From assembly GCF_029227855.1 (NCBI RefSeq), contig NZ_CP074356.1: DNA of 64,000 bases. One strand, written 5' to 3'. The stretch comes from Escherichia coli. Lineage in GTDB: Bacteria; Pseudomonadota; Gammaproteobacteria; Enterobacterales; Enterobacteriaceae. Under the pieces are notes generated by a model. It saw only the letters and a list, made by a program, of their open reading frames with translations. It did no database searches and was not told the origin of the DNA. Both the position numbers and the translations under genes were made by a program. Shown here piece by piece: positions 1 to 64,000 of the stretch (within the stretch, counting starts at the first letter, position 1; every line of letters starts with the position of its first letter).

Positions 1-672
1 GTTAATCGCCCGAATCTCGATTTTCGTGGCTACGCCGGAACGCTGGCATCCGGTCGAGTGGAAGTCGGGCAACGTGTCAAAGTGCTGCCCTCTGGTGTGG
101 AATCAAACGTCGCGCGGATCGTGACTTTTGATGGCGATCGCGAAGAAGCCTTTGCCGGAGAAGCGATCACCCTGGTGCTGACGGATGAGATCGACATCAG
201 CCGTGGCGATCTGCTGCTGGCGGCAGACGAAGCGTTACCGGCTGTGCAGAGCGCGTCGGTGGATGTGGTATGGATGGCGGAACAGCCGCTTTCCGCGGGC
301 CAGAGTTATGACATCAAAATTGCCGGTAAGAAGACGCGTGCTCGTGTTGATGGTATTCGTTATCAGGTTGATATTAATAACCTTACCCAACGCGAAGTTG
401 AAAACCTGCCGCTGAACGGCATCGGCCTGGTGGATCTCACTTTTGACGAGCCACTGGTGTTAGATCGTTATCAGCAAAATCCGGTTACCGGTGGGCTGAT
501 TTTTATCGATCGCCTGAGCAATGTGACCGTGGGTGCCGGTATGGTGCACGAGCCAGTTAGCCAGGCAACTGCTGCGCCATCTGAATTCAGTGCATTTGAA
601 CTGGAATTGAATGCCCTGGTTCGTCGCCACTTTCCGCACTGGGGCGCACGCGATTTGCTGGGGGATAAATAA
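1..672 (+). CDS. cysN: Sulfate adenylyltransferase subunit 1 (CysN), C-terminal part; 5' end lies outside the window
   Basis: Reading frame open from base 1 and continuous with track ORF 58..672; C-terminal sequence recognised as CysN; stop TAA shares one base with the cysC ATG (TAATG). Confidence 0.9.
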
Positions 673-1277
673 TGGCGCTGCATGACGAAAACGTCGTCTG
701 GCATAGCCATCCAGTCACTGTACAACAACGCGAGCTACACCACGGTCATCGTGGTGTAGTGCTGTGGTTTACCGGCCTCTCCGGGTCCGGTAAATCAACG
801 GTCGCCGGGGCGCTGGAGGAGGCATTACATAAACTCGGCGTCAGTACGTATCTGCTGGATGGCGACAATGTTCGCTACGGATTATGCAGCGATCTCGGTT
901 TTAGCGATGCCGATCGTAAAGAGAATATCCGTCGCGTCGGTGAAGTGGCGAATTTGATGGTTGAAGCCGGACTGGTAGTGCTGACCGCATTTATCTCGCC
1001 ACACCGCGCCGAACGCCAGATGGTTCGCGAACGCGTAGGAGAAGGGCGCTTTATCGAAGTGTTTGTCGATACGCCGCTGGCGATTTGCGAAGCCCGCGAT
1101 CCAAAAGGCTTATATAAGAAAGCGCGTGCCGGTGAACTGCGCAACTTTACGGGAATAGATTCCGTTTACGAAGCGCCTGAATCGGCAGAAATTCATCTCA
1201 ATGGTGAACAATTAGTAACAAATTTGGTACAGCAATTATTAGATCTGTTGAGACAGAACGATATTATCAGATCCTGA
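672..1277 (+). CDS. cysC: Adenylylsulfate (APS) kinase
   Basis: Track ORF 201 aa; P-loop GLSGSGKST; sits directly after cysN as in the cysDNC operon. Confidence 0.95.
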
Positions 1278-1326
1278 GACACCACCGGGTTTCCATGCCC
1301 GGTTCGTCAAAGTAACAGGATCAAAT

Positions 1327-1650
1327 ATGCGTAATAGCCATAACATTACACTAACAAATAACGACAGCCTTACTGAGGATGAAGAAACCACATGGTCACT
1401 GCCTGGTGCCGTGGTCGGTTTTATCTCCTGGTTATTTGCGCTGGCGATGCCGATGTTGATTTATGGCTCTAACACGCTGTTCTTCTTTATCTACACCTGG
1501 CCTTTCTTTCTGGCGCTGATGCCCGTCGCGGTAGTGGTGGGGATTGCGCTGCATTCATTGATGGACGGAAAGCTACGCTACAGTATTGTTTTCACCCTGG
1601 TGACAGTAGGCATTATGTTTGGCGCACTGTTTATGTGGCTACTGGGCTAA
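1327..1650 (+). CDS. ygbE: Small inner-membrane protein YgbE
   Basis: Track ORF 107 aa, hydrophobic; conserved position between cysC and ftsB. Confidence 0.8.
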   Translation: MRNSHNITLTNNDSLTEDEETTWSLPGAVVGFISWLFALAMPMLIYGSNTLFFFIYTWPFFLALMPVAVVVGIALHSLMDGKLRYSIVFTLVTVGIMFGALFMWLLG

Positions 1651-1843
1651 TTTGTACTTTCCCGTCTCCTCTGTTCATAATTCAAACCGTAACTAATAAT
1701 GAGATTATGTTCTGCACGCCCTGGGTATACGTAACAATGGACAAATGTGGTACATTTGCCCGCGTTGTCGCGGTATCCCCAACAGAGGATGTAGAGTCGT
1801 CTTCGGATGCATGGGATGATGATGCCGTTTTTCAGGGGGCAGG

Positions 1844-2155
1844 ATGGGTAAACTAACGCTGCTGTTGCTGGCTATTCTGGTCTGGCTACAGTATTCGCTG
1901 TGGTTCGGTAAGAACGGTATACATGACTATACCCGCGTCAATGATGATGTGGCGGCACAGCAAGCTACAAACGCGAAACTTAAAGCGCGAAACGATCAAC
2001 TTTTTGCCGAAATTGACGATCTCAATGGCGGCCAGGAGGCGCTCGAAGAGCGTGCGCGTAATGAACTCAGCATGACCAGGCCGGGCGAAACTTTTTATCG
2101 TCTGGTGCCTGACGCGTCGAAGCGCGCACAGTCTGCGGGGCAAAACAATCGATAA
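1844..2155 (+). CDS. ftsB: Cell division protein FtsB
   Basis: Track ORF 103 aa; N-terminal membrane anchor followed by coiled-coil; conserved position upstream of ispD. Confidence 0.9.
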
Positions 2156-2173
2156 ATCAGCCCAGGAATTAAC

Positions 2174-2884
2174 ATGGCAACCACTCATTTGGATGTTTGC
2201 GCCGTGGTTCCGGCGGCCGGATTTGGCCGTCGAATGCAAACGGAATGTCCTAAGCAATATCTCTCAATCGGTAATCAAACCATTCTTGAACACTCGGTGC
2301 ATGCGCTGCTGGCGCATCCCCGGGTGAAACATGTCGTCATTGCCATAAGTCCTGGCGATAGCCGTTTTGCACAACTTCCTCTGGCGAATCATCCGCAAAT
2401 CACCGTTGTAGATGGCGGTGATGAGCGTGCCGATTCCGTGCTGGCAGGTCTGAAAGCCGCTGGCGACGCGCAGTGGGTATTGGTGCATGACGCCGCTCGT
2501 CCTTGTCTGCATCAGGATGACCTCGCGCGATTGTTGACGTTGAGCGAAACCAGCCGCACGGGGGGGATCCTCGCCGCACCAGTGCGCGATACTATGAAAC
2601 GTGCCGAACCGGGCAAAAATGCCATTGCTCATACCGTTGATCGCAACGGCTTATGGCACGCGCTGACGCCGCAATTTTTCCCTCGTGAGCTGTTACATGA
2701 CTGTCTGACGCGCGCTCTAAATGAAGGCGCGACTATTACCGACGAAGCCTCGGCGCTGGAATATTGCGGATTTCATCCGCAGTTGGTCGAAGGCCGCGCG
2801 GATAACATTAAAGTCACGCGCCCGGAAGATTTGGCACTGGCCGAGTTTTACCTCACCCGAACCATCCATCAGGAGAATACATAA
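2174..2884 (+). CDS. ispD: 2-C-methyl-D-erythritol 4-phosphate cytidylyltransferase
   Basis: Track ORF 236 aa; IspD family; stop overlaps ispF start by 1 nt. Confidence 0.95.
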
Positions 2885-3363
2885 TGCGAATTGGACACGG
2901 TTTTGACGTACACGCCTTTGGCGGTGAAGGCCCAATTATCATTGGTGGCGTACGCATTCCTTACGAAAAAGGATTGCTGGCGCATTCTGATGGCGACGTG
3001 GCGCTCCATGCGTTGACCGATGCATTGCTTGGCGCGGCGGCGCTGGGGGATATCGGCAAGCTGTTCCCGGATACCGATCCGGCATTTAAAGGTGCCGACA
3101 GCCGCGAGCTGCTACGCGAAGCCTGGCGTCGTATTCAGGCGAAGGGTTATACCCTGGGCAACGTCGATGTCACTATCATCGCTCAGGCACCGAAGATGTT
3201 GCCGCACATTCCACAAATGCGCGTGTTTATTGCCGAAGATCTCGGCTGCCATATGGATGATGTTAACGTGAAAGCCACTACTACGGAAAAACTGGGATTT
3301 ACCGGACGTGGGGAAGGGATTGCCTGTGAAGCGGTGGCGCTACTCATTAAGGCAACAAAATGA
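2884..3363 (+). CDS. ispF: 2-C-methyl-D-erythritol 2,4-cyclodiphosphate synthase
   Basis: Track ORF 159 aa; IspF family; 4-nt ATGA overlap with truD. Confidence 0.95.
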
Positions 3364-4389
3364 TTGAGTTTGATAATCTCACTTACCTCCACGGTAAACC
3401 GCAAGGCACCGGGCTGCTGAAAGCCAATCCGGAAGACTTTGTGGTGGTGGAAGATTTGGGCTTTGAGCCTGATGGTGAAGGTGAGCATATTCTGGTTAGA
3501 ATCCTCAAAAACGGCTGCAATACCCGTTTTGTGGCGGATGCACTGGCGAAATTCCTGAAAATTCATGCCCGTGAAGTCAGCTTCGCTGGGCAAAAAGACA
3601 AACATGCTGTTACGGAACAGTGGTTATGCGCTCGCGTGCCGGGCAAGGAAATGCCCGATCTGAGCGCCTTTCAACTGGAAGGCTGCCAGGTGCTGGAGTA
3701 TGCGCGGCACAAGCGCAAGCTGCGTTTAGGCGCGCTGAAAGGTAACGCCTTTACCCTGGTTCTGCGCGAAGTGAGCAATCGCGATGACGTTGAACAACGT
3801 CTGATCGATATTTGCGTAAAAGGCGTGCCTAACTATTTTGGTGCCCAACGTTTTGGGATTGGCGGTAGCAACTTGCAGGGCGCGCTGCGCTGGGCGCAAA
3901 CCAATACTCCGGTGCGCGATCGCAATAAACGGAGTTTTTGGTTGTCGGCAGCCCGCAGTGCGTTGTTTAATCAGATTGTTGCTGAGCGCCTCAAAAAAGC
4001 AGACGTTAATCAAGTTGTTGACGGCGATGCGCTACAATTAGCCGGACGTGGTAGCTGGTTTGTCGCAACCACCGAAGAACTGGCGGAATTACAGCGTCGC
4101 GTCAACGATAAAGAGCTGATGATAACCGCCGCATTGCCGGGCAGTGGCGAATGGGGAACTCAGCGTGAAGCGTTGGCATTCGAACAAGCAGCTGTCGCCG
4201 CAGAAACTGAATTACAAGCCTTACTGGTGCGCGAAAAAGTTGAAGCCGCGCGCAGAGCGATGCTGCTGTATCCGCAACAATTAAGCTGGAACTGGTGGGA
4301 TGACGTCACCGTAGAAATCCGTTTCTGGCTTCCGGCGGGAAGTTTTGCAACCAGCGTTGTCAGGGAACTTATCAACACAACAGGTGATT

Positions 4390-4409
<20 letters not shown>
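3360..4409 (+). CDS. truD: tRNA pseudouridine(13) synthase TruD
   Basis: Track ORF 349 aa; TruD family; conserved synteny. Confidence 0.93.
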
Positions 4410-5771
<1,362 letters not shown>

Positions 5772-5910
5772 AACGTGAGGAAATACCTGGATTTTTCCTG
5801 GTTATTTTGCCGCAGGTCAGCGTATCGTGAACATCTTTTCCAGTGTTCAGTATGGTGCCTTGCACGGTAATTATGTCACTGGTTATTAACCAATTTTTCC
5901 TGGGGGATAA

Positions 5911-7050
5911 ATGAGCGCGGGAAGCCCAAAATTCACCGTTCGCCGCATTGCGGCTTTGTCACTGGTTTCGCTATGGCTGGCAGGCTGTTCTGACACTTCA
6001 AATCCACCGGCCCCGGTCAGCTCCGTTAATGGCAATGCGCCTGCAAATACCAATTCTGGTATGTTGATTACGCCGCCGCCGAAAATGGGGACGACGTCTA
6101 CAGCTCAGCAACCGCAAATTCAGCCGGTACAGCAGCCACAAATTCAGGCAACTCAACAACCGCAAATCCAGCCGGTGCAGCCAGTAGCTCAGCAGCCGGT
6201 ACAGATGGAAAACGGACGCATCGTCTATAACCGTCAGTATGGGAACATTCCGAAAGGCAGTTATAGCGGCAGTACCTATACCGTGAAAAAAGGCGACACA
6301 CTTTTCTATATCGCCTGGATTACTGGCAACGATTTCCGTGACCTTGCTCAGCGCAACAATATTCAGGCACCATACGCGCTGAACGTTGGTCAGACCTTGC
6401 AGGTGGGTAATGCTTCCGGTACGCCAATCACTGGCGGAAATGCCATTACCCAGGCCGACGCAGCAGAGCAAGGAGTTGTGATCAAGCCTGCACAAAATTC
6501 CACCGTTGCTGTTGCGTCGCAACCGACAATTACGTATTCTGAGTCTTCGGGTGAACAGAGTGCTAACAAAATGTTGCCGAACAACAAGCCAACTGCGACC
6601 ACGGTCACAGCGCCTGTAACGGTACCAACAGCAAGCACAACCGAGCCGACTGTCAGCAGTACATCAACCAGTACGCCTATCTCCACCTGGCGCTGGCCGA
6701 CTGAGGGCAAAGTGATCGAAACCTTTGGCGCTTCTGAGGGGGGCAACAAGGGGATTGATATCGCAGGCAGCAAAGGACAGGCAATTATCGCGACCGCAGA
6801 TGGCCGCGTTGTTTATGCCGGTAACGCGCTGCGCGGCTACGGTAATCTGATTATCATCAAACATAATGATGATTACCTGAGTGCCTACGCCCATAACGAC
6901 ACAATGCTGGTCCGGGAACAACAAGAAGTGAAGGCGGGGCAAAAAATAGCAACCATGGGTAGCACCGGAACCAGTTCAACACGCTTGCATTTTGAAATTC
7001 GTTACAAGGGGAAATCCGTAAACCCGCTGCGTTATTTGCCGCAGCGATAA
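5911..7050 (+). CDS. nlpD: Murein hydrolase activator lipoprotein NlpD (LysM plus LytM/M23 domains)
   Basis: Track ORF 379 aa; lipobox LAGCS; Q/P-rich repeat; C-terminal M23-like domain; lies directly upstream of rpoS. Confidence 0.95.
6106..6203 (+). repeat. Imperfect tandem ~27-bp coding repeats inside nlpD, encoding QQPQIQPVQ-type units
   Basis: Repeated cagcaaccgcaaattcagccggtacag-like units visible in the sequence. Confidence 0.7.
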
Positions 7051-7112
7051 ATCGGCGGAACCAGGCTTTTGCTTGAATGTTCCGTCAAGGGATCACGGGT
7101 AGGAGCCACCTT

Positions 7113-8105
7113 ATGAGTCAGAATACGCTGAAAGTTCATGATTTAAATGAAGATGCGGAATTTGATGAGAACGGAGTTGAGGTTTTTGACGAAAAGGCCT
7201 TAGTAGAAGAGGAACCCAGTGATAACGATTTGGCCGAAGAGGAACTGTTATCGCAGGGAGCCACACAGCGTGTGCTGGACGCGACTCAGCTTTACCTTGG
7301 TGAGATTGGTTATTCACCACTGTTAACGGCCGAAGAAGAAGTTTATTTTGCGCGTCGCGCACTGCGTGGAGATGTTGCCTCCCGCCGCCGGATGATCGAG
7401 AGTAACTTGCGTCTGGTGGTAAAAATTGCCCGCCGTTATGGCAATCGTGGTCTGGCGTTGCTGGACCTGATCGAAGAGGGCAACCTGGGGCTGATCCGCG
7501 CGGTAGAGAAGTTTGACCCGGAACGTGGTTTCCGCTTCTCAACATACGCAACCTGGTGGATTCGCCAGACGATCGAACGGGCGATTATGAACCAAACCCG
7601 TACTATTCGTTTGCCTATTCACATCGTAAAGGAGCTGAACGTTTACCTGCGAACCGCACGCGAGTTGTCCCATAAACTGGACCACGAACCAAGTGCGGAA
7701 GAGATCGCAGAGCAACTGGATAAGCCAGTTGATGACGTCAGCCGTATGCTTCGTCTTAACGAGCGCATTACCTCGGTAGACACCCCGCTGGGTGGTGATT
7801 CCGAAAAAGCGTTGCTGGACATCCTGGCCGATGAAAAAGAGAACGGTCCGGAAGATACCACGCAAGATGACGATATGAAGCAGAGCATCGTCAAATGGCT
7901 GTTCGAGCTGAACGCCAAACAGCGTGAAGTACTGGCACGTCGATTCGGTTTGCTGGGGTACGAAGCGGCAACACTGGAAGATGTAGGTCGTGAAATTGGC
8001 CTCACCCGTGAACGTGTTCGCCAGATTCAGGTTGAAGGCCTGCGCCGTTTGCGCGAAATCCTGCAAACGCAGGGGCTGAATATCGAAGCGCTGTTCCGCG
8101 AGTAA
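7113..8105 (+). CDS. rpoS: RNA polymerase sigma factor RpoS (sigma-38)
   Basis: Track ORF 7077..8105; start set to the ATG encoding [21 protein letters not shown], giving 330 aa; sigma-70 family regions present. Confidence 0.95.
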
Positions 8106-8122
8106 GTAAGCATCTGTCAGAA

Positions 8123-8152
8123 AGGCCAGTCTCAAGCGAGGCTGGCCTTTTT
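8123..8152 (+). terminator. Rho-independent terminator of rpoS
   Basis: Hairpin aggccag...ctggcct followed by TTTTT, 18 nt after the rpoS stop. Confidence 0.8.
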
Positions 8153-8154
8153 GT

Positions 8155-8865
8155 TGTGCACAGAAAACCCCCAGCTAGGCTGGGGGTTCCGGAAAGCTTT
8201 CAGCTTTAAGCCAGTTATTAAAACCCCTTTTGATTTGTTAAAACACCTTGCGGTCTGGCAACTGCAAGTGTCAAACAAGAAATCAAAAGGGGGTCCCAAT
8301 GGGGAACGAAAAGAGCTTAGCGCACACCCGATGGAACTGTAAATATCACATAGTTTTTGCGCCAAAATACCGAAGACAGGTGTTCTACAGAGAGAAGCGT
8401 AGAGCAATAGGCAGTATTTTGAGAAAGCTGTGTGAGTGGAAAAGTGTACGGATTCTGGAAGCTGAATGCTGTGCAGATCATATCCATATGCTTGTGGAGA
8501 TCCCGCCCAAAATGAGCGTATCCGGCTTTATGGGATATCTGAAAGGGAAAAGCAGTCTGATGCTTTACGAGCAGTTTGGTGATTTGAAATTCAAATACAG
8601 GAACAGGGAGTTCTGGTGCAGAGGGTACTACGTCGATACGGTGGGTAAGAACACGGCGAAGATACAGGATTACATAAAGCACCAGCTTGAAGAGGATAAA
8701 ATGGGAGAGCAGTTATCGATTCCCTATCCGGGCAGCCCGTTTACGGGCCGTAAGTAACGAAGTTGGATGCAAATGTCAGATCGTGTGCGCCTGTTAGGGC
8801 GCGGCTGGTAAGAGAGCCTTATAGGCGCATTTGAAAAACCTCCGGCTATGCCGGAGGATATTTAT
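8155..8865 (+). mobile_element. IS200-family insertion sequence (IS200/IS605 family); boundaries approximate
   Basis: Intact 152-aa Y1 HUH transposase with the HxH motif; hairpin at the left end (8166..8188); imperfect stem-loop around the RBS (8226..8290); hairpin at the right end (8839..8857); overall size about 0.7 kb as expected for IS200. Confidence 0.8.
8299..8757 (+). CDS. tnpA: IS200/IS605-family transposase TnpA (Y1 HUH)
   Basis: Track ORF 8248..8757 trimmed to the ATG preceded by an AAAAGGGGG Shine-Dalgarno; product 152 aa, MGNEKSLAHTRWNCKYHIVFAPKYRR...HIHMLVEIPPK, typical IS200 TnpA. Confidence 0.9.
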   Translation: MGNEKSLAHTRWNCKYHIVFAPKYRRQVFYREKRRAIGSILRKLCEWKSVRILEAECCADHIHMLVEIPPKMSVSGFMGYLKGKSSLMLYEQFGDLKFKYRNREFWCRGYYVDTVGKNTAKIQDYIKHQLEEDKMGEQLSIPYPGSPFTGRK

Positions 8866-8897
8866 TTCTTTTGGTTGGGGAGCCGGTGTGTTTGTGG

Positions 8898-8930
8898 GCT
8901 GGATAAGCCGCGATAGCGTCTCATCCGGCA
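8898..8930. repeat. REP-like palindromic element
   Basis: gctggataagccgcgatagcgtctcatccggca resembles REP units (ggataagc...catccggc inverted arms). Confidence 0.5.
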
Positions 8931-8939
8931 ATTTGCACC

Positions 8940-9347
8940 CTATGTGTTCATCATCTTGCGCACTAGCTGCATAAACAGCTCCTGCTCTTCTCCACTCAAA
9001 CGCCCCAAAAATTCCTCATCCACGCTGTCACCTATCGGTATCGCCGCAGCAAGTATCTTTTCGCCTTCGGCAGTCAGCCAGACAAAGCGTCGCCGCTTGT
9101 CAGCGGCGTCATGTTCACGTCTGACTAAGCCACGATTTTCCATTCTTGCCAACATTTCTGCCAGCGTTGCTTTGGTGCTGACGGCTGCTTCTATCAGTGC
9201 CACCTGTTCGATACCAGGCTTATCAGCAATGGCGCGCATCACCGCGTACTGTGGTTTGGTCAGGTCAGGTAACTCGTGCTGCCAGCGGGCCGTGTGTTGC
9301 TGAAAAAGCTGTCGTAACTGATGGAACGCTTTATTTCGTAACGCCAT
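8940..9347 (-). CDS. hosA: MarR/SlyA-family transcriptional regulator (HosA-like)
   Basis: Track ORF 135 aa with a winged-helix MarR fold signature; divergent from the UbiX/UbiD-type operon. Confidence 0.8.
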   Translation of the reverse strand: MALRNKAFHQLRQLFQQHTARWQHELPDLTKPQYAVMRAIADKPGIEQVALIEAAVSTKATLAEMLARMENRGLVRREHDAADKRRRFVWLTAEGEKILAAAIPIGDSVDEEFLGRLSGEEQELFMQLVRKMMNT

Positions 9348-9462
9348 GTAAACTCCGGGCTAATTCTCTGTCGCTATCATAGCGGTTTTTCAGTGACGAA
9401 GAAGATGTTGTTACTTTTCAATCCTTGCCGCTGTGGAAATGAAGGAGTATGTTAATAATAAC

Positions 9463-9476
9463 GTTCGTATACGAAC
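9463..9476. promoter_or_regulatory. Perfect 14-bp palindrome GTTCGTATACGAAC in the hosA/ecdB divergent region; candidate MarR-type operator
   Basis: Exact inverted repeat read in the sequence, 18 nt upstream of the ecdB ATG. Confidence 0.5.
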
Positions 9477-9493
9477 AATTAAGAGAGTAAGCA

Positions 9494-10087
9494 ATGAAAC
9501 TGATCGTCGGGATGACAGGGGCTACCGGTGCGCCTCTTGGTGTGGCATTACTGCAAGCGCTGCGGGAGATGCCGAATGTCGAGACTCATCTGGTGATGTC
9601 GAAGTGGGCGAAAACCACTATTGAACTGGAAACGCCTTACAGCGCTCGCGATGTTGCCGCCCTCGCAGACTTCAGCCATAACCCGGCGGATCAGGCGGCG
9701 ACCATCTCCTCAGGTTCCTTTCGTACCGACGGCATGATCGTTATTCCGTGCAGTATGAAAACGCTCGCCGGTATCCGTGCCGGTTACGCCGATGGCCTGG
9801 TAGGGCGCGCGGCGGACGTCGTGCTCAAAGAAGGCCGCAAACTAGTGCTGGTGCCGCGTGAAATGCCGCTTAGCACCATCCATCTCGAAAATATGCTCGC
9901 ACTTTCACGCATGGGCGTGGCGATGGTGCCGCCGATGCCTGCCTTTTATAACCATCCCGAAACGGTAGATGACATTGTCCACCACGTGGTAGCCCGCGTG
10001 CTGGATCAATTTGGCCTCGAACATCCCCACGCCAGGCGCTGGCAAGAATTGCCGCAGGTCCGGAATTTTTCTCAGGAGAATGAATAA
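9494..10087 (+). CDS. ecdB: UbiX-type flavin prenyltransferase, B subunit of a non-oxidative hydroxyarylic acid decarboxylase
   Basis: Track ORF 197 aa; N-terminal MKLIVGMTGATGAPLG flavoprotein motif (UbiX/Pad1 family). Confidence 0.85.
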   Translation: MKLIVGMTGATGAPLGVALLQALREMPNVETHLVMSKWAKTTIELETPYSARDVAALADFSHNPADQAATISSGSFRTDGMIVIPCSMKTLAGIRAGYADGLVGRAADVVLKEGRKLVLVPREMPLSTIHLENMLALSRMGVAMVPPMPAFYNHPETVDDIVHHVVARVLDQFGLEHPHARRWQELPQVRNFSQENE

Positions 10088-11514
10088 TGGCATTTGATAA
10101 TTTACGCAGCTTTTTACAGGCGCTTGATGACCACGGCCAGTTACTGAAAATCAGCGAAGAGGTGAACGCGGAACCGGATCTGGCAGCAGCAGCTAACGCC
10201 ACCGGGCGTATCGGCGACGGCGCGCCCGCGCTGTGGTTTGACAATATTCGCGGCTTTACCGATGCCCGTGTGGCGATGAATACCATCGGTTCCTGGCAGA
10301 ACCACGCGATTTCCCTCGGCCTGCCGCCAAACACCCCGGTCAAAAAGCAGATTGATGAGTTTATCCGCCGCTGGGATAACTTCCCCATTGCCCCGGAGCG
10401 CCGCGCCAATCCAGCCTGGGCGCAGAACACCGTCGATGGCGACGAGATCAACCTGTTCGATATCCTGCCGCTGTTTCGTTTAAACGATGGCGATGGCGGT
10501 TTCTATCTCGACAAAGCGTGCGTGGTTTCCCGCGATCCGCTCGACCCGGATAACTTCGGCAAGCAGAACGTCGGTATCTATCGTATGGAAGTGAAGGGCA
10601 AACGTAAGCTCGGCCTGCAACCGGTGCCGATGCACGATATCGCCCTGCATCTGCATAAAGCGGAAGAACGCGGTGAAGATCTGCCGATTGCCATCACCTT
10701 GGGTAACGATCCGATCATCACGCTGATGGGGGCCACGCCGCTGAAATATGATCAGTCCGAGTATGAAATGGCAGGCGCGCTGCGCGAAAGCCCGTACCCG
10801 ATCGCCACCGCCCCGCTGACCGGTTTTGATGTGCCGTGGGGCTCGGAAGTGATCCTCGAAGGGGTCATCGAAAGCCGTAAACGCGAAATCGAAGGGCCGT
10901 TCGGTGAGTTTACCGGGCACTACTCCGGCGGGCGTAACATGACCGTGGTGCGTATCGATAAAGTCTCTTACCGCACCAGGCCGATTTTCGAATCGCTGTA
11001 CCTCGGCATGCCGTGGACAGAAATCGACTACCTGATGGGGCCAGCCACCTGCGTGCCGCTGTATCAGCAACTGAAAGCCGAGTTCCCGGAAGTGCAGGCG
11101 GTGAACGCCATGTACACCCACGGCCTGCTGGCGATTATCTCCACCAAAAAACGCTACGGTGGCTTTGCCCGCGCGGTGGGCCTGCGTGCGATGACCACGC
11201 CACACGGTCTGGGCTACGTGAAGATGGTGATTATGGTCGATGAAGACGTTGATCCGTTCAACCTGCCGCAGGTGATGTGGGCGCTCTCTTCGAAAGTGAA
11301 CCCGGCAGGGGATTTGGTGCAGTTGCCGAATATGTCCGTGCTGGAACTCGACCCTGGCTCAAGCCCGGCCGGTATCACCGACAAGCTGATTATCGACGCC
11401 ACCACGCCTGTCGCCCCGGACAACCGTGGTCACTACAGCCAGCCGGTGGTGGATTTACCGGAAACCAAAGCCTGGGCTGAAAAACTGACCGCTATGCTGG
11501 CCGCACGTAAATAA
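10087..11514 (+). CDS. ecdC: UbiD-family decarboxylase, C subunit
   Basis: Track ORF 475 aa; UbiD family; start overlaps the ecdB stop (ATAATGG). Confidence 0.85.
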   Translation: MAFDNLRSFLQALDDHGQLLKISEEVNAEPDLAAAANATGRIGDGAPALWFDNIRGFTDARVAMNTIGSWQNHAISLGLPPNTPVKKQIDEFIRRWDNFPIAPERRANPAWAQNTVDGDEINLFDILPLFRLNDGDGGFYLDKACVVSRDPLDPDNFGKQNVGIYRMEVKGKRKLGLQPVPMHDIALHLHKAEERGEDLPIAITLGNDPIITLMGATPLKYDQSEYEMAGALRESPYPIATAPLTGFDVPWGSEVILEGVIESRKREIEGPFGEFTGHYSGGRNMTVVRIDKVSYRTRPIFESLYLGMPWTEIDYLMGPATCVPLYQQLKAEFPEVQAVNAMYTHGLLAIISTKKRYGGFARAVGLRAMTTPHGLGYVKMVIMVDEDVDPFNLPQVMWALSSKVNPAGDLVQLPNMSVLELDPGSSPAGITDKLIIDATTPVAPDNRGHYSQPVVDLPETKAWAEKLTAMLAARK

Positions 11515-11524
11515 GGAGAACAAG

Positions 11525-11761
11525 ATGATTTGTCCACGTTGTGCCGATGAACAGATTGAAGTGATGGCGAAATCGCCGGTAAAAGATGTCTGGACGGTCT
11601 ACCAGTGCCAGCATTGCCTCTATACCTGGCGCGATACCGAACCGCTACGCCGCACCAGCCGCGAACATTACCCGGAAGCGTTTCGTATGACGCAGAAAGA
11701 CATTGATGACGCGCCAATGGTGCCGAGCATTCCGCCGCTGCTGGCGGAAGGTAAGCGCTAA
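11525..11761 (+). CDS. ecdD: Small zinc-ribbon subunit (D) of the decarboxylase
   Basis: Track ORF 78 aa with CPRC...CQHC; third gene of the three-gene operon. Confidence 0.75.
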   Translation: MICPRCADEQIEVMAKSPVKDVWTVYQCQHCLYTWRDTEPLRRTSREHYPEAFRMTQKDIDDAPMVPSIPPLLAEGKR

Positions 11762-11766
11762 ATAAA

Positions 11767-11792
11767 AGGTCCGATGCCCATCGGACCTTTTT
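11767..11792. terminator. Bidirectional rho-independent terminator between convergent ecdD and ygbN
   Basis: aggtccgatg-ccc-atcggacct hairpin flanked by an A-run and a T-run. Confidence 0.75.
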
Positions 11793-11799
11793 ATTAAGG

Positions 11800-13164
11800 T
11801 CAAATTACCGCCCATACGCACCAGGTAATTAAGAATCCGGTAAAACCGAGAATGGTCGTTAACACTGTCCAGGTTTTCAGACCGTCTGCTACCGACAACC
11901 CCAGATATTTGGTCACAATCCAGAACCCTGAGTCATTAATATGTGACGCGCCAAGCCCACCAAAGCAGGCTGCCAGCGTCACCAATACGCACTGAATCGG
12001 ATTCAATCCCATCACCGCTTCTGAGAGTAACCCGCCGGTTGTCAGGATTGCTACGGTTGCTGACCCCTGCGATGCACGCAGCGCCAGTGAAATAATAAAT
12101 GCGGCTGGTAACAGAGGCAGGTCAATCATTTGTAGCATGTTGGCAAGGGCTTTGCCGACGCCCGATTCCACCAGCACTTTGCCAAATACCCCTCCAGCAC
12201 CAGTAACCAAAATCACTACCGCCGCGGTGGGAAGGGCTGAGCCCATAATGTCGCTGGTGTGTTGTAAGCTCCAGCCGCGACGTAAAGCCAATAACCAGAA
12301 TGCCAGCACCAGCGCAATCATTAGAGCTACCATTGGTGAGCCGATCAGCTGTAGCGTACCAAGCAGGGGATGCGAAGGCGGCATCAGTGTTGCGGAAACC
12401 GTACCCGCCATGATAATCGCGATAGGAATAACAATTAGCGAGGTGACCAGCGCGACGCCCGGTGGATTTATTTTATCGCTTAATTTTGTCGCGCCTTCCT
12501 CACTGGCCGGAGCCAGTTGCATCTGTTCCAGTACTTCCACCGACATCGCATATTGGCACTTATTGATTATTTTCGCTGCAAAGTAGCCAACAATCCCTAC
12601 GGGAATAGAAATCGCAATACCGATGATGGTTAGCCAGCCGATGTCTGCGTGGAGTAACCCCGCTGCGGCGACAGGGCCTGGATGCGGCGGTACCGCCACA
12701 TGAACAGTTAGCATGATTCCAGCGACAGGCAGGCCAAATTTGAGTGGCGATATTTTGGCAACCTTGGCAAAACCGTAAATGATTGGCGCAAGAATAATAA
12801 AGCCGACATCAAAGAAGACGGGAATACCGAGGAAGAACGCTGCCAGAGTCAGCGCAGCGATAGTTCGTTTGTCACCTAACTTGCGACTGAAATAATTAGC
12901 CAGTGACTCTGCACCACCAGAGTGTTCGATCATACGCCCCAGCATAGCGCCCAGACCAATAATAATAGTGACGGAACCAAGCACACCGCCCATCCCGGCG
13001 ATCATCACTTTACCCACTTCGCCCGCCGGTATACCCGCCGCAAGTGCGACTAACAGGCTGACGAGGAGCAGAGCAACGAATGGTTGTACCTTTGCCTTGA
13101 TGACCAGCAGCAACAGCATGATTACGCCAGTTAACGCAATGCATAACAATGTAATTGTGGACAT
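11800..13164 (-). CDS. ygbN: GntP-family permease YgbN
   Basis: Track ORF 454 aa, polytopic membrane protein of the GntP family. Confidence 0.9.
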   Translation of the reverse strand: MSTITLLCIALTGVIMLLLLVIKAKVQPFVALLLVSLLVALAAGIPAGEVGKVMIAGMGGVLGSVTIIIGLGAMLGRMIEHSGGAESLANYFSRKLGDKRTIAALTLAAFFLGIPVFFDVGFIILAPIIYGFAKVAKISPLKFGLPVAGIMLTVHVAVPPHPGPVAAAGLLHADIGWLTIIGIAISIPVGIVGYFAAKIINKCQYAMSVEVLEQMQLAPASEEGATKLSDKINPPGVALVTSLIVIPIAIIMAGTVSATLMPPSHPLLGTLQLIGSPMVALMIALVLAFWLLALRRGWSLQHTSDIMGSALPTAAVVILVTGAGGVFGKVLVESGVGKALANMLQMIDLPLLPAAFIISLALRASQGSATVAILTTGGLLSEAVMGLNPIQCVLVTLAACFGGLGASHINDSGFWIVTKYLGLSVADGLKTWTVLTTILGFTGFLITWCVWAVI

Positions 13165-13252
13165 GGGAAACCCTGTCTGAAAGTTATAGTTAACCTACCC
13201 CATCCGTAGATGGGGGGATGTATGGGTACGTTGTAATTAGGGATTTAACGAA

Positions 13253-14029
13253 TTAGCGCCAGGCGTCAAACCAGCCAAGCCCTTCTTCGGTGAGGCCACG
13301 AGGTTTATATTCACAACCGATCCAGCCCTGATATCCCACCTCATCGAACAGGCGGAACAGCCACGGATAGTTGATTTCTCCATCGTCCGGTTCATGTCGA
13401 TCAGGTAGTCCGGCAATTTGTACGTGCGCATATTTCCCGGCGTAGTCGCGGATTAAATGCGTCAGGTTGCCATCTACTTTTTGCGCATGAAAAGTATCTA
13501 GTTGAATAAACACGTTATCTCGCGCAACTTCTTCAACAATAGCCAGTGCCTGATACTGGCTGGAGAAGAGATAATGAGGCTTAACGCCGGGGCTGAGTGC
13601 TTCAACTAATATTCGCTTGCCGTGTGGCGCAAAGCGGTCGGCAGCGTAGCGGAGATTATCGATAAATACTGCCCTGTACCGTTCAGCATCTTCGCCAGCG
13701 GGCACGACGCCTGCCATCACATGGACTTGTTCACAATTGAGCGCCAATGCATATTCCAGTGCCAGGTCGATGTCTGCGTGTGCTTCGTGCTCACGTCCGG
13801 GAAGGGCGGATAATCCCCATTCCCCCGCATTAATATCTCCGGGAGCGGTATTGAACAGCGCCAGTGTCAGATGGTTTTGCTCCAGTTGCTTTTGGATTTG
13901 CAGGGTGGAGTAGTCATAGGGAAACAGAAATTCCACAGCATCGAACCCGGCTTTTCGCGCTGCGGCGAAGCGTTCAATAAAAGGCACTTCGGTGAACATC
14001 ATGGATAAATTAGCTGCAAAACGAGGCAT
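13253..14029 (-). CDS. ygbM: Hydroxypyruvate-isomerase-like TIM-barrel protein YgbM (2-oxo-tetronate isomerase, OtnI)
   Basis: Track ORF 258 aa; xylose-isomerase-like fold; conserved ygb cluster order. Confidence 0.85.
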
Positions 14030-14033
14030 TGCA

Positions 14034-14672
14034 TTAACTCCTTAATTCCGCAATTTCACCTGCGGTCAGATAACGGATCGGGCGGTCACCGAGAATAAAA
14101 ATCAGCTTTGCCGTTTCCTCCAGCTCTTCCATATTGTTGGCGGCTTCTTGCAGGCTTTCACCGCAAACCACTGGGCCATGATTTGCCAGTAAAAAAGCCT
14201 GATTGTCTGCTGCCAGTTCCGCCAGATCCTGTGCGATGCGTTTATCGCCCGGTCGGTAATAAGGCACCAGCGGGACATTTCCCATCCGCATCACCACGTA
14301 TGGTGTGAACGGACGAATAACGTTGCTGCTGTCCAGCCCTTGCAGGCAGGAAAGCGCCGTCGACCATGTGCTGTGCAAATGCACCACCGCTTTACAGCGC
14401 GGATTGTTGCGATACAGCGCCAGATGAAAGAGCACCTCTTTCGAGGGTTTGTCACCACTTAACCATTCGCCATCCGCGGCGACTTTGGAAAGCCGCTGCG
14501 GATCGAGATTGCCCAGGCATGAACCTGTCGGTGTCGCCAGTAAATTCCCGTCAGGTAAAAGCAGCGACAAATTGCCAGCCGAACCGGTTGCATAGCCGCG
14601 CTGAAAGAATGAACTGGCAATCCGCGTCATCTCCTCTCGCAAAGACTGCTCTACTTTTGCGAAATCGCTCAT
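14034..14672 (-). CDS. ygbL: Class II aldolase/adducin-family protein YgbL (3-oxo-tetronate 4-phosphate decarboxylase, OtnC)
   Basis: Track ORF 212 aa; class II aldolase family; 4-nt overlap with ygbK. Confidence 0.85.
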
Positions 14673-15931
14673 GATAAAAACTCTCTTTGGGCTCGTGAAA
14701 AAAAGGCTTCATCACCGAAGTTGCCAGATTTAAGGGCGAGTGAGACAGGTTTATCCAGTGCGTTTACCCACGGCACGCCGGGAGAAATGGTTGGGCCAAT
14801 ATGAAACCCTTTTATTCCCAGGCTCTGTGTGACTACGCCGGAGGTCTCACCGCCTGCGACAATAAAGCGTGTCACGCCTTCCGCTGCTAACCGCGCCGCT
14901 AGTTGAGAAAACAGTGTTTCTACTGCCTGACTGGCTTTATGTGCACCGTATTGCTGTTGAATTGCTGCCAATGCGTCAGTGCTGGCAGTGGCAAAAACCA
15001 GTGGAGCAAGTACACTTTCCTGGCCCAGAACCCACTCTGCCAGTTCGTGTGCATAAGCGGCCAGAGTTTCAATTGAGAGGCAGCGTGCCACATCAACTTC
15101 ACGGGCTGGTGCAATTTGACGGTAATGTGCTACCTGGCAGTTGGTCATTTGAGAGCATGAACCGGAGAGCACTACGCCGCGCCCAGCGAGCGGATGCCCT
15201 GCTTTGCGAGCCTGGTTACCGTTTTCTTGCGCCCACTGCCGGGCAAGGCCAATCGCCAGACCAGAACCGCCCGTTACCAGTGGGGTATCGCGCAAGGCTT
15301 CTCCCTGAATTTCCAGATGGTGTTCGGTCAGCGCATCAAGCACCGCGTAGCGGTAGCCCTCTTGCTGTAAGCGAGCCAGCTCTTGACGAACGGCATCCAC
15401 ACCTTGTTCGAAAACATGTGCCGAAACGACGCCGCAGCGCCCTGTGGATTGCGCTTCAACCAGACGGGGAAGATAGCTGTCGGTCATGGGATTTACCGGG
15501 TGATGGCGCATCCCGGATTCGGCCAGCAGTTGATTCATTACGAACAAATACCCCTGATAAACCGTACGTCCGTTGACCGGCAGGGCCGGAGAGAAGACCG
15601 TAAACGGCGTGTCGAGAGCATCCATTAATGCATCGGTAACCGGGCCGATATTACCTTTCGCCGAACTGTCGAAAGTAGAGCAGTATTTGAAATAGATCTG
15701 TTTGCAACCTTGCTGTTGCAACCAGCTCAGTGCCGCCAGCGATTGCTGTGTGGCTTCAACCACCGGACAGGAACGCGTTTTCAGGCTGATCACCAGTGCG
15801 TCGATTGCTTCCGGCATTTTACCTGTTGGAACACCGTTAATTTGTACCGTTGGTAGACCGTTTTCCACCAGAAAACTGGCGATATCCGTCGCGCCGGTAA
15901 AATCATCGGCGATAACGCCAATCTTGATCAT
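14669..15931 (-). CDS. ygbK: Four-carbon acid sugar kinase YgbK (3-oxo-tetronate kinase, OtnK)
   Basis: Track ORF 420 aa; N-terminal MIKIGVIADDFTGATD motif. Confidence 0.85.
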   Translation of the reverse strand: MIKIGVIADDFTGATDIASFLVENGLPTVQINGVPTGKMPEAIDALVISLKTRSCPVVEATQQSLAALSWLQQQGCKQIYFKYCSTFDSSAKGNIGPVTDALMDALDTPFTVFSPALPVNGRTVYQGYLFVMNQLLAESGMRHHPVNPMTDSYLPRLVEAQSTGRCGVVSAHVFEQGVDAVRQELARLQQEGYRYAVLDALTEHHLEIQGEALRDTPLVTGGSGLAIGLARQWAQENGNQARKAGHPLAGRGVVLSGSCSQMTNCQVAHYRQIAPAREVDVARCLSIETLAAYAHELAEWVLGQESVLAPLVFATASTDALAAIQQQYGAHKASQAVETLFSQLAARLAAEGVTRFIVAGGETSGVVTQSLGIKGFHIGPTISPGVPWVNALDKPVSLALKSGNFGDEAFFSRAQREFLS

Positions 15932-16836
15932 GATTTCGCTCCCGGTAGAGTGATGCCAGAGAAAATCTTGATAACTGCGCTATCGTCTTCTTTCCCGTAA
16001 CCCGCGTTACTGGCGCTGGTGAACATATTCAATGCTGTTGAGGCCAATGGCAGCGGGAAGTGCAGGGCTTTGGCTGTATCGGCAACCAGACCAAGATCCT
16101 TAACAAAAATATCGACGGCTGAATGCGGGGTGTAATCGCCATCCACCACATGACGCATCCGGTTTTCGAACATCCAGGAATTTCCGGCGGCATTGGTCAC
16201 GACGTCATACATCACATCCAGCGGGATCCCCGCACGGGCTGCAAGTGCCATCGCTTCGGCTCCGGCAGCAATATGTACGCCCGCTAACAACTGGTGAATA
16301 ATTTTTACGGTCGAACCTAGTCCCGGTTCTGCACCTATGCGATAAACTTTTCCGGCAACGGCTTCCAGCACGGGTGCCAGTCGTTCAAAGGCAATATCGC
16401 TACCGGAGGCCATGACAGTCATTTCACCGTTAGCGGCTTTTACTGCACCACCAGAAACTGGCGCATCCAGCATTTCCAGATCGAATCCAGCCAGAGCGGT
16501 AGCAATTTCTTGCGCATCAGCACTAGCGATAGTGGAAGAAACCATTACTGCCGTACCGGGTTTCAGATGTTGTGCAACGCCTGTTTCACCAAACAGCACC
16601 TGTTTAACCTGGGCCGCATTGACCACCAGCACCAGCAGAGCGTCCAGTTTTTCGGCAAACGTCGCGGCGTTATCAGAAACCCCGCAAGCACCTGCCTCTT
16701 TCAACGTAGCGCAGGCATTGCTGTTCAGGTCTGCGCCCCAGGTAGAAAGACCTGCGCGGACACATGACAGTGCTGCTCCCATTCCCATTGACCCTAAGCC
16801 AACGATACCGACATGAAACTCAGATCCCGTTTTCAT
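15928..16836 (-). CDS. ygbJ: NAD-dependent 3-hydroxyisobutyrate-dehydrogenase-family enzyme YgbJ (L-threonate dehydrogenase, LtnD)
   Basis: Track ORF 302 aa; Rossmann motif GIVGLGSMG. Confidence 0.85.
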   Translation of the reverse strand: MKTGSEFHVGIVGLGSMGMGAALSCVRAGLSTWGADLNSNACATLKEAGACGVSDNAATFAEKLDALLVLVVNAAQVKQVLFGETGVAQHLKPGTAVMVSSTIASADAQEIATALAGFDLEMLDAPVSGGAVKAANGEMTVMASGSDIAFERLAPVLEAVAGKVYRIGAEPGLGSTVKIIHQLLAGVHIAAGAEAMALAARAGIPLDVMYDVVTNAAGNSWMFENRMRHVVDGDYTPHSAVDIFVKDLGLVADTAKALHFPLPLASTALNMFTSASNAGYGKEDDSAVIKIFSGITLPGAKS

Positions 16837-17031
16837 CTGCTCTCCTTGTTAATTTAAGTGATATTTTGTTTGATATTGTGAATATAGGCGCTGGAAGATA
16901 ACGATATGGTGAGCTGATTCACAAAAATTAACATTGTGTGTTATTTTATGTGAACTAAGCGTTAGTTGCGCCGCGCACGTTTCGCAGGCAAATAGCGTAG
17001 AATGTCAGCAGGACAAAGGAAGGAGCAAAAG

Positions 17032-17799
17032 TTGATACCCGTAGAGCGTCGCCAAATCATCCTTGAGATGGTAGCTGAAAAAGGCATTGTCAGTATTGCT
17101 GAACTAACGGACAGAATGAATGTGTCACATATGACCATTCGTCGGGATTTACAAAAACTGGAGCAGCAGGGAGCCGTTGTGCTGGTGTCCGGAGGCGTCC
17201 AGTCTCCGGGACGCGTGGCGCATGAACCTTCTCATCAGGTAAAAACTGCGCTGGCAATGACGCAAAAAGCGGCTATTGGCAAGCTGGCGGCAAGTCTTGT
17301 TCAGCCGGGAAGTTGTATCTATCTGGATGCGGGAACGACCACGCTAGCGATAGCACAGCATCTGATTCACATGGAGTCACTGACTGTGGTCACAAACGAT
17401 TTCGTTATTGCGGACTACTTGCTCGACAACAGTAATTGCACAATTATTCACACTGGCGGTGCAGTGTGTCGGGAAAACCGTTCCTGTGTCGGGGAAGCCG
17501 CTGCGACCATGCTGCGCAGCCTGATGATTGATCAGGCTTTTATTTCTGCATCGTCATGGAGTGTGCGGGGGATTTCTACGCCAGCGGAAGATAAAGTCAC
17601 GGTGAAACGGGCGATTGCCAGTGCCAGCCGCCAGCGAGTTTTGGTCTGTGATGCGACGAAATATGGTCAGGTGGCGACATGGCTGGCGTTACCATTAAGC
17701 GAGTTTGATCAGATTATTACAGACGACGGTTTGCCGGAGAGTGCCAGTCGCGCGCTGGCGAAGCAGGATCTCTCTTTGCTGGTAGCGAAAAATGAATAA
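17032..17799 (+). CDS. ygbI: DeoR-family transcriptional regulator YgbI
   Basis: Track ORF 17002..17799; I prefer the in-frame TTG at 17032, which has an AAGGAAGGAG Shine-Dalgarno 6 nt upstream and gives 255 aa; the ATG at 17002 has no Shine-Dalgarno and is an alternative. Confidence 0.8.
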   Translation: MIPVERRQIILEMVAEKGIVSIAELTDRMNVSHMTIRRDLQKLEQQGAVVLVSGGVQSPGRVAHEPSHQVKTALAMTQKAAIGKLAASLVQPGSCIYLDAGTTTLAIAQHLIHMESLTVVTNDFVIADYLLDNSNCTIIHTGGAVCRENRSCVGEAAATMLRSLMIDQAFISASSWSVRGISTPAEDKVTVKRAIASASRQRVLVCDATKYGQVATWLALPLSEFDQIITDDGLPESASRALAKQDLSLLVAKNE

Positions 17800-17849
17800 T
17801 GGCCTGCAATAACACCGGGTTACTCATGCTTCACAGAAGAAGCATGAGA

Positions 17850-18506
17850 CTACTTTATTTTATAAAATGACAGCCGCCCGCTTTTCGGCGATCCGGTATC
17901 AATATAAATCTGGTTTGCGAATGTCTGAATGTTATCAAACATCATATGTCCAAATATAAAATAATCAGCGCCGTTTATTTGTTGTAACTCGCCATTAAGC
18001 GATTTCTGCACACGATCAACAGGCCAGAGTAGTTCTCTCTCCGCTATTTCTTTGCCAAAGAGATATTCATTCCCCGGATAATCTGCATGTGCGATGACAT
18101 ATTTTATTATGTCGTTAGTGATTTCAATAATATGTGGAAGGCGATGAAATTTCAGCAACAGATTTATTGCTTCTTGTTGTTCCGTCTCATTTAATTCAAA
18201 GAACCAGTCGCCGCCGCTGGCAAGCCACATATTTCCATCGCCAGTTTCGAATGCATCAAGCGCCATCGCTTCATGGTTGCCTTTAACCGATGTAAACCAG
18301 GGCTGGTTTAACAGGCGTAGTACGTTAAGACTCTCCGGCCCACGATCAATATTATCGCCGACAGAAATAAGTAAGTCGGTTTCAGGGAAAAAAGAGAGTT
18401 GATGTAAGCGGGATTGTAATAATTGATAGTCACCATGAATATCACCAACGGCCCATATATAACGATAGTGATGGGCATTAATTTTTTGATAGCGTGTAGA
18501 TGGCAT
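17850..18506 (-). CDS. pphB: Serine/threonine protein phosphatase 2
   Basis: Track ORF 218 aa; calcineurin-like phosphoesterase motifs GDIHG, GDNIDRG and GNHE. Confidence 0.9.
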   Translation of the reverse strand: MPSTRYQKINAHHYRYIWAVGDIHGDYQLLQSRLHQLSFFPETDLLISVGDNIDRGPESLNVLRLLNQPWFTSVKGNHEAMALDAFETGDGNMWLASGGDWFFELNETEQQEAINLLLKFHRLPHIIEITNDIIKYVIAHADYPGNEYLFGKEIAERELLWPVDRVQKSLNGELQQINGADYFIFGHMMFDNIQTFANQIYIDTGSPKSGRLSFYKIK

Positions 18507-18611
18507 GGTTTTACCCTGTAAAATAAGATTTCCTATTATACAGGGTGTTTTTATTTGATTCGTCAGTTGTCGTTAATATTCCCGATAGCAAAAGACTATC
18601 GGGAATTGTTA

Positions 18612-21173
18612 TTACACCAGACTCTTCAAGCGATAAATCCACTCCAGCGCCTGACGCGGAGTCAGTGAATCCGGGTCGAGGTTTTCCAGTGCCTCGACCG
18701 CAGGCGAAGTTTCTTCTGGTACGGACAGCAAAGACATCTGCGTGCCATCTACCTGCGTCGCGGCGGCATTCGGCGAAATGCTCTCCAGCTCACGCAGTTT
18801 CTGCCGCGCGCGTTTGATCACCTCTTTTGGCACGCCCGCAAGGGCTGCAACCGCCAGGCCGTAGCTTTTGCTCGCCGCGCCATCCTGCACGCTGTGCATA
18901 AAGGCAATGGTGTCGCCGTGCTCCAGTGCATCGAGATGCACGTTGGCGACGCCTTCCATTTTCTCCGGTAACTGGGTCAGCTCGAAATAGTGGGTGGCAA
19001 ACAACGTCAACGCTTTAATCTTATTCGCCAGATTTTCCGCGCACGCCCACGCCAGCGACAGACCATCGTAAGTGGACGTCCCGCGCCCAATCTCATCCAT
19101 CAGTACCAGACTGTACTCGGTGGCGTTATGTAAAATATTGGCGGTTTCGGTCATTTCCACCATAAAGGTTGAACGCCCGGATGCCAGATCATCCGCTGCC
19201 CCTACGCGGGTAAAGATGCGATCGATAGGTCCAATCTCGACTTTTTGTGCCGGTACATAGCTGCCGATGTAGGCCATCAGCGCAATCAGTGCGGTCTGGC
19301 GCATATAGGTACTTTTACCGCCCATATTCGGACCGGTAATGATCAACATGCGACGCTGCGGCGACAGGTTCAGCGGGTTGGCGATAAACGGCTCATTCAG
19401 CACCTGTTCAACCACCGGATGGCGGCCTTCGGTGATGCGAATACCCGGTTTATCAATAAAGGTCGGGCAGGTGTAGTTCAGGGTATAGGCCCGTTCCGCC
19501 AGGTTCACCAGCACGTCGAGTTCCGCCAGTGCGCTCGCGCTCTGTTGCAACGCTTCCAGATGCGGCAACAGCAGGTCGAACAGCTCTTCATAAAGCTGTT
19601 TTTCCAGTGCCAGTGCTTTGCCTTTTGAAGTGAGAACTTTGTCTTCGTACTCTTTTAGCTCTGGAATAATGTAGCGCTCGGCGTTTTTCAGCGTCTGGCG
19701 ACGCATGTAATTGATGGGTGCCAGATGGCTTTGTCCACGGCTGATCTGAATGTAATAACCATGAACCGCGTTAAAGCCGACTTTCAGGGTGTCCAGGCCA
19801 GTACGTTCACGCTCGCGGACTTCCAGACGCTCCAGATAATCGGTCGCGCCGTCAGCCAGCGCGCGCCACTCATCCAGCTCTTCGTTATAGCCCGGTGCGA
19901 TAACACCACCGTCGCGTACCAGCACCGGCGGTGTGTCGATGATTGCTCGCTCCAGCAGATCGCGCAGCTCGGCAAACTCGCCCATTTTTTCACGCAGCGC
20001 CTGTACCGGAGCGCTATCGACATTTTCTAACTGCGCGCGCAGCTCCGGCAGTTGCTGGAAAGCGTGACGCATACGGGCCAGATCGCGTGGGCGAGCAGTT
20101 CGTAAAGCCAGACGCGCCAGAATACGTTCCAGGTCGCCGACCTGACGCAGTACCGGCTGCAGCTCGGCGGTGAAATCCTGCAATGCGCCAATAGTTTGCT
20201 GGCGCTCAAGCAAGACGCGGGTATCGCGCACTGGCATATGCAGCCAGCGTTTCAGCATACGGCTGCCCATCGGCGTGACGGTGCAGTCGAGCACAGAAGC
20301 CAGCGTATTTTCCGCACCACCCGCCAGGTTCTGGGTGATTTCCAGATTACGACGCGTCGCGGCATCCATAATGATGCTGTCCTGCTCACGTTCCATGGTG
20401 ATGGAACGAATATGCGGCAGAGTCGTACGTTGGGTATCTTTCGCATACTGCAACAGACAACCGGCAGCACAAAGTCCGCGCGGCGCGTTCTCGACGCCAA
20501 AACCGACCAGATCGCGGGTGCCAAATTGCAGATTCAACTGCTGGCGCGCGGTGTCGATTTCAAACTCCCACAGCGGGCGACGGCGCAGGCCGCGACGGCC
20601 TTCAATTAACGACATTTCAGCAAAATCTTCTGCATACAGCAGTTCCGCAGGATTAGTGCGTTGCAGTTCTGCCGCCATCGTTTCCCGGTCAGCCGGTTCG
20701 CTCAGGCGAAAACGACCGGAGCTGATATCCAGCGTCGCGTAGCCGAAACCTTTGCTGTCCTGCCAGATAGCCGCCAGCAGGTTGTCCTGACGCTCCTGCA
20801 ACAGGGCTTCATCGCTGATGGTGCCTGGCGTAACGATACGCACAACTTTGCGCTCAACCGGACCTTTGCTGGTCGCCGGATCGCCAATTTGTTCGCAGAT
20901 GGCAACGGACTCGCCCTGATTCACCAGTTTGGCGAGGTAGTTTTCCACCGCATGGTAGGGAATCCCCGCCATCGGGATCGGCTCTCCCGCCGAAGCACCG
21001 CGTTTGGTCAGTGAAATATCCAGCAGTTGCGATGCGCGTTTTGCGTCGTCATAAAACAGTTCATAAAAATCACCCATCCGGTAAAACAGCAGGATCTCGG
21101 GATGCTGGGCTTTCAGCTTGAGATATTGCTGCATCATGGGCGTATGGGCATCGAAATTTTCTATTGCACTCAT
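18612..21173 (-). CDS. mutS: DNA mismatch repair protein MutS
   Basis: Track ORF 853 aa; Walker [10 protein letters not shown]; MutS family. Confidence 0.97.
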
Positions 21174-21419
21174 GGGGTTATGTCCGGTTCCCTGATATTA
21201 AATGGGGTGTGATGGTTTTTATTTTCGTTGTAATCACATAAGGCGCACATGATACCGGAGTTAATCATTTCAGGGGAAGAAGCGAACGGCGAGTTCTTGA
21301 GGGTGATTCCGGGAAAGATGCTGTTTTGCAGCTTTTGCGTGATGATTATGAAGCAAGTACGCAAAATTGCGTCGGTTGAATAAACCTCCTCCTTCAGAGC
21401 CATAGTCCCCTTTCAAATT

Positions 21420-21442
21420 AAGTTGTAATATAAATACACCTT
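21420..21442 (+). promoter_or_regulatory. Candidate NsrR operator upstream of ygbA
   Basis: AAGTTGTAATATAAATACACCTT resembles the NsrR inverted repeat (AAGATGYATTT-N-AAATRCATCTT); ends 17 nt upstream of the ygbA ATG. Confidence 0.45.
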
Positions 21443-21459
21443 AAGAGTATGGAGGCAGC

Positions 21460-21804
21460 ATGTCCGGCAAGCGTATCTCTCGTGAAAAACTGACGATTAA
21501 AAAAATGATCGATCTTTATCAAGCGAAATGCCCGCAGGCGTCAGCGGAGCCGGAGCATTACGACGCGCTGTTTGCCTACGCGCAAAAGCGGCTGGATAAA
21601 TGTGTGTTCGGCGAAGAGAAACCAGCCTGTAAGCAGTGTCCGGTGCACTGTTACCAGCCTGCAAAGCGTGAAGAGATGAAACAGATTATGCGTTGGGCCG
21701 GGCCGCGAATGCTGTGGCGTCATCCGATCTTAACCGTGCGTCATCTCATCGATGACAAGCGTCCGGTGCCGGAGTTGCCAGAAAAATATCGTCCAAAGAA
21801 ATAA
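21460..21804 (+). CDS. ygbA: Cysteine-rich conserved protein YgbA
   Basis: Track ORF 114 aa; conserved neighbour of mutS. Confidence 0.85.
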   Translation: MSGKRISREKLTIKKMIDLYQAKCPQASAEPEHYDALFAYAQKRLDKCVFGEEKPACKQCPVHCYQPAKREEMKQIMRWAGPRMLWRHPILTVRHLIDDKRPVPELPEKYRPKK

Positions 21805-21807
21805 ATC

Positions 21808-21832
21808 TGCCGGAGAGCCATACTCTCCGGCA
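21808..21832. terminator. Bidirectional terminator hairpin between ygbA and the convergent TOBE gene
   Basis: 10-bp perfect stem tgccggagag/ctctccggca with a 5-nt loop; A/T-rich flanks on both sides. Confidence 0.6.
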
Positions 21833-21842
21833 AATAAGGCGT

Positions 21843-22271
21843 TTACGCTTTGGTGGCAATCAGGATGGCTGATGCTTTGATCAATGCAATAACGCGCGAG
21901 CCAGTGGTGAGTTTCATTTCATCCTGACTTTCATTTGTTACCACTGCCACAATTTCAAAACCCGCATCCGTTTTGATATGGACAGTGGCGTTCACTGCGC
22001 CTTCGGTGATTGTCGACACGCTGCCAGCAAACTGGTTGCGAGCAGAGAATTTCAGTCCACAGTCTTCCGTTGCCAGCGTTACCCACGGGGCTTTAATCAG
22101 GGCAATCGCTTCTTTCCCTTTCGCCAGACCCAGAGCCTGCTGGCTGCTGTGAGTCACAATTGCCACCAGCTTTGCACCACCTGCCAGCGTCAGTTCTACT
22201 TCGTCATTCACCGCGCCCATTGCTACTGCGCTAACTGTTCCGGTTAATTGATTTCTTGCTGAAACTGCCAT
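21843..22271 (-). CDS. Tandem TOBE (Mop-like) domain protein, putative molybdate/oxyanion-binding molbindin
   Basis: Track ORF 21843..22310; start set to the ATG preceded by an AAAGGAGG Shine-Dalgarno (142 aa); two internal repeats beginning SARNQLTGTVSAV and SARNQFAGSVSTI. Confidence 0.7.
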   Translation of the reverse strand: MAVSARNQLTGTVSAVAMGAVNDEVELTLAGGAKLVAIVTHSSQQALGLAKGKEAIALIKAPWVTLATEDCGLKFSARNQFAGSVSTITEGAVNATVHIKTDAGFEIVAVVTNESQDEMKLTTGSRVIALIKASAILIATKA

Positions 22272-22315
22272 ACTGCCTCCTTTCATTGAATGTTGATCGA
22301 GTATAACCACATCTG

Positions 22316-24394
22316 TTAAATCAATGCCGATTTATCAATTCCCAGTCGCTTCATCCGTGACAGCAGAGTCGTGCGTTTCAGCCCCAGACGTTGCGCAGCG
22401 CCTTTAGGCCCGGCAACCACGCCGTTTGTTTCTTTCAGCACGCGAACAATCAACTGATATTCATCTTCGCCCTCCTGGGCGACAACCGTTGCGGCAGGCG
22501 GCGTTTCTGGTTCCGGTAAAACAATATCTGGCAGTGACAGCTGCAGCACGTTGCCGCGTGTTAGCAATACCGCGCGCTCGATGACGTTTTCCAGTTCGCG
22601 CACGTTACCCGGCCACTCCATGTTGCTCAAGGTGCGCAACGTCTCGGCAGGAATGCTGTCGATATTGCGCCCCAGACGACGGGCAATTTTGAAGGTAAAG
22701 GCTTTCGCCAGCAGCGGAATATCTTCCGGACGCTCGCGCAGGGGCGGCAGGTGGATCGGGAATACGTTCAGGCGGTAATAGAGATCGCTACGGAACTCTC
22801 GGTCGGCGACCATTTTTTTCAGATCGCGGTTAGTCGCGGCAATTAAACGTACGTCCGTCTGAATGATTTTGTTGCTGCCGAGGCGTTCAAACTCCTGTTC
22901 CTGTAATACACGCAGCAACTTCGGCTGTAACTCCAGTGGCATATCGCCCACTTCGTCGAGGAACAGGGAGCTTTTATCCGCCAGTTCAAAACGACCAATG
23001 CGCTGGGCGCTGGCACCGGTAAAAGCCCCACGCTCATGACCAAACAGATCGCTCTCCAGCAATCCGGCAGGCATCGCCGCGCAGTTCATTTTTACCATGC
23101 GGCGATTATTACGCCCACTGAGATTATGGATAGCACGGGCAATCAGCTCTTTACCTGTACCAGTTTCACCGAGAATCAGCACGGTACTGTCGCTTTGCGC
23201 CACCATTTCAACTTGTTTAAGTACGCTGTACATGGCTTCGCTGCGGCCAATAATCTCGCCAAATTCACTATCAACATTGTTGAGCTGCTCGGTCAGGGCG
23301 AGGTTTTCATCAACCAGCCGTTCTTTCAGACGATGGATTTCCTGATAGGCGAGGGCGTTATCGACAGCGATTGCCACACGTTCGGCAATCTGGCGCAGTA
23401 AATTCAGATTGGTAGTGGTAAACACTTTCTCTTCGCATTGCGCCAGTTTCAGCACGCCCAGCATGGTGTCGCCAGACATCAGCGGTAACAGGCACAAGGT
23501 TTGAATCTGGTTGCCCCAGGTGTCGAACAACATGCGTTCATAGGGGGCTAAATCGTCCCGCTCGTGGAGATTAATCAGCAGCATCTCTTTGCTTTTGAAC
23601 ACGCGTTCGGTGAGGGTTCCGGCTTCATCGACTTCGCTCTGTTCGTGGGCGGGATGCTGTTTATCAAGATAGTGAGTGGAGTAGATGTTGAGTTTGTTTT
23701 TACGGTGGCTGCGTAAGACGATGCTGATATCGTCAATGTCGAAGTAGTAATGGATTTCTTTGGCGACTTCGCTGACCAGTTCGTCCATATCCAGGCGGGA
23801 AAGCACCGCGTTGGTGATGGCGACCAGGATACGGAAGTTATCGCGCTCCCGGCATAACAACTCATAGTCGACATTATTGACGACGCGGCTCTGGATTTGT
23901 TCGGTGACGACAGAAACGATCTGCGTAAATGTTTGCAGACGATTGAACTCTTTTTCGCTCCAGGGGCGATCGTCATAACGAATAAATTCACAGCCACCAA
24001 AAATATGCCCTTCCGCCGCCAGTGGCATCAGGCAATAGTGACCAAATTTGGGGTATAGCCCACCTGCGGCCAGCTGCGGCCAGGTTTCACAAAATTCTTC
24101 GTAACTGCAATGCAGCGTATCAGGGCGCGACAAAATGCTGCGTACCGGACCGTGTGCCAGAACAGTTTCGTCTTCATATTTAATGGGGGTGTCTTTTTCA
24201 CGCGATGCGTAATAAGACGCACGTTGAGTCTGCGCTTGCCACAACACAATAGCCGCGTTGTCGGCGAGCGCAGAACGCTTTACCAGTTGCGAAAGAGCCT
24301 CACACAGCGAGGCCAGATCGGGCTGCTGCAATAGTGTCCGAGTGATGTCGAACAACCCTTGTTGTCCGAGATCACTCATCGGTGTATATGACAT
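22316..24394 (-). CDS. fhlA: Formate hydrogenlyase transcriptional activator FhlA (sigma-54 enhancer-binding protein)
   Basis: Track ORF 22316..24430; start set to the ATG encoding MSYTPMSDLGQQG (692 aa); GAF domains, AAA+ sigma-54 interaction domain ([14 protein letters not shown]) and C-terminal HTH. Confidence 0.95.
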   Translation of the reverse strand: MSYTPMSDLGQQGLFDITRTLLQQPDLASLCEALSQLVKRSALADNAAIVLWQAQTQRASYYASREKDTPIKYEDETVLAHGPVRSILSRPDTLHCSYEEFCETWPQLAAGGLYPKFGHYCLMPLAAEGHIFGGCEFIRYDDRPWSEKEFNRLQTFTQIVSVVTEQIQSRVVNNVDYELLCRERDNFRILVAITNAVLSRLDMDELVSEVAKEIHYYFDIDDISIVLRSHRKNKLNIYSTHYLDKQHPAHEQSEVDEAGTLTERVFKSKEMLLINLHERDDLAPYERMLFDTWGNQIQTLCLLPLMSGDTMLGVLKLAQCEEKVFTTTNLNLLRQIAERVAIAVDNALAYQEIHRLKERLVDENLALTEQLNNVDSEFGEIIGRSEAMYSVLKQVEMVAQSDSTVLILGETGTGKELIARAIHNLSGRNNRRMVKMNCAAMPAGLLESDLFGHERGAFTGASAQRIGRFELADKSSLFLDEVGDMPLELQPKLLRVLQEQEFERLGSNKIIQTDVRLIAATNRDLKKMVADREFRSDLYYRLNVFPIHLPPLRERPEDIPLLAKAFTFKIARRLGRNIDSIPAETLRTLSNMEWPGNVRELENVIERAVLLTRGNVLQLSLPDIVLPEPETPPAATVVAQEGEDEYQLIVRVLKETNGVVAGPKGAAQRLGLKRTTLLSRMKRLGIDKSALI

Positions 24395-24467
24395 TTTGTT
24401 CTTCCAGGAAAGCACCGCAAAGCGGTGCAAAAGGTCATTGACTAACTATAGGAGATTTAGAATTTTA

Positions 24468-25478
24468 TTAGCATATACGCGGAAGCGGTTCGGCGTGTGG
24501 TAAATCGAGGGTTCGTTTCACGCCATACAGACCGGCAAGACGAACACCTTTACGTTCCACCACTTCACCAATCAGCGCCGCGTCTTTCCCCAGTGGATGG
24601 GAATGTAACGCTGCCAAAACTTGCTCTGCCGCGTTGCGTTCAACGGCGATCACCAGTTTGCCTTCGTTGGCAAAGTTAAGGGCGTCCAGTCCCAGCAGTT
24701 CGCAAACGCCGCGCACAGCAGGTTTAACCGGCAGTGCCGCTTCTGAAATTTCAATACCGCAACCGCAGGCTGCCGCGAACTCATGAACTACCGCGTTTAC
24801 ACCACCACGGGTGGCATCACGCAGCGCTTTCACGCCGGGAATGTCACGCAGCGTCTGAATAAGCGGCGTTAGTACCGCGCAGTCGCTGACCAGTTCGCCG
24901 TCCAGCCCCAGTTGCTCACGCAGGTTAAGGATAGTCGCCCCGTGGTCGCCGAGCGTGCCGCTAACCAGTAATACATCGCCTGCGGTTAGCGTCTGTGCGC
25001 CCCAGTGAATATTCGCCGGAATTGCGCCCATGCCAGCGGTGTTGATAAACAGTTTATCTGCCGCGCCGCGCTGCACCACTTTAGTATCGCCAGTGACGAT
25101 GGCAATGCCTGCCGCGCGGGCGGTTTCTGCCATGCTGGTCACTACGGCTTTCAGTGTCTCCATCGGCAATCCTTCTTCGAGGATAAAGCCACAGGAGAGA
25201 TAGCGCGGAATAGCGCCACTGACCGCTACGTCATTCGCGGTGCCGCAAATCGCCAGCTTGCCGATATTACCGCCAGGAAAGAACAGCGGGTCAATGACGT
25301 AACTGTCGGTGGAGAACGCCAGACGGTCGCCTTCCGCTACCAGCTGCGCCAGATCAAGACGGGCCTGATCTTCCTGCTCTGCCAGCCACGGGTTGGCAAA
25401 GGCTTCCATAAACAGGCTGTTGATTAATTGCTGCATCGCCTGGCCGCCGCTACCGTGGGCGAGTTGGATATTATTCAC
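24468..25478 (-). CDS. hypE: Hydrogenase maturation protein HypE
   Basis: Track ORF 336 aa; GTG start; AIR-synthase-like fold; C-terminal PRIC. Confidence 0.93.
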   Translation of the reverse strand: MNNIQLAHGSGGQAMQQLINSLFMEAFANPWLAEQEDQARLDLAQLVAEGDRLAFSTDSYVIDPLFFPGGNIGKLAICGTANDVAVSGAIPRYLSCGFILEEGLPMETLKAVVTSMAETARAAGIAIVTGDTKVVQRGAADKLFINTAGMGAIPANIHWGAQTLTAGDVLLVSGTLGDHGATILNLREQLGLDGELVSDCAVLTPLIQTLRDIPGVKALRDATRGGVNAVVHEFAAACGCGIEISEAALPVKPAVRGVCELLGLDALNFANEGKLVIAVERNAAEQVLAALHSHPLGKDAALIGEVVERKGVRLAGLYGVKRTLDLPHAEPLPRIC

Positions 25479-26596
25479 GCTTCACTCTCCTGCTGACGAT
25501 ACTGATACCACGCGGCGCACGCTCCTTCGGAGGAAACCATCAGCGCACCAAACGCGGTTTGAGGATTACAGGTGTTACCAAACAGCGGGCATTGATGCGG
25601 CTTACATTTGCCCGTTAATACTTCGCCACAACGTGCGCGCGGGTCATCGCAGACCTGCTGCGGTGCCGGGCGGAAATGCGCTTCGGCATCGAATCGTTGA
25701 TAATCCGGCGTCAGGTGTACACCAGAAGATTCAATCACGCCTAAGCCGCGCCATTCGCTGTCGCCGTTGACACAGAACACATCGGCAATCGCCTGTTGCG
25801 CCAGCAGGTTACCGGCATCCGGCACCACCCGACGATACTGATTCTCTACCTTGCTGTGGGCCGCTATTTTCTGCTCCACCAGCATGACCACGCCTTGCAG
25901 TAGATCAAGGGGTTCGAAACCAGCGACCACCAGCGGACGATGAAAATCGCTGGCGATAAAATTATAGGCATCAGTGCCGATAACCATACTAACGTGACCG
26001 GGCGCAAGAAACGCGTCGATACCGTTATCCGGCTCTTCCAGCAAACTGCGCAGCGTCGGGATAAGCGTAATATGCTGGCAGAAGAAGTAAAAATTCTGCA
26101 CATCACGCGCTTTCGCCTGTTGCAGAGTGATGGCCGTCGTCGGCATGGTGGTTTCAAAACCTAAGCCGAAGAACACCACTTTGCGGGTTGGATTCTCCTG
26201 CGCCAGTTTCAACGCATCCATCGGCGAGTAAACGATGCGCACATCGGCACCGCGTGCTTTTGCCTGCAACAGCGATCCCTGTTTCCCCGGCACGCGCATG
26301 GCGTCGCCAAAGGTACAGAAGATGACTTCCGGATGGCTGGCAATCTCCACGCAGGTGTCGATTCTACCCATCGGCAGTACACACACCGGGCAACCGGGAC
26401 CGTGGATAAACTCAACGTTTTCCGGCAGCAACTGGTCGAGGCCGAATTTAAAAATGGCGTGGGTATGACCACCGCACACTTCCATAATCCGCAGAGGGCG
26501 TTCGGCGGTGTAAGAGAGATGTGAAGCACGTTCGCGCAGATGCTCAATTAACTGCATCACCTGTTCCGGCGAGCGATATTCATCAACAAAACGCAT
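25475..26596 (-). CDS. hypD: Hydrogenase maturation protein HypD
   Basis: Track ORF 373 aa; conserved CGGH and GPGCPVC motifs. Confidence 0.93.
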   Translation of the reverse strand: MRFVDEYRSPEQVMQLIEHLRERASHLSYTAERPLRIMEVCGGHTHAIFKFGLDQLLPENVEFIHGPGCPVCVLPMGRIDTCVEIASHPEVIFCTFGDAMRVPGKQGSLLQAKARGADVRIVYSPMDALKLAQENPTRKVVFFGLGFETTMPTTAITLQQAKARDVQNFYFFCQHITLIPTLRSLLEEPDNGIDAFLAPGHVSMVIGTDAYNFIASDFHRPLVVAGFEPLDLLQGVVMLVEQKIAAHSKVENQYRRVVPDAGNLLAQQAIADVFCVNGDSEWRGLGVIESSGVHLTPDYQRFDAEAHFRPAPQQVCDDPRARCGEVLTGKCKPHQCPLFGNTCNPQTAFGALMVSSEGACAAWYQYRQQESEA

Positions 26597-26868
26597 TATT
26601 TTTCCTCGCCATACAACAGCGCACCGACATCCGGCTCAACGTCAAACATGTTTTGTAAGGCGTCGAGAGTGTCGCGCGCTTCGGCTTCATTAATTACGCT
26701 CATGGCAAAGCCAACGTGAACCAGTACCCACTGGCCCACGCGCGGCTGACCGTTTTCATCGCAGCTGCCGACTAACGTTAAATCGACATCGCGCTGAATG
26801 CCGCAGACGTCGACTTTCGCCTGGTTGCCGTCAATGGTGCGGATCTGGCCGGGAACGCCTATGCACAT
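26596..26868 (-). CDS. hypC: Hydrogenase maturation chaperone HypC
   Basis: Track ORF 26596..26895 trimmed to the ATG encoding the canonical MCIGVPG N-terminus (90 aa). Confidence 0.9.
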
Positions 26869-27731
26869 CGCTGTGTCTCCAGCCAGTTCAGCCACTGGTC
26901 CATCCCTTCGCCGCTGGTGGCGGAAATAAGGATGATTTCAATTTCTGGATTGACTTCGCGGGCGCAGGCGATGCACTTCTCAACGTCAAAGTTGAGATAC
27001 GGCAGCAAGTCAACTTTGTTGAGCAGCATCAGCGAAGCTGCGGCAAACATATGCGGATATTTCAGCGGTTTGTCTTCACCTTCGGTAACGGAAAGCACCG
27101 CCACTTTGTGTTTTTCACCGAGATCGAAGCTGGCCGGGCACACGAGGTTGCCGACGTTTTCGATAAACAGAATACCGTTATCGTCCAGTGGCAGGCGCGG
27201 TGCGGCGTCGGCAATCATCTGTGCGTCAAGATGGCAGCCTTTACCGGTATTCACCTGAATCGCTGGTGTGCCGGTAGCGCGAATGCGTGCGGCATCGTTC
27301 ACGGTTTGCTGATCGCCTTCAATAACCGCGCACGGAACGCTGTCTTTCAGGCGCATTAAGGTTTCCGTCAGCAGGGTGGTTTTACCGGAACCAGGGCTGG
27401 AAACCAGGTTGAGCACCAGTTGCTTGCGGGCAGCAAAGCGCGCGCGGTTGCGTTCAGCCAGACGGTTATTTTTGTCCAGCACGTCAATTTCGACTTCCAG
27501 CATCCGACGCTGGCTCATGCCCGGCGCGTGAGTGCCCGCTTCGCCATGACCGTAATGCAGGTCGCCTTCTTCAGTCTGGCTGGGGGTAAATTCAGGCGTT
27601 TTAATGCCGGTGATTTTCATCTTCGGGCGTGCCGCCGGGGCAAATGGCGCGCTACGAAACGCGGAATGAGGGTTATGTTCATCACCCTCGATATACAGGT
27701 TGCCTTCACCGCAACCGCATGTTGTACACAT
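26859..27731 (-). CDS. hypB: Hydrogenase nickel-incorporation GTPase HypB
   Basis: Track ORF 290 aa; N-terminal [10 protein letters not shown] metal-binding motif; P-loop GSGKTT. Confidence 0.93.
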
Positions 27732-27734
27732 CGC

Positions 27735-28085
27735 TCACTCCTGGTCTATTTCTATCCGCCGAATCTGTAAACCGTCGTCTGCCACAATCTGTAGCATGTC
27801 ACCATGACACTGTGGACAGCGGCGGACGCGCTGGGTCAGTAGCGTCACATACTGTTGGCATGTTTCACACCAGCATTCGGCCTCTTGTTCTTCGAGGTGC
27901 AGTTTACAACCTTCCGCCACGCTGCCGCGGCAAACCAGATCAAAACAAAAGGCAAGAGAGCTGGTTTCGACACAAGAAAATGCGCCAATTTTGAGCCAGA
28001 CCCCAGTTACGCGTTTTGCGCCGTGTTTTGCGGCCTGCTGTTCGATCAATTCCAGTGCCCGTTGGCAGAGGGTTATTTCGTGCAT
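27735..28085 (-). CDS. hypA: Hydrogenase nickel-insertion protein HypA
   Basis: Track ORF 27735..28097 trimmed to the ATG encoding MHEITLC (116 aa); zinc-finger CxxC pairs. Confidence 0.9.
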   Translation of the reverse strand: MHEITLCQRALELIEQQAAKHGAKRVTGVWLKIGAFSCVETSSLAFCFDLVCRGSVAEGCKLHLEEQEAECWCETCQQYVTLLTQRVRRCPQCHGDMLQIVADDGLQIRRIEIDQE

Positions 28086-28115
28086 ATCGCCTCCCATTAA
28101 CTATTGCCAGCTACA

Positions 28116-28132
28116 AGCAATAATTGTGCCAG
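28116..28132 (-). promoter_or_regulatory. Sigma-54 (-24/-12) promoter of the hyp operon
   Basis: Reverse complement reads cTGGCACaattaTTGCt, with correct GG to GC spacing, upstream of hypA. Confidence 0.75.
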
Positions 28133-28157
28133 TGTTGATTATCCCTGCGGTGAATAA

Positions 28158-28196
28158 TGTCGATGATGTCGAAATGACACGTCGACACGGCGACGA
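28158..28196. promoter_or_regulatory. Candidate FhlA upstream activating region between the divergent hyp and hyc promoters
   Basis: Two direct TGTCGA repeats followed by an inverted TCGACA copy (tgtcgatgatgtcgaaatgacacgtcgaca); position matches the known FhlA-dependent hyc/hyp control region. Confidence 0.5.
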
Positions 28197-28244
28197 AATT
28201 CATCTTTAGCTTAAAAATCGCTTTAATAACAATAAATTAAAAGT

Positions 28245-28260
28245 TGGCACAAAAAATGCT
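28245..28260 (+). promoter_or_regulatory. Sigma-54 (-24/-12) promoter of the hyc operon
   Basis: TGGCACaaaaaaTGCt with canonical spacing, 37 nt upstream of the hycA ATG. Confidence 0.75.
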
Positions 28261-28296
28261 TAAAGCTGGCATCTCTGTTAAACGGGTAACCTGACA

Positions 28297-28758
28297 ATGA
28301 CTATTTGGGAAATAAGCGAGAAAGCCGATTACATCGCACAGCGGCATCGTCGCCTACAGGACCAGTGGCACATCTACTGCAATTCGCTGGTTCAGGGGAT
28401 CACGTTATCGAAAGCGCGCCTGCATCACGCCATGAGCTGCGCGCCGGACAAAGAACTCTGTTTCGTCCTTTTTGAACATTTTCGCATTTACGTCACCCTG
28501 GCGGATGGCTTTAACAGCCACACCATCGAGTATTACGTCGAAACAAAAGATGGTGAAGACAAACAGCGGATTGCGCAGGCGCAACTGAGCATTGACGGCA
28601 TGATTGATGGCAAGGTCAACATCCGCGATCGCGAACAGGTTCTGGAACACTATCTCGAAAAAATCGCTGGCGTTTACGACAGCTTATACACCGCCATTGA
28701 AAACAATGTGCCGGTGAATTTAAGCCAACTGGTAAAGGGACAAAGCCCGGCAGCATGA
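28297..28758 (+). CDS. hycA: Formate hydrogenlyase regulatory protein HycA
   Basis: Track ORF 153 aa; first gene of the hyc operon. Confidence 0.9.
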   Translation: MTIWEISEKADYIAQRHRRLQDQWHIYCNSLVQGITLSKARLHHAMSCAPDKELCFVLFEHFRIYVTLADGFNSHTIEYYVETKDGEDKQRIAQAQLSIDGMIDGKVNIRDREQVLEHYLEKIAGVYDSLYTAIENNVPVNLSQLVKGQSPAA

Positions 28759-28882
28759 GCTGAGGCTTTGCCCGTTTTGCAGGCGTTACGCCTGTTTGGG
28801 GATGGGCGTGTCGATGAGTGTCGAAAATGACATTTCATCGGCATGTTTTCGTCAAAAATGACAATCACCTGAGGAATGCCTG

Positions 28883-29494
28883 GTGAATCGTTTTGTAATT
28901 GCTGACTCCACGCTCTGTATCGGCTGCCACACCTGTGAGGCCGCCTGTTCAGAGACGCATCGCCAGCACGGCCTGCAATCAATGCCGCGCCTGCGAGTGA
29001 TGCTCAATGAAAAAGAATCTGCGCCGCAGCTCTGTCACCACTGTGAAGATGCGCCCTGTGCGGTGGTCTGCCCGGTTAACGCCATCACCCGCGTTGATGG
29101 GGCCGTGCAGTTGAATGAAAGCCTGTGCGTAAGCTGCAAACTGTGCGGCATCGCCTGCCCGTTTGGCGCAATTGAATTTTCCGGCAGCCGTCCGCTGGAT
29201 ATTCCGGCAAACGCCAATACCCCGAAAGCGCCACCGGCACCGCCTGCTCCGGCGCGTGTCAGCACATTGCTTGACTGGGTGCCAGGTATTCGCGCGATCG
29301 CCGTCAAATGTGACCTTTGTAGCTTTGATGAACAAGGTCCGGCCTGCGTGCGGATGTGCCCGACTAAAGCCCTGCATCTGGTGGATAACACCGATATCGC
29401 CCGCGTCAGCAAACGTAAGCGTGAGCTGACCTTTAACACGGACTTTGGCGATCTCACCTTGTTTCAGCAGGCTCAAAGTGGAGAGGCTAAATGA
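28883..29494 (+). CDS. hycB: Formate hydrogenlyase subunit 2, 4Fe-4S ferredoxin-type
   Basis: Track ORF 203 aa; multiple CxxCxxCxxxCP clusters. Confidence 0.93.
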   Translation: MNRFVIADSTLCIGCHTCEAACSETHRQHGLQSMPRLRVMLNEKESAPQLCHHCEDAPCAVVCPVNAITRVDGAVQLNESLCVSCKLCGIACPFGAIEFSGSRPLDIPANANTPKAPPAPPAPARVSTLLDWVPGIRAIAVKCDLCSFDEQGPACVRMCPTKALHLVDNTDIARVSKRKRELTFNTDFGDLTLFQQAQSGEAK

Positions 29495-31317
29495 GCGCAA
29501 TTTCCCTGATCAATAGCGGCGTGGCGTGGTTTGTCGCCGCCGCTGTTCTGGCATTTCTCTTTTCTTTTCAAAAGGCGCTAAGCGGCTGGATAGCCGGAAT
29601 TGGCGGCGCGGTGGGTAGTCTGTATACGGCAGCCGCGGGCTTCACTGTACTGACTGGCGCGGTTGGCGTGAGCGGTGCGCTGTCGCTGGTAAGCTACGAT
29701 GTGCAAATCTCTCCGCTTAACGCGATTTGGCTGATTACGCTCGGCCTGTGCGGTCTGTTTGTCAGCCTCTACAACATTGACTGGCATCGCCACGCGCAGG
29801 TGAAGTGCAACGGCTTGCAGATCAATATGTTGATGGCTGCTGCCGTCTGTGCCGTCATCGCCAGCAACCTCGGTATGTTCGTGGTAATGGCAGAAATCAT
29901 GGCCTTGTGCGCGGTGTTCCTCACCAACAACAGCAAAGAGGGCAAACTGTGGTTTGCACTGGGGCGTCTTGGCACTCTGCTGCTGGCGATTGCTTGCTGG
30001 CTGCTGTGGCAGCGTTACGGCACGCTGGATCTGCGCCTGCTGGATATGCGTATGCAACAGCTGCCGCTCGGTTCCGATATCTGGCTGCTCGGTGTGATTG
30101 GCTTTGGCCTGCTGGCCGGGATTATTCCGCTGCACGGCTGGGTGCCGCAGGCACATGCTAACGCCTCTGCGCCAGCTGCCGCGTTGTTTTCCACGGTAGT
30201 CATGAAAATTGGCCTGCTGGGCATTTTAACCCTGTCACTGCTGGGCGGTAATGCACCGCTGTGGTGGGGAATCGCGCTGCTGGTGCTCGGCATGATCACC
30301 GCGTTCGTCGGTGGTCTGTATGCGTTGATGGAACACAACATCCAGCGCCTGCTGGCTTACCACACCCTGGAAAATATCGGCATTATCCTGCTGGGGCTGG
30401 GCGCTGGCGTAACGGGTATCGCGCTCGAACAACCGGCGCTGATTGCTCTTGGCCTGGTCGGTGGTCTGTACCATCTGCTTAACCATAGCCTGTTCAAAAG
30501 CGTACTTTTCCTCGGGGCGGGGAGCGTCTGGTTCCGTACCGGTCATCGCGATATCGAAAAACTCGGTGGTATTGGCAAGAAAATGCCGGTTATCTCCATC
30601 GCCATGTTAGTTGGGCTGATGGCAATGGCTGCGTTGCCGCCGCTGAACGGGTTTGCCGGGGAATGGGTTATCTATCAATCCTTCTTCAAACTGAGCAATA
30701 GTGGCGCGTTTGTTGCCCGTCTGCTGGGGCCGCTGCTCGCAGTGGGTCTGGCAATTACCGGTGCGCTAGCGGTGATGTGTATGGCGAAAGTCTATGGCGT
30801 CACGTTCCTCGGCGCGCCGCGTACCAAAGAAGCCGAAAACGCCACCTGTGCGCCGCTCCTGATGAGCGTAAGCGTAGTGGCACTGGCGATTTGCTGCGTA
30901 ATTGGCGGTGTTGCTGCGCCGTGGCTGCTGCCGATGCTCTCTGCTGCTGTACCTCTGCCGCTGGAGCCTGCTAACACCACCGTTTCTCAACCCATGATCA
31001 CGTTGCTGCTGATTGCCTGCCCGCTGCTGCCATTCATCATTATGGCGATTTGCAAAGGCGACCGTTTGCCGTCGCGTTCCCGCGGCGCGGCCTGGGTGTG
31101 CGGCTACGACCACGAAAAATCAATGGTGATTACCGCTCACGGTTTTGCCATGCCGGTGAAACAGGCGTTTGCGCCAGTGCTGAAACTGCGCAAATGGCTG
31201 AATCCGGTGTCGCTGGTGCCGGGCTGGCAGTGCGAAGGCAGTGCGTTGCTGTTCCGCCGGATGGCGCTGGTTGAACTGGCGGTGCTGGTGGTGATTATTG
31301 TTTCACGAGGAGCCTGA
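29491..31317 (+). CDS. hycC: Formate hydrogenlyase subunit 3, membrane antiporter-like (NuoL/M/N family)
   Basis: Track ORF 608 aa, polytopic membrane protein. Confidence 0.93.
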   Translation: MSAISLINSGVAWFVAAAVLAFLFSFQKALSGWIAGIGGAVGSLYTAAAGFTVLTGAVGVSGALSLVSYDVQISPLNAIWLITLGLCGLFVSLYNIDWHRHAQVKCNGLQINMLMAAAVCAVIASNLGMFVVMAEIMALCAVFLTNNSKEGKLWFALGRLGTLLLAIACWLLWQRYGTLDLRLLDMRMQQLPLGSDIWLLGVIGFGLLAGIIPLHGWVPQAHANASAPAAALFSTVVMKIGLLGILTLSLLGGNAPLWWGIALLVLGMITAFVGGLYALMEHNIQRLLAYHTLENIGIILLGLGAGVTGIALEQPALIALGLVGGLYHLLNHSLFKSVLFLGAGSVWFRTGHRDIEKLGGIGKKMPVISIAMLVGLMAMAALPPLNGFAGEWVIYQSFFKLSNSGAFVARLLGPLLAVGLAITGALAVMCMAKVYGVTFLGAPRTKEAENATCAPLLMSVSVVALAICCVIGGVAAPWLLPMLSAAVPLPLEPANTTVSQPMITLLLIACPLLPFIIMAICKGDRLPSRSRGAAWVCGYDHEKSMVITAHGFAMPVKQAFAPVLKLRKWLNPVSLVPGWQCEGSALLFRRMALVELAVLVVIIVSRGA

Positions 31318-31319
31318 GA

Positions 31320-32243
31320 ATGAGTGTTTTATATCCGTTAATTCAGGCGCTGGTGTTATTTGCCGTTGCGCCGCTGCTCTCCGGTATAACCCGCGTGGCG
31401 CGCGCCCGCTTGCATAACCGTCGCGGGCCGGGCGTGTTGCAGGAGTATCGCGACATTATCAAACTGCTGGGTCGCCAGAGCGTTGGCCCGGATGCCTCCG
31501 GCTGGGTGTTCCGCCTGACGCCGTATGTGATGGTGGGCGTCATGCTGACTATCGCTACTGCGCTGCCGGTGGTGACCGTTGGTTCTCCGCTGCCGCAGCT
31601 GGGCGATTTGATCACTTTACTGTATCTCTTTGCCATCGCGCGTTTCTTCTTTGCCATTTCTGGTCTGGATACCGGTAGCCCGTTTACCGCTATCGGCGCG
31701 AGCCGTGAAGCGATGCTTGGCGTGCTGGTTGAACCGATGCTGCTGCTTGGTCTGTGGGTCGCCGCACAGGTTGCCGGTTCCACCAACATCAGCAACATCA
31801 CCGACACCGTTTATCACTGGCCGCTGAGCCAGAGCATTCCGCTGGTGCTGGCGCTTTGTGCCTGTGCATTCGCCACCTTTATCGAAATGGGCAAACTGCC
31901 GTTCGACCTGGCGGAAGCCGAGCAGGAGTTGCAGGAAGGTCCGCTCTCTGAGTATAGCGGCAGCGGCTTTGGCGTCATGAAATGGGGTATCAGCCTGAAA
32001 CAGCTGGTGGTGTTGCAGATGTTCGTCGGGGTGTTTATTCCGTGGGGACAAATGGAAACCTTCACCGTCGGTGGGCTGCTGCTGGCGCTGGTGATTGCCA
32101 TCGTCAAACTGGTGGTTGGCGTCCTGGTTATCGCGCTGTTCGAAAACAGCATGGCCCGTCTGCGTCTTGATATTACTCCGCGCATTACCTGGGCTGGGTT
32201 TGGCTTTGCATTTTTAGCGTTCGTCTCCTTGCTGGCGGCGTGA
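31320..32243 (+). CDS. hycD: Formate hydrogenlyase subunit 4, membrane (NuoH-like)
   Basis: Track ORF 307 aa, membrane protein. Confidence 0.93.
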   Translation: MSVLYPLIQALVLFAVAPLLSGITRVARARLHNRRGPGVLQEYRDIIKLLGRQSVGPDASGWVFRLTPYVMVGVMLTIATALPVVTVGSPLPQLGDLITLLYLFAIARFFFAISGLDTGSPFTAIGASREAMLGVLVEPMLLLGLWVAAQVAGSTNISNITDTVYHWPLSQSIPLVLALCACAFATFIEMGKLPFDLAEAEQELQEGPLSEYSGSGFGVMKWGISLKQLVVLQMFVGVFIPWGQMETFTVGGLLLALVIAIVKLVVGVLVIALFENSMARLRLDITPRITWAGFGFAFLAFVSLLAA

Positions 32244-32260
32244 TTAAAGAGAGTTTGAGC

Positions 32261-33970
32261 ATGTCTGAAGAAAAATTAGGTCAACATTATCTCGCTGCGC
32301 TGAATGAGGCATTTCCGGGCGTCGTGCTGGACCACGCCTGGCAGACCAAAGATCAGCTGACCGTGACCGTGAAGGTGAACTACCTGCCGGAAGTGGTGGA
32401 GTTTCTCTACTACAAGCAGGGGGGCTGGCTGTCGGTGCTGTTTGGTAACGACGAACGCAAACTTAATGGTCATTACGCCGTTTACTACGTGCTGTCGATG
32501 GAGAAGGGCACCAAATGCTGGATAACCGTGCGCGTTGAAGTTGACGCCAACAAACCGGAATATCCGTCCGTAACGCCGCGCGTTCCGGCGGCGGTATGGG
32601 GCGAGCGTGAAGTGCGCGATATGTACGGTTTGATTCCGGTAGGGCTGCCGGATGAACGTCGTCTGGTGCTGCCGGATGACTGGCCGGATGAACTTTATCC
32701 GCTGCGTAAAGACAGCATGGATTATCGTCAACGTCCGGCACCGACTACCGATGCTGAAACCTACGAGTTCATCAACGAACTGGGCGACAAGAAAAACAAC
32801 GTCGTGCCGATTGGTCCGCTGCACGTCACTTCCGACGAACCGGGTCACTTCCGTCTGTTCGTCGATGGCGAAAACATTATCGACGCCGACTACCGCCTGT
32901 TCTATGTCCATCGCGGCATGGAAAAACTGGCGGAAACCCGCATGGGTTACAACGAAGTGACCTTCCTCTCTGACCGTGTGTGCGGGATCTGCGGCTTTGC
33001 TCACAGCACCGCCTACACCACGTCGGTGGAAAACGCGATGGGTATTCAGGTGCCAGAACGTGCGCAGATGATCCGCGCCATTCTGCTGGAGGTAGAACGC
33101 CTGCACTCGCATCTGCTCAACCTCGGCCTCGCCTGTCACTTTACCGGCTTCGACTCCGGCTTTATGCAGTTCTTCCGCGTGCGTGAAACCTCCATGAAAA
33201 TGGCAGAGATCCTTACCGGTGCGCGTAAAACCTACGGCCTGAACCTGATCGGCGGAATTCGTCGCGATCTGCTGAAAGATGACATGATCCAGACCCGCCA
33301 GTTGGCGCAACAGATGCGTCGTGAAGTGCAGGAGCTGGTGGATGTGCTGCTGAGCACACCGAACATGGAACAGCGTACTGTCGGCATTGGTCGTCTGGAC
33401 CCGGAAATCGCCCGCGATTTCAGTAACGTTGGCCCGATGGTCCGCGCCAGCGGTCACGCCCGCGATACCCGTGCCGATCACCCGTTTGTTGGTTATGGCC
33501 TGCTGCCAATGGAAGTCCACAGCGAGCAGGGCTGCGACGTTATTTCCCGTCTGAAAGTGCGTATCAACGAGGTCTATACCGCGCTGAACATGATCGACTA
33601 CGGTCTGGATAACCTGCCGGGCGGTCCGCTGATGGTGGAAGGCTTTACCTATATTCCGCACCGTTTTGCGCTGGGCTTTGCCGAAGCGCCGCGCGGCGAC
33701 GATATCCACTGGAGCATGACCGGCGACAACCAGAAGCTGTACCGCTGGCGCTGCCGTGCCGCGACCTACGCGAACTGGCCGACCCTGCGCTACATGCTGC
33801 GCGGCAACACCGTTTCCGATGCGCCGCTGATTATCGGTAGCCTGGACCCTTGCTACTCCTGTACCGACCGCATGGCCGTGGTCGATGTGCGTAAGAAGAA
33901 GAGCAAAGTGGTGCCGTACAAAGAACTCGAGCGTTACAGCATTGAGCGTAAAAACTCGCCGCTGAAATAA
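32261..33970 (+). CDS. hycE: Hydrogenase 3 large subunit (NiFe)
   Basis: Track ORF 32240..33970; start set to the ATG encoding MSEEKLGQHY (569 aa); NiFe-binding cysteines and C-terminal DPCYSCTDR. Confidence 0.93.
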   Translation: MSEEKLGQHYLAALNEAFPGVVLDHAWQTKDQLTVTVKVNYLPEVVEFLYYKQGGWLSVLFGNDERKLNGHYAVYYVLSMEKGTKCWITVRVEVDANKPEYPSVTPRVPAAVWGEREVRDMYGLIPVGLPDERRLVLPDDWPDELYPLRKDSMDYRQRPAPTTDAETYEFINELGDKKNNVVPIGPLHVTSDEPGHFRLFVDGENIIDADYRLFYVHRGMEKLAETRMGYNEVTFLSDRVCGICGFAHSTAYTTSVENAMGIQVPERAQMIRAILLEVERLHSHLLNLGLACHFTGFDSGFMQFFRVRETSMKMAEILTGARKTYGLNLIGGIRRDLLKDDMIQTRQLAQQMRREVQELVDVLLSTPNMEQRTVGIGRLDPEIARDFSNVGPMVRASGHARDTRADHPFVGYGLLPMEVHSEQGCDVISRLKVRINEVYTALNMIDYGLDNLPGGPLMVEGFTYIPHRFALGFAEAPRGDDIHWSMTGDNQKLYRWRCRAATYANWPTLRYMLRGNTVSDAPLIIGSLDPCYSCTDRMAVVDVRKKKSKVVPYKELERYSIERKNSPLK

Positions 33971-33979
33971 GGAATCGCC

Positions 33980-34522
33980 ATGTTTACCTTTATCAAAAAA
34001 GTTATCAAAACCGGCACGGCGACCTCGTCTTATCCGCTGGAGCCGATTGCGGTTGATAAAAACTTCCGTGGTAAGCCAGAGCAGAACCCGCAGCAGTGCA
34101 TCGGCTGCGCGGCCTGCGTCAATGCCTGCCCGTCAAACGCCTTAACGGTTGAAACTGACCTCGCCACAGGAGAGCTTGCCTGGGAGTTTAATCTCGGGCG
34201 CTGCATCTTCTGTGGACGCTGCGAAGAAGTTTGCCCGACGGCGGCGATTAAGCTGTCGCAAGAGTACGAACTGGCGGTGTGGAAGAAAGAAGACTTCCTG
34301 CAACAGTCCCGCTTCGCGCTGTGCAACTGTCGCGTCTGCAATCGTCCTTTCGCCGTCCAGAAAGAGATCGACTACGCCATTGCGCTGCTCAAGCACAACG
34401 GCGACAGCCGCGCGGAAAACCACCGCGAAAGCTTTGAGACTTGCCCGGAATGTAAGCGCCAGAAATGCCTGGTGCCGTCCGACCGTATTGAACTGACTCG
34501 CCATATGAAAGAGGCCATCTGA
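33980..34522 (+). CDS. hycF: Formate hydrogenlyase subunit 6, 4Fe-4S ferredoxin
   Basis: Track ORF 180 aa with CxxCxxCxxxCP motifs. Confidence 0.93.
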
Positions 34523-35289
34523 TGAGCAATTTATTAGGCCCCCGTGACGCCAACGGCATTCCGGTCCCGATGACGGTGGATGAATCCATCGCCAGCATGA
34601 AGGCGTCGTTACTGAAAAAAATCAAACGTTCTGCCTACGTTTACCGCGTGGACTGCGGCGGCTGCAACGGCTGCGAAATCGAAATTTTCGCCACGCTTTC
34701 GCCGCTGTTTGATGCAGAACGCTTCGGCATTAAAGTCGTTCCTTCACCGCGTCATGCGGATATTTTACTGTTTACCGGCGCGGTCACCCGTGCAATGCGA
34801 TCCCCTGCGCTGCGTGCGTGGCAGTCCGCGCCGGACCCGAAAATTTGTATCTCCTACGGTGCCTGCGGTAACAGCGGCGGGATCTTCCACGATCTCTACT
34901 GCGTGTGGGGGGGTACGGATAAAATCGTCCCGGTGGATGTTTATATCCCTGGCTGCCCGCCAACGCCTGCCGCCACGCTGTACGGCTTTGCAATGGCGCT
35001 CGGCCTGCTGGAGCAGAAAATTCACGCCCGTGGGCCGGGTGAGCAGGATGAACAACCGGCGGAGATCCTGCATGGCGATATGGTGCAGCCGCTGCGCGTG
35101 AAAGTGGATCGCGAAGCTCGCCGCCTGGCGGGTTACCGTTACGGTCGCCAGATTGCCGATGACTTCCTGACACAGTTAGGGCAGGGCGAAGAGCAGGTTG
35201 CACGCTGGCTGGAAGCGGAAAACGATCCGCGTCTGAACGAGATTGTCAGCCATCTGAATCATGTTGTTGAAGAGGCGCGTATCCGATGA
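34522..35289 (+). CDS. hycG: Hydrogenase 3 small subunit (NuoB-like)
   Basis: Track ORF 255 aa; CGGCNGCE and GCPP motifs. Confidence 0.93.
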
Positions 35290-35696
35290 GTGAAAAGGTG
35301 GTGTTCAGTCAACTGAGCCGTAAATTTATTGATGAGAACGATGCCACGCCCGCCGAGGCGCAGCAGGTGGTCTATTACAGCCTGGCGATTGGTCACCACC
35401 TTGGGGTTATCGATTGCCTGGAAGCGGCGCTCACCTGTCCGTGGGATGAATATCTGGCATGGATTGCCACTCTGGAGGCGGGCAGCGAAGCCCGCCGCAA
35501 AATGGAAGGCGTGCCGAAATATGGTGAGATCGTCATCGACATTAACCATGTGCCGATGCTGGCCAACGCATTCGATAAAGCCCGGGCTGCGCAAACTTCG
35601 CAGCAGAAAGAATGGAGTACAATGCTGTTAAGTATGCTGCATGATATTCATCAGGAAAACGCCATCTATTTGATGGTGAGGAGATTGCGTGACTGA
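35286..35696 (+). CDS. hycH: Formate hydrogenlyase maturation protein HycH
   Basis: Track ORF 136 aa; conserved operon position. Confidence 0.9.
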
Positions 35697-36159
35697 CGTT
35701 TTACTCTGTGTTGGCAATAGCATGATGGGCGATGATGGCGCAGGTCCGCTGCTGGCGGAAAAGTGTGCCGCCGCGCCGAAAGGTAACTGGGTGGTGATTG
35801 ACGGCGGTAGCGCACCGGAAAACGACATCGTCGCTATTCGCGAACTGCGCCCGACACGACTGTTGATTGTCGACGCCACGGATATGGGGCTAAACCCCGG
35901 CGAGATCCGCATCATCGATCCGGATGATATCGCCGAGATGTTTATGATGACTACCCATAACATGCCGTTGAACTACCTTATCGACCAGTTGAAAGAAGAC
36001 ATTGGCGAAGTGATTTTCCTCGGCATCCAGCCGGATATCGTCGGCTTTTACTACCCGATGACCCAGCCGATTAAAGACGCCGTAGAAACCGTTTATCAAC
36101 GACTGGAAGGCTGGGAAGGGAATGGCGGATTCGCGCAGTTAGCGGTGGAAGAAGAGTAG
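35689..36159 (+). CDS. hycI: Hydrogenase 3 maturation endopeptidase HycI
   Basis: Track ORF 156 aa; N-terminal LLCVGNSMMGDDGAGP protease motif. Confidence 0.93.
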   Translation: MTDVLLCVGNSMMGDDGAGPLLAEKCAAAPKGNWVVIDGGSAPENDIVAIRELRPTRLLIVDATDMGLNPGEIRIIDPDDIAEMFMMTTHNMPLNYLIDQLKEDIGEVIFLGIQPDIVGFYYPMTQPIKDAVETVYQRLEGWEGNGGFAQLAVEEE

Positions 36160-36215
36160 TTCGTAGACAAACATGTTCACGTTTTGGAATTTGGACGTGC
36201 AATTGTGACGTGTAG

Positions 36216-36259
36216 ACGGGTGTTTACATATTGTGAACACCCGTGTGATCAACTACTAT
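36216..36259 (+). promoter_or_regulatory. Putative promoter and operator of the HigBA-like module: 9-bp perfect inverted repeat overlapping the -35, then a -10
   Basis: acgggtgtt-N11-aacacccgt inverted repeat at 36216..36244; TTGTGA (36231..36236), 17-bp spacer, TACTAT (36254..36259); 66 nt upstream of the toxin ATG. Confidence 0.45.
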
Positions 36260-36325
36260 AGAAAAATAAATCCGAAGGAATGGTAGTCCAGGTTTAGTCA
36301 TTCAGGCGCTAATAAGGAAGTTAAA

Positions 36326-36637
36326 ATGCACATCATTTCGAAAGCGCCATTTGAAGAGTGTGCGCGCAAATATCCTAACGACGCTCTGGCTCTACACTCA
36401 TTGTATCGGGTTATTAAGGAAACGGATTTTTCTACACCAGAAGAAATGCGAACGGCGTTTCCTAACCTCGACAATTTTAAATATCGCAACAAATGGTACG
36501 TTCTGGATGTCGGCGGGAACAATCTTAGGGTTATTGCCTACATAAACTTTGTTAATAAGCGGTTCTTTGTGAAGCACATAACGAATCACGCAGAGTATGA
36601 CAAACTGACACGTTACTACAGAGAGAACAAAGAATGA
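36326..36637 (+). CDS. Type II toxin, HigB-like (RelE/ParE superfamily mRNA interferase)
   Basis: Track ORF 103 aa; resembles E. coli HigB (MH.I.KA...YP, FP.LDNFKY, VGGN.LRV, TH.EYD); AAGGAAG Shine-Dalgarno; stop overlaps the next ATG (ATGA). Confidence 0.8.
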   Translation: MHIISKAPFEECARKYPNDALALHSLYRVIKETDFSTPEEMRTAFPNLDNFKYRNKWYVLDVGGNNLRVIAYINFVNKRFFVKHITNHAEYDKLTRYYRENKE

Positions 36638-37053
36638 CTGCTAATGCTGCACGCGCTGTTAAAGCAACAAGAGAACTGGTCAATGCAGTCCCCTTTCTGG
36701 GAGGCAGTGACTCAGAAGATGATTATCGTGAAGCACTGGAACTGGTCGAATATTTGATTGAAGAAGATGACACCAATCCACTTATCGACTTTCTGGCGAG
36801 CCGCATTGCAGAATATGAAAACAACAACGAAAAGTTTGCAGAGTTCGACAAAGCCGTTGCAGCAATGCCGGTTGGCGTGGCGTTACTTCGTACGCTGATT
36901 GATCAACATAATTTGACCTATGCGGATTTGAAGAACGAAATCGGCTCTAAATCTCTGGTCAGTCAGATTTTGTCTGGGCAACGATCCCTGACGATATCCC
37001 ATATTAAGGCACTTTCAGCCCGATTTGGCGTTAAGCCGGAATGGTTTCTTTGA
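36634..37053 (+). CDS. Type II antitoxin, HigA-like (XRE-type HTH)
   Basis: Track ORF 139 aa; C-terminal HTH (SKSLVSQILSGQRSLTISHIKALSARFGV); same architecture as HigA; translationally coupled to the upstream toxin. Confidence 0.8.
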   Translation: MTANAARAVKATRELVNAVPFLGGSDSEDDYREALELVEYLIEEDDTNPLIDFLASRIAEYENNNEKFAEFDKAVAAMPVGVALLRTLIDQHNLTYADLKNEIGSKSLVSQILSGQRSLTISHIKALSARFGVKPEWFL

Positions 37054-37079
37054 TTTTGACTGATGCCAAACCCAAGATT

Positions 37080-37104
37080 GCCCGATGCGCAACGCTTATC
37101 GGGC
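37080..37104. terminator. Hairpin between the antitoxin and convergent ascB (weak terminator or REP-like)
   Basis: gcccgat-N11-atcgggc followed by TTT on the plus strand. Confidence 0.4.
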
Positions 37105-37131
37105 TTTCCTGGTTCGTGCGACGGTAGTTAC

Positions 37132-40022
<2,891 letters not shown>

Positions 40023-40107
40023 CGGATTTTATCCTGTTATCAGTAGGGTAGATGTAGTTGTTATCAGTCGACGTGACGGAAAAATGCCGATGCTGAAACG
40101 GAATTAG

Positions 40108-40194
40108 GAAACCGGTTTCACAAAATCATGAATAGTTGTCACTAAATAAGCAAGAGAGTTAATTGTTCATTTTTTATATTTGTGAAACCGGTCA
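40108..40194. promoter_or_regulatory. Two candidate AscG (LacI-family) operators in the ascF/ascG divergent region
   Basis: Perfect 12-bp palindrome GAAACCGGTTTC (40108..40119) and related TGAAACCGGTCA (40183..40194). Confidence 0.5.
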
Positions 40195-40278
40195 CCTGAA
40201 TATTTTTCCCGCCGATTGCGCAAGGACAATCGGCAAACGGTGCAGTACACTGCGTTGATTGCGTGTAAAGGGATGAAA

Positions 40279-41292
40279 ATGATGACGACGATGCTGGAAG
40301 TGGCGAAGCGCGCCGGGGTTTCAAAAGCGACCGTTTCCCGCGTGCTTTCAGGTAATGGCTACGTCAGCCAGGAGACTAAAGATCGCGTGTTTCAGGCGGT
40401 AGAAGAGAGCGGTTACCGTCCAAACTTGCTGGCGCGCAATCTGTCGGCGAAGAGTACTCAGACGCTGGGGCTGGTCGTGACCAACACGCTTTACCACGGC
40501 ATTTATTTTAGTGAATTACTGTTTCATGCCGCGCGAATGGCGGAAGAGAAAGGGCGACAGTTGCTATTGGCAGATGGTAAACATAGCGCCGAAGAAGAGC
40601 GCCAGGCGATTCAGTATCTGCTGGATTTGCGCTGCGACGCCATTATGATTTACCCGCGTTTTTTAAGTGTGGATGAGATCGATGACATCATTGACGCGCA
40701 CAGTCAGCCGATAATGGTGCTTAATCGCCGCCTGCGCAAAAATAGCAGCCATAGCGTCTGGTGCGATCATAAACAGACCAGCTTTAACGCCGTGGCAGAG
40801 TTGATAAACGCCGGGCATCAGGAGATTGCTTTCCTTACCGGCTCGATGGATTCCCCCACCAGCGTTGAACGTCTTGCCGGGTATAAAGACGCGCTGGCGC
40901 AGCATGGTATTGCGCTCAATGAAAAACTTATCGCTAACGGTAAATGGACGCCTGCCAGCGGGGCCGAAGGGGTAGAAATGTTGCTCGAACGTGGGGCTAA
41001 ATTTAGCGCGTTAGTTGCCAGTAACGACGATATGGCGATAGGTGCGATGAAAGCGTTGCACGAGCGCGGCGTAGCGGTGCCAGAGCAGGTGTCAGTTATC
41101 GGATTCGATGATATCGCTATTGCCCCCTACACCGTTCCGGCGCTCTCCAGCGTAAAAATTCCGGTAACTGAGATGATTCAGGAAATTATTGGACGGCTGA
41201 TTTTTATGCTCGATGGTGGGGATTTCTCACCGCCGAAAACCTTCAGCGGAAAACTGATCCGCCGCGGCTCCCTCATTGCTCTTTCGCAATAA
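40279..41292 (+). CDS. ascG: LacI-family repressor AscG
   Basis: Track ORF 40216..41292 (TTG-initiated extension); start set to the ATG at 40279 (MMTTMLEVAKRAGVSKATVSRVL), 6 nt after an AAGGG Shine-Dalgarno. Confidence 0.88.
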   Translation: MMTTMLEVAKRAGVSKATVSRVLSGNGYVSQETKDRVFQAVEESGYRPNLLARNLSAKSTQTLGLVVTNTLYHGIYFSELLFHAARMAEEKGRQLLLADGKHSAEEERQAIQYLLDLRCDAIMIYPRFLSVDEIDDIIDAHSQPIMVLNRRLRKNSSHSVWCDHKQTSFNAVAELINAGHQEIAFLTGSMDSPTSVERLAGYKDALAQHGIALNEKLIANGKWTPASGAEGVEMLLERGAKFSALVASNDDMAIGAMKALHERGVAVPEQVSVIGFDDIAIAPYTVPALSSVKIPVTEMIQEIIGRLIFMLDGGDFSPPKTFSGKLIRRGSLIALSQ

Positions 41293-41296
41293 ACAT

Positions 41297-41335
41297 TGTC
41301 ATCACATGTCATCGTCACTAGTGTCGATGACATCG
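41297..41335. promoter_or_regulatory. Repeat cluster upstream of hydN: two direct TGTCATC copies plus an inverted GATGACA, and the palindrome CGATG-a-CATCG
   Basis: Read directly; architecture parallels the TGTCGA repeat cluster in the hyc/hyp control region. Confidence 0.35.
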
Positions 41336-41440
41336 TTTTTCCTGCATTACAGAATTTAATTTCCTTAAATAACAGTAAATTAAAAACTGGCATGATTTGT
41401 GAATGTATCGGCGCATTAACTGTCATTGCTGGAGAATTTG

Positions 41441-41968
41441 ATGAACCGTTTCATCATTGCTGACGCGAGTAAATGTATTGGTTGCCGTACCTGTGAAGTG
41501 GCGTGCGTGGTTTCTCATCAGGAAAATCAGGACTGTGCATCGCTGACCCCGGAAACATTTTTACCGCGTATCCATGTCATTAAAGGTGTGAACATTTCCA
41601 CGGCGACAGTTTGCCGTCAGTGTGAAGATGCACCGTGCGCTAACGTCTGCCCGAATGGTGCTATCAGTCGTGATAAAGGGTTTGTTCATGTGATGCAGGA
41701 GCGTTGCATTGGTTGCAAAACCTGCGTTGTGGCTTGCCCGTATGGCGCGATGGAAGTGGTGGTACGTCCGGTGATCCGCAACAGTGGCGCAGGGCTTAAC
41801 GTACGGGCTGACAAAGCCGAAGCCAATAAATGCGACCTGTGCAACCATCGTGAAGACGGCCCGGCGTGTATGGCGGCTTGCCCGACCCATGCGCTGATTT
41901 GTGTCGATCGTAATAAACTTGAACAACTGAGCGCAGAAAAACGTCGCCGTACGGCGCTGATGTTCTAA
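41441..41968 (+). CDS. hydN: Ferredoxin-type electron-transfer protein HydN
   Basis: Track ORF 41426..41968; start set to the ATG encoding [19 protein letters not shown] (175 aa), preceded by a GGAGA Shine-Dalgarno. Confidence 0.9.
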
Positions 41969-42120
41969 AAATCTTACAGAACTGTTCTGGTATCAAAGGA
42001 ATTCCCGGAAATATTCGTAGAATACGAAGCGGGCAGTATCGCCGACCTGTGACTGCCGGATGCGACGCGCTCGTGTCCGGCTGGGCGGGTTACGCAATTC
42101 ATGATGGCGGGAATAACTCA

Positions 42121-44361
42121 ATGGCAAAAAACACATCTTGCGGTGTCCAACTGCGTATTCGTGGCAAAGTGCAGGGCGTCGGTTTTCGTCCGTTTGTCTG
42201 GCAGCTGGCACAGCAATTAAATCTTCACGGCGATGTCTGTAATGACGGCGATGGCGTAGAAGTCCGGCTGCTGGAAGACCCGGAAACGTTTCTTGTGCAG
42301 TTGCATCAGCACTGCCCGCCGCTGGCGCGTATTGATAGCGTCGAGCGTGAGCCGTTTATCTGGTCACAGCCGCCCACCGAGTTCACCATCCGCCAGAGCA
42401 CAGGCGGCACCATGAATACGCAAATTGTTCCCGATGCCGCCACTTGCCCTGCCTGTCTTGCCGAAATGAATACCCCAGGCGAGCGGCGTTATCGTTATCC
42501 GTTTATCAACTGTACTCACTGTGGCCCGCGTTTCACCATTATTCGCGCCATGCCTTACGACCGCCCGTTTACCGTAATGGCGGCGTTTCCGCTGTGTCCA
42601 GCCTGTGATAAAGAGTACCGCGACCCGCTCGATCGTCGCTTCCACGCCCAGCCGGTGGCCTGCCCAGAGTGTGGCCCACATCTTGAATGGGTAAGTCATG
42701 GTGAACATGCGGAACAAGAGGCGGCATTACAGGCAGCTATCGCACAGTTAAAAATGGGCAACATTGTCGCCATCAAAGGGATTGGCGGATTTCATCTTGC
42801 CTGCGATGCACGTAACAGTAACGCGGTGGCGACACTGCGGGCGCGCAAACATCGCCCGGCGAAACCGCTGGCGGTTATGTTGCCAGTGGCAGAAGGTTTA
42901 CCAGACGCTGCCCGTCAGTTGCTTACCACACCCGCCGCGCCGATTGTGCTGGTGGATAAAAAATATGTACCTGAGCTTTGTGATGATATCGCCCCTGGCC
43001 TTAACGAAGTCGGGGTAATGTTGCCTGCGAACCCGCTCCAGCATTTGCTGTTACAGGAACTGCAATGCCCGCTGGTGATGACCTCCGGTAACCTGAGCGG
43101 TAAACCACCGGCTATCAGCAACGAACAGGCGCTGGCGGATTTGCAGGGCATTGCCGACGGATTCTTGATACATAACCGCGACATCGTGCAGCGGATGGAT
43201 GATTCGGTGGTGCGCGAAAGCGGCGAAATGCTGCGCCGTTCGCGGGGGTATGTGCCGGATGCGCTGGCTTTGCCTCCGGGTTTTAAAAATGTTCCGCCTG
43301 TGCTGTGTCTCGGCGCGGATCTGAAAAACACCTTCTGCCTGGTGCGCGGCGAACAAGCGGTGTTGAGTCAGCATCTGGGCGATTTAAGTGACGATGGCAT
43401 CCAGATGCAGTGGCGCGAAGCGTTACGCCTGATGCAAAACATCTACGATTTTACCCCGCAATACGTTGTGCATGACCTGCATCCGGGCTATGTCTCCAGC
43501 CAGTGGGCGCGCGAAATGAATCTGCCGACGCAAACGGTGCTGCATCATCATGCTCATGCGGCGGCGTGTCTGGCAGAACATCACTGGCCACTGGATGGCG
43601 GTGATGTCATTGCGTTGACGCTCGACGGTATCGGTATGGGGGAGAACGGCGCTTTATGGGGCGGCGAGTGCCTGCGGGTGAACTATCGCGAATGCCAGCA
43701 CCTGGGCGGCTTGCCTGCAGTGGCGCTTGCTGGGGGCGATTTGGCGGCGAAGCAGCCGTGGCGTAACCTGCTGGCGCAGTGCCTGCGCTTTGTGCCGGAG
43801 TGGCAGAATTACCCTGAAACGGCAAGTGTGCAACAGCAAAACTGGAGCGTGCTGGCGCGGGCCATTGAGCGTGGAATTAACGCGCCGCTGGCGTCATCGT
43901 GTGGGCGTTTGTTCGATGCTGTGGCGGCGGCACTGGGCTGTGCGCCAGCCACGTTAAGCTATGAAGGTGAAGCGGCTTGTGCTCTGGAGGCGCTAGCAGC
44001 TTCATGCGACGGAGTGACGCATCCGGTGACGATACCGCTGGTGGACAATCAACTGGATCTCGCCACTTTCTGGCAGCAGTGGCTGAACTGGCAGGCACCG
44101 GTTAATCAACGCGCGTGGGCGTTTCATGATGCGCTGGCGCAGGGTTTTGCCGCGTTGATGCGTGAGCAGGCCACGATGCGTGGTATCACTACGCTGGTAT
44201 TTAGCGGCGGGGTTATTCATAACCGTTTGCTGCGTGCACGTCTGGCGCATTATCTCGCTGATTTCACATTGCTCTTTCCACAGAGTTTACCGGCGGGTGA
44301 TGGCGGCTTGTCTCTGGGGCAGGGGGTTATTGCTGCGGCGCGCATCCTGCATGCTGCATAG
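42121..44361 (+). CDS. hypF: Carbamoyltransferase HypF (hydrogenase maturation)
   Basis: Track ORF 42049..44361; start set to the ATG encoding [27 protein letters not shown]; acylphosphatase, zinc-finger, YrdC and Kae1-like domains. Confidence 0.93.
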
Positions 44362-44405
44362 TGGTGGATGTGGCGTAACTAAGCGTAAAAAGAGCGCGGA
44401 CAGTC

Positions 44406-44426
44406 CCCTCGCCCTTTGGGCGAGGG
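44406..44426. terminator. GC-rich hairpin between convergent hypF and norW
   Basis: 9-bp perfect stem ccctcgccc/gggcgaggg with a TTT loop. Confidence 0.4.
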
Positions 44427-44438
44427 AGAAAACCATGC

Positions 44439-45572
44439 CTACACCGGCAACGTTTTCAACAATCCAAACGCCTCTTTCATCCGATCCTCACTGACCACAA
44501 AGGCGCGAAGCTGGTCTGTATCGTCAACGCCGCGTGCCACCATTCCCTGATGTTCGGTACAAATCTGCCAGCGCAAATCCCGACGCTGGGTTTCGCCTGC
44601 CAGATGCAGCGGTAATTCCGGCGTTTTGATTTTCACCAGCATCGCAGGGAGTTTCAGCGGCGTGTTATTGCCGAGAAGATTTTTTGCCAGCACCATCGCG
44701 CTAAGTTGAATCGGCTGGAGGAACGGCAATACCTGACCGTTAATTTCCGCGCAATCGCCCAGCGCATAAATATCGGCATTACTGGTTTGCAGATAACTAT
44801 CGACGCAAACGCCGCGATTAATCGTCAGCCCGGCGCGTCGTGCCAGGGCGGTTTCCGGGCGCAGCCCGGTGGCGGCAATTACCGCATCCACTTCGATGCT
44901 GCGCTGGCGGTCCAGCGTTGCCAGAATGCCAGAATCCGTTTTTTCCAGCCCCTGCAACTGAGATTTCAACAGCAGATGAACGCCCATCTCCGTCAACCGA
45001 TGCTGCAAGCGGCTGCTTACTTCCGGTGGCATTAACGACGCCAGAATACTGGCAGCGTTGTCGATTAGCGTGACCGCTTTGCCTGCACGACAAAAATCCA
45101 TCGCCAGTTCGCTACCAATCAAGCCACCGCCAACAATCAACACGCGTCGGGCATCCCGCAGTTGCGTTTCACAGGCGCGATACTCTTGCTGACTATTTAA
45201 CGTCAGCATTAACTCACGCCCAGGCACTGGCGGGACAAAGGCACTGGCACCAGTTGCCAGCACCAGCTTGTCGTATTGCCACTGATTATTCTGGCTTTTC
45301 ACCACATGGGCTTCGGCATCGATATCCGTTACCCAGGTGTGCGGAAACAGGCGCAGATTAAACTTCTCGGCAAATTCACCTGCCGTCTGGCGGGTAAGGT
45401 CATCGGCACGTTGCCCCTGGCTGATAACATGGCTGAGGTCAGGTTTGTTGTACTCATCCATGCTGTCGGCGGCAATCAGGGTTAATGGAATACTGGCGTC
45501 CTGTTTGCGAATATTTTTCACCAGTTGGCGGGCGGCGAAGCCCGAACCAATGATCACAATGCCGTTGCTCAT
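44439..45572 (-). CDS. norW: NADH:flavorubredoxin reductase
   Basis: Track ORF 377 aa; FAD/NAD dinucleotide-binding motifs. Confidence 0.93.
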
Positions 45573-47008
45573 TTTGCCTCCGATGCCAGTTCGTCAAAGA
45601 CGTCTTTGCCGAGAGAGCATTCCGGGCACAGGAAGTTATCCGGGACTTCACTCCACGGCGTTCCTGGCGCAACGTCCTGCATTGGCTCGCCTTTTGCCGG
45701 ATCGTAAATCCACTGGCAGACGCTGCACTGCATCCGTGGGCCGAGGTCAGCCGTCGTGGTGGCAGAGGTTTCTTCTTTAACCACCGTATTCACCGTGCTC
45801 TGCGGCAGCGGCGCGAGCGCCCACTGACGGGCGATTTCGCGACCGTGTTCACGACATAGCTCCAGAGCGTCCTGGTCCGGTCGCCATTTGGCTTTCAGGC
45901 TAAGCGACATTTCGAAACCTGCATCCTGCAGGCGTGTGGAAAGACGATCCACCGCACCGCCGCTCCAGCCGTGAGATCCGAAAGCACTGGCGCGTTTGTT
46001 ACGGAAGCGTAAACCAGTCATCTCCTCCACCAGCCCGGCGATTTTCGGCATCATCACGTTATTCATCGTCGAAGTGCCGACCAGCACGCCTTTTGAGCGG
46101 AATACATTGGTCAGGATTTCGTTTTTATCGCTTCGGGCGACGTTGAAAATTTTCACCGCCACGCGTGGGTCGGTTTCCGCAATCCCCTGGGCAATAGCGT
46201 CAGCCATCATGCGGGTGTTATTCGACATGGTGTCGTAGAAAATGGTGATTCTGTCTTCCTGATAATCCGCCGCCCATTTCAGGTACAGCTCGACAATTTG
46301 CGTCGGGTTATCGCGCCATACCACGCCGTGAGAGGTCGCTATCATATCGACTGGTAAGTTAAAGCCCAGGATCTCGGTAATTTTCGGCGTTACCAGGCGG
46401 CTGAACGGCGTCAGGATATTGGCGTAGTAACGCTGGCACTGCTCGAAAAGCTCCGTCTGATCCACTTCATCGTTGAACAGATGCTCGTCGCAGTAGTGCT
46501 GACCGAAAGCATCGTTACTGAATAGCACCGCGTCGCCTGTCAGGTAAGTCATCATGCTGTCCGGCCAGTGCAGCATTGGCGTTTCGACAAAAATGAGCTG
46601 TTTGCCGTTGCCGATATCCAGCGTGTCGCCAGTTTTCACCACATTAAAATTCCACTCCGGATGATGGTGATGACCATTTATCGAGTCGATAGCGTTGGCA
46701 GTACAGTAAATCGGCGTATCGGGAATTTGCGCCATCAGTTCGGTCAGCGCCCCGGCGTGGTCCTCTTCTGCATGGTTAATCACGATGTAATCGATATCCG
46801 CCAGATCGATTTCATTACGCAGGTTCTGCACAAATTCGCGGCTGAATTTATGGTCAACGGTGTCGATCAGCACGTTTTTTTCTTCGCGGATGAGGTAGCT
46901 GTTGTAGCTGCTGCCGCGCAGCGTTTTATATTCTGTGCCGTGAAAATCACGCACTTCCCAGTCACGTTGACCAACCCAATGAATGTTATTTTTCACCACA
47001 ATAGACAT
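45569..47008 (-). CDS. norV: Anaerobic nitric oxide reductase flavorubredoxin
   Basis: Track ORF 479 aa; metallo-beta-lactamase-like, flavodoxin and C-terminal rubredoxin (CxxC...CPxC) domains. Confidence 0.93.
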
Positions 47009-47054
47009 AGCAACCTCAATTTATTCAGCGTGTTCTAAAAAGATGTCTTGCTAA

Positions 47055-47072
47055 TTGCAGATTGCGTGCCAG
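47055..47072 (-). promoter_or_regulatory. Sigma-54 promoter of norVW
   Basis: Reverse complement reads cTGGCACgcaatcTGCAa, with canonical -24/-12 spacing, upstream of norV. Confidence 0.8.
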
Positions 47073-47126
47073 TTTTTTATCTAATTGATTTTTATGTATA
47101 AATTAATTCATGCTCATTAATGAGTA

Positions 47127-47182
47127 GTCAAAATGACTATCAATCAAATGGTCGATATGACAATATCTATAGTCAAATTGAC
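47127..47182. promoter_or_regulatory. Three NorR enhancer sites (GT-N7-AC)
   Basis: GTCAAAATGAC (47127..47137), GTCGATATGAC (47151..47161) and GTCAAATTGAC (47172..47182) in the norR/norV intergenic region. Confidence 0.8.
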
Positions 47183-47194
47183 AGTGAGGCAAAG

Positions 47195-48709
47195 ATGAGT
47201 TTTTCCGTTGATGTGCTGGCGAATATCGCCATCGAATTGCAGCGTGGGATTGGTCATCAGGATCGTTTTCAGCGCCTGATCACCACGCTGCGTCAGGTGC
47301 TGGAGTGCGATGCGTCTGCGTTGCTACGTTACGACTCGCGGCAGTTTATTCCGCTTGCCATCGACGGGCTGGCGAAGGATGTACTTGGTAGACGCTTTGC
47401 GCTGGAAGGTCATCCACGGCTGGAAGCGATTGCCCGCGCGGGTGATGTGGTGCGCTTTCCCGCAGACAGCGAATTGCCCGATCCCTATGACGGTTTGATT
47501 CCCGGGCAGGAGAGTCTGAAGGTTCACGCCTGCGTTGGTCTGCCATTGTTTGCCGGACAAAACCTGATCGGCGCATTGACGCTCGACGGGATGCAGCCCG
47601 ATCAGTTCGATGTTTTCAGTGACGAAGAGTTACGGCTGATTGCTGCCCTGGCGGCGGGAGCGTTAAGCAATGCGTTGCTGATTGAACAACTGGAAAGTCA
47701 GAATATGCTGCCAGGCGATGCCGCGCCGTTTGAAGCGGTGAAACAGACGCAGATGATTGGCTTGTCGCCAGGCATGACGCAATTGAAAAAAGAGATTGAG
47801 ATTGTGGCGGCGTCCGATCTCAACGTCCTGATCAGCGGTGAGACGGGAACCGGTAAGGAGCTGGTGGCGAAAGCGATTCATGAAGCCTCGCCACGGGCGG
47901 TGAATCCGCTGGTCTATCTCAACTGTGCCGCACTGCCGGAAAGTGTGGCGGAAAGTGAACTGTTCGGGCATGTGAAAGGGGCGTTTACTGGCGCTATCAG
48001 TAACCGCAGCGGGAAGTTTGAAATGGCGGATAACGGCACACTGTTTCTCGATGAGATCGGCGAGTTGTCGTTGGCATTGCAGGCCAAGTTGCTGCGAGTG
48101 TTGCAGTATGGCGATATTCAGCGTGTTGGCGATGACCGCAGTTTGCGGGTCGATGTGCGCGTGCTGGCGGCGACTAACCGCGACTTACGCGAAGAGGTAC
48201 TGGCAGGGCGATTCCGCGCCGATTTGTTTCATCGCCTGAGCGTGTTCCCACTTTCGGTGCCGCCGCTGCGTGAGCGGGGCGATGATGTCATTCTGCTGGC
48301 GGGGTATTTCTGCGAGCAGTGTCGTTTGCGGCTGGGGCTCTCCCGCGTGGTATTAAGCGCCGGAGCGCGAAATTTACTGCAACACTACAGTTTTCCGGGA
48401 AACGTGCGCGAACTGGAACATGCTATTCATCGGGCGGTAGTACTGTCGAGAGCCACCCGCAGCGGCGATGAAGTGATTCTTGAGGCGCAACATTTTGCTT
48501 TTCCTGAGGTGACGTTGCCGCCGCCAGAAGCAGCGGCGGTGCCCGTTGTTAAGCAAAATCTGCGTGAAGCGACAGAAGCGTTCCAGCGTGAAACCATTCG
48601 CCAGGCACTGGCACAAAATCATCACAACTGGGCTGCCTGCGCGCGAATGCTGGAAACTGACGTCGCCAACCTGCATCGGCTGGCGAAACGTCTGGGATTG
48701 AAGGATTAA
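47195..48709 (+). CDS. norR: Anaerobic nitric oxide reductase transcriptional regulator NorR (sigma-54 enhancer-binding protein)
   Basis: Track ORF 47120..48709; start set to the ATG encoding [18 protein letters not shown] (504 aa), downstream of the NorR sites; GAF, AAA+ ([14 protein letters not shown]) and HTH domains. Confidence 0.93.
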
Positions 48710-49671
48710 ATAATCCCGGCCTGATAGAAATCCTGCAGGTTAATTGCGCCGGTGAGTTTGCCGTTTTCATCCACTACCGGTGCGGCGGTGATTTTGCGTT
48801 TCATCAGGATCTCTTTGGCGTCGATGGCGCGACTTTGTGCCTGTAATGTGGTGCCGCCTGTCGTCATCGCTTCATTAACTGGCGTGGTGAGTGCGCCGCC
48901 GCCAACCAGCCAGCGACGTAAATCACCGTCGGTAAAGACGCCTTGTACCTGTTGTTGAGCGTCACATACCGCCACCAGCCCCAGACCAGTGCGGCTAAGT
49001 TCCAGCATCGCGTCCATCACGCTGGCGGTTAACGCCACCTGCGGGATGGCATCGTCACGACGCATAAGATGATGCACTTTGTTCAGCAAGCGAGCGCCCA
49101 GCGCACCGGCTGGATGTGAACGGGCAAAATCTTCTTCATTAAAACCGCGCGCCTGCATGACTGCCATCGCCAGCGCGTCGCCCATCATCAGGGTATTTAC
49201 AGTGCTGGAAGTCGGCGCAAGGTGCATCGGGCAGGCTTCGCGTTCTACGGAGATATCCAGCACCGCTTTCGCCGCCAGGCCCAGCGGTGACGTCGGTTTG
49301 CCGGTCATCGCCAGCAGCGCGATAGATTTATCTTCCAGACGCGGAATAATCAGATCCAGTTCCTTCGCGCCACCGGAGTAAGAGATAAACAGCATCACAT
49401 CGCGGCTTTCGATCATCCCCAGATCGCCGTGCAATGCCTCTGCCGGATGGACAAAAAAGGCAGGAGTGCCGGTGCTGGCAAGCGTTGCGGCGATTTTCTT
49501 ACCAATGTGGCCCGATTTGCCAATTCCCGAAACCACCACTTTGCCTTCGCAGTGCAGGATGATATTGGCGGCGCGAACAAAATCATCGCCCAGACGTTCC
49601 GGTAAACGGCTTGCTTCCTGTAACTCCAGCATTAACGTCTGACGTCCCGCGTTCAGTAGTGCTTCACTCAT
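48706..49671 (-). CDS. gutQ: D-arabinose 5-phosphate isomerase (SIS plus CBS domains)
   Basis: Track ORF 321 aa; last gene of the srl/gut operon. Confidence 0.93.
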
Positions 49672-50437
49672 TGCTCTCTCCGGTTATGATCACATCGATC
49701 CCTTTCTTTTCCAGCGCCTGACGAAACGCCGGATCGATACCTGCGTCGGTAATTAGCTTATCGACGCTTTCAAGACTGCAAACTACGTTGGGGCTTTTAC
49801 GGCCAAACTTTGATGAGTCTGCCATCAAAATCACTTCGCGCGCGGCATTGCACATTGCCTTACTGACGGTATAAACCTCGTTGAACGTGGTTACGCCCGC
49901 ATTGAGATCGATGCCGTCGGTGCCCATAAACAATTTATCGAAGGTGAAATGCTCGAAGGCATTCTCTGCCAGTTGCCCGTGAAATGAGGCCGATTTTTTA
50001 CGAAATGTTCCGCCTGGCATCAGGATAGTTTGTTCGTTATCCAGTTCGGATAGCGCATTGACGATATGCAGGCTGTTGGTCATCACTGTGATGTTATTAA
50101 AGCGCGAGAGCAGGGGAACCATCTGCAAAACGGTACTGCCAGCATCAAGAATGATCGAATCGCCATCATGGATAAAACTAACGGCAGCTTCTGCAATCAG
50201 CTCTTTCTTGTGGGTGTTGATGAGTGTTTTATGATCGATAGGCGGATCGGATTCCTCTTTATTCAACACCACTCCGCCATAAGTACGAATGACGGTTCCG
50301 GCATGTTCCAGAATGACCAGATCTTTGCGGATGGTTGTGCCTGTGGTGTCAAAGTATTGCGCCAATTCTTCAACCGAGCATTTACCCTGCTTTTGCAGAT
50401 ACTCCAGAATGGCGGCCTGACGCTGACGAGGTTTCAT
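49664..50437 (-). CDS. srlR: Glucitol operon repressor (DeoR family)
   Basis: Track ORF 257 aa; N-terminal DeoR-type HTH. Confidence 0.93.
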
Positions 50438-50503
50438 GGGCGTGATTACCTGATTTAGGTTTCAAAATGATAACTTCGCAAGCAAGTAACATTCACAACG
50501 AAA

Positions 50504-50863
50504 TTATCCACGTTTCAGTTTAAGCGCCAATGATAGAGCATTCTGTGATAGTGGATCATGGGGAAAGATCACATCGGGCTGTAAATCACCCGCATACATA
50601 CCGGTAATTGCGGGAATTTTTTGCGGTCGGGCGAAGACGGTCAGTCCTTTCATAAACAAGGTGCCGACGATGCGTTGCTGATCGTCCAGGGCGATGGCGA
50701 CCACGACCCGCGGTTTAAAGCGCCCGCTGGAACGGCCCACGCCAACCCGCCCTTGCTGGCATAGTGTGTAGAAGGCACGGTTAAAACGAGAAATTTGCCA
50801 ACCGCCTAAGGCCAGTTGCGCACACCAGGCGATAACGGCGACGGTGATGAGTGCGGATACCAT
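50504..50863 (-). CDS. srlM: Glucitol operon activator GutM
   Basis: Track ORF 119 aa; conserved position between srlD and srlR. Confidence 0.9.
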   Translation of the reverse strand: MVSALITVAVIAWCAQLALGGWQISRFNRAFYTLCQQGRVGVGRSSGRFKPRVVVAIALDDQQRIVGTLFMKGLTVFARPQKIPAITGMYAGDLQPDVIFPHDPLSQNALSLALKLKRG

Positions 50864-50898
50864 AACTTTTCCTTAATGTAGTGGCGGAAGTCCTGTAT

Positions 50899-50962
50899 GC
50901 CTGATGAGCGTAGCGCATCAGGCATTTTATTAGTCTCGCGGAGATCCTTAACGGATCTCCGC
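50899..50962. repeat. Two perfect hairpins (REP-like) in the srlD/gutM spacer
   Basis: gcctgatg-N9-catcaggc (50899..50923) and gcggagatcc-ttaac-ggatctccgc (50938..50962). Confidence 0.6.
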
Positions 50963-50968
50963 TGTTGA

Positions 50969-52123
<1,155 letters not shown>

Positions 52124-52133
52124 GTTTCAGCCT

Positions 52134-53671
<1,538 letters not shown>

Positions 53672-53908
53672 TTATTGTTTTATTACCAAACGGCAACCTA
53701 ATCTAATCAGATTGAAAGATTTAAAAGTGTTATTTTGATCGCAAAATGAAAGATAAATATTTTAACTTGAAAGTTTAAATAAAAGGATAGCGAGGAGAAT
53801 GAGTTGAGTTATGTAAAGTCCGTATCGGGCAGTGACTACCGCTTCCTTGTGCGGGGCGTGATGCTTTACCATACTTGCCCCTGGTTGAATCTGTTAAATG
53901 GACCCCTC

Positions 53909-54994
53909 ATGTTCAAGCGTCGTTATGTAACATTGCTTCCCCTTTTTGTATTGCTTGCCGCCTGTAGCAGCAAGCCAAAACCTACTGAGACTGAAACGAC
54001 CACCGGAACGCCGTCTGGCGGCTTCCTGCTTGAGCCGCAGCACAATGTGATGCAGATGGGCGGCGATTTCGCTAATAACCCGAATACCCAGCAGTTCATC
54101 GACAAAATGGTGAACAAACACGGTTTCGATCGTCAGCAGTTGCAGGAAATTCTCTCCCAGGCGAAACGTCTGGATTCGGTACTGCGGCTGATGGATAACC
54201 AGGCACCAACCACATCGGTGAAACCGCCATCAGGTCCGAACGGCGCATGGCTGCGTTATCGCAAAAAATTTATTACGCCGGACAACGTGCAGAACGGTGT
54301 GGTTTTCTGGAATCAGTATGAAGATGCGCTGAATCGCGCGTGGCAGGTGTATGGCGTACCGCCGGAAATTATCGTCGGGATTATCGGCGTTGAAACGCGC
54401 TGGGGGCGCGTGATGGGGAAAACTCGCATCCTCGATGCGCTGGCAACGCTGTCATTTAACTACCCACGCCGCGCGGAGTATTTCTCTGGCGAGCTGGAAA
54501 CTTTCCTGCTGATGGCGCGCGACGAGCAGGACGATCCGCTCAATCTGAAAGGTTCCTTTGCCGGGGCGATGGGCTACGGACAGTTTATGCCGTCGTCTTA
54601 CAAACAATACGCGGTAGATTTCAGCGGCGACGGGCATATCAACCTGTGGGATCCGGTTGATGCCATTGGTAGTGTGGCGAACTATTTCAAAGCGCACGGC
54701 TGGGTGAAAGGTGATCAGGTTGCGGTGATGGCAAACGGTCAGGCTCCAGGCTTGCCAAATGGCTTCAAAACCAAGTACAGCATTTCGCAGCTTGCCGCGG
54801 CAGGTTTAACGCCACAGCAGCCGCTGGGCAACCATCAACAAGCCAGCCTGCTGCGTCTGGATGTCGGTACCGGTTACCAGTACTGGTACGGTCTGCCGAA
54901 CTTCTACACCATCACCCGTTACAACCACAGTACCCATTACGCAATGGCGGTCTGGCAGTTAGGACAAGCCGTGGCGCTGGCGCGCGTGCAGTAA
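53909..54994 (+). CDS. mltB: Membrane-bound lytic murein transglycosylase B
   Basis: Track ORF 53804..54994; start set to the ATG encoding MFKRRYVTLLPLFVLLAACSS (lipoprotein signal, lipobox LAAC), 361 aa. Confidence 0.9.
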   Translation: MFKRRYVTLLPLFVLLAACSSKPKPTETETTTGTPSGGFLLEPQHNVMQMGGDFANNPNTQQFIDKMVNKHGFDRQQLQEILSQAKRLDSVLRLMDNQAPTTSVKPPSGPNGAWLRYRKKFITPDNVQNGVVFWNQYEDALNRAWQVYGVPPEIIVGIIGVETRWGRVMGKTRILDALATLSFNYPRRAEYFSGELETFLLMARDEQDDPLNLKGSFAGAMGYGQFMPSSYKQYAVDFSGDGHINLWDPVDAIGSVANYFKAHGWVKGDQVAVMANGQAPGLPNGFKTKYSISQLAAAGLTPQQPLGNHQQASLLRLDVGTGYQYWYGLPNFYTITRYNHSTHYAMAVWQLGQAVALARVQ

Positions 54995-55138
54995 CTATTT
55001 GCAAGAGGGGAGCGTGAGCTTCCCTCTGGCTAATCAGTTTTTTTCTGAATCCTCCTCGTAAAATTGCAACGCCAACACCATCTTCCTGACGAAAGTGCTA
55101 TCTTGTCCGGCATAAATTTTTGACTGACAGAGGTTGTG

Positions 55139-55636
55139 ATGACTGACAGTGAACTGATGCAGTTAAGCGAACAGGTTGGGCAGGCGCTGAAAGCCCGTGG
55201 CGCAACCGTAACAACTGCTGAGTCTTGTACCGGTGGTTGGGTAGCGAAAGTGATTACCGATATTGCCGGCAGTTCCGCCTGGTTTGAACGCGGATTTGTC
55301 ACCTACAGTAACGAAGCGAAAGCGCAAATGATCGGTGTACGCGAAGAGACGCTGGCGCAGCATGGCGCGGTGAGCGAACCTGTCGTGGTGGAAATGGCGA
55401 TAGGCGCACTGAAAGCGGCTCGTGCTGATTATGCTGTGTCTATTAGTGGTATCGCCGGGCCGGATGGCGGCAGTGAAGAGAAGCCTGTTGGCACCGTCTG
55501 GTTTGCTTTTGCCACCGCCCGCGGCGAAGGTATTACCCGGCGGGAATGCTTCAGCGGTGACCGTGATGCGGTGCGTCGTCAGGCTACTGCGTATGCATTG
55601 CAGACCTTGTGGCAACAATTTCTACAAAATACTTGA
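55139..55636 (+). CDS. pncC: NMN amidohydrolase PncC (CinA-like)
   Basis: Track ORF 55136..55636; second ATG gives MTDSELMQLSEQ (165 aa); conserved position immediately upstream of recA. Confidence 0.9.
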   Translation: MTDSELMQLSEQVGQALKARGATVTTAESCTGGWVAKVITDIAGSSAWFERGFVTYSNEAKAQMIGVREETLAQHGAVSEPVVVEMAIGALKAARADYAVSISGIAGPDGGSEEKPVGTVWFAFATARGEGITRRECFSGDRDAVRRQATAYALQTLWQQFLQNT

Positions 55637-56777
<1,141 letters not shown>

Positions 56778-56797
56778 TCGTCTTGTTTGATACACAA

Positions 56798-56827
56798 GGG
56801 TCGCATCTGCGGCCCTTTTGCTTTTTT
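56798..56827 (+). terminator. Rho-independent terminator after recA
   Basis: gggtcg-catctg-cggccc hairpin (one G-U pair) followed by TTTTGCTTTTTT. Confidence 0.7.
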
Positions 56828-56845
56828 AAGTTGTAAGGATATGCC

Positions 56846-57346
56846 ATGACAGAATCAACGTCCCGTCGCCCGGCATATGCTCGCCTGTTGGATCGTGCGG
56901 TACGCATTCTGGCGGTGCGCGATCACAGTGAGCAAGAACTGCGACGTAAACTCGCGGCACCGATTATGGGCAAAAATGGCCCGGAAGAGATTGATGCCAC
57001 GGCAGAAGATTACGAGCGCGTTATCGCCTGGTGCCATGAACATGGCTATCTCGATGACAGCCGATTTGTTGCGCGCTTTATCGCCAGCCGTAGCCGCAAA
57101 GGTTATGGACCTGCGCGTATTCGTCAGGAACTGAATCAGAAAGGTATTTCCCGCGAAGCGACAGAAAAAGCGATGCGTGAATGTGACATCGACTGGTGCG
57201 CACTGGCGCGCGATCAGGCGACGCGAAAATATGGCGAACCTTTGCCAACTGTCTTTTCAGAAAAAGTTAAGATCCAGCGTTTTCTGCTCTATCGTGGCTA
57301 TCTGATGGAAGATATCCAGGATATTTGGCGAAATTTTGCCGACTGA
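56846..57346 (+). CDS. recX: RecA regulator RecX
   Basis: Track ORF 166 aa immediately downstream of recA. Confidence 0.93.
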
Positions 57347-57473
57347 ACGCATACGGTATTTTACTTCCCAGTCAAGAAAACTTATCTTATTCCCACTTTT
57401 CAGTTACCAGCCCGGCGGTTAAGACACGCTGGAGCTGGTGGCGATATTTCGTTAGCTTGATTTCAGGATAATT

Positions 57474-60104
57474 ATGAGCAAGAGCACCGCTGAGATCCGT
57501 CAGGCGTTTCTCGACTTTTTCCATAGTAAGGGACATCAGGTAGTTGCCAGCAGCTCCCTGGTACCCCATAACGACCCAACTTTGTTGTTTACCAACGCCG
57601 GGATGAACCAGTTCAAGGATGTGTTCCTTGGGCTCGACAAGCGTAATTATTCCCGCGCTACCACTTCCCAACGCTGCGTGCGTGCGGGTGGTAAACACAA
57701 CGACCTGGAAAACGTCGGTTACACCGCGCGTCATCATACCTTCTTCGAAATGCTGGGCAACTTCAGCTTCGGCGACTATTTCAAACACGATGCCATTCAG
57801 TTTGCATGGGAACTGCTGACCAGTGAAAAATGGTTTGCCCTGCCGAAAGAGCGTCTGTGGGTTACCGTCTATGAAAGCGACGACGAAGCCTACGAAATCT
57901 GGGAAAAAGAAGTAGGGATCCCGCGCGAACGTATTATTCGCATCGGCGATAACAAAGGTGCGCCATACGCATCTGACAACTTCTGGCAGATGGGTGACAC
58001 TGGTCCGTGCGGCCCGTGCACCGAAATCTTCTACGATCACGGCGACCACATTTGGGGTGGCCCTCCGGGAAGTCCGGAAGAAGACGGCGATCGCTACATT
58101 GAGATCTGGAACATCGTCTTCATGCAGTTCAACCGCCAGGCAGATGGCACGATGGAACCGCTGCCGAAGCCGTCTGTAGATACCGGTATGGGTCTGGAGC
58201 GTATTGCTGCGGTGCTGCAACACGTTAACTCTAACTATGACATCGACCTGTTCCGCACGCTGATCCAGGCGGTAGCGAAAGTCACTGGCGCGACCGATCT
58301 GAGCAATAAATCGCTGCGCGTAATCGCTGACCACATTCGTTCTTGTGCGTTCCTGATCGCGGATGGCGTAATGCCGTCCAATGAAAACCGTGGTTATGTA
58401 CTGCGTCGTATCATTCGTCGCGCAGTGCGTCACGGCAATATGCTGGGCGCGAAAGAAACCTTCTTCTACAAACTGGTTGGTCCGCTGATCGACGTAATGG
58501 GCTCTGCGGGTGAAGACCTGAAACGCCAGCAGGCGCAGGTTGAGCAGGTGCTGAAGACTGAAGAAGAGCAGTTTGCCCGTACTCTGGAGCGCGGTCTGGC
58601 GCTGCTGGATGAAGAGCTGGCAAAACTTTCTGGTGATACGCTGGATGGCGAAACGGCTTTCCGTCTGTACGACACCTATGGCTTCCCGGTTGACCTGACG
58701 GCTGATGTTTGTCGTGAGCGCAACATCAAAGTTGACGAAGCTGGTTTCGAAGCAGCAATGGAAGAGCAGCGTCGTCGCGCGCGCGAAGCCAGCGGCTTTG
58801 GTGCCGATTACAACGCAATGATCCGTGTTGACAGCGCATCTGAATTTAAAGGCTATGACCATCTGGAACTGAACGGCAAAGTGACCGCGCTGTTTGTTGA
58901 TGGTAAAGCGGTTGATGCCATCAATGCAGGCCAGGAAGCTGTGGTCGTGCTGGATCAAACGCCATTCTATGCGGAATCCGGCGGTCAGGTTGGTGATAAA
59001 GGCGAACTGAAAGGCGCTAACTTCTCCTTTGCGGTGGAAGATACGCAGAAATACGGCCAGGCGATTGGTCACATCGGTAAACTTGCTGCGGGTTCTCTGA
59101 AAGTGGGCGACGCGGTGCAGGCTGATGTTGATGAGGCTCGTCGCGCCCGTATTCGTCTGAATCACTCCGCAACGCACCTGATGCACGCTGCGCTGCGCCA
59201 GGTTCTGGGTACTCATGTATCGCAGAAAGGTTCACTGGTTAACGACAAAGTGCTGCGCTTCGACTTCTCACACAACGAAGCGATGAAACCAGAAGAGATT
59301 CGTGCGGTCGAAGACCTGGTGAACGCACAGATTCGCCGTAACTTGCCGATCGAAACCAACATCATGGATCTCGAAGCGGCGAAAGCGAAAGGTGCGATGG
59401 CGCTGTTCGGCGAGAAGTATGATGAGCGCGTACGCGTGCTGAGCATGGGCGATTTCTCCACCGAGCTGTGTGGCGGTACTCACGCCAGCCGCACTGGTGA
59501 TATTGGTCTGTTCCGCATCATCTCTGAATCGGGTACTGCTGCAGGCGTTCGTCGTATCGAAGCGGTAACCGGAGAAGGCGCTATCGCCACCGTTCATGCA
59601 GACAGCGATCGCTTAAACGAAGTCGCGCATCTGCTGAAAGGCGATAGCAATAATCTGGCTGATAAAGTGCGCTCAGTACTGGAACGTACGCGTCAGCTGG
59701 AAAAAGAGTTACAACAGCTTAAAGAACAAGCTGCCGCACAGGAGAGCGCAAATCTTTCCAGTAAGGCAATTGATGTTAATGGTGTTAAGCTGTTGGTTAG
59801 CGAGCTTAGCGGTGTTGAGCCGAAAATGTTGCGTACCATGGTTGACGATTTAAAAAATCAGCTGGGGTCGACAATTATCGTGCTGGCAACGGTAGCCGAA
59901 GGTAAGGTTTCTCTGATTGCAGGCGTATCTAAGGACGTCACAGATCGTGTGAAAGCAGGGGAACTGATTGGTATGGTCGCTCAGCAGGTGGGCGGCAAGG
60001 GTGGTGGACGTCCTGACATGGCGCAAGCCGGTGGTACGGATGCTGCGGCCTTACCTGCAGCGTTAGCCAGTGTGAAAGGCTGGGTCAGCGCGAAATTGCA
60101 ATAA
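57474..60104 (+). CDS. alaS: Alanine--tRNA ligase
   Basis: Track ORF 876 aa; class II aaRS motifs; C-terminal [12 protein letters not shown]. Confidence 0.98.
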
Positions 60105-60338
60105 TATAAGCGTCAGGCAATGCCGTGGACTCGCTTCACGGCATTCGCATTAACGCTATCGACAACGATAAAGTCAGGTTGAAGTTGTGTATATCGGCTA
60201 AACTTAGGTTTAACAGAATGTAATGCCATGACTGCTTACATGTAATGTGTTTGTCATTGCTTACTTTTTGGCGTTATATGATGGATAATGCCGGGATACA
60301 GAGAGACCCGACTCTTTTAATCTTTCAAGGAGCAAAGA

Positions 60339-60524
60339 ATGCTGATTCTGACTCGTCGAGTTGGTGAGACCCTCATGATTGGGGATGAGGTCACCGTGAC
60401 AGTTTTAGGGGTAAAGGGCAACCAGGTACGTATTGGCGTAAATGCCCCGAAGGAAGTTTCTGTTCACCGTGAAGAGATCTACCAGCGTATCCAGGCTGAA
60501 AAATCCCAGCAGTCCAGTTACTAA
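60339..60524 (+). CDS. csrA: Carbon storage regulator CsrA
   Basis: Track ORF 61 aa: [61 protein letters not shown]. Confidence 0.98.
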
Positions 60525-60750
60525 TCTTTCCGCGTCTCATCTTTATCGGTGAGACGCACCCCTCAAAATATCTCCTTCACTCCATTGTCTTTTCGCTTTA
60601 CTCCCGTTCATTCAACTTAAGTCTCCATTTTTTTGCATTACTGCTATCTGACAGACCTCCGTTTTTCTGTTGATAAAACACTCTTTTTGACGTTTTTACA
60701 GACTAATTGAGCGTGAAGTGTGCAAACGATAAAAGTGTGGGAAAAATTGT

Positions 60751-60778
60751 TTGACTTATAAGTCTCAGAAAGTAATAT
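60751..60778 (+). promoter_or_regulatory. Putative sigma-70 promoter of the serV-argVYZQ tRNA operon
   Basis: TTGACT (60751..60756), 16-bp spacer, TAATAT (60773..60778), then a GC-rich discriminator gcgccacgc; A/T-rich upstream. Confidence 0.55.
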
Positions 60779-60840
60779 GTGCGCCACGCAGCGACGATGA
60801 GCGATAAACAAGTTCTTCGAAGCACTCGTAAGAGGCGTGT

Positions 60841-60933
60841 GGTGAGGTGGCCGAGAGGCTGAAGGCGCTCCCCTGCTAAGGGAGTATGCGGTCAAAAGCT
60901 GCATCCGGGGTTCGAATCCCCGCCTCACCGCCA
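60841..60933 (+). tRNA. serV: tRNA-Ser (anticodon GCU)
   Basis: 93-nt type II tRNA, ggtgaggtggccgagaggc...ccgcctcaccgcca, with anticodon loop ctGCTaa and long variable arm. Confidence 0.95.
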
Positions 60934-60936
60934 TTT

Positions 60937-61013
60937 GCATCCGTAGCTCAGCTGGATAGAGTACTCGGCTACGAACCGAGCGGTCGGAGGTTCGAATCCT
61001 CCCGGATGCACCA
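60937..61013 (+). tRNA. argV: tRNA-Arg (anticodon ACG), copy 1
   Basis: 77-nt cloverleaf gcatccgtagctcagctggatagag...cctcccggatgcacca, anticodon loop ctACGaa; 3 nt after serV. Confidence 0.93.
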
Positions 61014-61128
61014 TATTCTACGTACTTTCAGCGATGAAGGTATGGAAGAGGTGGCGGTAATAACCGCAGGCACCAGGGAGGATAACGTTGCTTTAGCAAC
61101 GGCCCGAAGGGCGAGCCGCAAGGCGAGT

Positions 61129-61147
61129 AATCCTCCCGGATGCACCA
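61129..61147 (+). other. Orphan 3' fragment of a tRNA-Arg gene (T-loop/acceptor remnant) inside the 198-nt spacer
   Basis: aatcctcccggatgcacca is identical to the last 19 nt of the intact tRNA-Arg copies but has no 5' acceptor strand; the spacer after it matches the other inter-tRNA spacers. Confidence 0.7.
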
Positions 61148-61211
61148 TCTCTTACTTGATACGGCTTTAGTAGCGGTATCAAAAAATCTGAAGTAAAGTA
61201 AGTTTCCCGAT

Positions 61212-61288
61212 GCATCCGTAGCTCAGCTGGATAGAGTACTCGGCTACGAACCGAGCGGTCGGAGGTTCGAATCCTCCCGGATGCACCA
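61212..61288 (+). tRNA. argY: tRNA-Arg (anticodon ACG), copy 2
   Basis: Identical 77-nt sequence to copy 1. Confidence 0.93.
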
Positions 61289-61350
61289 TCTCTTACTTGA
61301 TATGGCTTTAGCAGCGGTATCAATATCAGCAGTAAAATAAATTTCCCGAT

Positions 61351-61427
61351 GCATCCGTAGCTCAGCTGGATAGAGTACTCGGCTACGAACCGAGCGGTCG
61401 GAGGTTCGAATCCTCCCGGATGCACCA
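61351..61427 (+). tRNA. argZ: tRNA-Arg (anticodon ACG), copy 3
   Basis: Identical 77-nt sequence to copy 1. Confidence 0.93.
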
Positions 61428-61529
61428 TATTCTCCGTAATCATCAGTGATGATGGTTAAGATGGATTTTCTTATTTGATATGGCTTTAGTAGCGGTATCA
61501 ATATCAGCAGTAAAATAAGTTTTCCCGAT

Positions 61530-61606
61530 GCATCCGTAGCTCAGCTGGATAGAGTACTCGGCTACGAACCGAGCGGTCGGAGGTTCGAATCCTCCCGGAT
61601 GCACCA
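61530..61606 (+). tRNA. argQ: tRNA-Arg (anticodon ACG), copy 4
   Basis: Identical 77-nt sequence to copy 1. Confidence 0.93.
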
Positions 61607-61753
61607 TCTTCTCCAAAAAATTTCCTTCAAAAATATCTCATTTCTAAATAACTACTTTATCCATTTCCTGAATTTTCTTCTCCTTCGCCATCAGCGACAA
61701 AATCAAGCAATTACGCTAAAGTAGCGTCATATTTTTCGACTTGCGAGAAGACC

Positions 61754-62320
61754 ATGTACGAGCGTTATGCAGGTTTAATTTTTGATATGGATGGCACCAT
61801 CCTGGATACCGAGCCTACGCACCGTAAAGCGTGGCGCGAAGTATTAGGGCACTACGGTCTTCAGTACGATGTTCAGGCGATGATTGCGCTTAATGGCTCG
61901 CCCACCTGGCGTATTGCTCAGGCGATTATTGAGCTGAATCAGGCCGATCTCGACCCGCATGCGTTAGCGCGTGAAAAAACAGAAGCAGTAAGAAGTATGC
62001 TGCTGGATAGTGTCGAGCCGCTTCCTCTTGTTGAAGTGGTGAAAAGCTGGCATGGTCGTCGCCCAATGGCTGTAGGAACGGGGAGTGAAAGCGCCATCGC
62101 TGAGGCATTGCTGGCGCACCTGGGATTACGCCGTTATTTTGACGCCGTCGTCGCTGCTGATCACGTCAAACACCATAAACCCGCGCCAGACACATTTTTG
62201 TTGTGCGCGCAGCGTATGGGCGTGCAACCGACACAGTGTGTGGTCTTTGAAGATGCCGATTTCGGTATTCAGGCGGCCCGTGCAGCAGGCATGGACGCTG
62301 TGGATGTTCGCTTGCTGTGA
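61754..62320 (+). CDS. yqaB: HAD-family sugar phosphatase YqaB (fructose-1-phosphate phosphatase)
   Basis: Track ORF 188 aa; HAD motif I FDMDGTILDT. Confidence 0.9.
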   Translation: MYERYAGLIFDMDGTILDTEPTHRKAWREVLGHYGLQYDVQAMIALNGSPTWRIAQAIIELNQADLDPHALAREKTEAVRSMLLDSVEPLPLVEVVKSWHGRRPMAVGTGSESAIAEALLAHLGLRRYFDAVVAADHVKHHKPAPDTFLLCAQRMGVQPTQCVVFEDADFGIQAARAAGMDAVDVRLL

Positions 62321-62745
62321 GTGAAGCATTATCGCTTTTCTCGTTGTTTGCCAGTAGTTTTCTCAGCGCTACACTATTACCCGGCAACTCCGAAGTCGTG
62401 CTGGTGGCAATGTTGCTTTCCGGGATCAGTCATCCCTGGGTTTTAGTTTTAACAGCAACAATGGGTAATAGCCTTGGAGGGTTAACTAACGTTATCCTTG
62501 GGCGTTTCTTTCCATTGCGTAAAACATCGCGCTGGCAAGAGAAAGCTACCGGCTGGCTGAAACGCTATGGTGCAGTCACGCTATTATTAAGCTGGATGCC
62601 CGTGGTTGGCGATTTACTGTGTCTGTTAGCGGGATGGATGCGCATCTCCTGGGGGCCGGTAATCTTTTTTTTGTGCCTTGGTAAAGCGTTACGCTATGTT
62701 GCAGTTGCAGCAGCGACCGTTCAGGGCATGATGTGGTGGCACTAA
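62317..62745 (+). CDS. yqaA: DedA/SNARE-associated family inner-membrane protein YqaA
   Basis: Track ORF 142 aa; hydrophobic; 4-nt overlap with yqaB. Confidence 0.88.
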   Translation: MSEALSLFSLFASSFLSATLLPGNSEVVLVAMLLSGISHPWVLVLTATMGNSLGGLTNVILGRFFPLRKTSRWQEKATGWLKRYGAVTLLLSWMPVVGDLLCLLAGWMRISWGPVIFFLCLGKALRYVAVAAATVQGMMWWH

Positions 62746-62790
62746 TTGTAGGCCTGCACATATGGTCACCATTACAGTTATGCTAATTAA

Positions 62791-64000
<1,210 letters not shown>

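Follow-up and report, generated by a model that had tools for sequence, protein, structure and literature searches.

Upstream of hydN in Escherichia coli lies a small cluster of related repeats, and the question is which function, if any, it serves. It could be the binding region of the activator of hydN-hypF, the terminator of the preceding gene ascG, the operator of another protein, or a chance arrangement. The window, that is, the whole 64,000-nt stretch of DNA analysed, is a segment of the E. coli chromosome with the order mutS ... fhlA-hypEDCBA / hycABCDEFGHI ... ascBF / ascG-hydN-hypF / norWV-norR ... srl ... recA. In the RefSeq annotation of an identical E. coli stretch, ascG and hydN flank the spacer that contains the cluster. 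The stop codon TAA of ascG is at 41290–41292, and the cluster begins 5 nt later. It lies 106–144 nt upstream of the hydN start codon, the ATG at 41441. When 41285–41445 is aligned with the sequence of K-12 MG1655, two bases differ, one in the last sense codon of ascG and one in the spacer at 41355. Both differences are outside the cluster and the promoter, so results obtained with K-12 can be transferred directly to this locus.

The membership of hydN-hypF in the FhlA/formate regulon has been known since 1996, and a sigma-54 promoter has been mapped here in genome-wide work. Reviews and genome-scale papers, with reference to Maier et al. 1996, describe the operon as dependent on FhlA, formate and sigma-54. 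The cluster is, with a probability of about 0.85, the UAS (enhancer) of this sigma-54-dependent hydN-hypF promoter. The regulatory region is ordinary and previously described, and the enhancer reading is largely right but already known. The same applies to the proposal of the initial annotation that the activator of the hyc and hyp genes may also act on hydN-hypF: it agrees with the documented dependence of the operon and with a half-site shared by the two enhancers, but it is not new. Both sigma-54 binding at the promoter and the dependence of the operon on FhlA, formate and sigma-54 have been demonstrated in published work. The anatomy of the cluster, its conservation, its helical phasing and the half-site in common with the hyc enhancer are direct observations of the present analysis. 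The cross-genus definition of the site, the phasing, the shared half-site and a trade-off between the -24 and -12 elements are refinements, not discoveries. They have little weight for discovery, and their practical value is corrective.

Four repeat elements had been listed in the initial annotation, and all of them are present. TGTCATC is found at 41297–41303 and 41307–41313, its inverted copy GATGACA at 41326–41332, and CGATGaCATCG at 41325–41335. The cluster is better described as one near-perfect 28-nt palindrome plus one upstream half-site (Table 1). The two arms of the palindrome are complementary at 13 of 14 positions.

Table 1. Features of the ascG-hydN spacer and of hydN, in coordinates of the window.
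Feature	Position	Strand	Basis
Upstream half-site (first TGTCATC repeat)	41297–41304	+	Family consensus yGTCrWCA
28-nt palindrome, ATGTCATCGTCACT and AGTGTCGATGACAT, probable enhancer (UAS) core	41306–41333	.	Repeat finder
Conserved part of the palindrome, TGTCATCGWCA-N4-TGWCGATGACA	41307–41332		
Central 14-mer CGTCA-CTAG-TGTCG	41313–41326	.	Fits the published FhlA matrix form TGWCr-N4-TGWCA
T-run after the palindrome, possible U-tract of an ascG terminator	41336–41340	+	Sequence: TTTTT
Weak IHF-like site TAACAGTAAATTA, 2 mismatches to WATCAANNNNTTR	41370–41382	+	IHF-consensus match
Sigma-54 promoter CTGGCATGATTTGTGAA	41387–41403	+	ChIP-seq motif identity; genomic SELEX; matrix; conservation
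Predicted transcription start	41414	+	Promoter geometry: about 12 nt past the -12 element, 27 nt before the ATG
hydN CDS, first gene of the regulated hydN-hypF operon	41441–41968	+	ORF list and RefSeq annotation

The repeats might be a chance arrangement without function. In favour of this, the 7-mer TGTCATC is not over-represented window-wide: 13 copies are present versus 8.0 ± 2.7 in shuffles, and a count of 13 is reached in 8 of 100 shuffles. A grouping of three copies in 36 nt is nevertheless improbable, with roughly 4e-3 for the whole window by arithmetic from the 7-mer density. The conserved palindrome pattern, by contrast, occurs only once in the window and in none of the 100 shuffles, even allowing 3 mismatches. 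An Rfam search of 41150–41550 on both strands matched no family.

Conservation was analysed with hydN loci from 80 species-level Enterobacteriaceae genomes. The resulting 81 upstream sequences, the window included, are all distinct and represent more than 15 genera, among them Escherichia, Salmonella, Citrobacter, Klebsiella, Raoultella, Enterobacter, Kluyvera, Kosakonia, Lelliottia, Trabulsiella, Cedecea, and Pseudocitrobacter. The core used for anchoring, CGWCA-N4-TGWCG, is matched in 81/81 sequences, and 76 of the 80 hydN loci match the full 24-nt palindrome pattern without a mismatch. From the upstream gene to the promoter, no block other than the palindrome shows strong conservation, and its flanks diverge almost completely. 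This already refutes the chance reading, the probability of which is practically negligible. The conserved block is TGTCATCG(T/A)CA-N4-TG(T/A)CGATGACA. Its central four bases vary freely (19 different tetramers); in its arms, almost the only changes are at the W positions, besides one symmetric swap in the outer arms in Cedecea. In the anchored alignment of the 81 sequences the upstream half-site shows moderate conservation, and its place in other genera reads TTGTCA, TCGTCA or TCGACA.

Variation at the inner W position of one side is independent of that on the other: T/A is seen in 52 sequences, T/T in 26, and A/T in 3. This is the pattern of a protein that recognises a specific sequence and tolerates A or T at one position, not that of a base-paired stem. 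The published FhlA matrix (PMC7658346) has the same A/T ambiguity, at its positions 3 and 12. The swap in the two Cedecea sequences, where TGTCA/TGACA is changed to TGACA/TGTCA on both outer arms, would be allowed by the protein-recognition and base-paired-stem models alike.

In 12 species without ascG upstream, hydN still has the palindrome, which excludes AscG as a requirement; an AscG operator was rejected on this ground. The hydN enhancer is retained in E. whittamii, E. albertii and another Escherichia species despite the loss or replacement of ascG. Within E. coli, a 501-nt query around the cluster (41100–41600) matches 5,425 of 5,426 complete genomes. Less than 80% of the query is matched in about 730 of them, which fits a similar loss or replacement of ascG.

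Could the palindrome and the T-run instead be an intrinsic terminator, an RNA hairpin with a U-tract, of the upstream gene? This gene would be ascG in E. coli and hycI where the asc genes are absent, and it is oriented towards the palindrome in every case checked. The palindrome of E. coli alone is able to form an RNA hairpin of about 11 pairs with -11.4 kcal/mol, and in sequences with perfectly paired arms the value is about -15 to -16 kcal/mol. Folding of the 60-nt stretch is more favourable than that of shuffled sequences (z = -2.5). TTTTT follows 3 nt past the stem in E. coli, and a T-run is kept in Escherichia and Salmonella. However, with a threshold of at least 5 T in the 8 nt after the stem, the T-run is present in just 20/81 species, versus 81/81 for the palindrome. 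The arms are invariant in sequence rather than covarying. A T/T mismatch is found in the stem in 26 sequences, those of E. coli and Salmonella among them. No terminator is called here by a consensus terminator scan, and a terminator does not need the fixed helical phase to the downstream promoter described below. These facts make it unlikely that termination is what the palindrome is for. Because of the limited distribution of the T-run, such a role is at most a local extra in Escherichia and Salmonella, and the suggestion of a weak ascG terminator can stand only as a secondary role there.

For an enhancer of this type, a sigma-54 promoter is needed downstream. None with convincing -24/-12 elements had been noticed nearby in the initial annotation, but one is present. 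The sequence CTGGCATGATTTGTGAA is identical letter for letter to the sigma-54 ChIP-seq site OS26, which is assigned to hydN and flagged as an EcoCyc experimentally confirmed promoter at a distance of 27 nt (Table 1 of PMC4591121). The RpoN holoenzyme selects the ascG-hydN spacer in vitro in genomic SELEX (PMC8743547). The homologous sequence of Salmonella, TGGCACGATTCGTGTATA, is a ChIP-chip site, and hydN-hypF is 13-fold sigma-54-dependent there (PMC3844500). The predicted start agrees with the hydN entry of "distance 27" (PMC4591121). A scan with the sigma-70 promoter consensus gave one promoter-like match, at chance level.

The -24 element is TGGCAT at 41388–41393 and contains the invariant GG at 41389–41390. 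The -12 element, GTGA, is non-canonical and not of the TTGC type, with G at 41401 and A at 41402 where C is expected; C is seen at that position in 173 of 186 known promoters. This is probably why the promoter was missed. More generally, it escapes consensus searches since its -12 element lacks the C, and pointing this out is one corrective use of the analysis. The matrix of the 186 promoters gives it 10.6 bits, compared with 18.5 for hypA, 16.3 for norV and 14.8 for hycA in the same window. Because sigma-54 binding is documented in vivo (PMC4591121), the hydN promoter is a functional, non-canonical member of its class. A promoter at this place, about 53 nt before the ATG, is conserved in 81/81 sequences. 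The enhancer and the promoter are conserved together, as all 81 sequences keep both the palindrome core and the sigma-54 promoter.

The two promoter elements show a trade-off across genera. In 52 sequences a canonical -24 element (TGGCAC/T) is always paired with a -12 element lacking the C (GA or GT). In the other 29, a degenerate -24 element (TGGAAC, TGGCTC, TGGCGC, or TGGCGT) is always paired with a canonical TGCA at -12. Among the 81 sequences, the window and the 80 other loci, no sequence has both elements canonical or both degenerate. This may simply reflect two clades. Elsewhere in the window, a strong sigma-54-like motif, TGGCACATCTACTGCA, is present inside hycA at 28366–28381. It scores 14.9 bits, on a par with the hycA promoter itself.

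The distance between the cluster and the promoter is that of an enhancer. With its centre at 41319.5, the palindrome lies 70 bp away from the -24 GG and at about -95 relative to the predicted start. The cluster in full extends from about -117 to -80, within the range of roughly 60–130 bp for enhancer distances. Among the 81 sequences, 50 have 69–72 bp and 31 have 59–62 bp between the palindrome centre and the -24 GG; values of 63–68 bp are never seen. The two distance classes are one helical turn apart. This bimodality fits an activator that must occupy a particular helical face with respect to the polymerase. Since the two classes coincide with clades, few independent events lie behind the phasing. 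Based on this comparison, the hydN enhancer can be defined more cleanly than from E. coli alone: TGTCATCGWCA-N4-TGWCGATGACA, with 60 or 70 bp separating it from the -24 GG.

Between the enhancer and the promoter, the best match to the IHF consensus is at one fixed position, 18 nt before the -24 TGG, in 51/81 sequences. The element WATCAANNNNTTR is perfect in 12/81 sequences, versus 0.8% of shuffled spacers. An involvement of IHF at hydN may be suggested by this.

Which protein binds the palindrome? The published 13-site matrix of FhlA (PMC7658346) was used for comparison. The central 14-mer is the best match to this matrix in the ascG-hydN spacer, considering both strands, with 7.5 and 7.0 bits. 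However, the hydN site ranks only 157th in the window. Across the 81 species the central site scores 6–10 bits with a median of 7.5, about 1e-3 per position. Because these values are weak in the window and across species, and non-significant for a 200-nt region, the matrix score is no proof on its own. The top matches in the window (16.4, 15.4 and 12.0 bits) are all in the hypA-hycA and hycA-hycB spacers. Since the matrix under-scores a site that is conserved, regulon predictions based on it are likely to miss the hydN site.

On the other side, there are similarities in the units that compose the site. The central 14-mer shares the form YGWCR-N4-TGWCR with CGTCAAAACTGACG of fdhF and with TGTCGAAAATGACA and CGTCAAAAATGACA of the hycA-hycB spacer. 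The 9-mer TGTCGATGA is present in 6 copies in the window versus 0.82 expected. Three of the copies are in FhlA-type spacers, at 28158 (hypA-hycA), 28809 (hycA-hycB) and 41322 (ascG-hydN). The half-site GWCGATGAC has three copies in the 64-kb window, and two of them are the arms of the hydN palindrome. The hypA-hycA-hycB loci of eight other genera were compared, and GWCGATGAC is found at a fixed place in the hypA-hycA enhancer of seven of them. In Klebsiella and Raoultella, the hypA-hycA spacer has it as an inverted pair, TGTCGATGAC ... GTCATCGACA. This sharing across genera indicates that one and the same half-site unit makes up both the hydN site and the hyc enhancer. The likeness to the repeat cluster between hypA and hycA, pointed out in the initial annotation, is thus real. 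The FhlA consensus quoted in a review, CATTTCGTACGAAATG, was also compared by eye with the hydN sequence, and no convincing match was found; apparently, this consensus describes the same TGWCGAAATG units in another register.

The strongest match to the FhlA matrix in the window is TGTCGAAAATGACA with 16.4 bits, in the hycA-hycB spacer (28809–28863), where CGTCAAAAATGACA also scores 12.0 bits. The block GTGTCGA-N3-GTGTCGAAA ... TTTCGTCAAAAATGAC of this spacer is conserved in nine genera.

The architecture of the hydN site can be compared with those of known enhancers. The hypA-hycA enhancer (about 28155–28200) is about 70–90 bp upstream of a sigma-54 promoter and contains TGWC/GWCA units, like hydN. 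Both also have an A/T-rich spacer and an IHF-like WATCAA...TTA element before the promoter, and the hycA copy of this element is seen across genera. The hyc enhancer, however, is a run of units at 9-/8-nt spacing, TGTCGATGA-TGTCGAAA-TGACA-CGTCGACA, whereas hydN has a compact 26-nt palindrome, nearly perfect and with 6/9/6 spacing, to which one extra half-site is added. By the published FhlA matrix, the hyc units score 15–16 bits, compared with 7.5 for hydN. In the fdhF enhancer of E. coli K-12, the central unit is CGTCA-AAAC-TGACG, against CGTCA-CTAG-TGTCG in hydN, where many species have TGACG in place of TGTCG. Its site CGTCAAAACTGACG is 80 bp from the -24 GG, compared with 70 or 60 bp at hydN, and is therefore on the same helical face. 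Unlike hydN, fdhF has A-rich spacers and flanking TTTCGT repeats, and lacks the outer arms TGTCATCG and CGATGACA. The successive half-sites of hydN, including the upstream one, are spaced by 10, 6, 9, and 6 nt, unlike those of the hyc and fdhF enhancers.

The weak fit to the FhlA matrix and this unusual spacing would both be understandable if the palindrome were the operator of another DNA-binding protein, such as AscG, NorR, HyfR or some other regulator. In addition, GT-N7-AC strings, a loose NorR core quoted in a review, are found twice in the arms. The norVW operon, 6 kb away, offers a known system for comparison. Its NorR enhancer (47150–47190) is located about 100 bp before a sigma-54 promoter and contains inverted GTCA/TGAC half-sites, and NorR, like FhlA, is an activator with a GAF sensory domain. 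This enhancer nevertheless consists of three separate GTCA-N3-TGAC sites, GTCAATTTGAC, GTCATATCGAC and GTCATTTTGAC, and the hydN arms do not fit their spacing. The NorR reading was rejected for this difference. HyfR is a close paralogue of FhlA and would be indistinguishable from it by sequence alone. The recurrence of the hydN half-site in the hyc enhancer, a known target of FhlA, in seven of the eight other genera argues against a regulator other than FhlA. So does the position of the palindrome: FhlA is the documented activator of the sigma-54 promoter with which it is in phase, and the distance between the two is that of an enhancer. The operator of a different protein is quite improbable overall, and FhlA is preferred as the protein acting on the palindrome.

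FhlA binding data presumably exist for hydN. In the literature text searched, to which Maier et al. (1996) and Leonhartsberger et al. (2000) do not belong, no statement of an FhlA footprint on the exact hydN bases was found. Leonhartsberger et al. (2000) reportedly analysed FhlA binding sites. We infer the contact of FhlA with exactly these bases, and likewise its oligomeric state on the site.

The activation of hydN-hypF could then proceed as follows. FhlA, a bacterial enhancer-binding protein, would be activated by formate and bind the palindrome, whose centre is at about -95 from the start, through its GWC-type half-sites. It would bind the extra upstream half-site as well. The A/T-rich spacer would bend, possibly aided by IHF at the weak site around 41370–41382. 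This bend would bring the FhlA oligomer to the closed complex of RNA polymerase and sigma-54 waiting at 41387–41403. ATP hydrolysis by FhlA would open the promoter, and hydN-hypF would be transcribed along with the rest of the formate regulon.

It can be speculated further that three peculiarities of the locus belong together, a joint reading that we regard as tentative and rather doubtful. The hydN enhancer would represent a distinct architecture of FhlA sites, a 26-nt nested palindrome of four GWC half-sites with a fifth one upstream, under-scored by the FhlA matrix. It would be phase-locked to a promoter in which a canonical -24 element has been traded against a canonical -12 element across genera. 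The same palindrome would have a dual use, at the DNA level and as the RNA hairpin of the terminator of the upstream gene in Escherichia and Salmonella.

Two minor observations concern the surroundings. A perfect 7-nt inverted repeat, TGATGAA-ccgt-TTCATCA, is present at 41439–41456 and overlaps the start codon of hydN. At the RNA level, the repeat could include the AUG in a paired stem. Because it lies within the codons for the conserved peptide MNRFII, it may result from coding alone. Between hycI and ascB (36326–37053) there are two overlapping ORFs of 103 and 139 aa. For the corresponding genes, the best-matching RefSeq genome carries the annotations HigB-family toxin and helix-turn-helix antitoxin.

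Follow-up and report, generated by a model that had tools for sequence, protein, structure and literature searches.

The window analysed here, a 64-kb stretch of DNA, belongs to the E. coli chromosome, and the 1 kb around the feature under study finds a match of 95-100% identity in 5,410 of the 5,426 complete E. coli genomes. The genes annotated beneath this match in those genomes are srlD, gutM and srlR. Gene order is identical to that of K-12 (srlA-srlE-srlB-srlD-gutM-srlR-gutQ), with the operon on the minus strand of the window. The srlD gene, which encodes sorbitol-6-phosphate dehydrogenase, occupies 50969-51748 (minus strand, TGA stop at 50969-50971), as supported by the ORF list, by the RefSeq annotation of E. 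coli records that are identical or nearly so, and by tblastn. The transcriptional activator gene gutM (50504-50863, minus strand; ORF list and RefSeq annotation) heads the distal regulatory group gutM-srlR-gutQ. At the far end of the operon, gutQ on the minus strand converges with the norR ORF on the plus strand; the two reading frames share 4 nt at their ends (48706-48709), and there is no intergenic hairpin.

The srlD-gutM spacer (50864-50968, minus strand) is 105 nt long and holds two strong hairpins. In mRNA sense, the UGA stop codon of srlD is followed by UCAACA and by hairpin 2, GCGGAGAUCC-GUUAA-GGAUCUCCGC (50938-50962, minus strand), which starts 6 nt past the stop codon. Its arms (50938-50947 and 50953-50962) form a perfect 10-bp stem with a 5-nt loop and a predicted stability of -19.4 kcal/mol. 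There follows an A/U-rich single-stranded linker, GAGACUAAUAAA (50926-50937, minus strand), which varies among E. coli alleles and is 1 nt shorter in K-12, then hairpin 1, AUGCCUGAUG c GC uac GC u CAUCAGGCAU, and finally ACAGGACUUCCGCCACUACAUUAAGGAAAAGUU and the AUG of gutM. The arms of hairpin 1 (50897-50909 and 50913-50925) are 13 nt long, 92% complementary and separated by a 3-nt loop; they form 10 contiguous pairs (ATGCCTGATG/CATCAGGCAT), one mismatch and 2 further pairs. The ribosome-binding region of gutM (50861-50874, minus strand; AAGGA at 50870-50874, ATG at 50861-50863) lies downstream of both hairpins and is free, not sequestered, in the predicted fold. An earlier note on this DNA had placed two perfect hairpins of 8 and 10 bp back-to-back in this spacer. 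Both inverted repeats are there, and the 10-nt arms of the longer one are indeed 100% complementary. The 8-bp repeat, GCCTGATG/CATCAGGC (from 50899), also exists, but is only the core of the longer interrupted stem just described, and the hairpins do not strictly adjoin, since 12 nt separate them.

Both structures stand out from their background. The 131-nt region has a predicted folding energy of -50.3 kcal/mol, compared with -29.7 +/- 3.3 kcal/mol for shuffled sequences (z = -6.2), and each hairpin folded singly reaches a z of about -6.4 to -6.6. Perfect hairpins with a stem of at least 10 bp and a loop of 3-9 nt number eight in the 64-kb window, compared with a mean of 0.5 in first-order Markov simulations, and two of the eight fall in the srlD-gutM spacer. 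The other six lie at 735-759, 8166-8188, 11764-11791, 17823-17848, 18578-18606 and 21808-21832. The one at 11764-11791 (AAAAGGTCCGATG...CATCGGACCTTTT) carries A4 and T4 on its flanks and resembles a bidirectional intrinsic terminator.

Hairpin 1 is a single REP of the z1 type (50895-50925, minus strand), lying in iREP orientation on the mRNA as AUGCCUGAUGCGCUACGCUCAUCAGGCAU-AC. Scored against the z1 consensus, which we take to be GCCTGATGCGCTACGCTTATCAGGCCTAC, it agrees at 27 of 29 positions, while the alleles of the same locus in IAI39 and U13A agree with this assumed consensus at all 29. When a 43-nt query centred on hairpin 1 was searched against 5,426 E. coli genomes, 5,425 of them gave between 20 and at least 47 places each. 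The element is extragenic, 44 nt past the srlD stop and 33 nt ahead of the gutM ATG; it is an imperfect palindrome of 31 nt with one internal mismatch, and it contains TGCCTGAT, the TGCC/TGAT motif of z1 and z2 iREPs. According to Ton-Hoang et al. (2012), E. coli REPs are imperfect palindromes of 30-40 nt with a GTAG tag at the foot, belong to classes y, z1 and z2, carry the TGCC/TGAT site in z1 and z2 iREPs and are mobilised by TnpAREP; K-12 has 584 copies in total, of which 84 are single. The K-12 RefSeq record checked lists no repeat features.

One of these hallmarks is missing from hairpin 1. At the foot of the REP, GTAG (CTAC on the opposite strand) is replaced by GTAT/ATAC in the allele that the window shares with K-12, while GTAG/CTAC is intact in the orthologues from IAI39, U13A, TUM18530 and other Escherichia clades. 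The window and K-12 allele bears a second change, U to C, which turns a G.U pair into G-C and repairs one of the two stem mismatches. Together the two changes shift the stability of the REP from -13.2 to -18.2 kcal/mol, a gain of 5 kcal/mol. This derived allele (GTAT) occurs in about 50 of 83 gut-metagenome contigs. Hairpin 1 is thus a point-mutated copy of a true REP. It is probably no longer recognisable by TnpAREP, because the GTAG tag and the stem mismatch, both features that TnpAREP needs (Ton-Hoang et al. 2012), are gone.

Hairpin 2 is of a different nature. Its query finds exactly one place per genome, always at the srlD-gutM locus, in 5,408 genomes, and no second copy with up to three mismatches is present in the 64-kb window. 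GTAG/CTAC is absent from its foot. The hairpin is confined to Escherichia, including E. whittamii and further clades, and is absent from the other genera compared. The idea in the earlier note that both hairpins are REP-type therefore holds for hairpin 1, for which a REP motif search returns a multi-copy family match, but not for hairpin 2, which we rejected as a REP since it is single-copy, lacks GTAG and has an unrelated sequence. The two hairpins stand side by side as in a BIME, and true BIMEs or arrays occur at the same junction in Citrobacter, Klebsiella, Kosakonia and Phytobacter; the Escherichia pair is nevertheless not a BIME, because only one of its two members is a REP.

The stem of hairpin 2 varies in a restricted manner. 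Every one of the 100 stem cells is paired in a set of 10 distinct Escherichia sequences, and the variation consists of one-sided wobble in three pairs (G-C to G.U, U-A to U.G and C-G to U.G). We also fetched 83 metagenome contigs by a pattern that left all 25 bases of hairpin 2 free; they hold five alleles, each with 10 of 10 pairs, and each of the four letters occurs at the first loop position. No double compensatory change was found in either stem (for hairpin 2, in the 10 distinct Escherichia sequences), so the statistical support for hairpin 2 is limited to wobble-only variation. The case for constraint on this stem is good but not conclusive. In E. coli XD35 (NZ_CP089142.1), an element of the IS5 family, ISEc68, is inserted inside hairpin 2 (equivalent to 50938-50950), where it takes away the 3' arm and parts srlD from gutM.

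Several other kinds of element were sought in the spacer. As in an intrinsic terminator, a G+C-rich stem-loop lies just past a stop codon, but no U-tract follows either stem (the sense tails are GAGACUAA and ACAGGACU), and the published score of 1.51 does not reach the cut-off of 3 (Adams et al. 2021, PMC7815308), so this candidate was rejected. A consensus scan detected no terminator-like site at 50300-51300. On the plus strand, the antisense REP stem is followed at 50926-50934 by a terminator-like tail, TTTTATTAG, in the window allele, where K-12 has TTCTATAG; the scan likely missed it because 9 nt inside a 10-bp stem were counted as loop, which exceeds the length limit. No sigma-70 promoter consensus was found in the spacer, where no -35/-10 pair reaches 9/12. 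The sole sigma-70-like site of the 1-kb scan lies at the 3' end of gutM (50503-50530, minus strand; TTGGCG-16-GATAAT, 9/12), just upstream of the gutM-srlR spacer, and judged by its sequence it could be an internal srlR promoter. The Rfam scan of 50400-51400 (E <= 10) gave two sub-threshold matches in all, both due to bare hairpins. One is to the NiCo-AnGGAG riboswitch (RF03164; 50931-51007, minus strand), with 25.4 bits (E = 0.006) against a gathering threshold of 64.5; in this alignment the stem of hairpin 2 alone fits and the remaining stems are mispaired and lie inside the srlD CDS, and we judged the match to be due to chance. The other, to C0465, scores 15.6 against a threshold of 40 and was also rejected. 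A cluster of three GATC sites in 25 bp was set aside as well, as triples of this kind are found five times in the 64 kb and one of the sites is lost from an Escherichia allele.

Published transcript data for K-12 grown in LB, in which srl expression is basal, were placed on the window by coordinate transfer via the K-12 record. The major RNA 3' end of the spacer is at K-12 position 2828590 (window equivalent 50894, minus strand), 31 nt before the gutM ATG. It was mapped by Term-seq on the K-12 plus strand in LB at OD 0.4, with a mean of 4,666 reads, and placed in the 'orphan' class (Adams et al. 2021, eLife, PMC7815308); the printed context, ...CAUCAGGCAUACA, locates it 3 nt beyond the REP stem. 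The same Term-seq list has no end after hairpin 2. In DirectRNA-seq (PMC7815308), the 800-nt windows before and after 2828590 have coverages of 585 and 197 in untreated cells, a drop of about 3-fold, and of 309 and 199 under bicyclomycin, a partial effect of the drug. The position has a Rho score of 1.91 with a significant-Rho flag, in which the local share of Rho at the REP is not separable, since the 800-nt windows extend to a terminator inside srlR. That Rho region, at 2829346, has a score of 3.7, the strongest Rho signal, and lies 756 nt downstream of the REP end (PMC7815308). It corresponds to about 50138 in the window, some 300 nt into srlR, and a coverage of 697 ahead of it drops to 76 in the absence of bicyclomycin, one of 386 to 156 in its presence; therefore the repressor gene itself is prematurely terminated in LB.

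A second data set addresses the nucleases. In a SEnd-seq re-analysis that sets wild type against RNase mutants (PMC10667835), the sheet 'PNPase ends in WT' holds ends that are commoner in wild type than in delta-pnp, which the study terms trimming-stop positions. We assign two rows to this sheet by the part order and the column layout: at position 2828590 the proportion of ends is 0.76 in wild type against 0 in delta-pnp (FDR 1e-7), and at position 2828551 it is 0.05 against 0 (FDR 0.001). The latter position, the minor RNA 3' end of the spacer, has its window equivalent at 50934 (minus strand), 4 nt past the stem of hairpin 2, and recurs in the sheet 'RNase II ends in WT' (FDR 4e-4; 0 in delta-rnb; PMC10667835, supplementary file 3). 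A value of zero in single mutant libraries may also stem from low srl expression. The proportion of 0.76 agrees with the roughly 3-fold coverage step of the separate DirectRNA-seq data. In these published tables, then, each of the two hairpins has a 3' end a few nucleotides past a stable stem that is commoner in wild type than in the mutants, the pattern of an exonuclease barrier. The earlier note had proposed differential mRNA stability or partial termination between the structural and the regulatory genes, visible as a step in RNA-seq coverage. The K-12 data support this proposal, with ends at +3 and +4, a fall in coverage across the spacer in place of a uniform profile, a partial bicyclomycin effect and dependence on PNPase or RNase II.

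Our main reading, to which we give a probability of about 0.78, is that the two spacer stem-loops set the 3' terminus of the srlAEBD message and cut the amount of message that reaches gutM-srlR-gutQ. Transcripts that end farther downstream, partly by Rho termination in srlR, or that are cleaved there, would be trimmed 3'-to-5' by PNPase as far as the REP stem. The halt of PNPase at the REP would leave the dominant end 3 nt past the stem and a stable srlAEBD message. Hairpin 2 may act as a second barrier, at which molecules degraded through the REP would halt 4 nt past its stem in the presence of PNPase and RNase II. A minority of the message would continue into gutM-srlR-gutQ, and the net result would be about three to four times as much srlD as gutM message. 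Such an excess fits an operon in which structural genes precede their own activator and repressor. We infer that the hairpins cause the coverage step and that the step has been selected, with decay protection and Rho-linked attenuation presumably each having a share in it. No deletion experiment on the srlD-gutM hairpins was found in the literature. Protective stem-loops have been described as a general mechanism (Dar & Sorek 2018), a model that the srlD-gutM ends fit; mRNA half-lives are not uniformly lengthened by REPs (Harris et al., 2026 preprint). Elsewhere in the operon, the literature reports a gSELEX site of the RpoN holoenzyme between srlB and srlD (K-12 2825748), and RNase E processing sites in the 'srlD 5' UTR', upstream of srlD (K-12 2827646/2827713), that alter reporter translation. 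The srl operon therefore has more internal processing points.

The same junction was compared across the Enterobacteriaceae. Loci anchored on GutM in the genomes of 70 species supplied another 65 srlD-gutM spacers, covering 60 other Enterobacteriaceae species; with the window and six further E. coli records, 72 spacers were compared. The shortest of them measures 41 nt and the longest 612 nt. All but one, 71 of 72, contain a hairpin with 7 or more pairs, whose median start is 7 nt past the srlD stop and which begins within 15 nt in 59 of the 71. These junction hairpins come from unrelated elements, and their number goes from none to tandem BIME arrays. Salmonella diarizonae and some Citrobacter have a single REP; Citrobacter, Klebsiella and Enterobacter have BIME pairs; Kosakonia cowanii (612 nt) and Phytobacter ursingii (550 nt) have, at this operon junction, tandem arrays of five to seven BIME units that resemble E. 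coli arrays of the REP325 type. A boxC-like CCCUCUCCC...GGGAGAGGG is found in Enterobacter, and boxC-like CCCUCACCCUAACCCUCUCCC...GGGAGAGGG takes the place of a REP in spacers of Enterobacter, Lelliottia and Huaxiibacter. Trabulsiella and Pluralibacter have short private G+C hairpins. The neighbouring gutM-srlR spacer is 62-73 nt long in 64 of 68 loci, and its hairpins are weaker. One metagenome-assembled genome, 'Citrobacter sp. HRGM_Genome_0066', has two gutM loci, one with a spacer identical to that of E. coli IAI39 and the other Citrobacter-like, so E. coli contamination of the bin is probable.

These comparisons bear on the possibility that the hairpins have no selected role, the spacer being a permissive landing site for REPs and BIMEs and the RNA ends a by-product. 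REPs are mobilised elements, and the identity and number of the elements and the length of the spacer turn over freely among genera, as such a site would predict. Nevertheless, a hairpin is kept in 71 of 72 spacers, even in short ones with private non-REP hairpins; hairpin 2 varies solely in pair-preserving ways in about 95 sequences, its first loop base being free; and the REP allele of the K-12 type, though deprived of GTAG and of one stem mismatch, is more stable by 5 kcal/mol. We consider a role-free landing site unlikely, and lean mildly towards a hairpin being favoured at this junction. A more ambitious proposal, which we hold only tentatively and with more doubt than belief, is a conserved 'hairpin slot', in which convergent selection would keep a stem about 7 nt from the srlD stop as a decay barrier or attenuator that sets the structural:regulatory ratio. 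The Escherichia REP would then have been domesticated, by loss of GTAG and a stem stronger by 5 kcal/mol, with a private second barrier behind it. The stop-proximal placement has also suggested an effect on translation, in which a stem less than 16 nt past the stop stalls the terminating ribosome and lowers SrlD. Hairpin 2 begins 6 nt past the srlD stop, the first stem lies within 15 nt in 59 of 71 spacers, and a rule of this kind is reported for stop-proximal REPs (Liang et al. 2015, as summarised elsewhere). The rule was established for REPs, which hairpin 2 is not; in addition, lowering the last structural enzyme has no evident logic, and the mapped exonuclease stop already supplies a role for this hairpin. 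We regard a translational role as quite improbable.

A more serious contender is that the REP acts mainly during transcription, with partial Rho termination just downstream of it, so that the 3' end would mark termination and not protection from decay. The flagged Rho score of 1.91 at this very end speaks for it, as does the documentation of REP- or BIME-linked Rho attenuation for REP325 (Harris et al.) and in Espeli 2001, as cited by Dar & Sorek (2018). However, the stronger signal within srlR falls inside the 800-nt window from which that score was computed, and the 2828590 end is listed as PNPase-dependent, which is consistent with trimming to the stem. Rho termination as the main event thus strikes us as possible but rather doubtful; it is compatible with the exonuclease barrier, and the two are not exclusive. 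Last, the palindromes may matter as DNA, hairpin 2 being for instance an operator of SrlR or GutM, beside a weak constitutive promoter in the spacer for gutM-srlR-gutQ. A gSELEX peak of the RpoD holoenzyme is listed for the srlD>gutM spacer, a SEnd-seq table has two log-phase start sites in the srl operon (PMC10667835), and hairpin 2 is a perfect 10-5-10 palindrome. Yet the gSELEX study gives no -35/-10 sequence and our scan of the spacer found none that reaches 9/12. The half-site GGAGATCC (up to one mismatch) is absent from the 300 nt upstream of srlA and from the gutM-srlR spacer, no shared 9-mers turned up, and hairpin 2 is missing in all other genera that have the same regulators. We find a promoter or operator very improbable, and retain the exonuclease barrier as the explanation of the spacer.

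The feature as a whole is of an ordinary, already known kind, and hairpin 1 is an already known element. The role of REPs as intercistronic stabilisers or attenuators has been known since the 1980s. The closest counterparts of hairpin 1 are the intercistronic z1 REPs of malE-malF and hisJ-hisQ, described by Higgins 1982 and Newbury 1987 as cited in other papers. It shares with them the family sequence, the size, the extragenic and multi-copy nature, the position between cistrons of one operon, the abundant message upstream and a 3' end just past the stem. It differs from a typical z1 REP in that it stands alone, which places it in the minority single class (84 of 584), in its mutated tag and in the repair of one stem mismatch. 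The REP325 region of the yjdMN operon (Harris et al., 2026 preprint) has likewise tandem genes with an upstream-biased ratio, a partial Rho dependence and a protected upstream message; unlike the srlD-gutM pair of one REP and one non-REP hairpin, REP325 is a BIME array of 12 hairpins, and its dual action as terminator and stabiliser was shown by deletion. The stem-loops of Dar & Sorek (2018) have in common with ours a stable stem that no U-tract follows, a steady-state 3' end at a precise position directly behind it and trimming by PNPase and RNase II, but they are mostly found at the ends of transcription units, whereas those of srlD-gutM are internal to the operon and allow read-through to the regulators.

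The RNA ends at srlD-gutM are already contained in published supplementary tables, and the main-text passages checked do not comment on them. What the locus contributes beyond this is modest: a hairpin that is not a REP and is yet a mapped exonuclease stop, which would make the barrier two-tiered; a common K-12-type REP allele in which signals for mobility have been lost and a better RNA hairpin has been gained; and a junction that bears a hairpin of some sort in almost all related species. Together, these features would make the srl operon of E. coli a neat case of how the dosage of an activator and a repressor is set post-transcriptionally when both are encoded in the operon that they control.

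Follow-up and report, generated by a model that had tools for sequence, protein, structure and literature searches.

A short-form tRNA-linked repeat very probably occupies the spacer after argV in the serV-argVYZQ operon of an Escherichia coli strain

The family of short repeats that follow stable RNA genes in E. coli was first seen as the 178-bp repeats of tyrT and is represented in Rfam by the RtT model (PMC8144298, Rfam RF00391). Its members are named "tRNA-linked repeats" (TLRs) in PMC8144298, which cites Egan and Landy 1978 and Rudd 1999. TLRs are recognized by their 3'-terminal 18-19 bp, which repeat exactly the 3' end of whichever tRNA or rRNA gene lies upstream, and K-12 contains 22 of them at ten loci (PMC8144298). 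The same work states that no function is known for these repeats. One of its listed strains lacks all 22 TLRs and has Delta(argY/Z/Q, raQ/Z/V) in its genotype, and the strain table names raQ, raZ and raV along with argY, argZ and argQ. RtT is no longer mentioned in the latest version of PMC10542128.

Some TLRs or comparable spacers are related to discrete RNAs. RttR is an annotated RNA of 171 nt. RrA, RrB and RrF, found downstream of 5S rRNA in rrnA, rrnB and rrnD, are processed from the operon transcript and bind CsrA and Hfq in vitro, traits that the TLRs of tRNA operons are predicted not to have (PMC8144298). Both ends of RrB have been mapped, to RNase E-type sites that lie 3 nt past the 5S rRNA and 3 nt past the repeat, and the authors propose the repeat, i.e. 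the copied 3' end of a stable RNA, as an RNase E determinant (PMC8144298). The 3' external transcribed spacer of leuZ is another by-product of tRNA operon processing that is able to persist as a discrete RNA; unlike the element considered below, it is a base-pairing sponge and carries no copy of a tRNA end.

We analyzed the gap between the first two tRNA-Arg genes of the serV-argVYZQ operon (61014-61211) in a 64,000-nt stretch of an E. coli chromosome (contig NZ_CP074356.1), hereafter the window. The genes of the locus are csrA, serV, four tRNA-Arg(ACG) genes and yqaB, in this order and all on the + strand. The four tRNA-Arg genes are 77 nt long and identical in sequence (60937-61013, 61212-61288, 61351-61427 and 61530-61606). 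The region 60800-61720 is 100% identical to E. coli strain JNEC-KY178. Coordinates of the features are collected in Table 1.

Table 1. Features of the serV-argVYZQ locus around the repeat, in window coordinates
Feature	Position	Strand	Basis
Promoter-like site upstream of serV, TTGACT/16 nt/TAATAT	60751-60778	+	predicted
serV, tRNA-Ser	60841-60933	+	tRNA calling
argV, first tRNA-Arg(ACG), host whose 3' end is copied	60937-61013	+	tRNA calling, sequence comparison
raV, short-form tRNA-linked repeat (probable), 134 nt	61014-61147	+	K-12 identity, RtT match, fold
Leader hairpin A, CGTACTTTCA / TGAAGGTATG	61021-61044	+	fold
Hairpin B, GCGGT AATA ACCGC	61054-61067	+	fold; covaries among Arg TLRs
5' arm, GCACC-A-GGGAGGAT	61070-61083	+	fold, comparative pairing
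Core hairpin 1, CGTTGC TTTA GCAACG, near-invariant family-wide	61086-61101	+	
Core hairpin 2, GCCC GAA GGGC, near-invariant family-wide	61102-61112	+	
Core hairpin 3, GCC GCAA GGC, sequence variable, pairing kept	61115-61124	+	
Exact 19-nt copy of the tRNA-Arg 3' end	61129-61147	+	sequence match
Ordinary inter-tRNA spacer and leader of the second tRNA-Arg	61148-61211	+	alignment with spacer 2
Spacer 3, raZ remnant, about 96 nt deleted relative to K-12	61428-61529	+	comparison with K-12
Terminator-like hairpin and T run after the fourth tRNA-Arg, likely operon end	61713-61727	+	predicted

The first 134 nt of the gap are very probably a short-form TLR, akin to RtT, and not a unique decayed tRNA. 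The element is ordinary and already catalogued, as raV of the serV-argVYZQ operon: K-12 has the identical 134 nt in its argV-argY spacer, i.e. at the same locus, right after the tRNA gene, on the same strand and with the same 19-nt copied end. We infer the name raV for the copy after argV from the naming pattern of the operon. Our literature search returned nothing specific to the arg spacer. The K-12 operon contains two further copies, after argZ and argQ (three in all), and the K-12 TLRs share with the present element the core CGTTGC..GCAACG-GCCCGAAGGGC, with no difference of substance. Position downstream of a stable RNA gene (its first base directly follows the CCA of argV, on the same strand and within the operon), a 19-nt copied end, the common core and a catalogued counterpart in K-12 are thus all found together in raV, and they are the traits by which a TLR is recognized.

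The initial annotation of this DNA had taken the gap for the decayed remnant of a sixth tRNA unit, with its 5' part replaced. Its description of the sequence proved accurate. The 3' end of the block (AATCCTCCCGGATGCACCA) reproduces exactly the last 19 nt of tRNA-Arg, whose counterpart in argV is at 60995-61013; both the position and the full length of the identity agree with what had been reported. The identity stops there, the adjoining base being T and not G. The window contains five occurrences of this 19-mer, of which four are within tRNA genes, and the chance expectation for a given 19-mer in the window is about 5e-7. The copy is indeed followed by a normal inter-tRNA spacer of 64 nt, which aligns with spacer 2 (61289-61350) in 55 of 64 columns. 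The resemblance that had been seen between the start of the gap and spacer 3 is also real: 9 of the first 10 nt match, and the two sequences share a first hairpin, if a 1-nt indel is allowed, before they diverge. The gap starts like spacer 3 because spacer 3 is itself the deletion remnant of a second TLR, raZ.

The interpretation given to these observations fared less well. What stands is that 19 nt are derived from a tRNA and that the gap holds no intact tRNA: on the + strand of 61014-61211, no tRNA was detected by ARAGORN or by the Rfam tRNA model, even at E up to 10. The longest string common to 61014-61128 and tRNA-Arg is 6 nt, and the only tRNA likeness outside the copied end is a degenerate acceptor-like GCAcCaG, comparable to the GCATCCG of the acceptor 5' strand. 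What does not stand is the idea of a unique, one-off unit, for the block belongs to a dispersed family with a common core, of which the K-12 operon has three members. Two other types of calls were rejected as artefacts from the reverse strand of real tRNAs, namely an antisense "tRNA-Arg(tcg)" at 60957-61028 and matches to Plastid-ycf2.

A match to a known RNA family had been named in the initial annotation as evidence against a decayed tRNA. Such a match exists, to RtT, yet it remains under the curated gathering score of RF00391 (45 bits): a relaxed Rfam scan of 6 kb gives 29.2 bits for 61037-61147, and a search of 241 nt gives a 5'-truncated match of 40.6 bits (E = 8e-7) for 60990-61147. The alignment covers hairpins 1 and 2 (AACGTTGC-TTTA-GCAACGGCCCGAAGGGCGAG ... 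CGAGTAATCC) and the ...CACCA end. The K-12 copy raZ obtains a similar score (31 bits), and the four units of the K-12 tyrT operon, each of which has the last 19 nt of tRNA-Tyr at its end, score 133-138 bits. The full RtT architecture was not found in raV, in which the 5' module (a T-arm-like hairpin and a CGAGCG..GCGAG hairpin) is missing. The score of raV is below threshold because the Rfam model describes the long form of the repeat, and the short form does not have this module.

The RtT/RttR repeats of tyrT and raV have in common the core hairpins, the last 19 nt of the host tRNA and a helix which closes the element by pairing of a 5' arm with the copied end. They differ in length (134 nt for raV, 175-178 nt for the tyrT repeats), in the GAGAAnC..GGTTCGA..CGAGCG..GCGAG module that raV does not have, and in arrangement, raV being single and the tyrT repeats tandem. 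In addition, the closing helix of raV is predicted to reach further into the acceptor strand, with 13 pairs and a 4-nt ACCA tail. RrA, RrB and RrF belong to the same family and have the same core as raV; unlike raV, they have 5S rRNA as host, they lie between two terminators, and their GGA motifs are located in loops.

The distribution of the family was then considered across species. A scan for the core GCAACGRCCCGAAGGGYGA, with one genome per species, gave at least 160 matches at no fewer than 120 loci. Among the matches listed, the nearest upstream tRNA on the same strand is Tyr in 47 cases, Lys in 37, Arg(ACG) in 22, Pro in 8, Glu in 3 and Ser in 1. In at least 98 of the 160 matches listed, the core is followed by an exact copy of the 3' end of its own host tRNA, of at least 14 nt and mostly of 18-19 nt, which usually lies 12-20 nt beyond the core among these matches. 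Several of the listed matches without an upstream tRNA adjoin 5S rRNA and finish with the copied 3' terminus of 5S rRNA (AACTGCCAGGCAT and trailer); these units, of the rrA, rrB and rrF type, carry a complementary GGCAGTT arm upstream. Among the matches listed, Arg-linked units are present in Enterobacter, Kosakonia, Citrobacter, Klebsiella, Phytobacter and Pluralibacter, and also in Silvania, Brenneria, Hafnia, Serratia, Pantoea and Yersinia. This range of genera implies that the element long predates E. coli. Core matches in Rhizobiaceae, Actinacidiphila, Clostridia, Archangiaceae and others have no adjacent tRNA, and we took them as chance matches in a very large database.

Two forms of the repeat can be distinguished. 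The long form (Tyr, many Lys, Pro, Glu and the Yersinia Arg units) contains the extra GAGAAnC..GGTTCGA..CGAGCG..GCGAG module, which includes the T-stem 5' strand of the host's own tRNA. In the short form (most Arg and some Lys units), GGAT is joined directly to AACGTTGC. The Arg TLR of Yersinia nurmii contains in addition a 23-nt copy of nt 37-59 of tRNA-Arg. These pieces of host tRNA make it plausible that the family arose from tRNA 3' halves, and we consider that TLRs may descend distantly from them.

The hairpin-prone character attributed to the gap in the initial annotation is borne out by its predicted fold. The 134-nt block folds at -60.3 kcal/mol, compared with -38.9 +/- 4.0 for shuffled sequences (z = -5.4; 0 of 200 shuffles as good). 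In the predicted structure, the closing helix is formed by GGGAGGAT (61076-61083) and ATCCTCCC (61130-61137), and it is extended by pairing of GCACC (61070-61074) with GG-A-TGC (61138-61143) around a bulged A. The ACCA tail (61144-61147) is unpaired in the comparative consensus structures; the minimum free energy fold of the single sequence shows a weak 3-bp pairing over part of it. Taken together, raV is predicted to be a minihelix resembling an acceptor/T arm, whose expanded "T loop" holds three small conserved hairpins. Position A is also occupied by a hairpin in other genera, with a different sequence.

Comparative data indicate that part of this structure is maintained: covariation is seen in the closing helix and in hairpin 3, both between species and between host tRNAs. 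In the short-form Arg and Lys units (27 distinct sequences), 93.8% of the cells are paired, versus at most 51% when the partners are slid. The closing stem shows GC, UA and AU variants of one pair, and hairpin 3 shows GC, CG, AU and UG. None of 500 shuffles of these 27 units attained the observed percentage paired or the covariation score, a control that related sequences can exceed without any structure. RNAalifold applied to 15 Arg units gives independently hairpin B, the acceptor-like extension, the closing stem and the three hairpins, and eight pairs are changed on both sides among these units. Hairpin B covaries among the Arg TLRs, with pairs 42-55 to 45-52 changed on both sides. The closing stem is GGAAG/CTTCC in Hafnia and GGAGG/CCTCC in E. 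coli, and at the base of the stem Pantoea has A-U where E. coli has G-C. RNAalifold applied to 25 long-form units (Tyr, Lys, Pro and Arg) again gives the closing helix, with pairs that track the host tRNA. Much of the covariation of the closing helix lies between the Arg and Lys classes, so that it represents few independent events, and the short Lys TLRs have a conserved A.G mismatch in this helix. A crude test of the longest complement between the copied end and the arms of its own or of other types is clear for Tyr (9.4 vs 5.4 nt), separates less well for Arg (6.9 vs 5.1 nt), and does not separate own from other arms for Lys, Pro and Glu; the case for arm pairing rests on the aligned pair counts and not on this test.

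Within E. coli, the 134 nt of raV are found at 99% identity or more in 3171 of 5426 complete genomes. The three copies of the operon do not have the same fate in the present strain and in K-12: K-12 keeps all of them, whereas here raV alone is intact, raZ is gutted and raQ is gone. The absence of raQ is precise. The flank resumes right after the CCA of the fourth tRNA and is identical at 139 of 140 positions to the K-12 sequence beyond raQ. The deletion junction of raZ in spacer 3 is not restricted to this strain, since it is present in 651-659 genomes. Given that TLRs are variably present and that a strain without any of the 22 is listed, any function they have must be dispensable.

We then considered how raV might be processed. 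It would be co-transcribed with the tRNAs as part of the serV-argVYZQ unit. A single transcription unit is suggested because a promoter-like site precedes serV (the only one predicted within 60500-61800) and a terminator-like site follows the last tRNA, with none inside; in particular, no promoter-like or terminator-like site is predicted inside the raV block. The block may then be cut just past its pseudo-CCA by the enzymes of tRNA 3'-end maturation (RNase E, followed by exonucleases), because the terminal helix and the trailer context (TCTCTTACTTGATA) of a real tRNA-Arg are rebuilt there. The product of such a cut would be a discrete RNA of about 134 nt, and the leader of the next tRNA would remain as usual. 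A precedent is offered by RrB, whose ends have been mapped. In the case of RttR, the Rfam match to the K-12 tyrT unit and the annotated rttR gene share their last base, and the annotation therefore puts the 3' end of the RttR RNA at the end of the repeat. On balance, excision of a co-transcribed raV through tRNA-like 3' processing signals is the mechanism that we favour, as an evenly poised proposal.

A more novel reading is that TLRs are selected mimics of the terminal helix of the stable RNA that each of them follows. It is based on the co-evolution of the 5' arm with the copied end (Arg, Lys, Tyr, Pro) and on the existence of a matching arm for 5S rRNA. We regard it as rather doubtful. If it were true, raV would present a near-complete acceptor/T-arm minihelix with an uncharged ACCA end, made in step with tRNA-Arg, and it could decoy or buffer enzymes and factors which recognize tRNA 3' ends, among them RNase E, RNase P, RNase T/PH, the CCA-adding enzyme and poly(A) polymerase. 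It would in that case be more than a passive spacer.

Other explanations of the block were weighed against its assignment to the TLRs. The first to come to mind is that of the initial annotation, a sixth tRNA-Arg gene whose 5' two-thirds was lost or replaced and of which 19 nt are left over. Besides the identity of these 19 nt to the tRNA end, the arm GCAcCaG-GGAGG resembles the acceptor 5' strand and the T-stem 5' strand of tRNA-Arg; host-specific T-stem 5' strands (GAAGGTTCGA, GGAGGTTCGA) in long-form TLRs and the 23-nt piece of Y. nurmii point in the same direction. However, the same "replacement" sequence is found after five tRNA species and 5S rRNA in many genera, and in three copies in the K-12 operon, with no trace of a D arm or anticodon arm and no match to a tRNA model. 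The block is moreover conserved with covariation, unlike a decaying sequence, and its 19 nt are still identical to the tRNA in most of the species sampled, where a drifting pseudogene would differ. As the immediate explanation of the block, decay of a tRNA is contradicted by these data, and we hold it to be very unlikely. The footprint of an integration event, or a small mobile element, is a second possibility. Integrases of the T-loop class leave direct repeats of the tRNA 3' end which start in the T loop. The 19-nt direct repeats at the end of argV and at the end of the block fit this pattern and would then be att-type or target-site duplications, with the 115 nt as the element or its remnant; the presence or absence of raQ is precise and bounded by the repeat, and the core is dispersed to many different stable RNA genes. 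Yet there are just 115 nt between the repeats, with no integrase or cargo, and phage and plasmid records are essentially free of the core, the matches there being mislabelled chromosomes. Nor is one recombinase expected to target the ends of Tyr, Lys, Arg and Pro tRNAs, Glu tRNA and 5S rRNA. Recombination between the repeats, or between tRNA copies, accounts equally well for the precise loss of raQ, and the host-specific arm and its covariation point to a constraint at the RNA level. An origin by integration is, in our opinion, highly improbable.

Two further explanations concern what the block might encode. It could be a trans-acting regulatory RNA (binding Hfq or CsrA, or acting as a sponge) released from the tRNA operon, as suggested by the in vitro properties of the processed RrA, RrB and RrF (PMC8144298), by the strong structure and conservation of raV, and by the position of the locus directly downstream of csrA. 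But the 19 TLRs of tRNA operons scored below 0.01 in a predictor of CsrA binders, and an early rtT phenotype was retracted (PMC8144298). The four GGA motifs of raV (61044, 61077, 61080 and 61138) are all within predicted stems, no target is known, and the copy number of TLRs varies freely among strains; a regulatory RNA is accordingly an unlikely reading. A small protein gene comparable to tpr, in the form of the 42-codon ORF at 61042-61170, is far less likely still and can hardly be entertained. This ORF is present in E. coli and a TLR of tyrT bears the annotated tpr ORF, but the frame differs from that of tpr, the start codon is lost in raZ and raQ of K-12 and in other genera, and stops interrupt the frame in several species. 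Conservation follows base pairing and not codons. The assignment to a short-form TLR is thus the one that we retain.

What looked like a broken tRNA is a member of a catalogued repeat family, and an E. coli genome can be expected to show the same pattern, a GC-rich hairpin block followed by a copied tRNA or 5S 3' end, at some ten loci. Our result is incremental, concerns a known family and does not define a new type of element. Its one modest addition to what is known of the TLRs is comparative evidence for a 5' arm that follows the copied 3' end of the host RNA. This tracking of the host 3' end by the closing helix is a concrete hint of selection on the RNA fold.

The tRNA-linked repeats (TLRs, whose 3' end copies 18-19 nt of the upstream tRNA or rRNA 3' end) of the serV-argVYZQ operon were compared between this strain and K-12; the table below lists features of the window and of the comparison loci. 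The third K-12 TLR, raQ, located after the last tRNA-Arg, is precisely missing in this strain: from position 61607 of the window onward, the flank restarts directly 3' of the tRNA CCA and is identical to K-12 at 139 of 140 positions. raQ is a clean presence/absence polymorphism with the 19-nt repeat as its boundary. With K-12 as reference, spacer 3, which follows the third tRNA-Arg, corresponds to raZ (the TLR after argZ) minus about 96 nt. Of 5426 complete E. coli genomes, 651-659 carry this deletion junction.

Features of the window and of the comparison loci
Feature	Location	Strand	Remark
STnc490	window 8166-8289	+	Rfam match; Hfq-binding small RNA
9-bp inverted repeat	window 60533-60558	+	immediately 3' of csrA stop codon
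tRNA-Arg(tcg)	window 60957-61028	-	ARAGORN, spurious antisense call
42-codon ORF	window 61042-61170	+	within raV
Spacer 3	window 61428-61529		shortened raZ
raQ	L001 (K-12) 1504-1636		after last tRNA-Arg
Arg-linked TLR, long form	L078 120-281	-	Yersinia nurmii

The ORF found in raV, the TLR after the first tRNA-Arg, uses a different frame from the tpr ORF that the tyrT unit carries. Its start is not conserved in the other TLR copies and other genera compared, and its frame is not conserved there either. Two antisense signals, the tRNA-Arg called by ARAGORN and the sub-threshold Rfam matches to Plastid-ycf2 (33 bits against 65.7) opposite each of the four tRNA-Arg genes, are apparently artefacts that arise because tRNAs are self-complementary. 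Elsewhere in the window, STnc490 gives a strong Rfam match (146 bits for a cut-off of 56). The inverted repeat following csrA (GCGTCTCAT ... GTGAGACGC) is perfect, and direct reading of the sequence revealed no T run downstream of it.

Besides the 18 nt from the tRNA 3' end, the Arg-linked TLR of Yersinia nurmii contains an exact 23-nt copy of tRNA-Arg nucleotides 37-59; because it carries both segments, it looks like the 3' half of a tRNA with the TLR core, i.e. the conserved hairpins, inserted into the T loop. The core also lies 3' of 5S rRNA at eight loci at least (L008, L044, L045, L048, L054, L084, L085 and L109). These units, which correspond to the published rrA, rrB and rrF, terminate in a repeat of the 3' end of 5S rRNA (AACTGCCAGGCAT and trailer), to which an upstream GGCAGTT is complementary, and at some loci they directly precede tRNA-Thr(GGT) or tRNA-Asp.

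Both core hairpins (CAACGTTGCGCAGCAACGGCCCGAAGGGTG) are also found within a repeat of Pectobacterium zantedeschiae (L051 and L052) which has neither an adjoining tRNA nor a copy of a stable-RNA 3' end; at L052 this repeat forms a tandem array with units of about 75 nt. The TLR core may be a module of another repeat family too.
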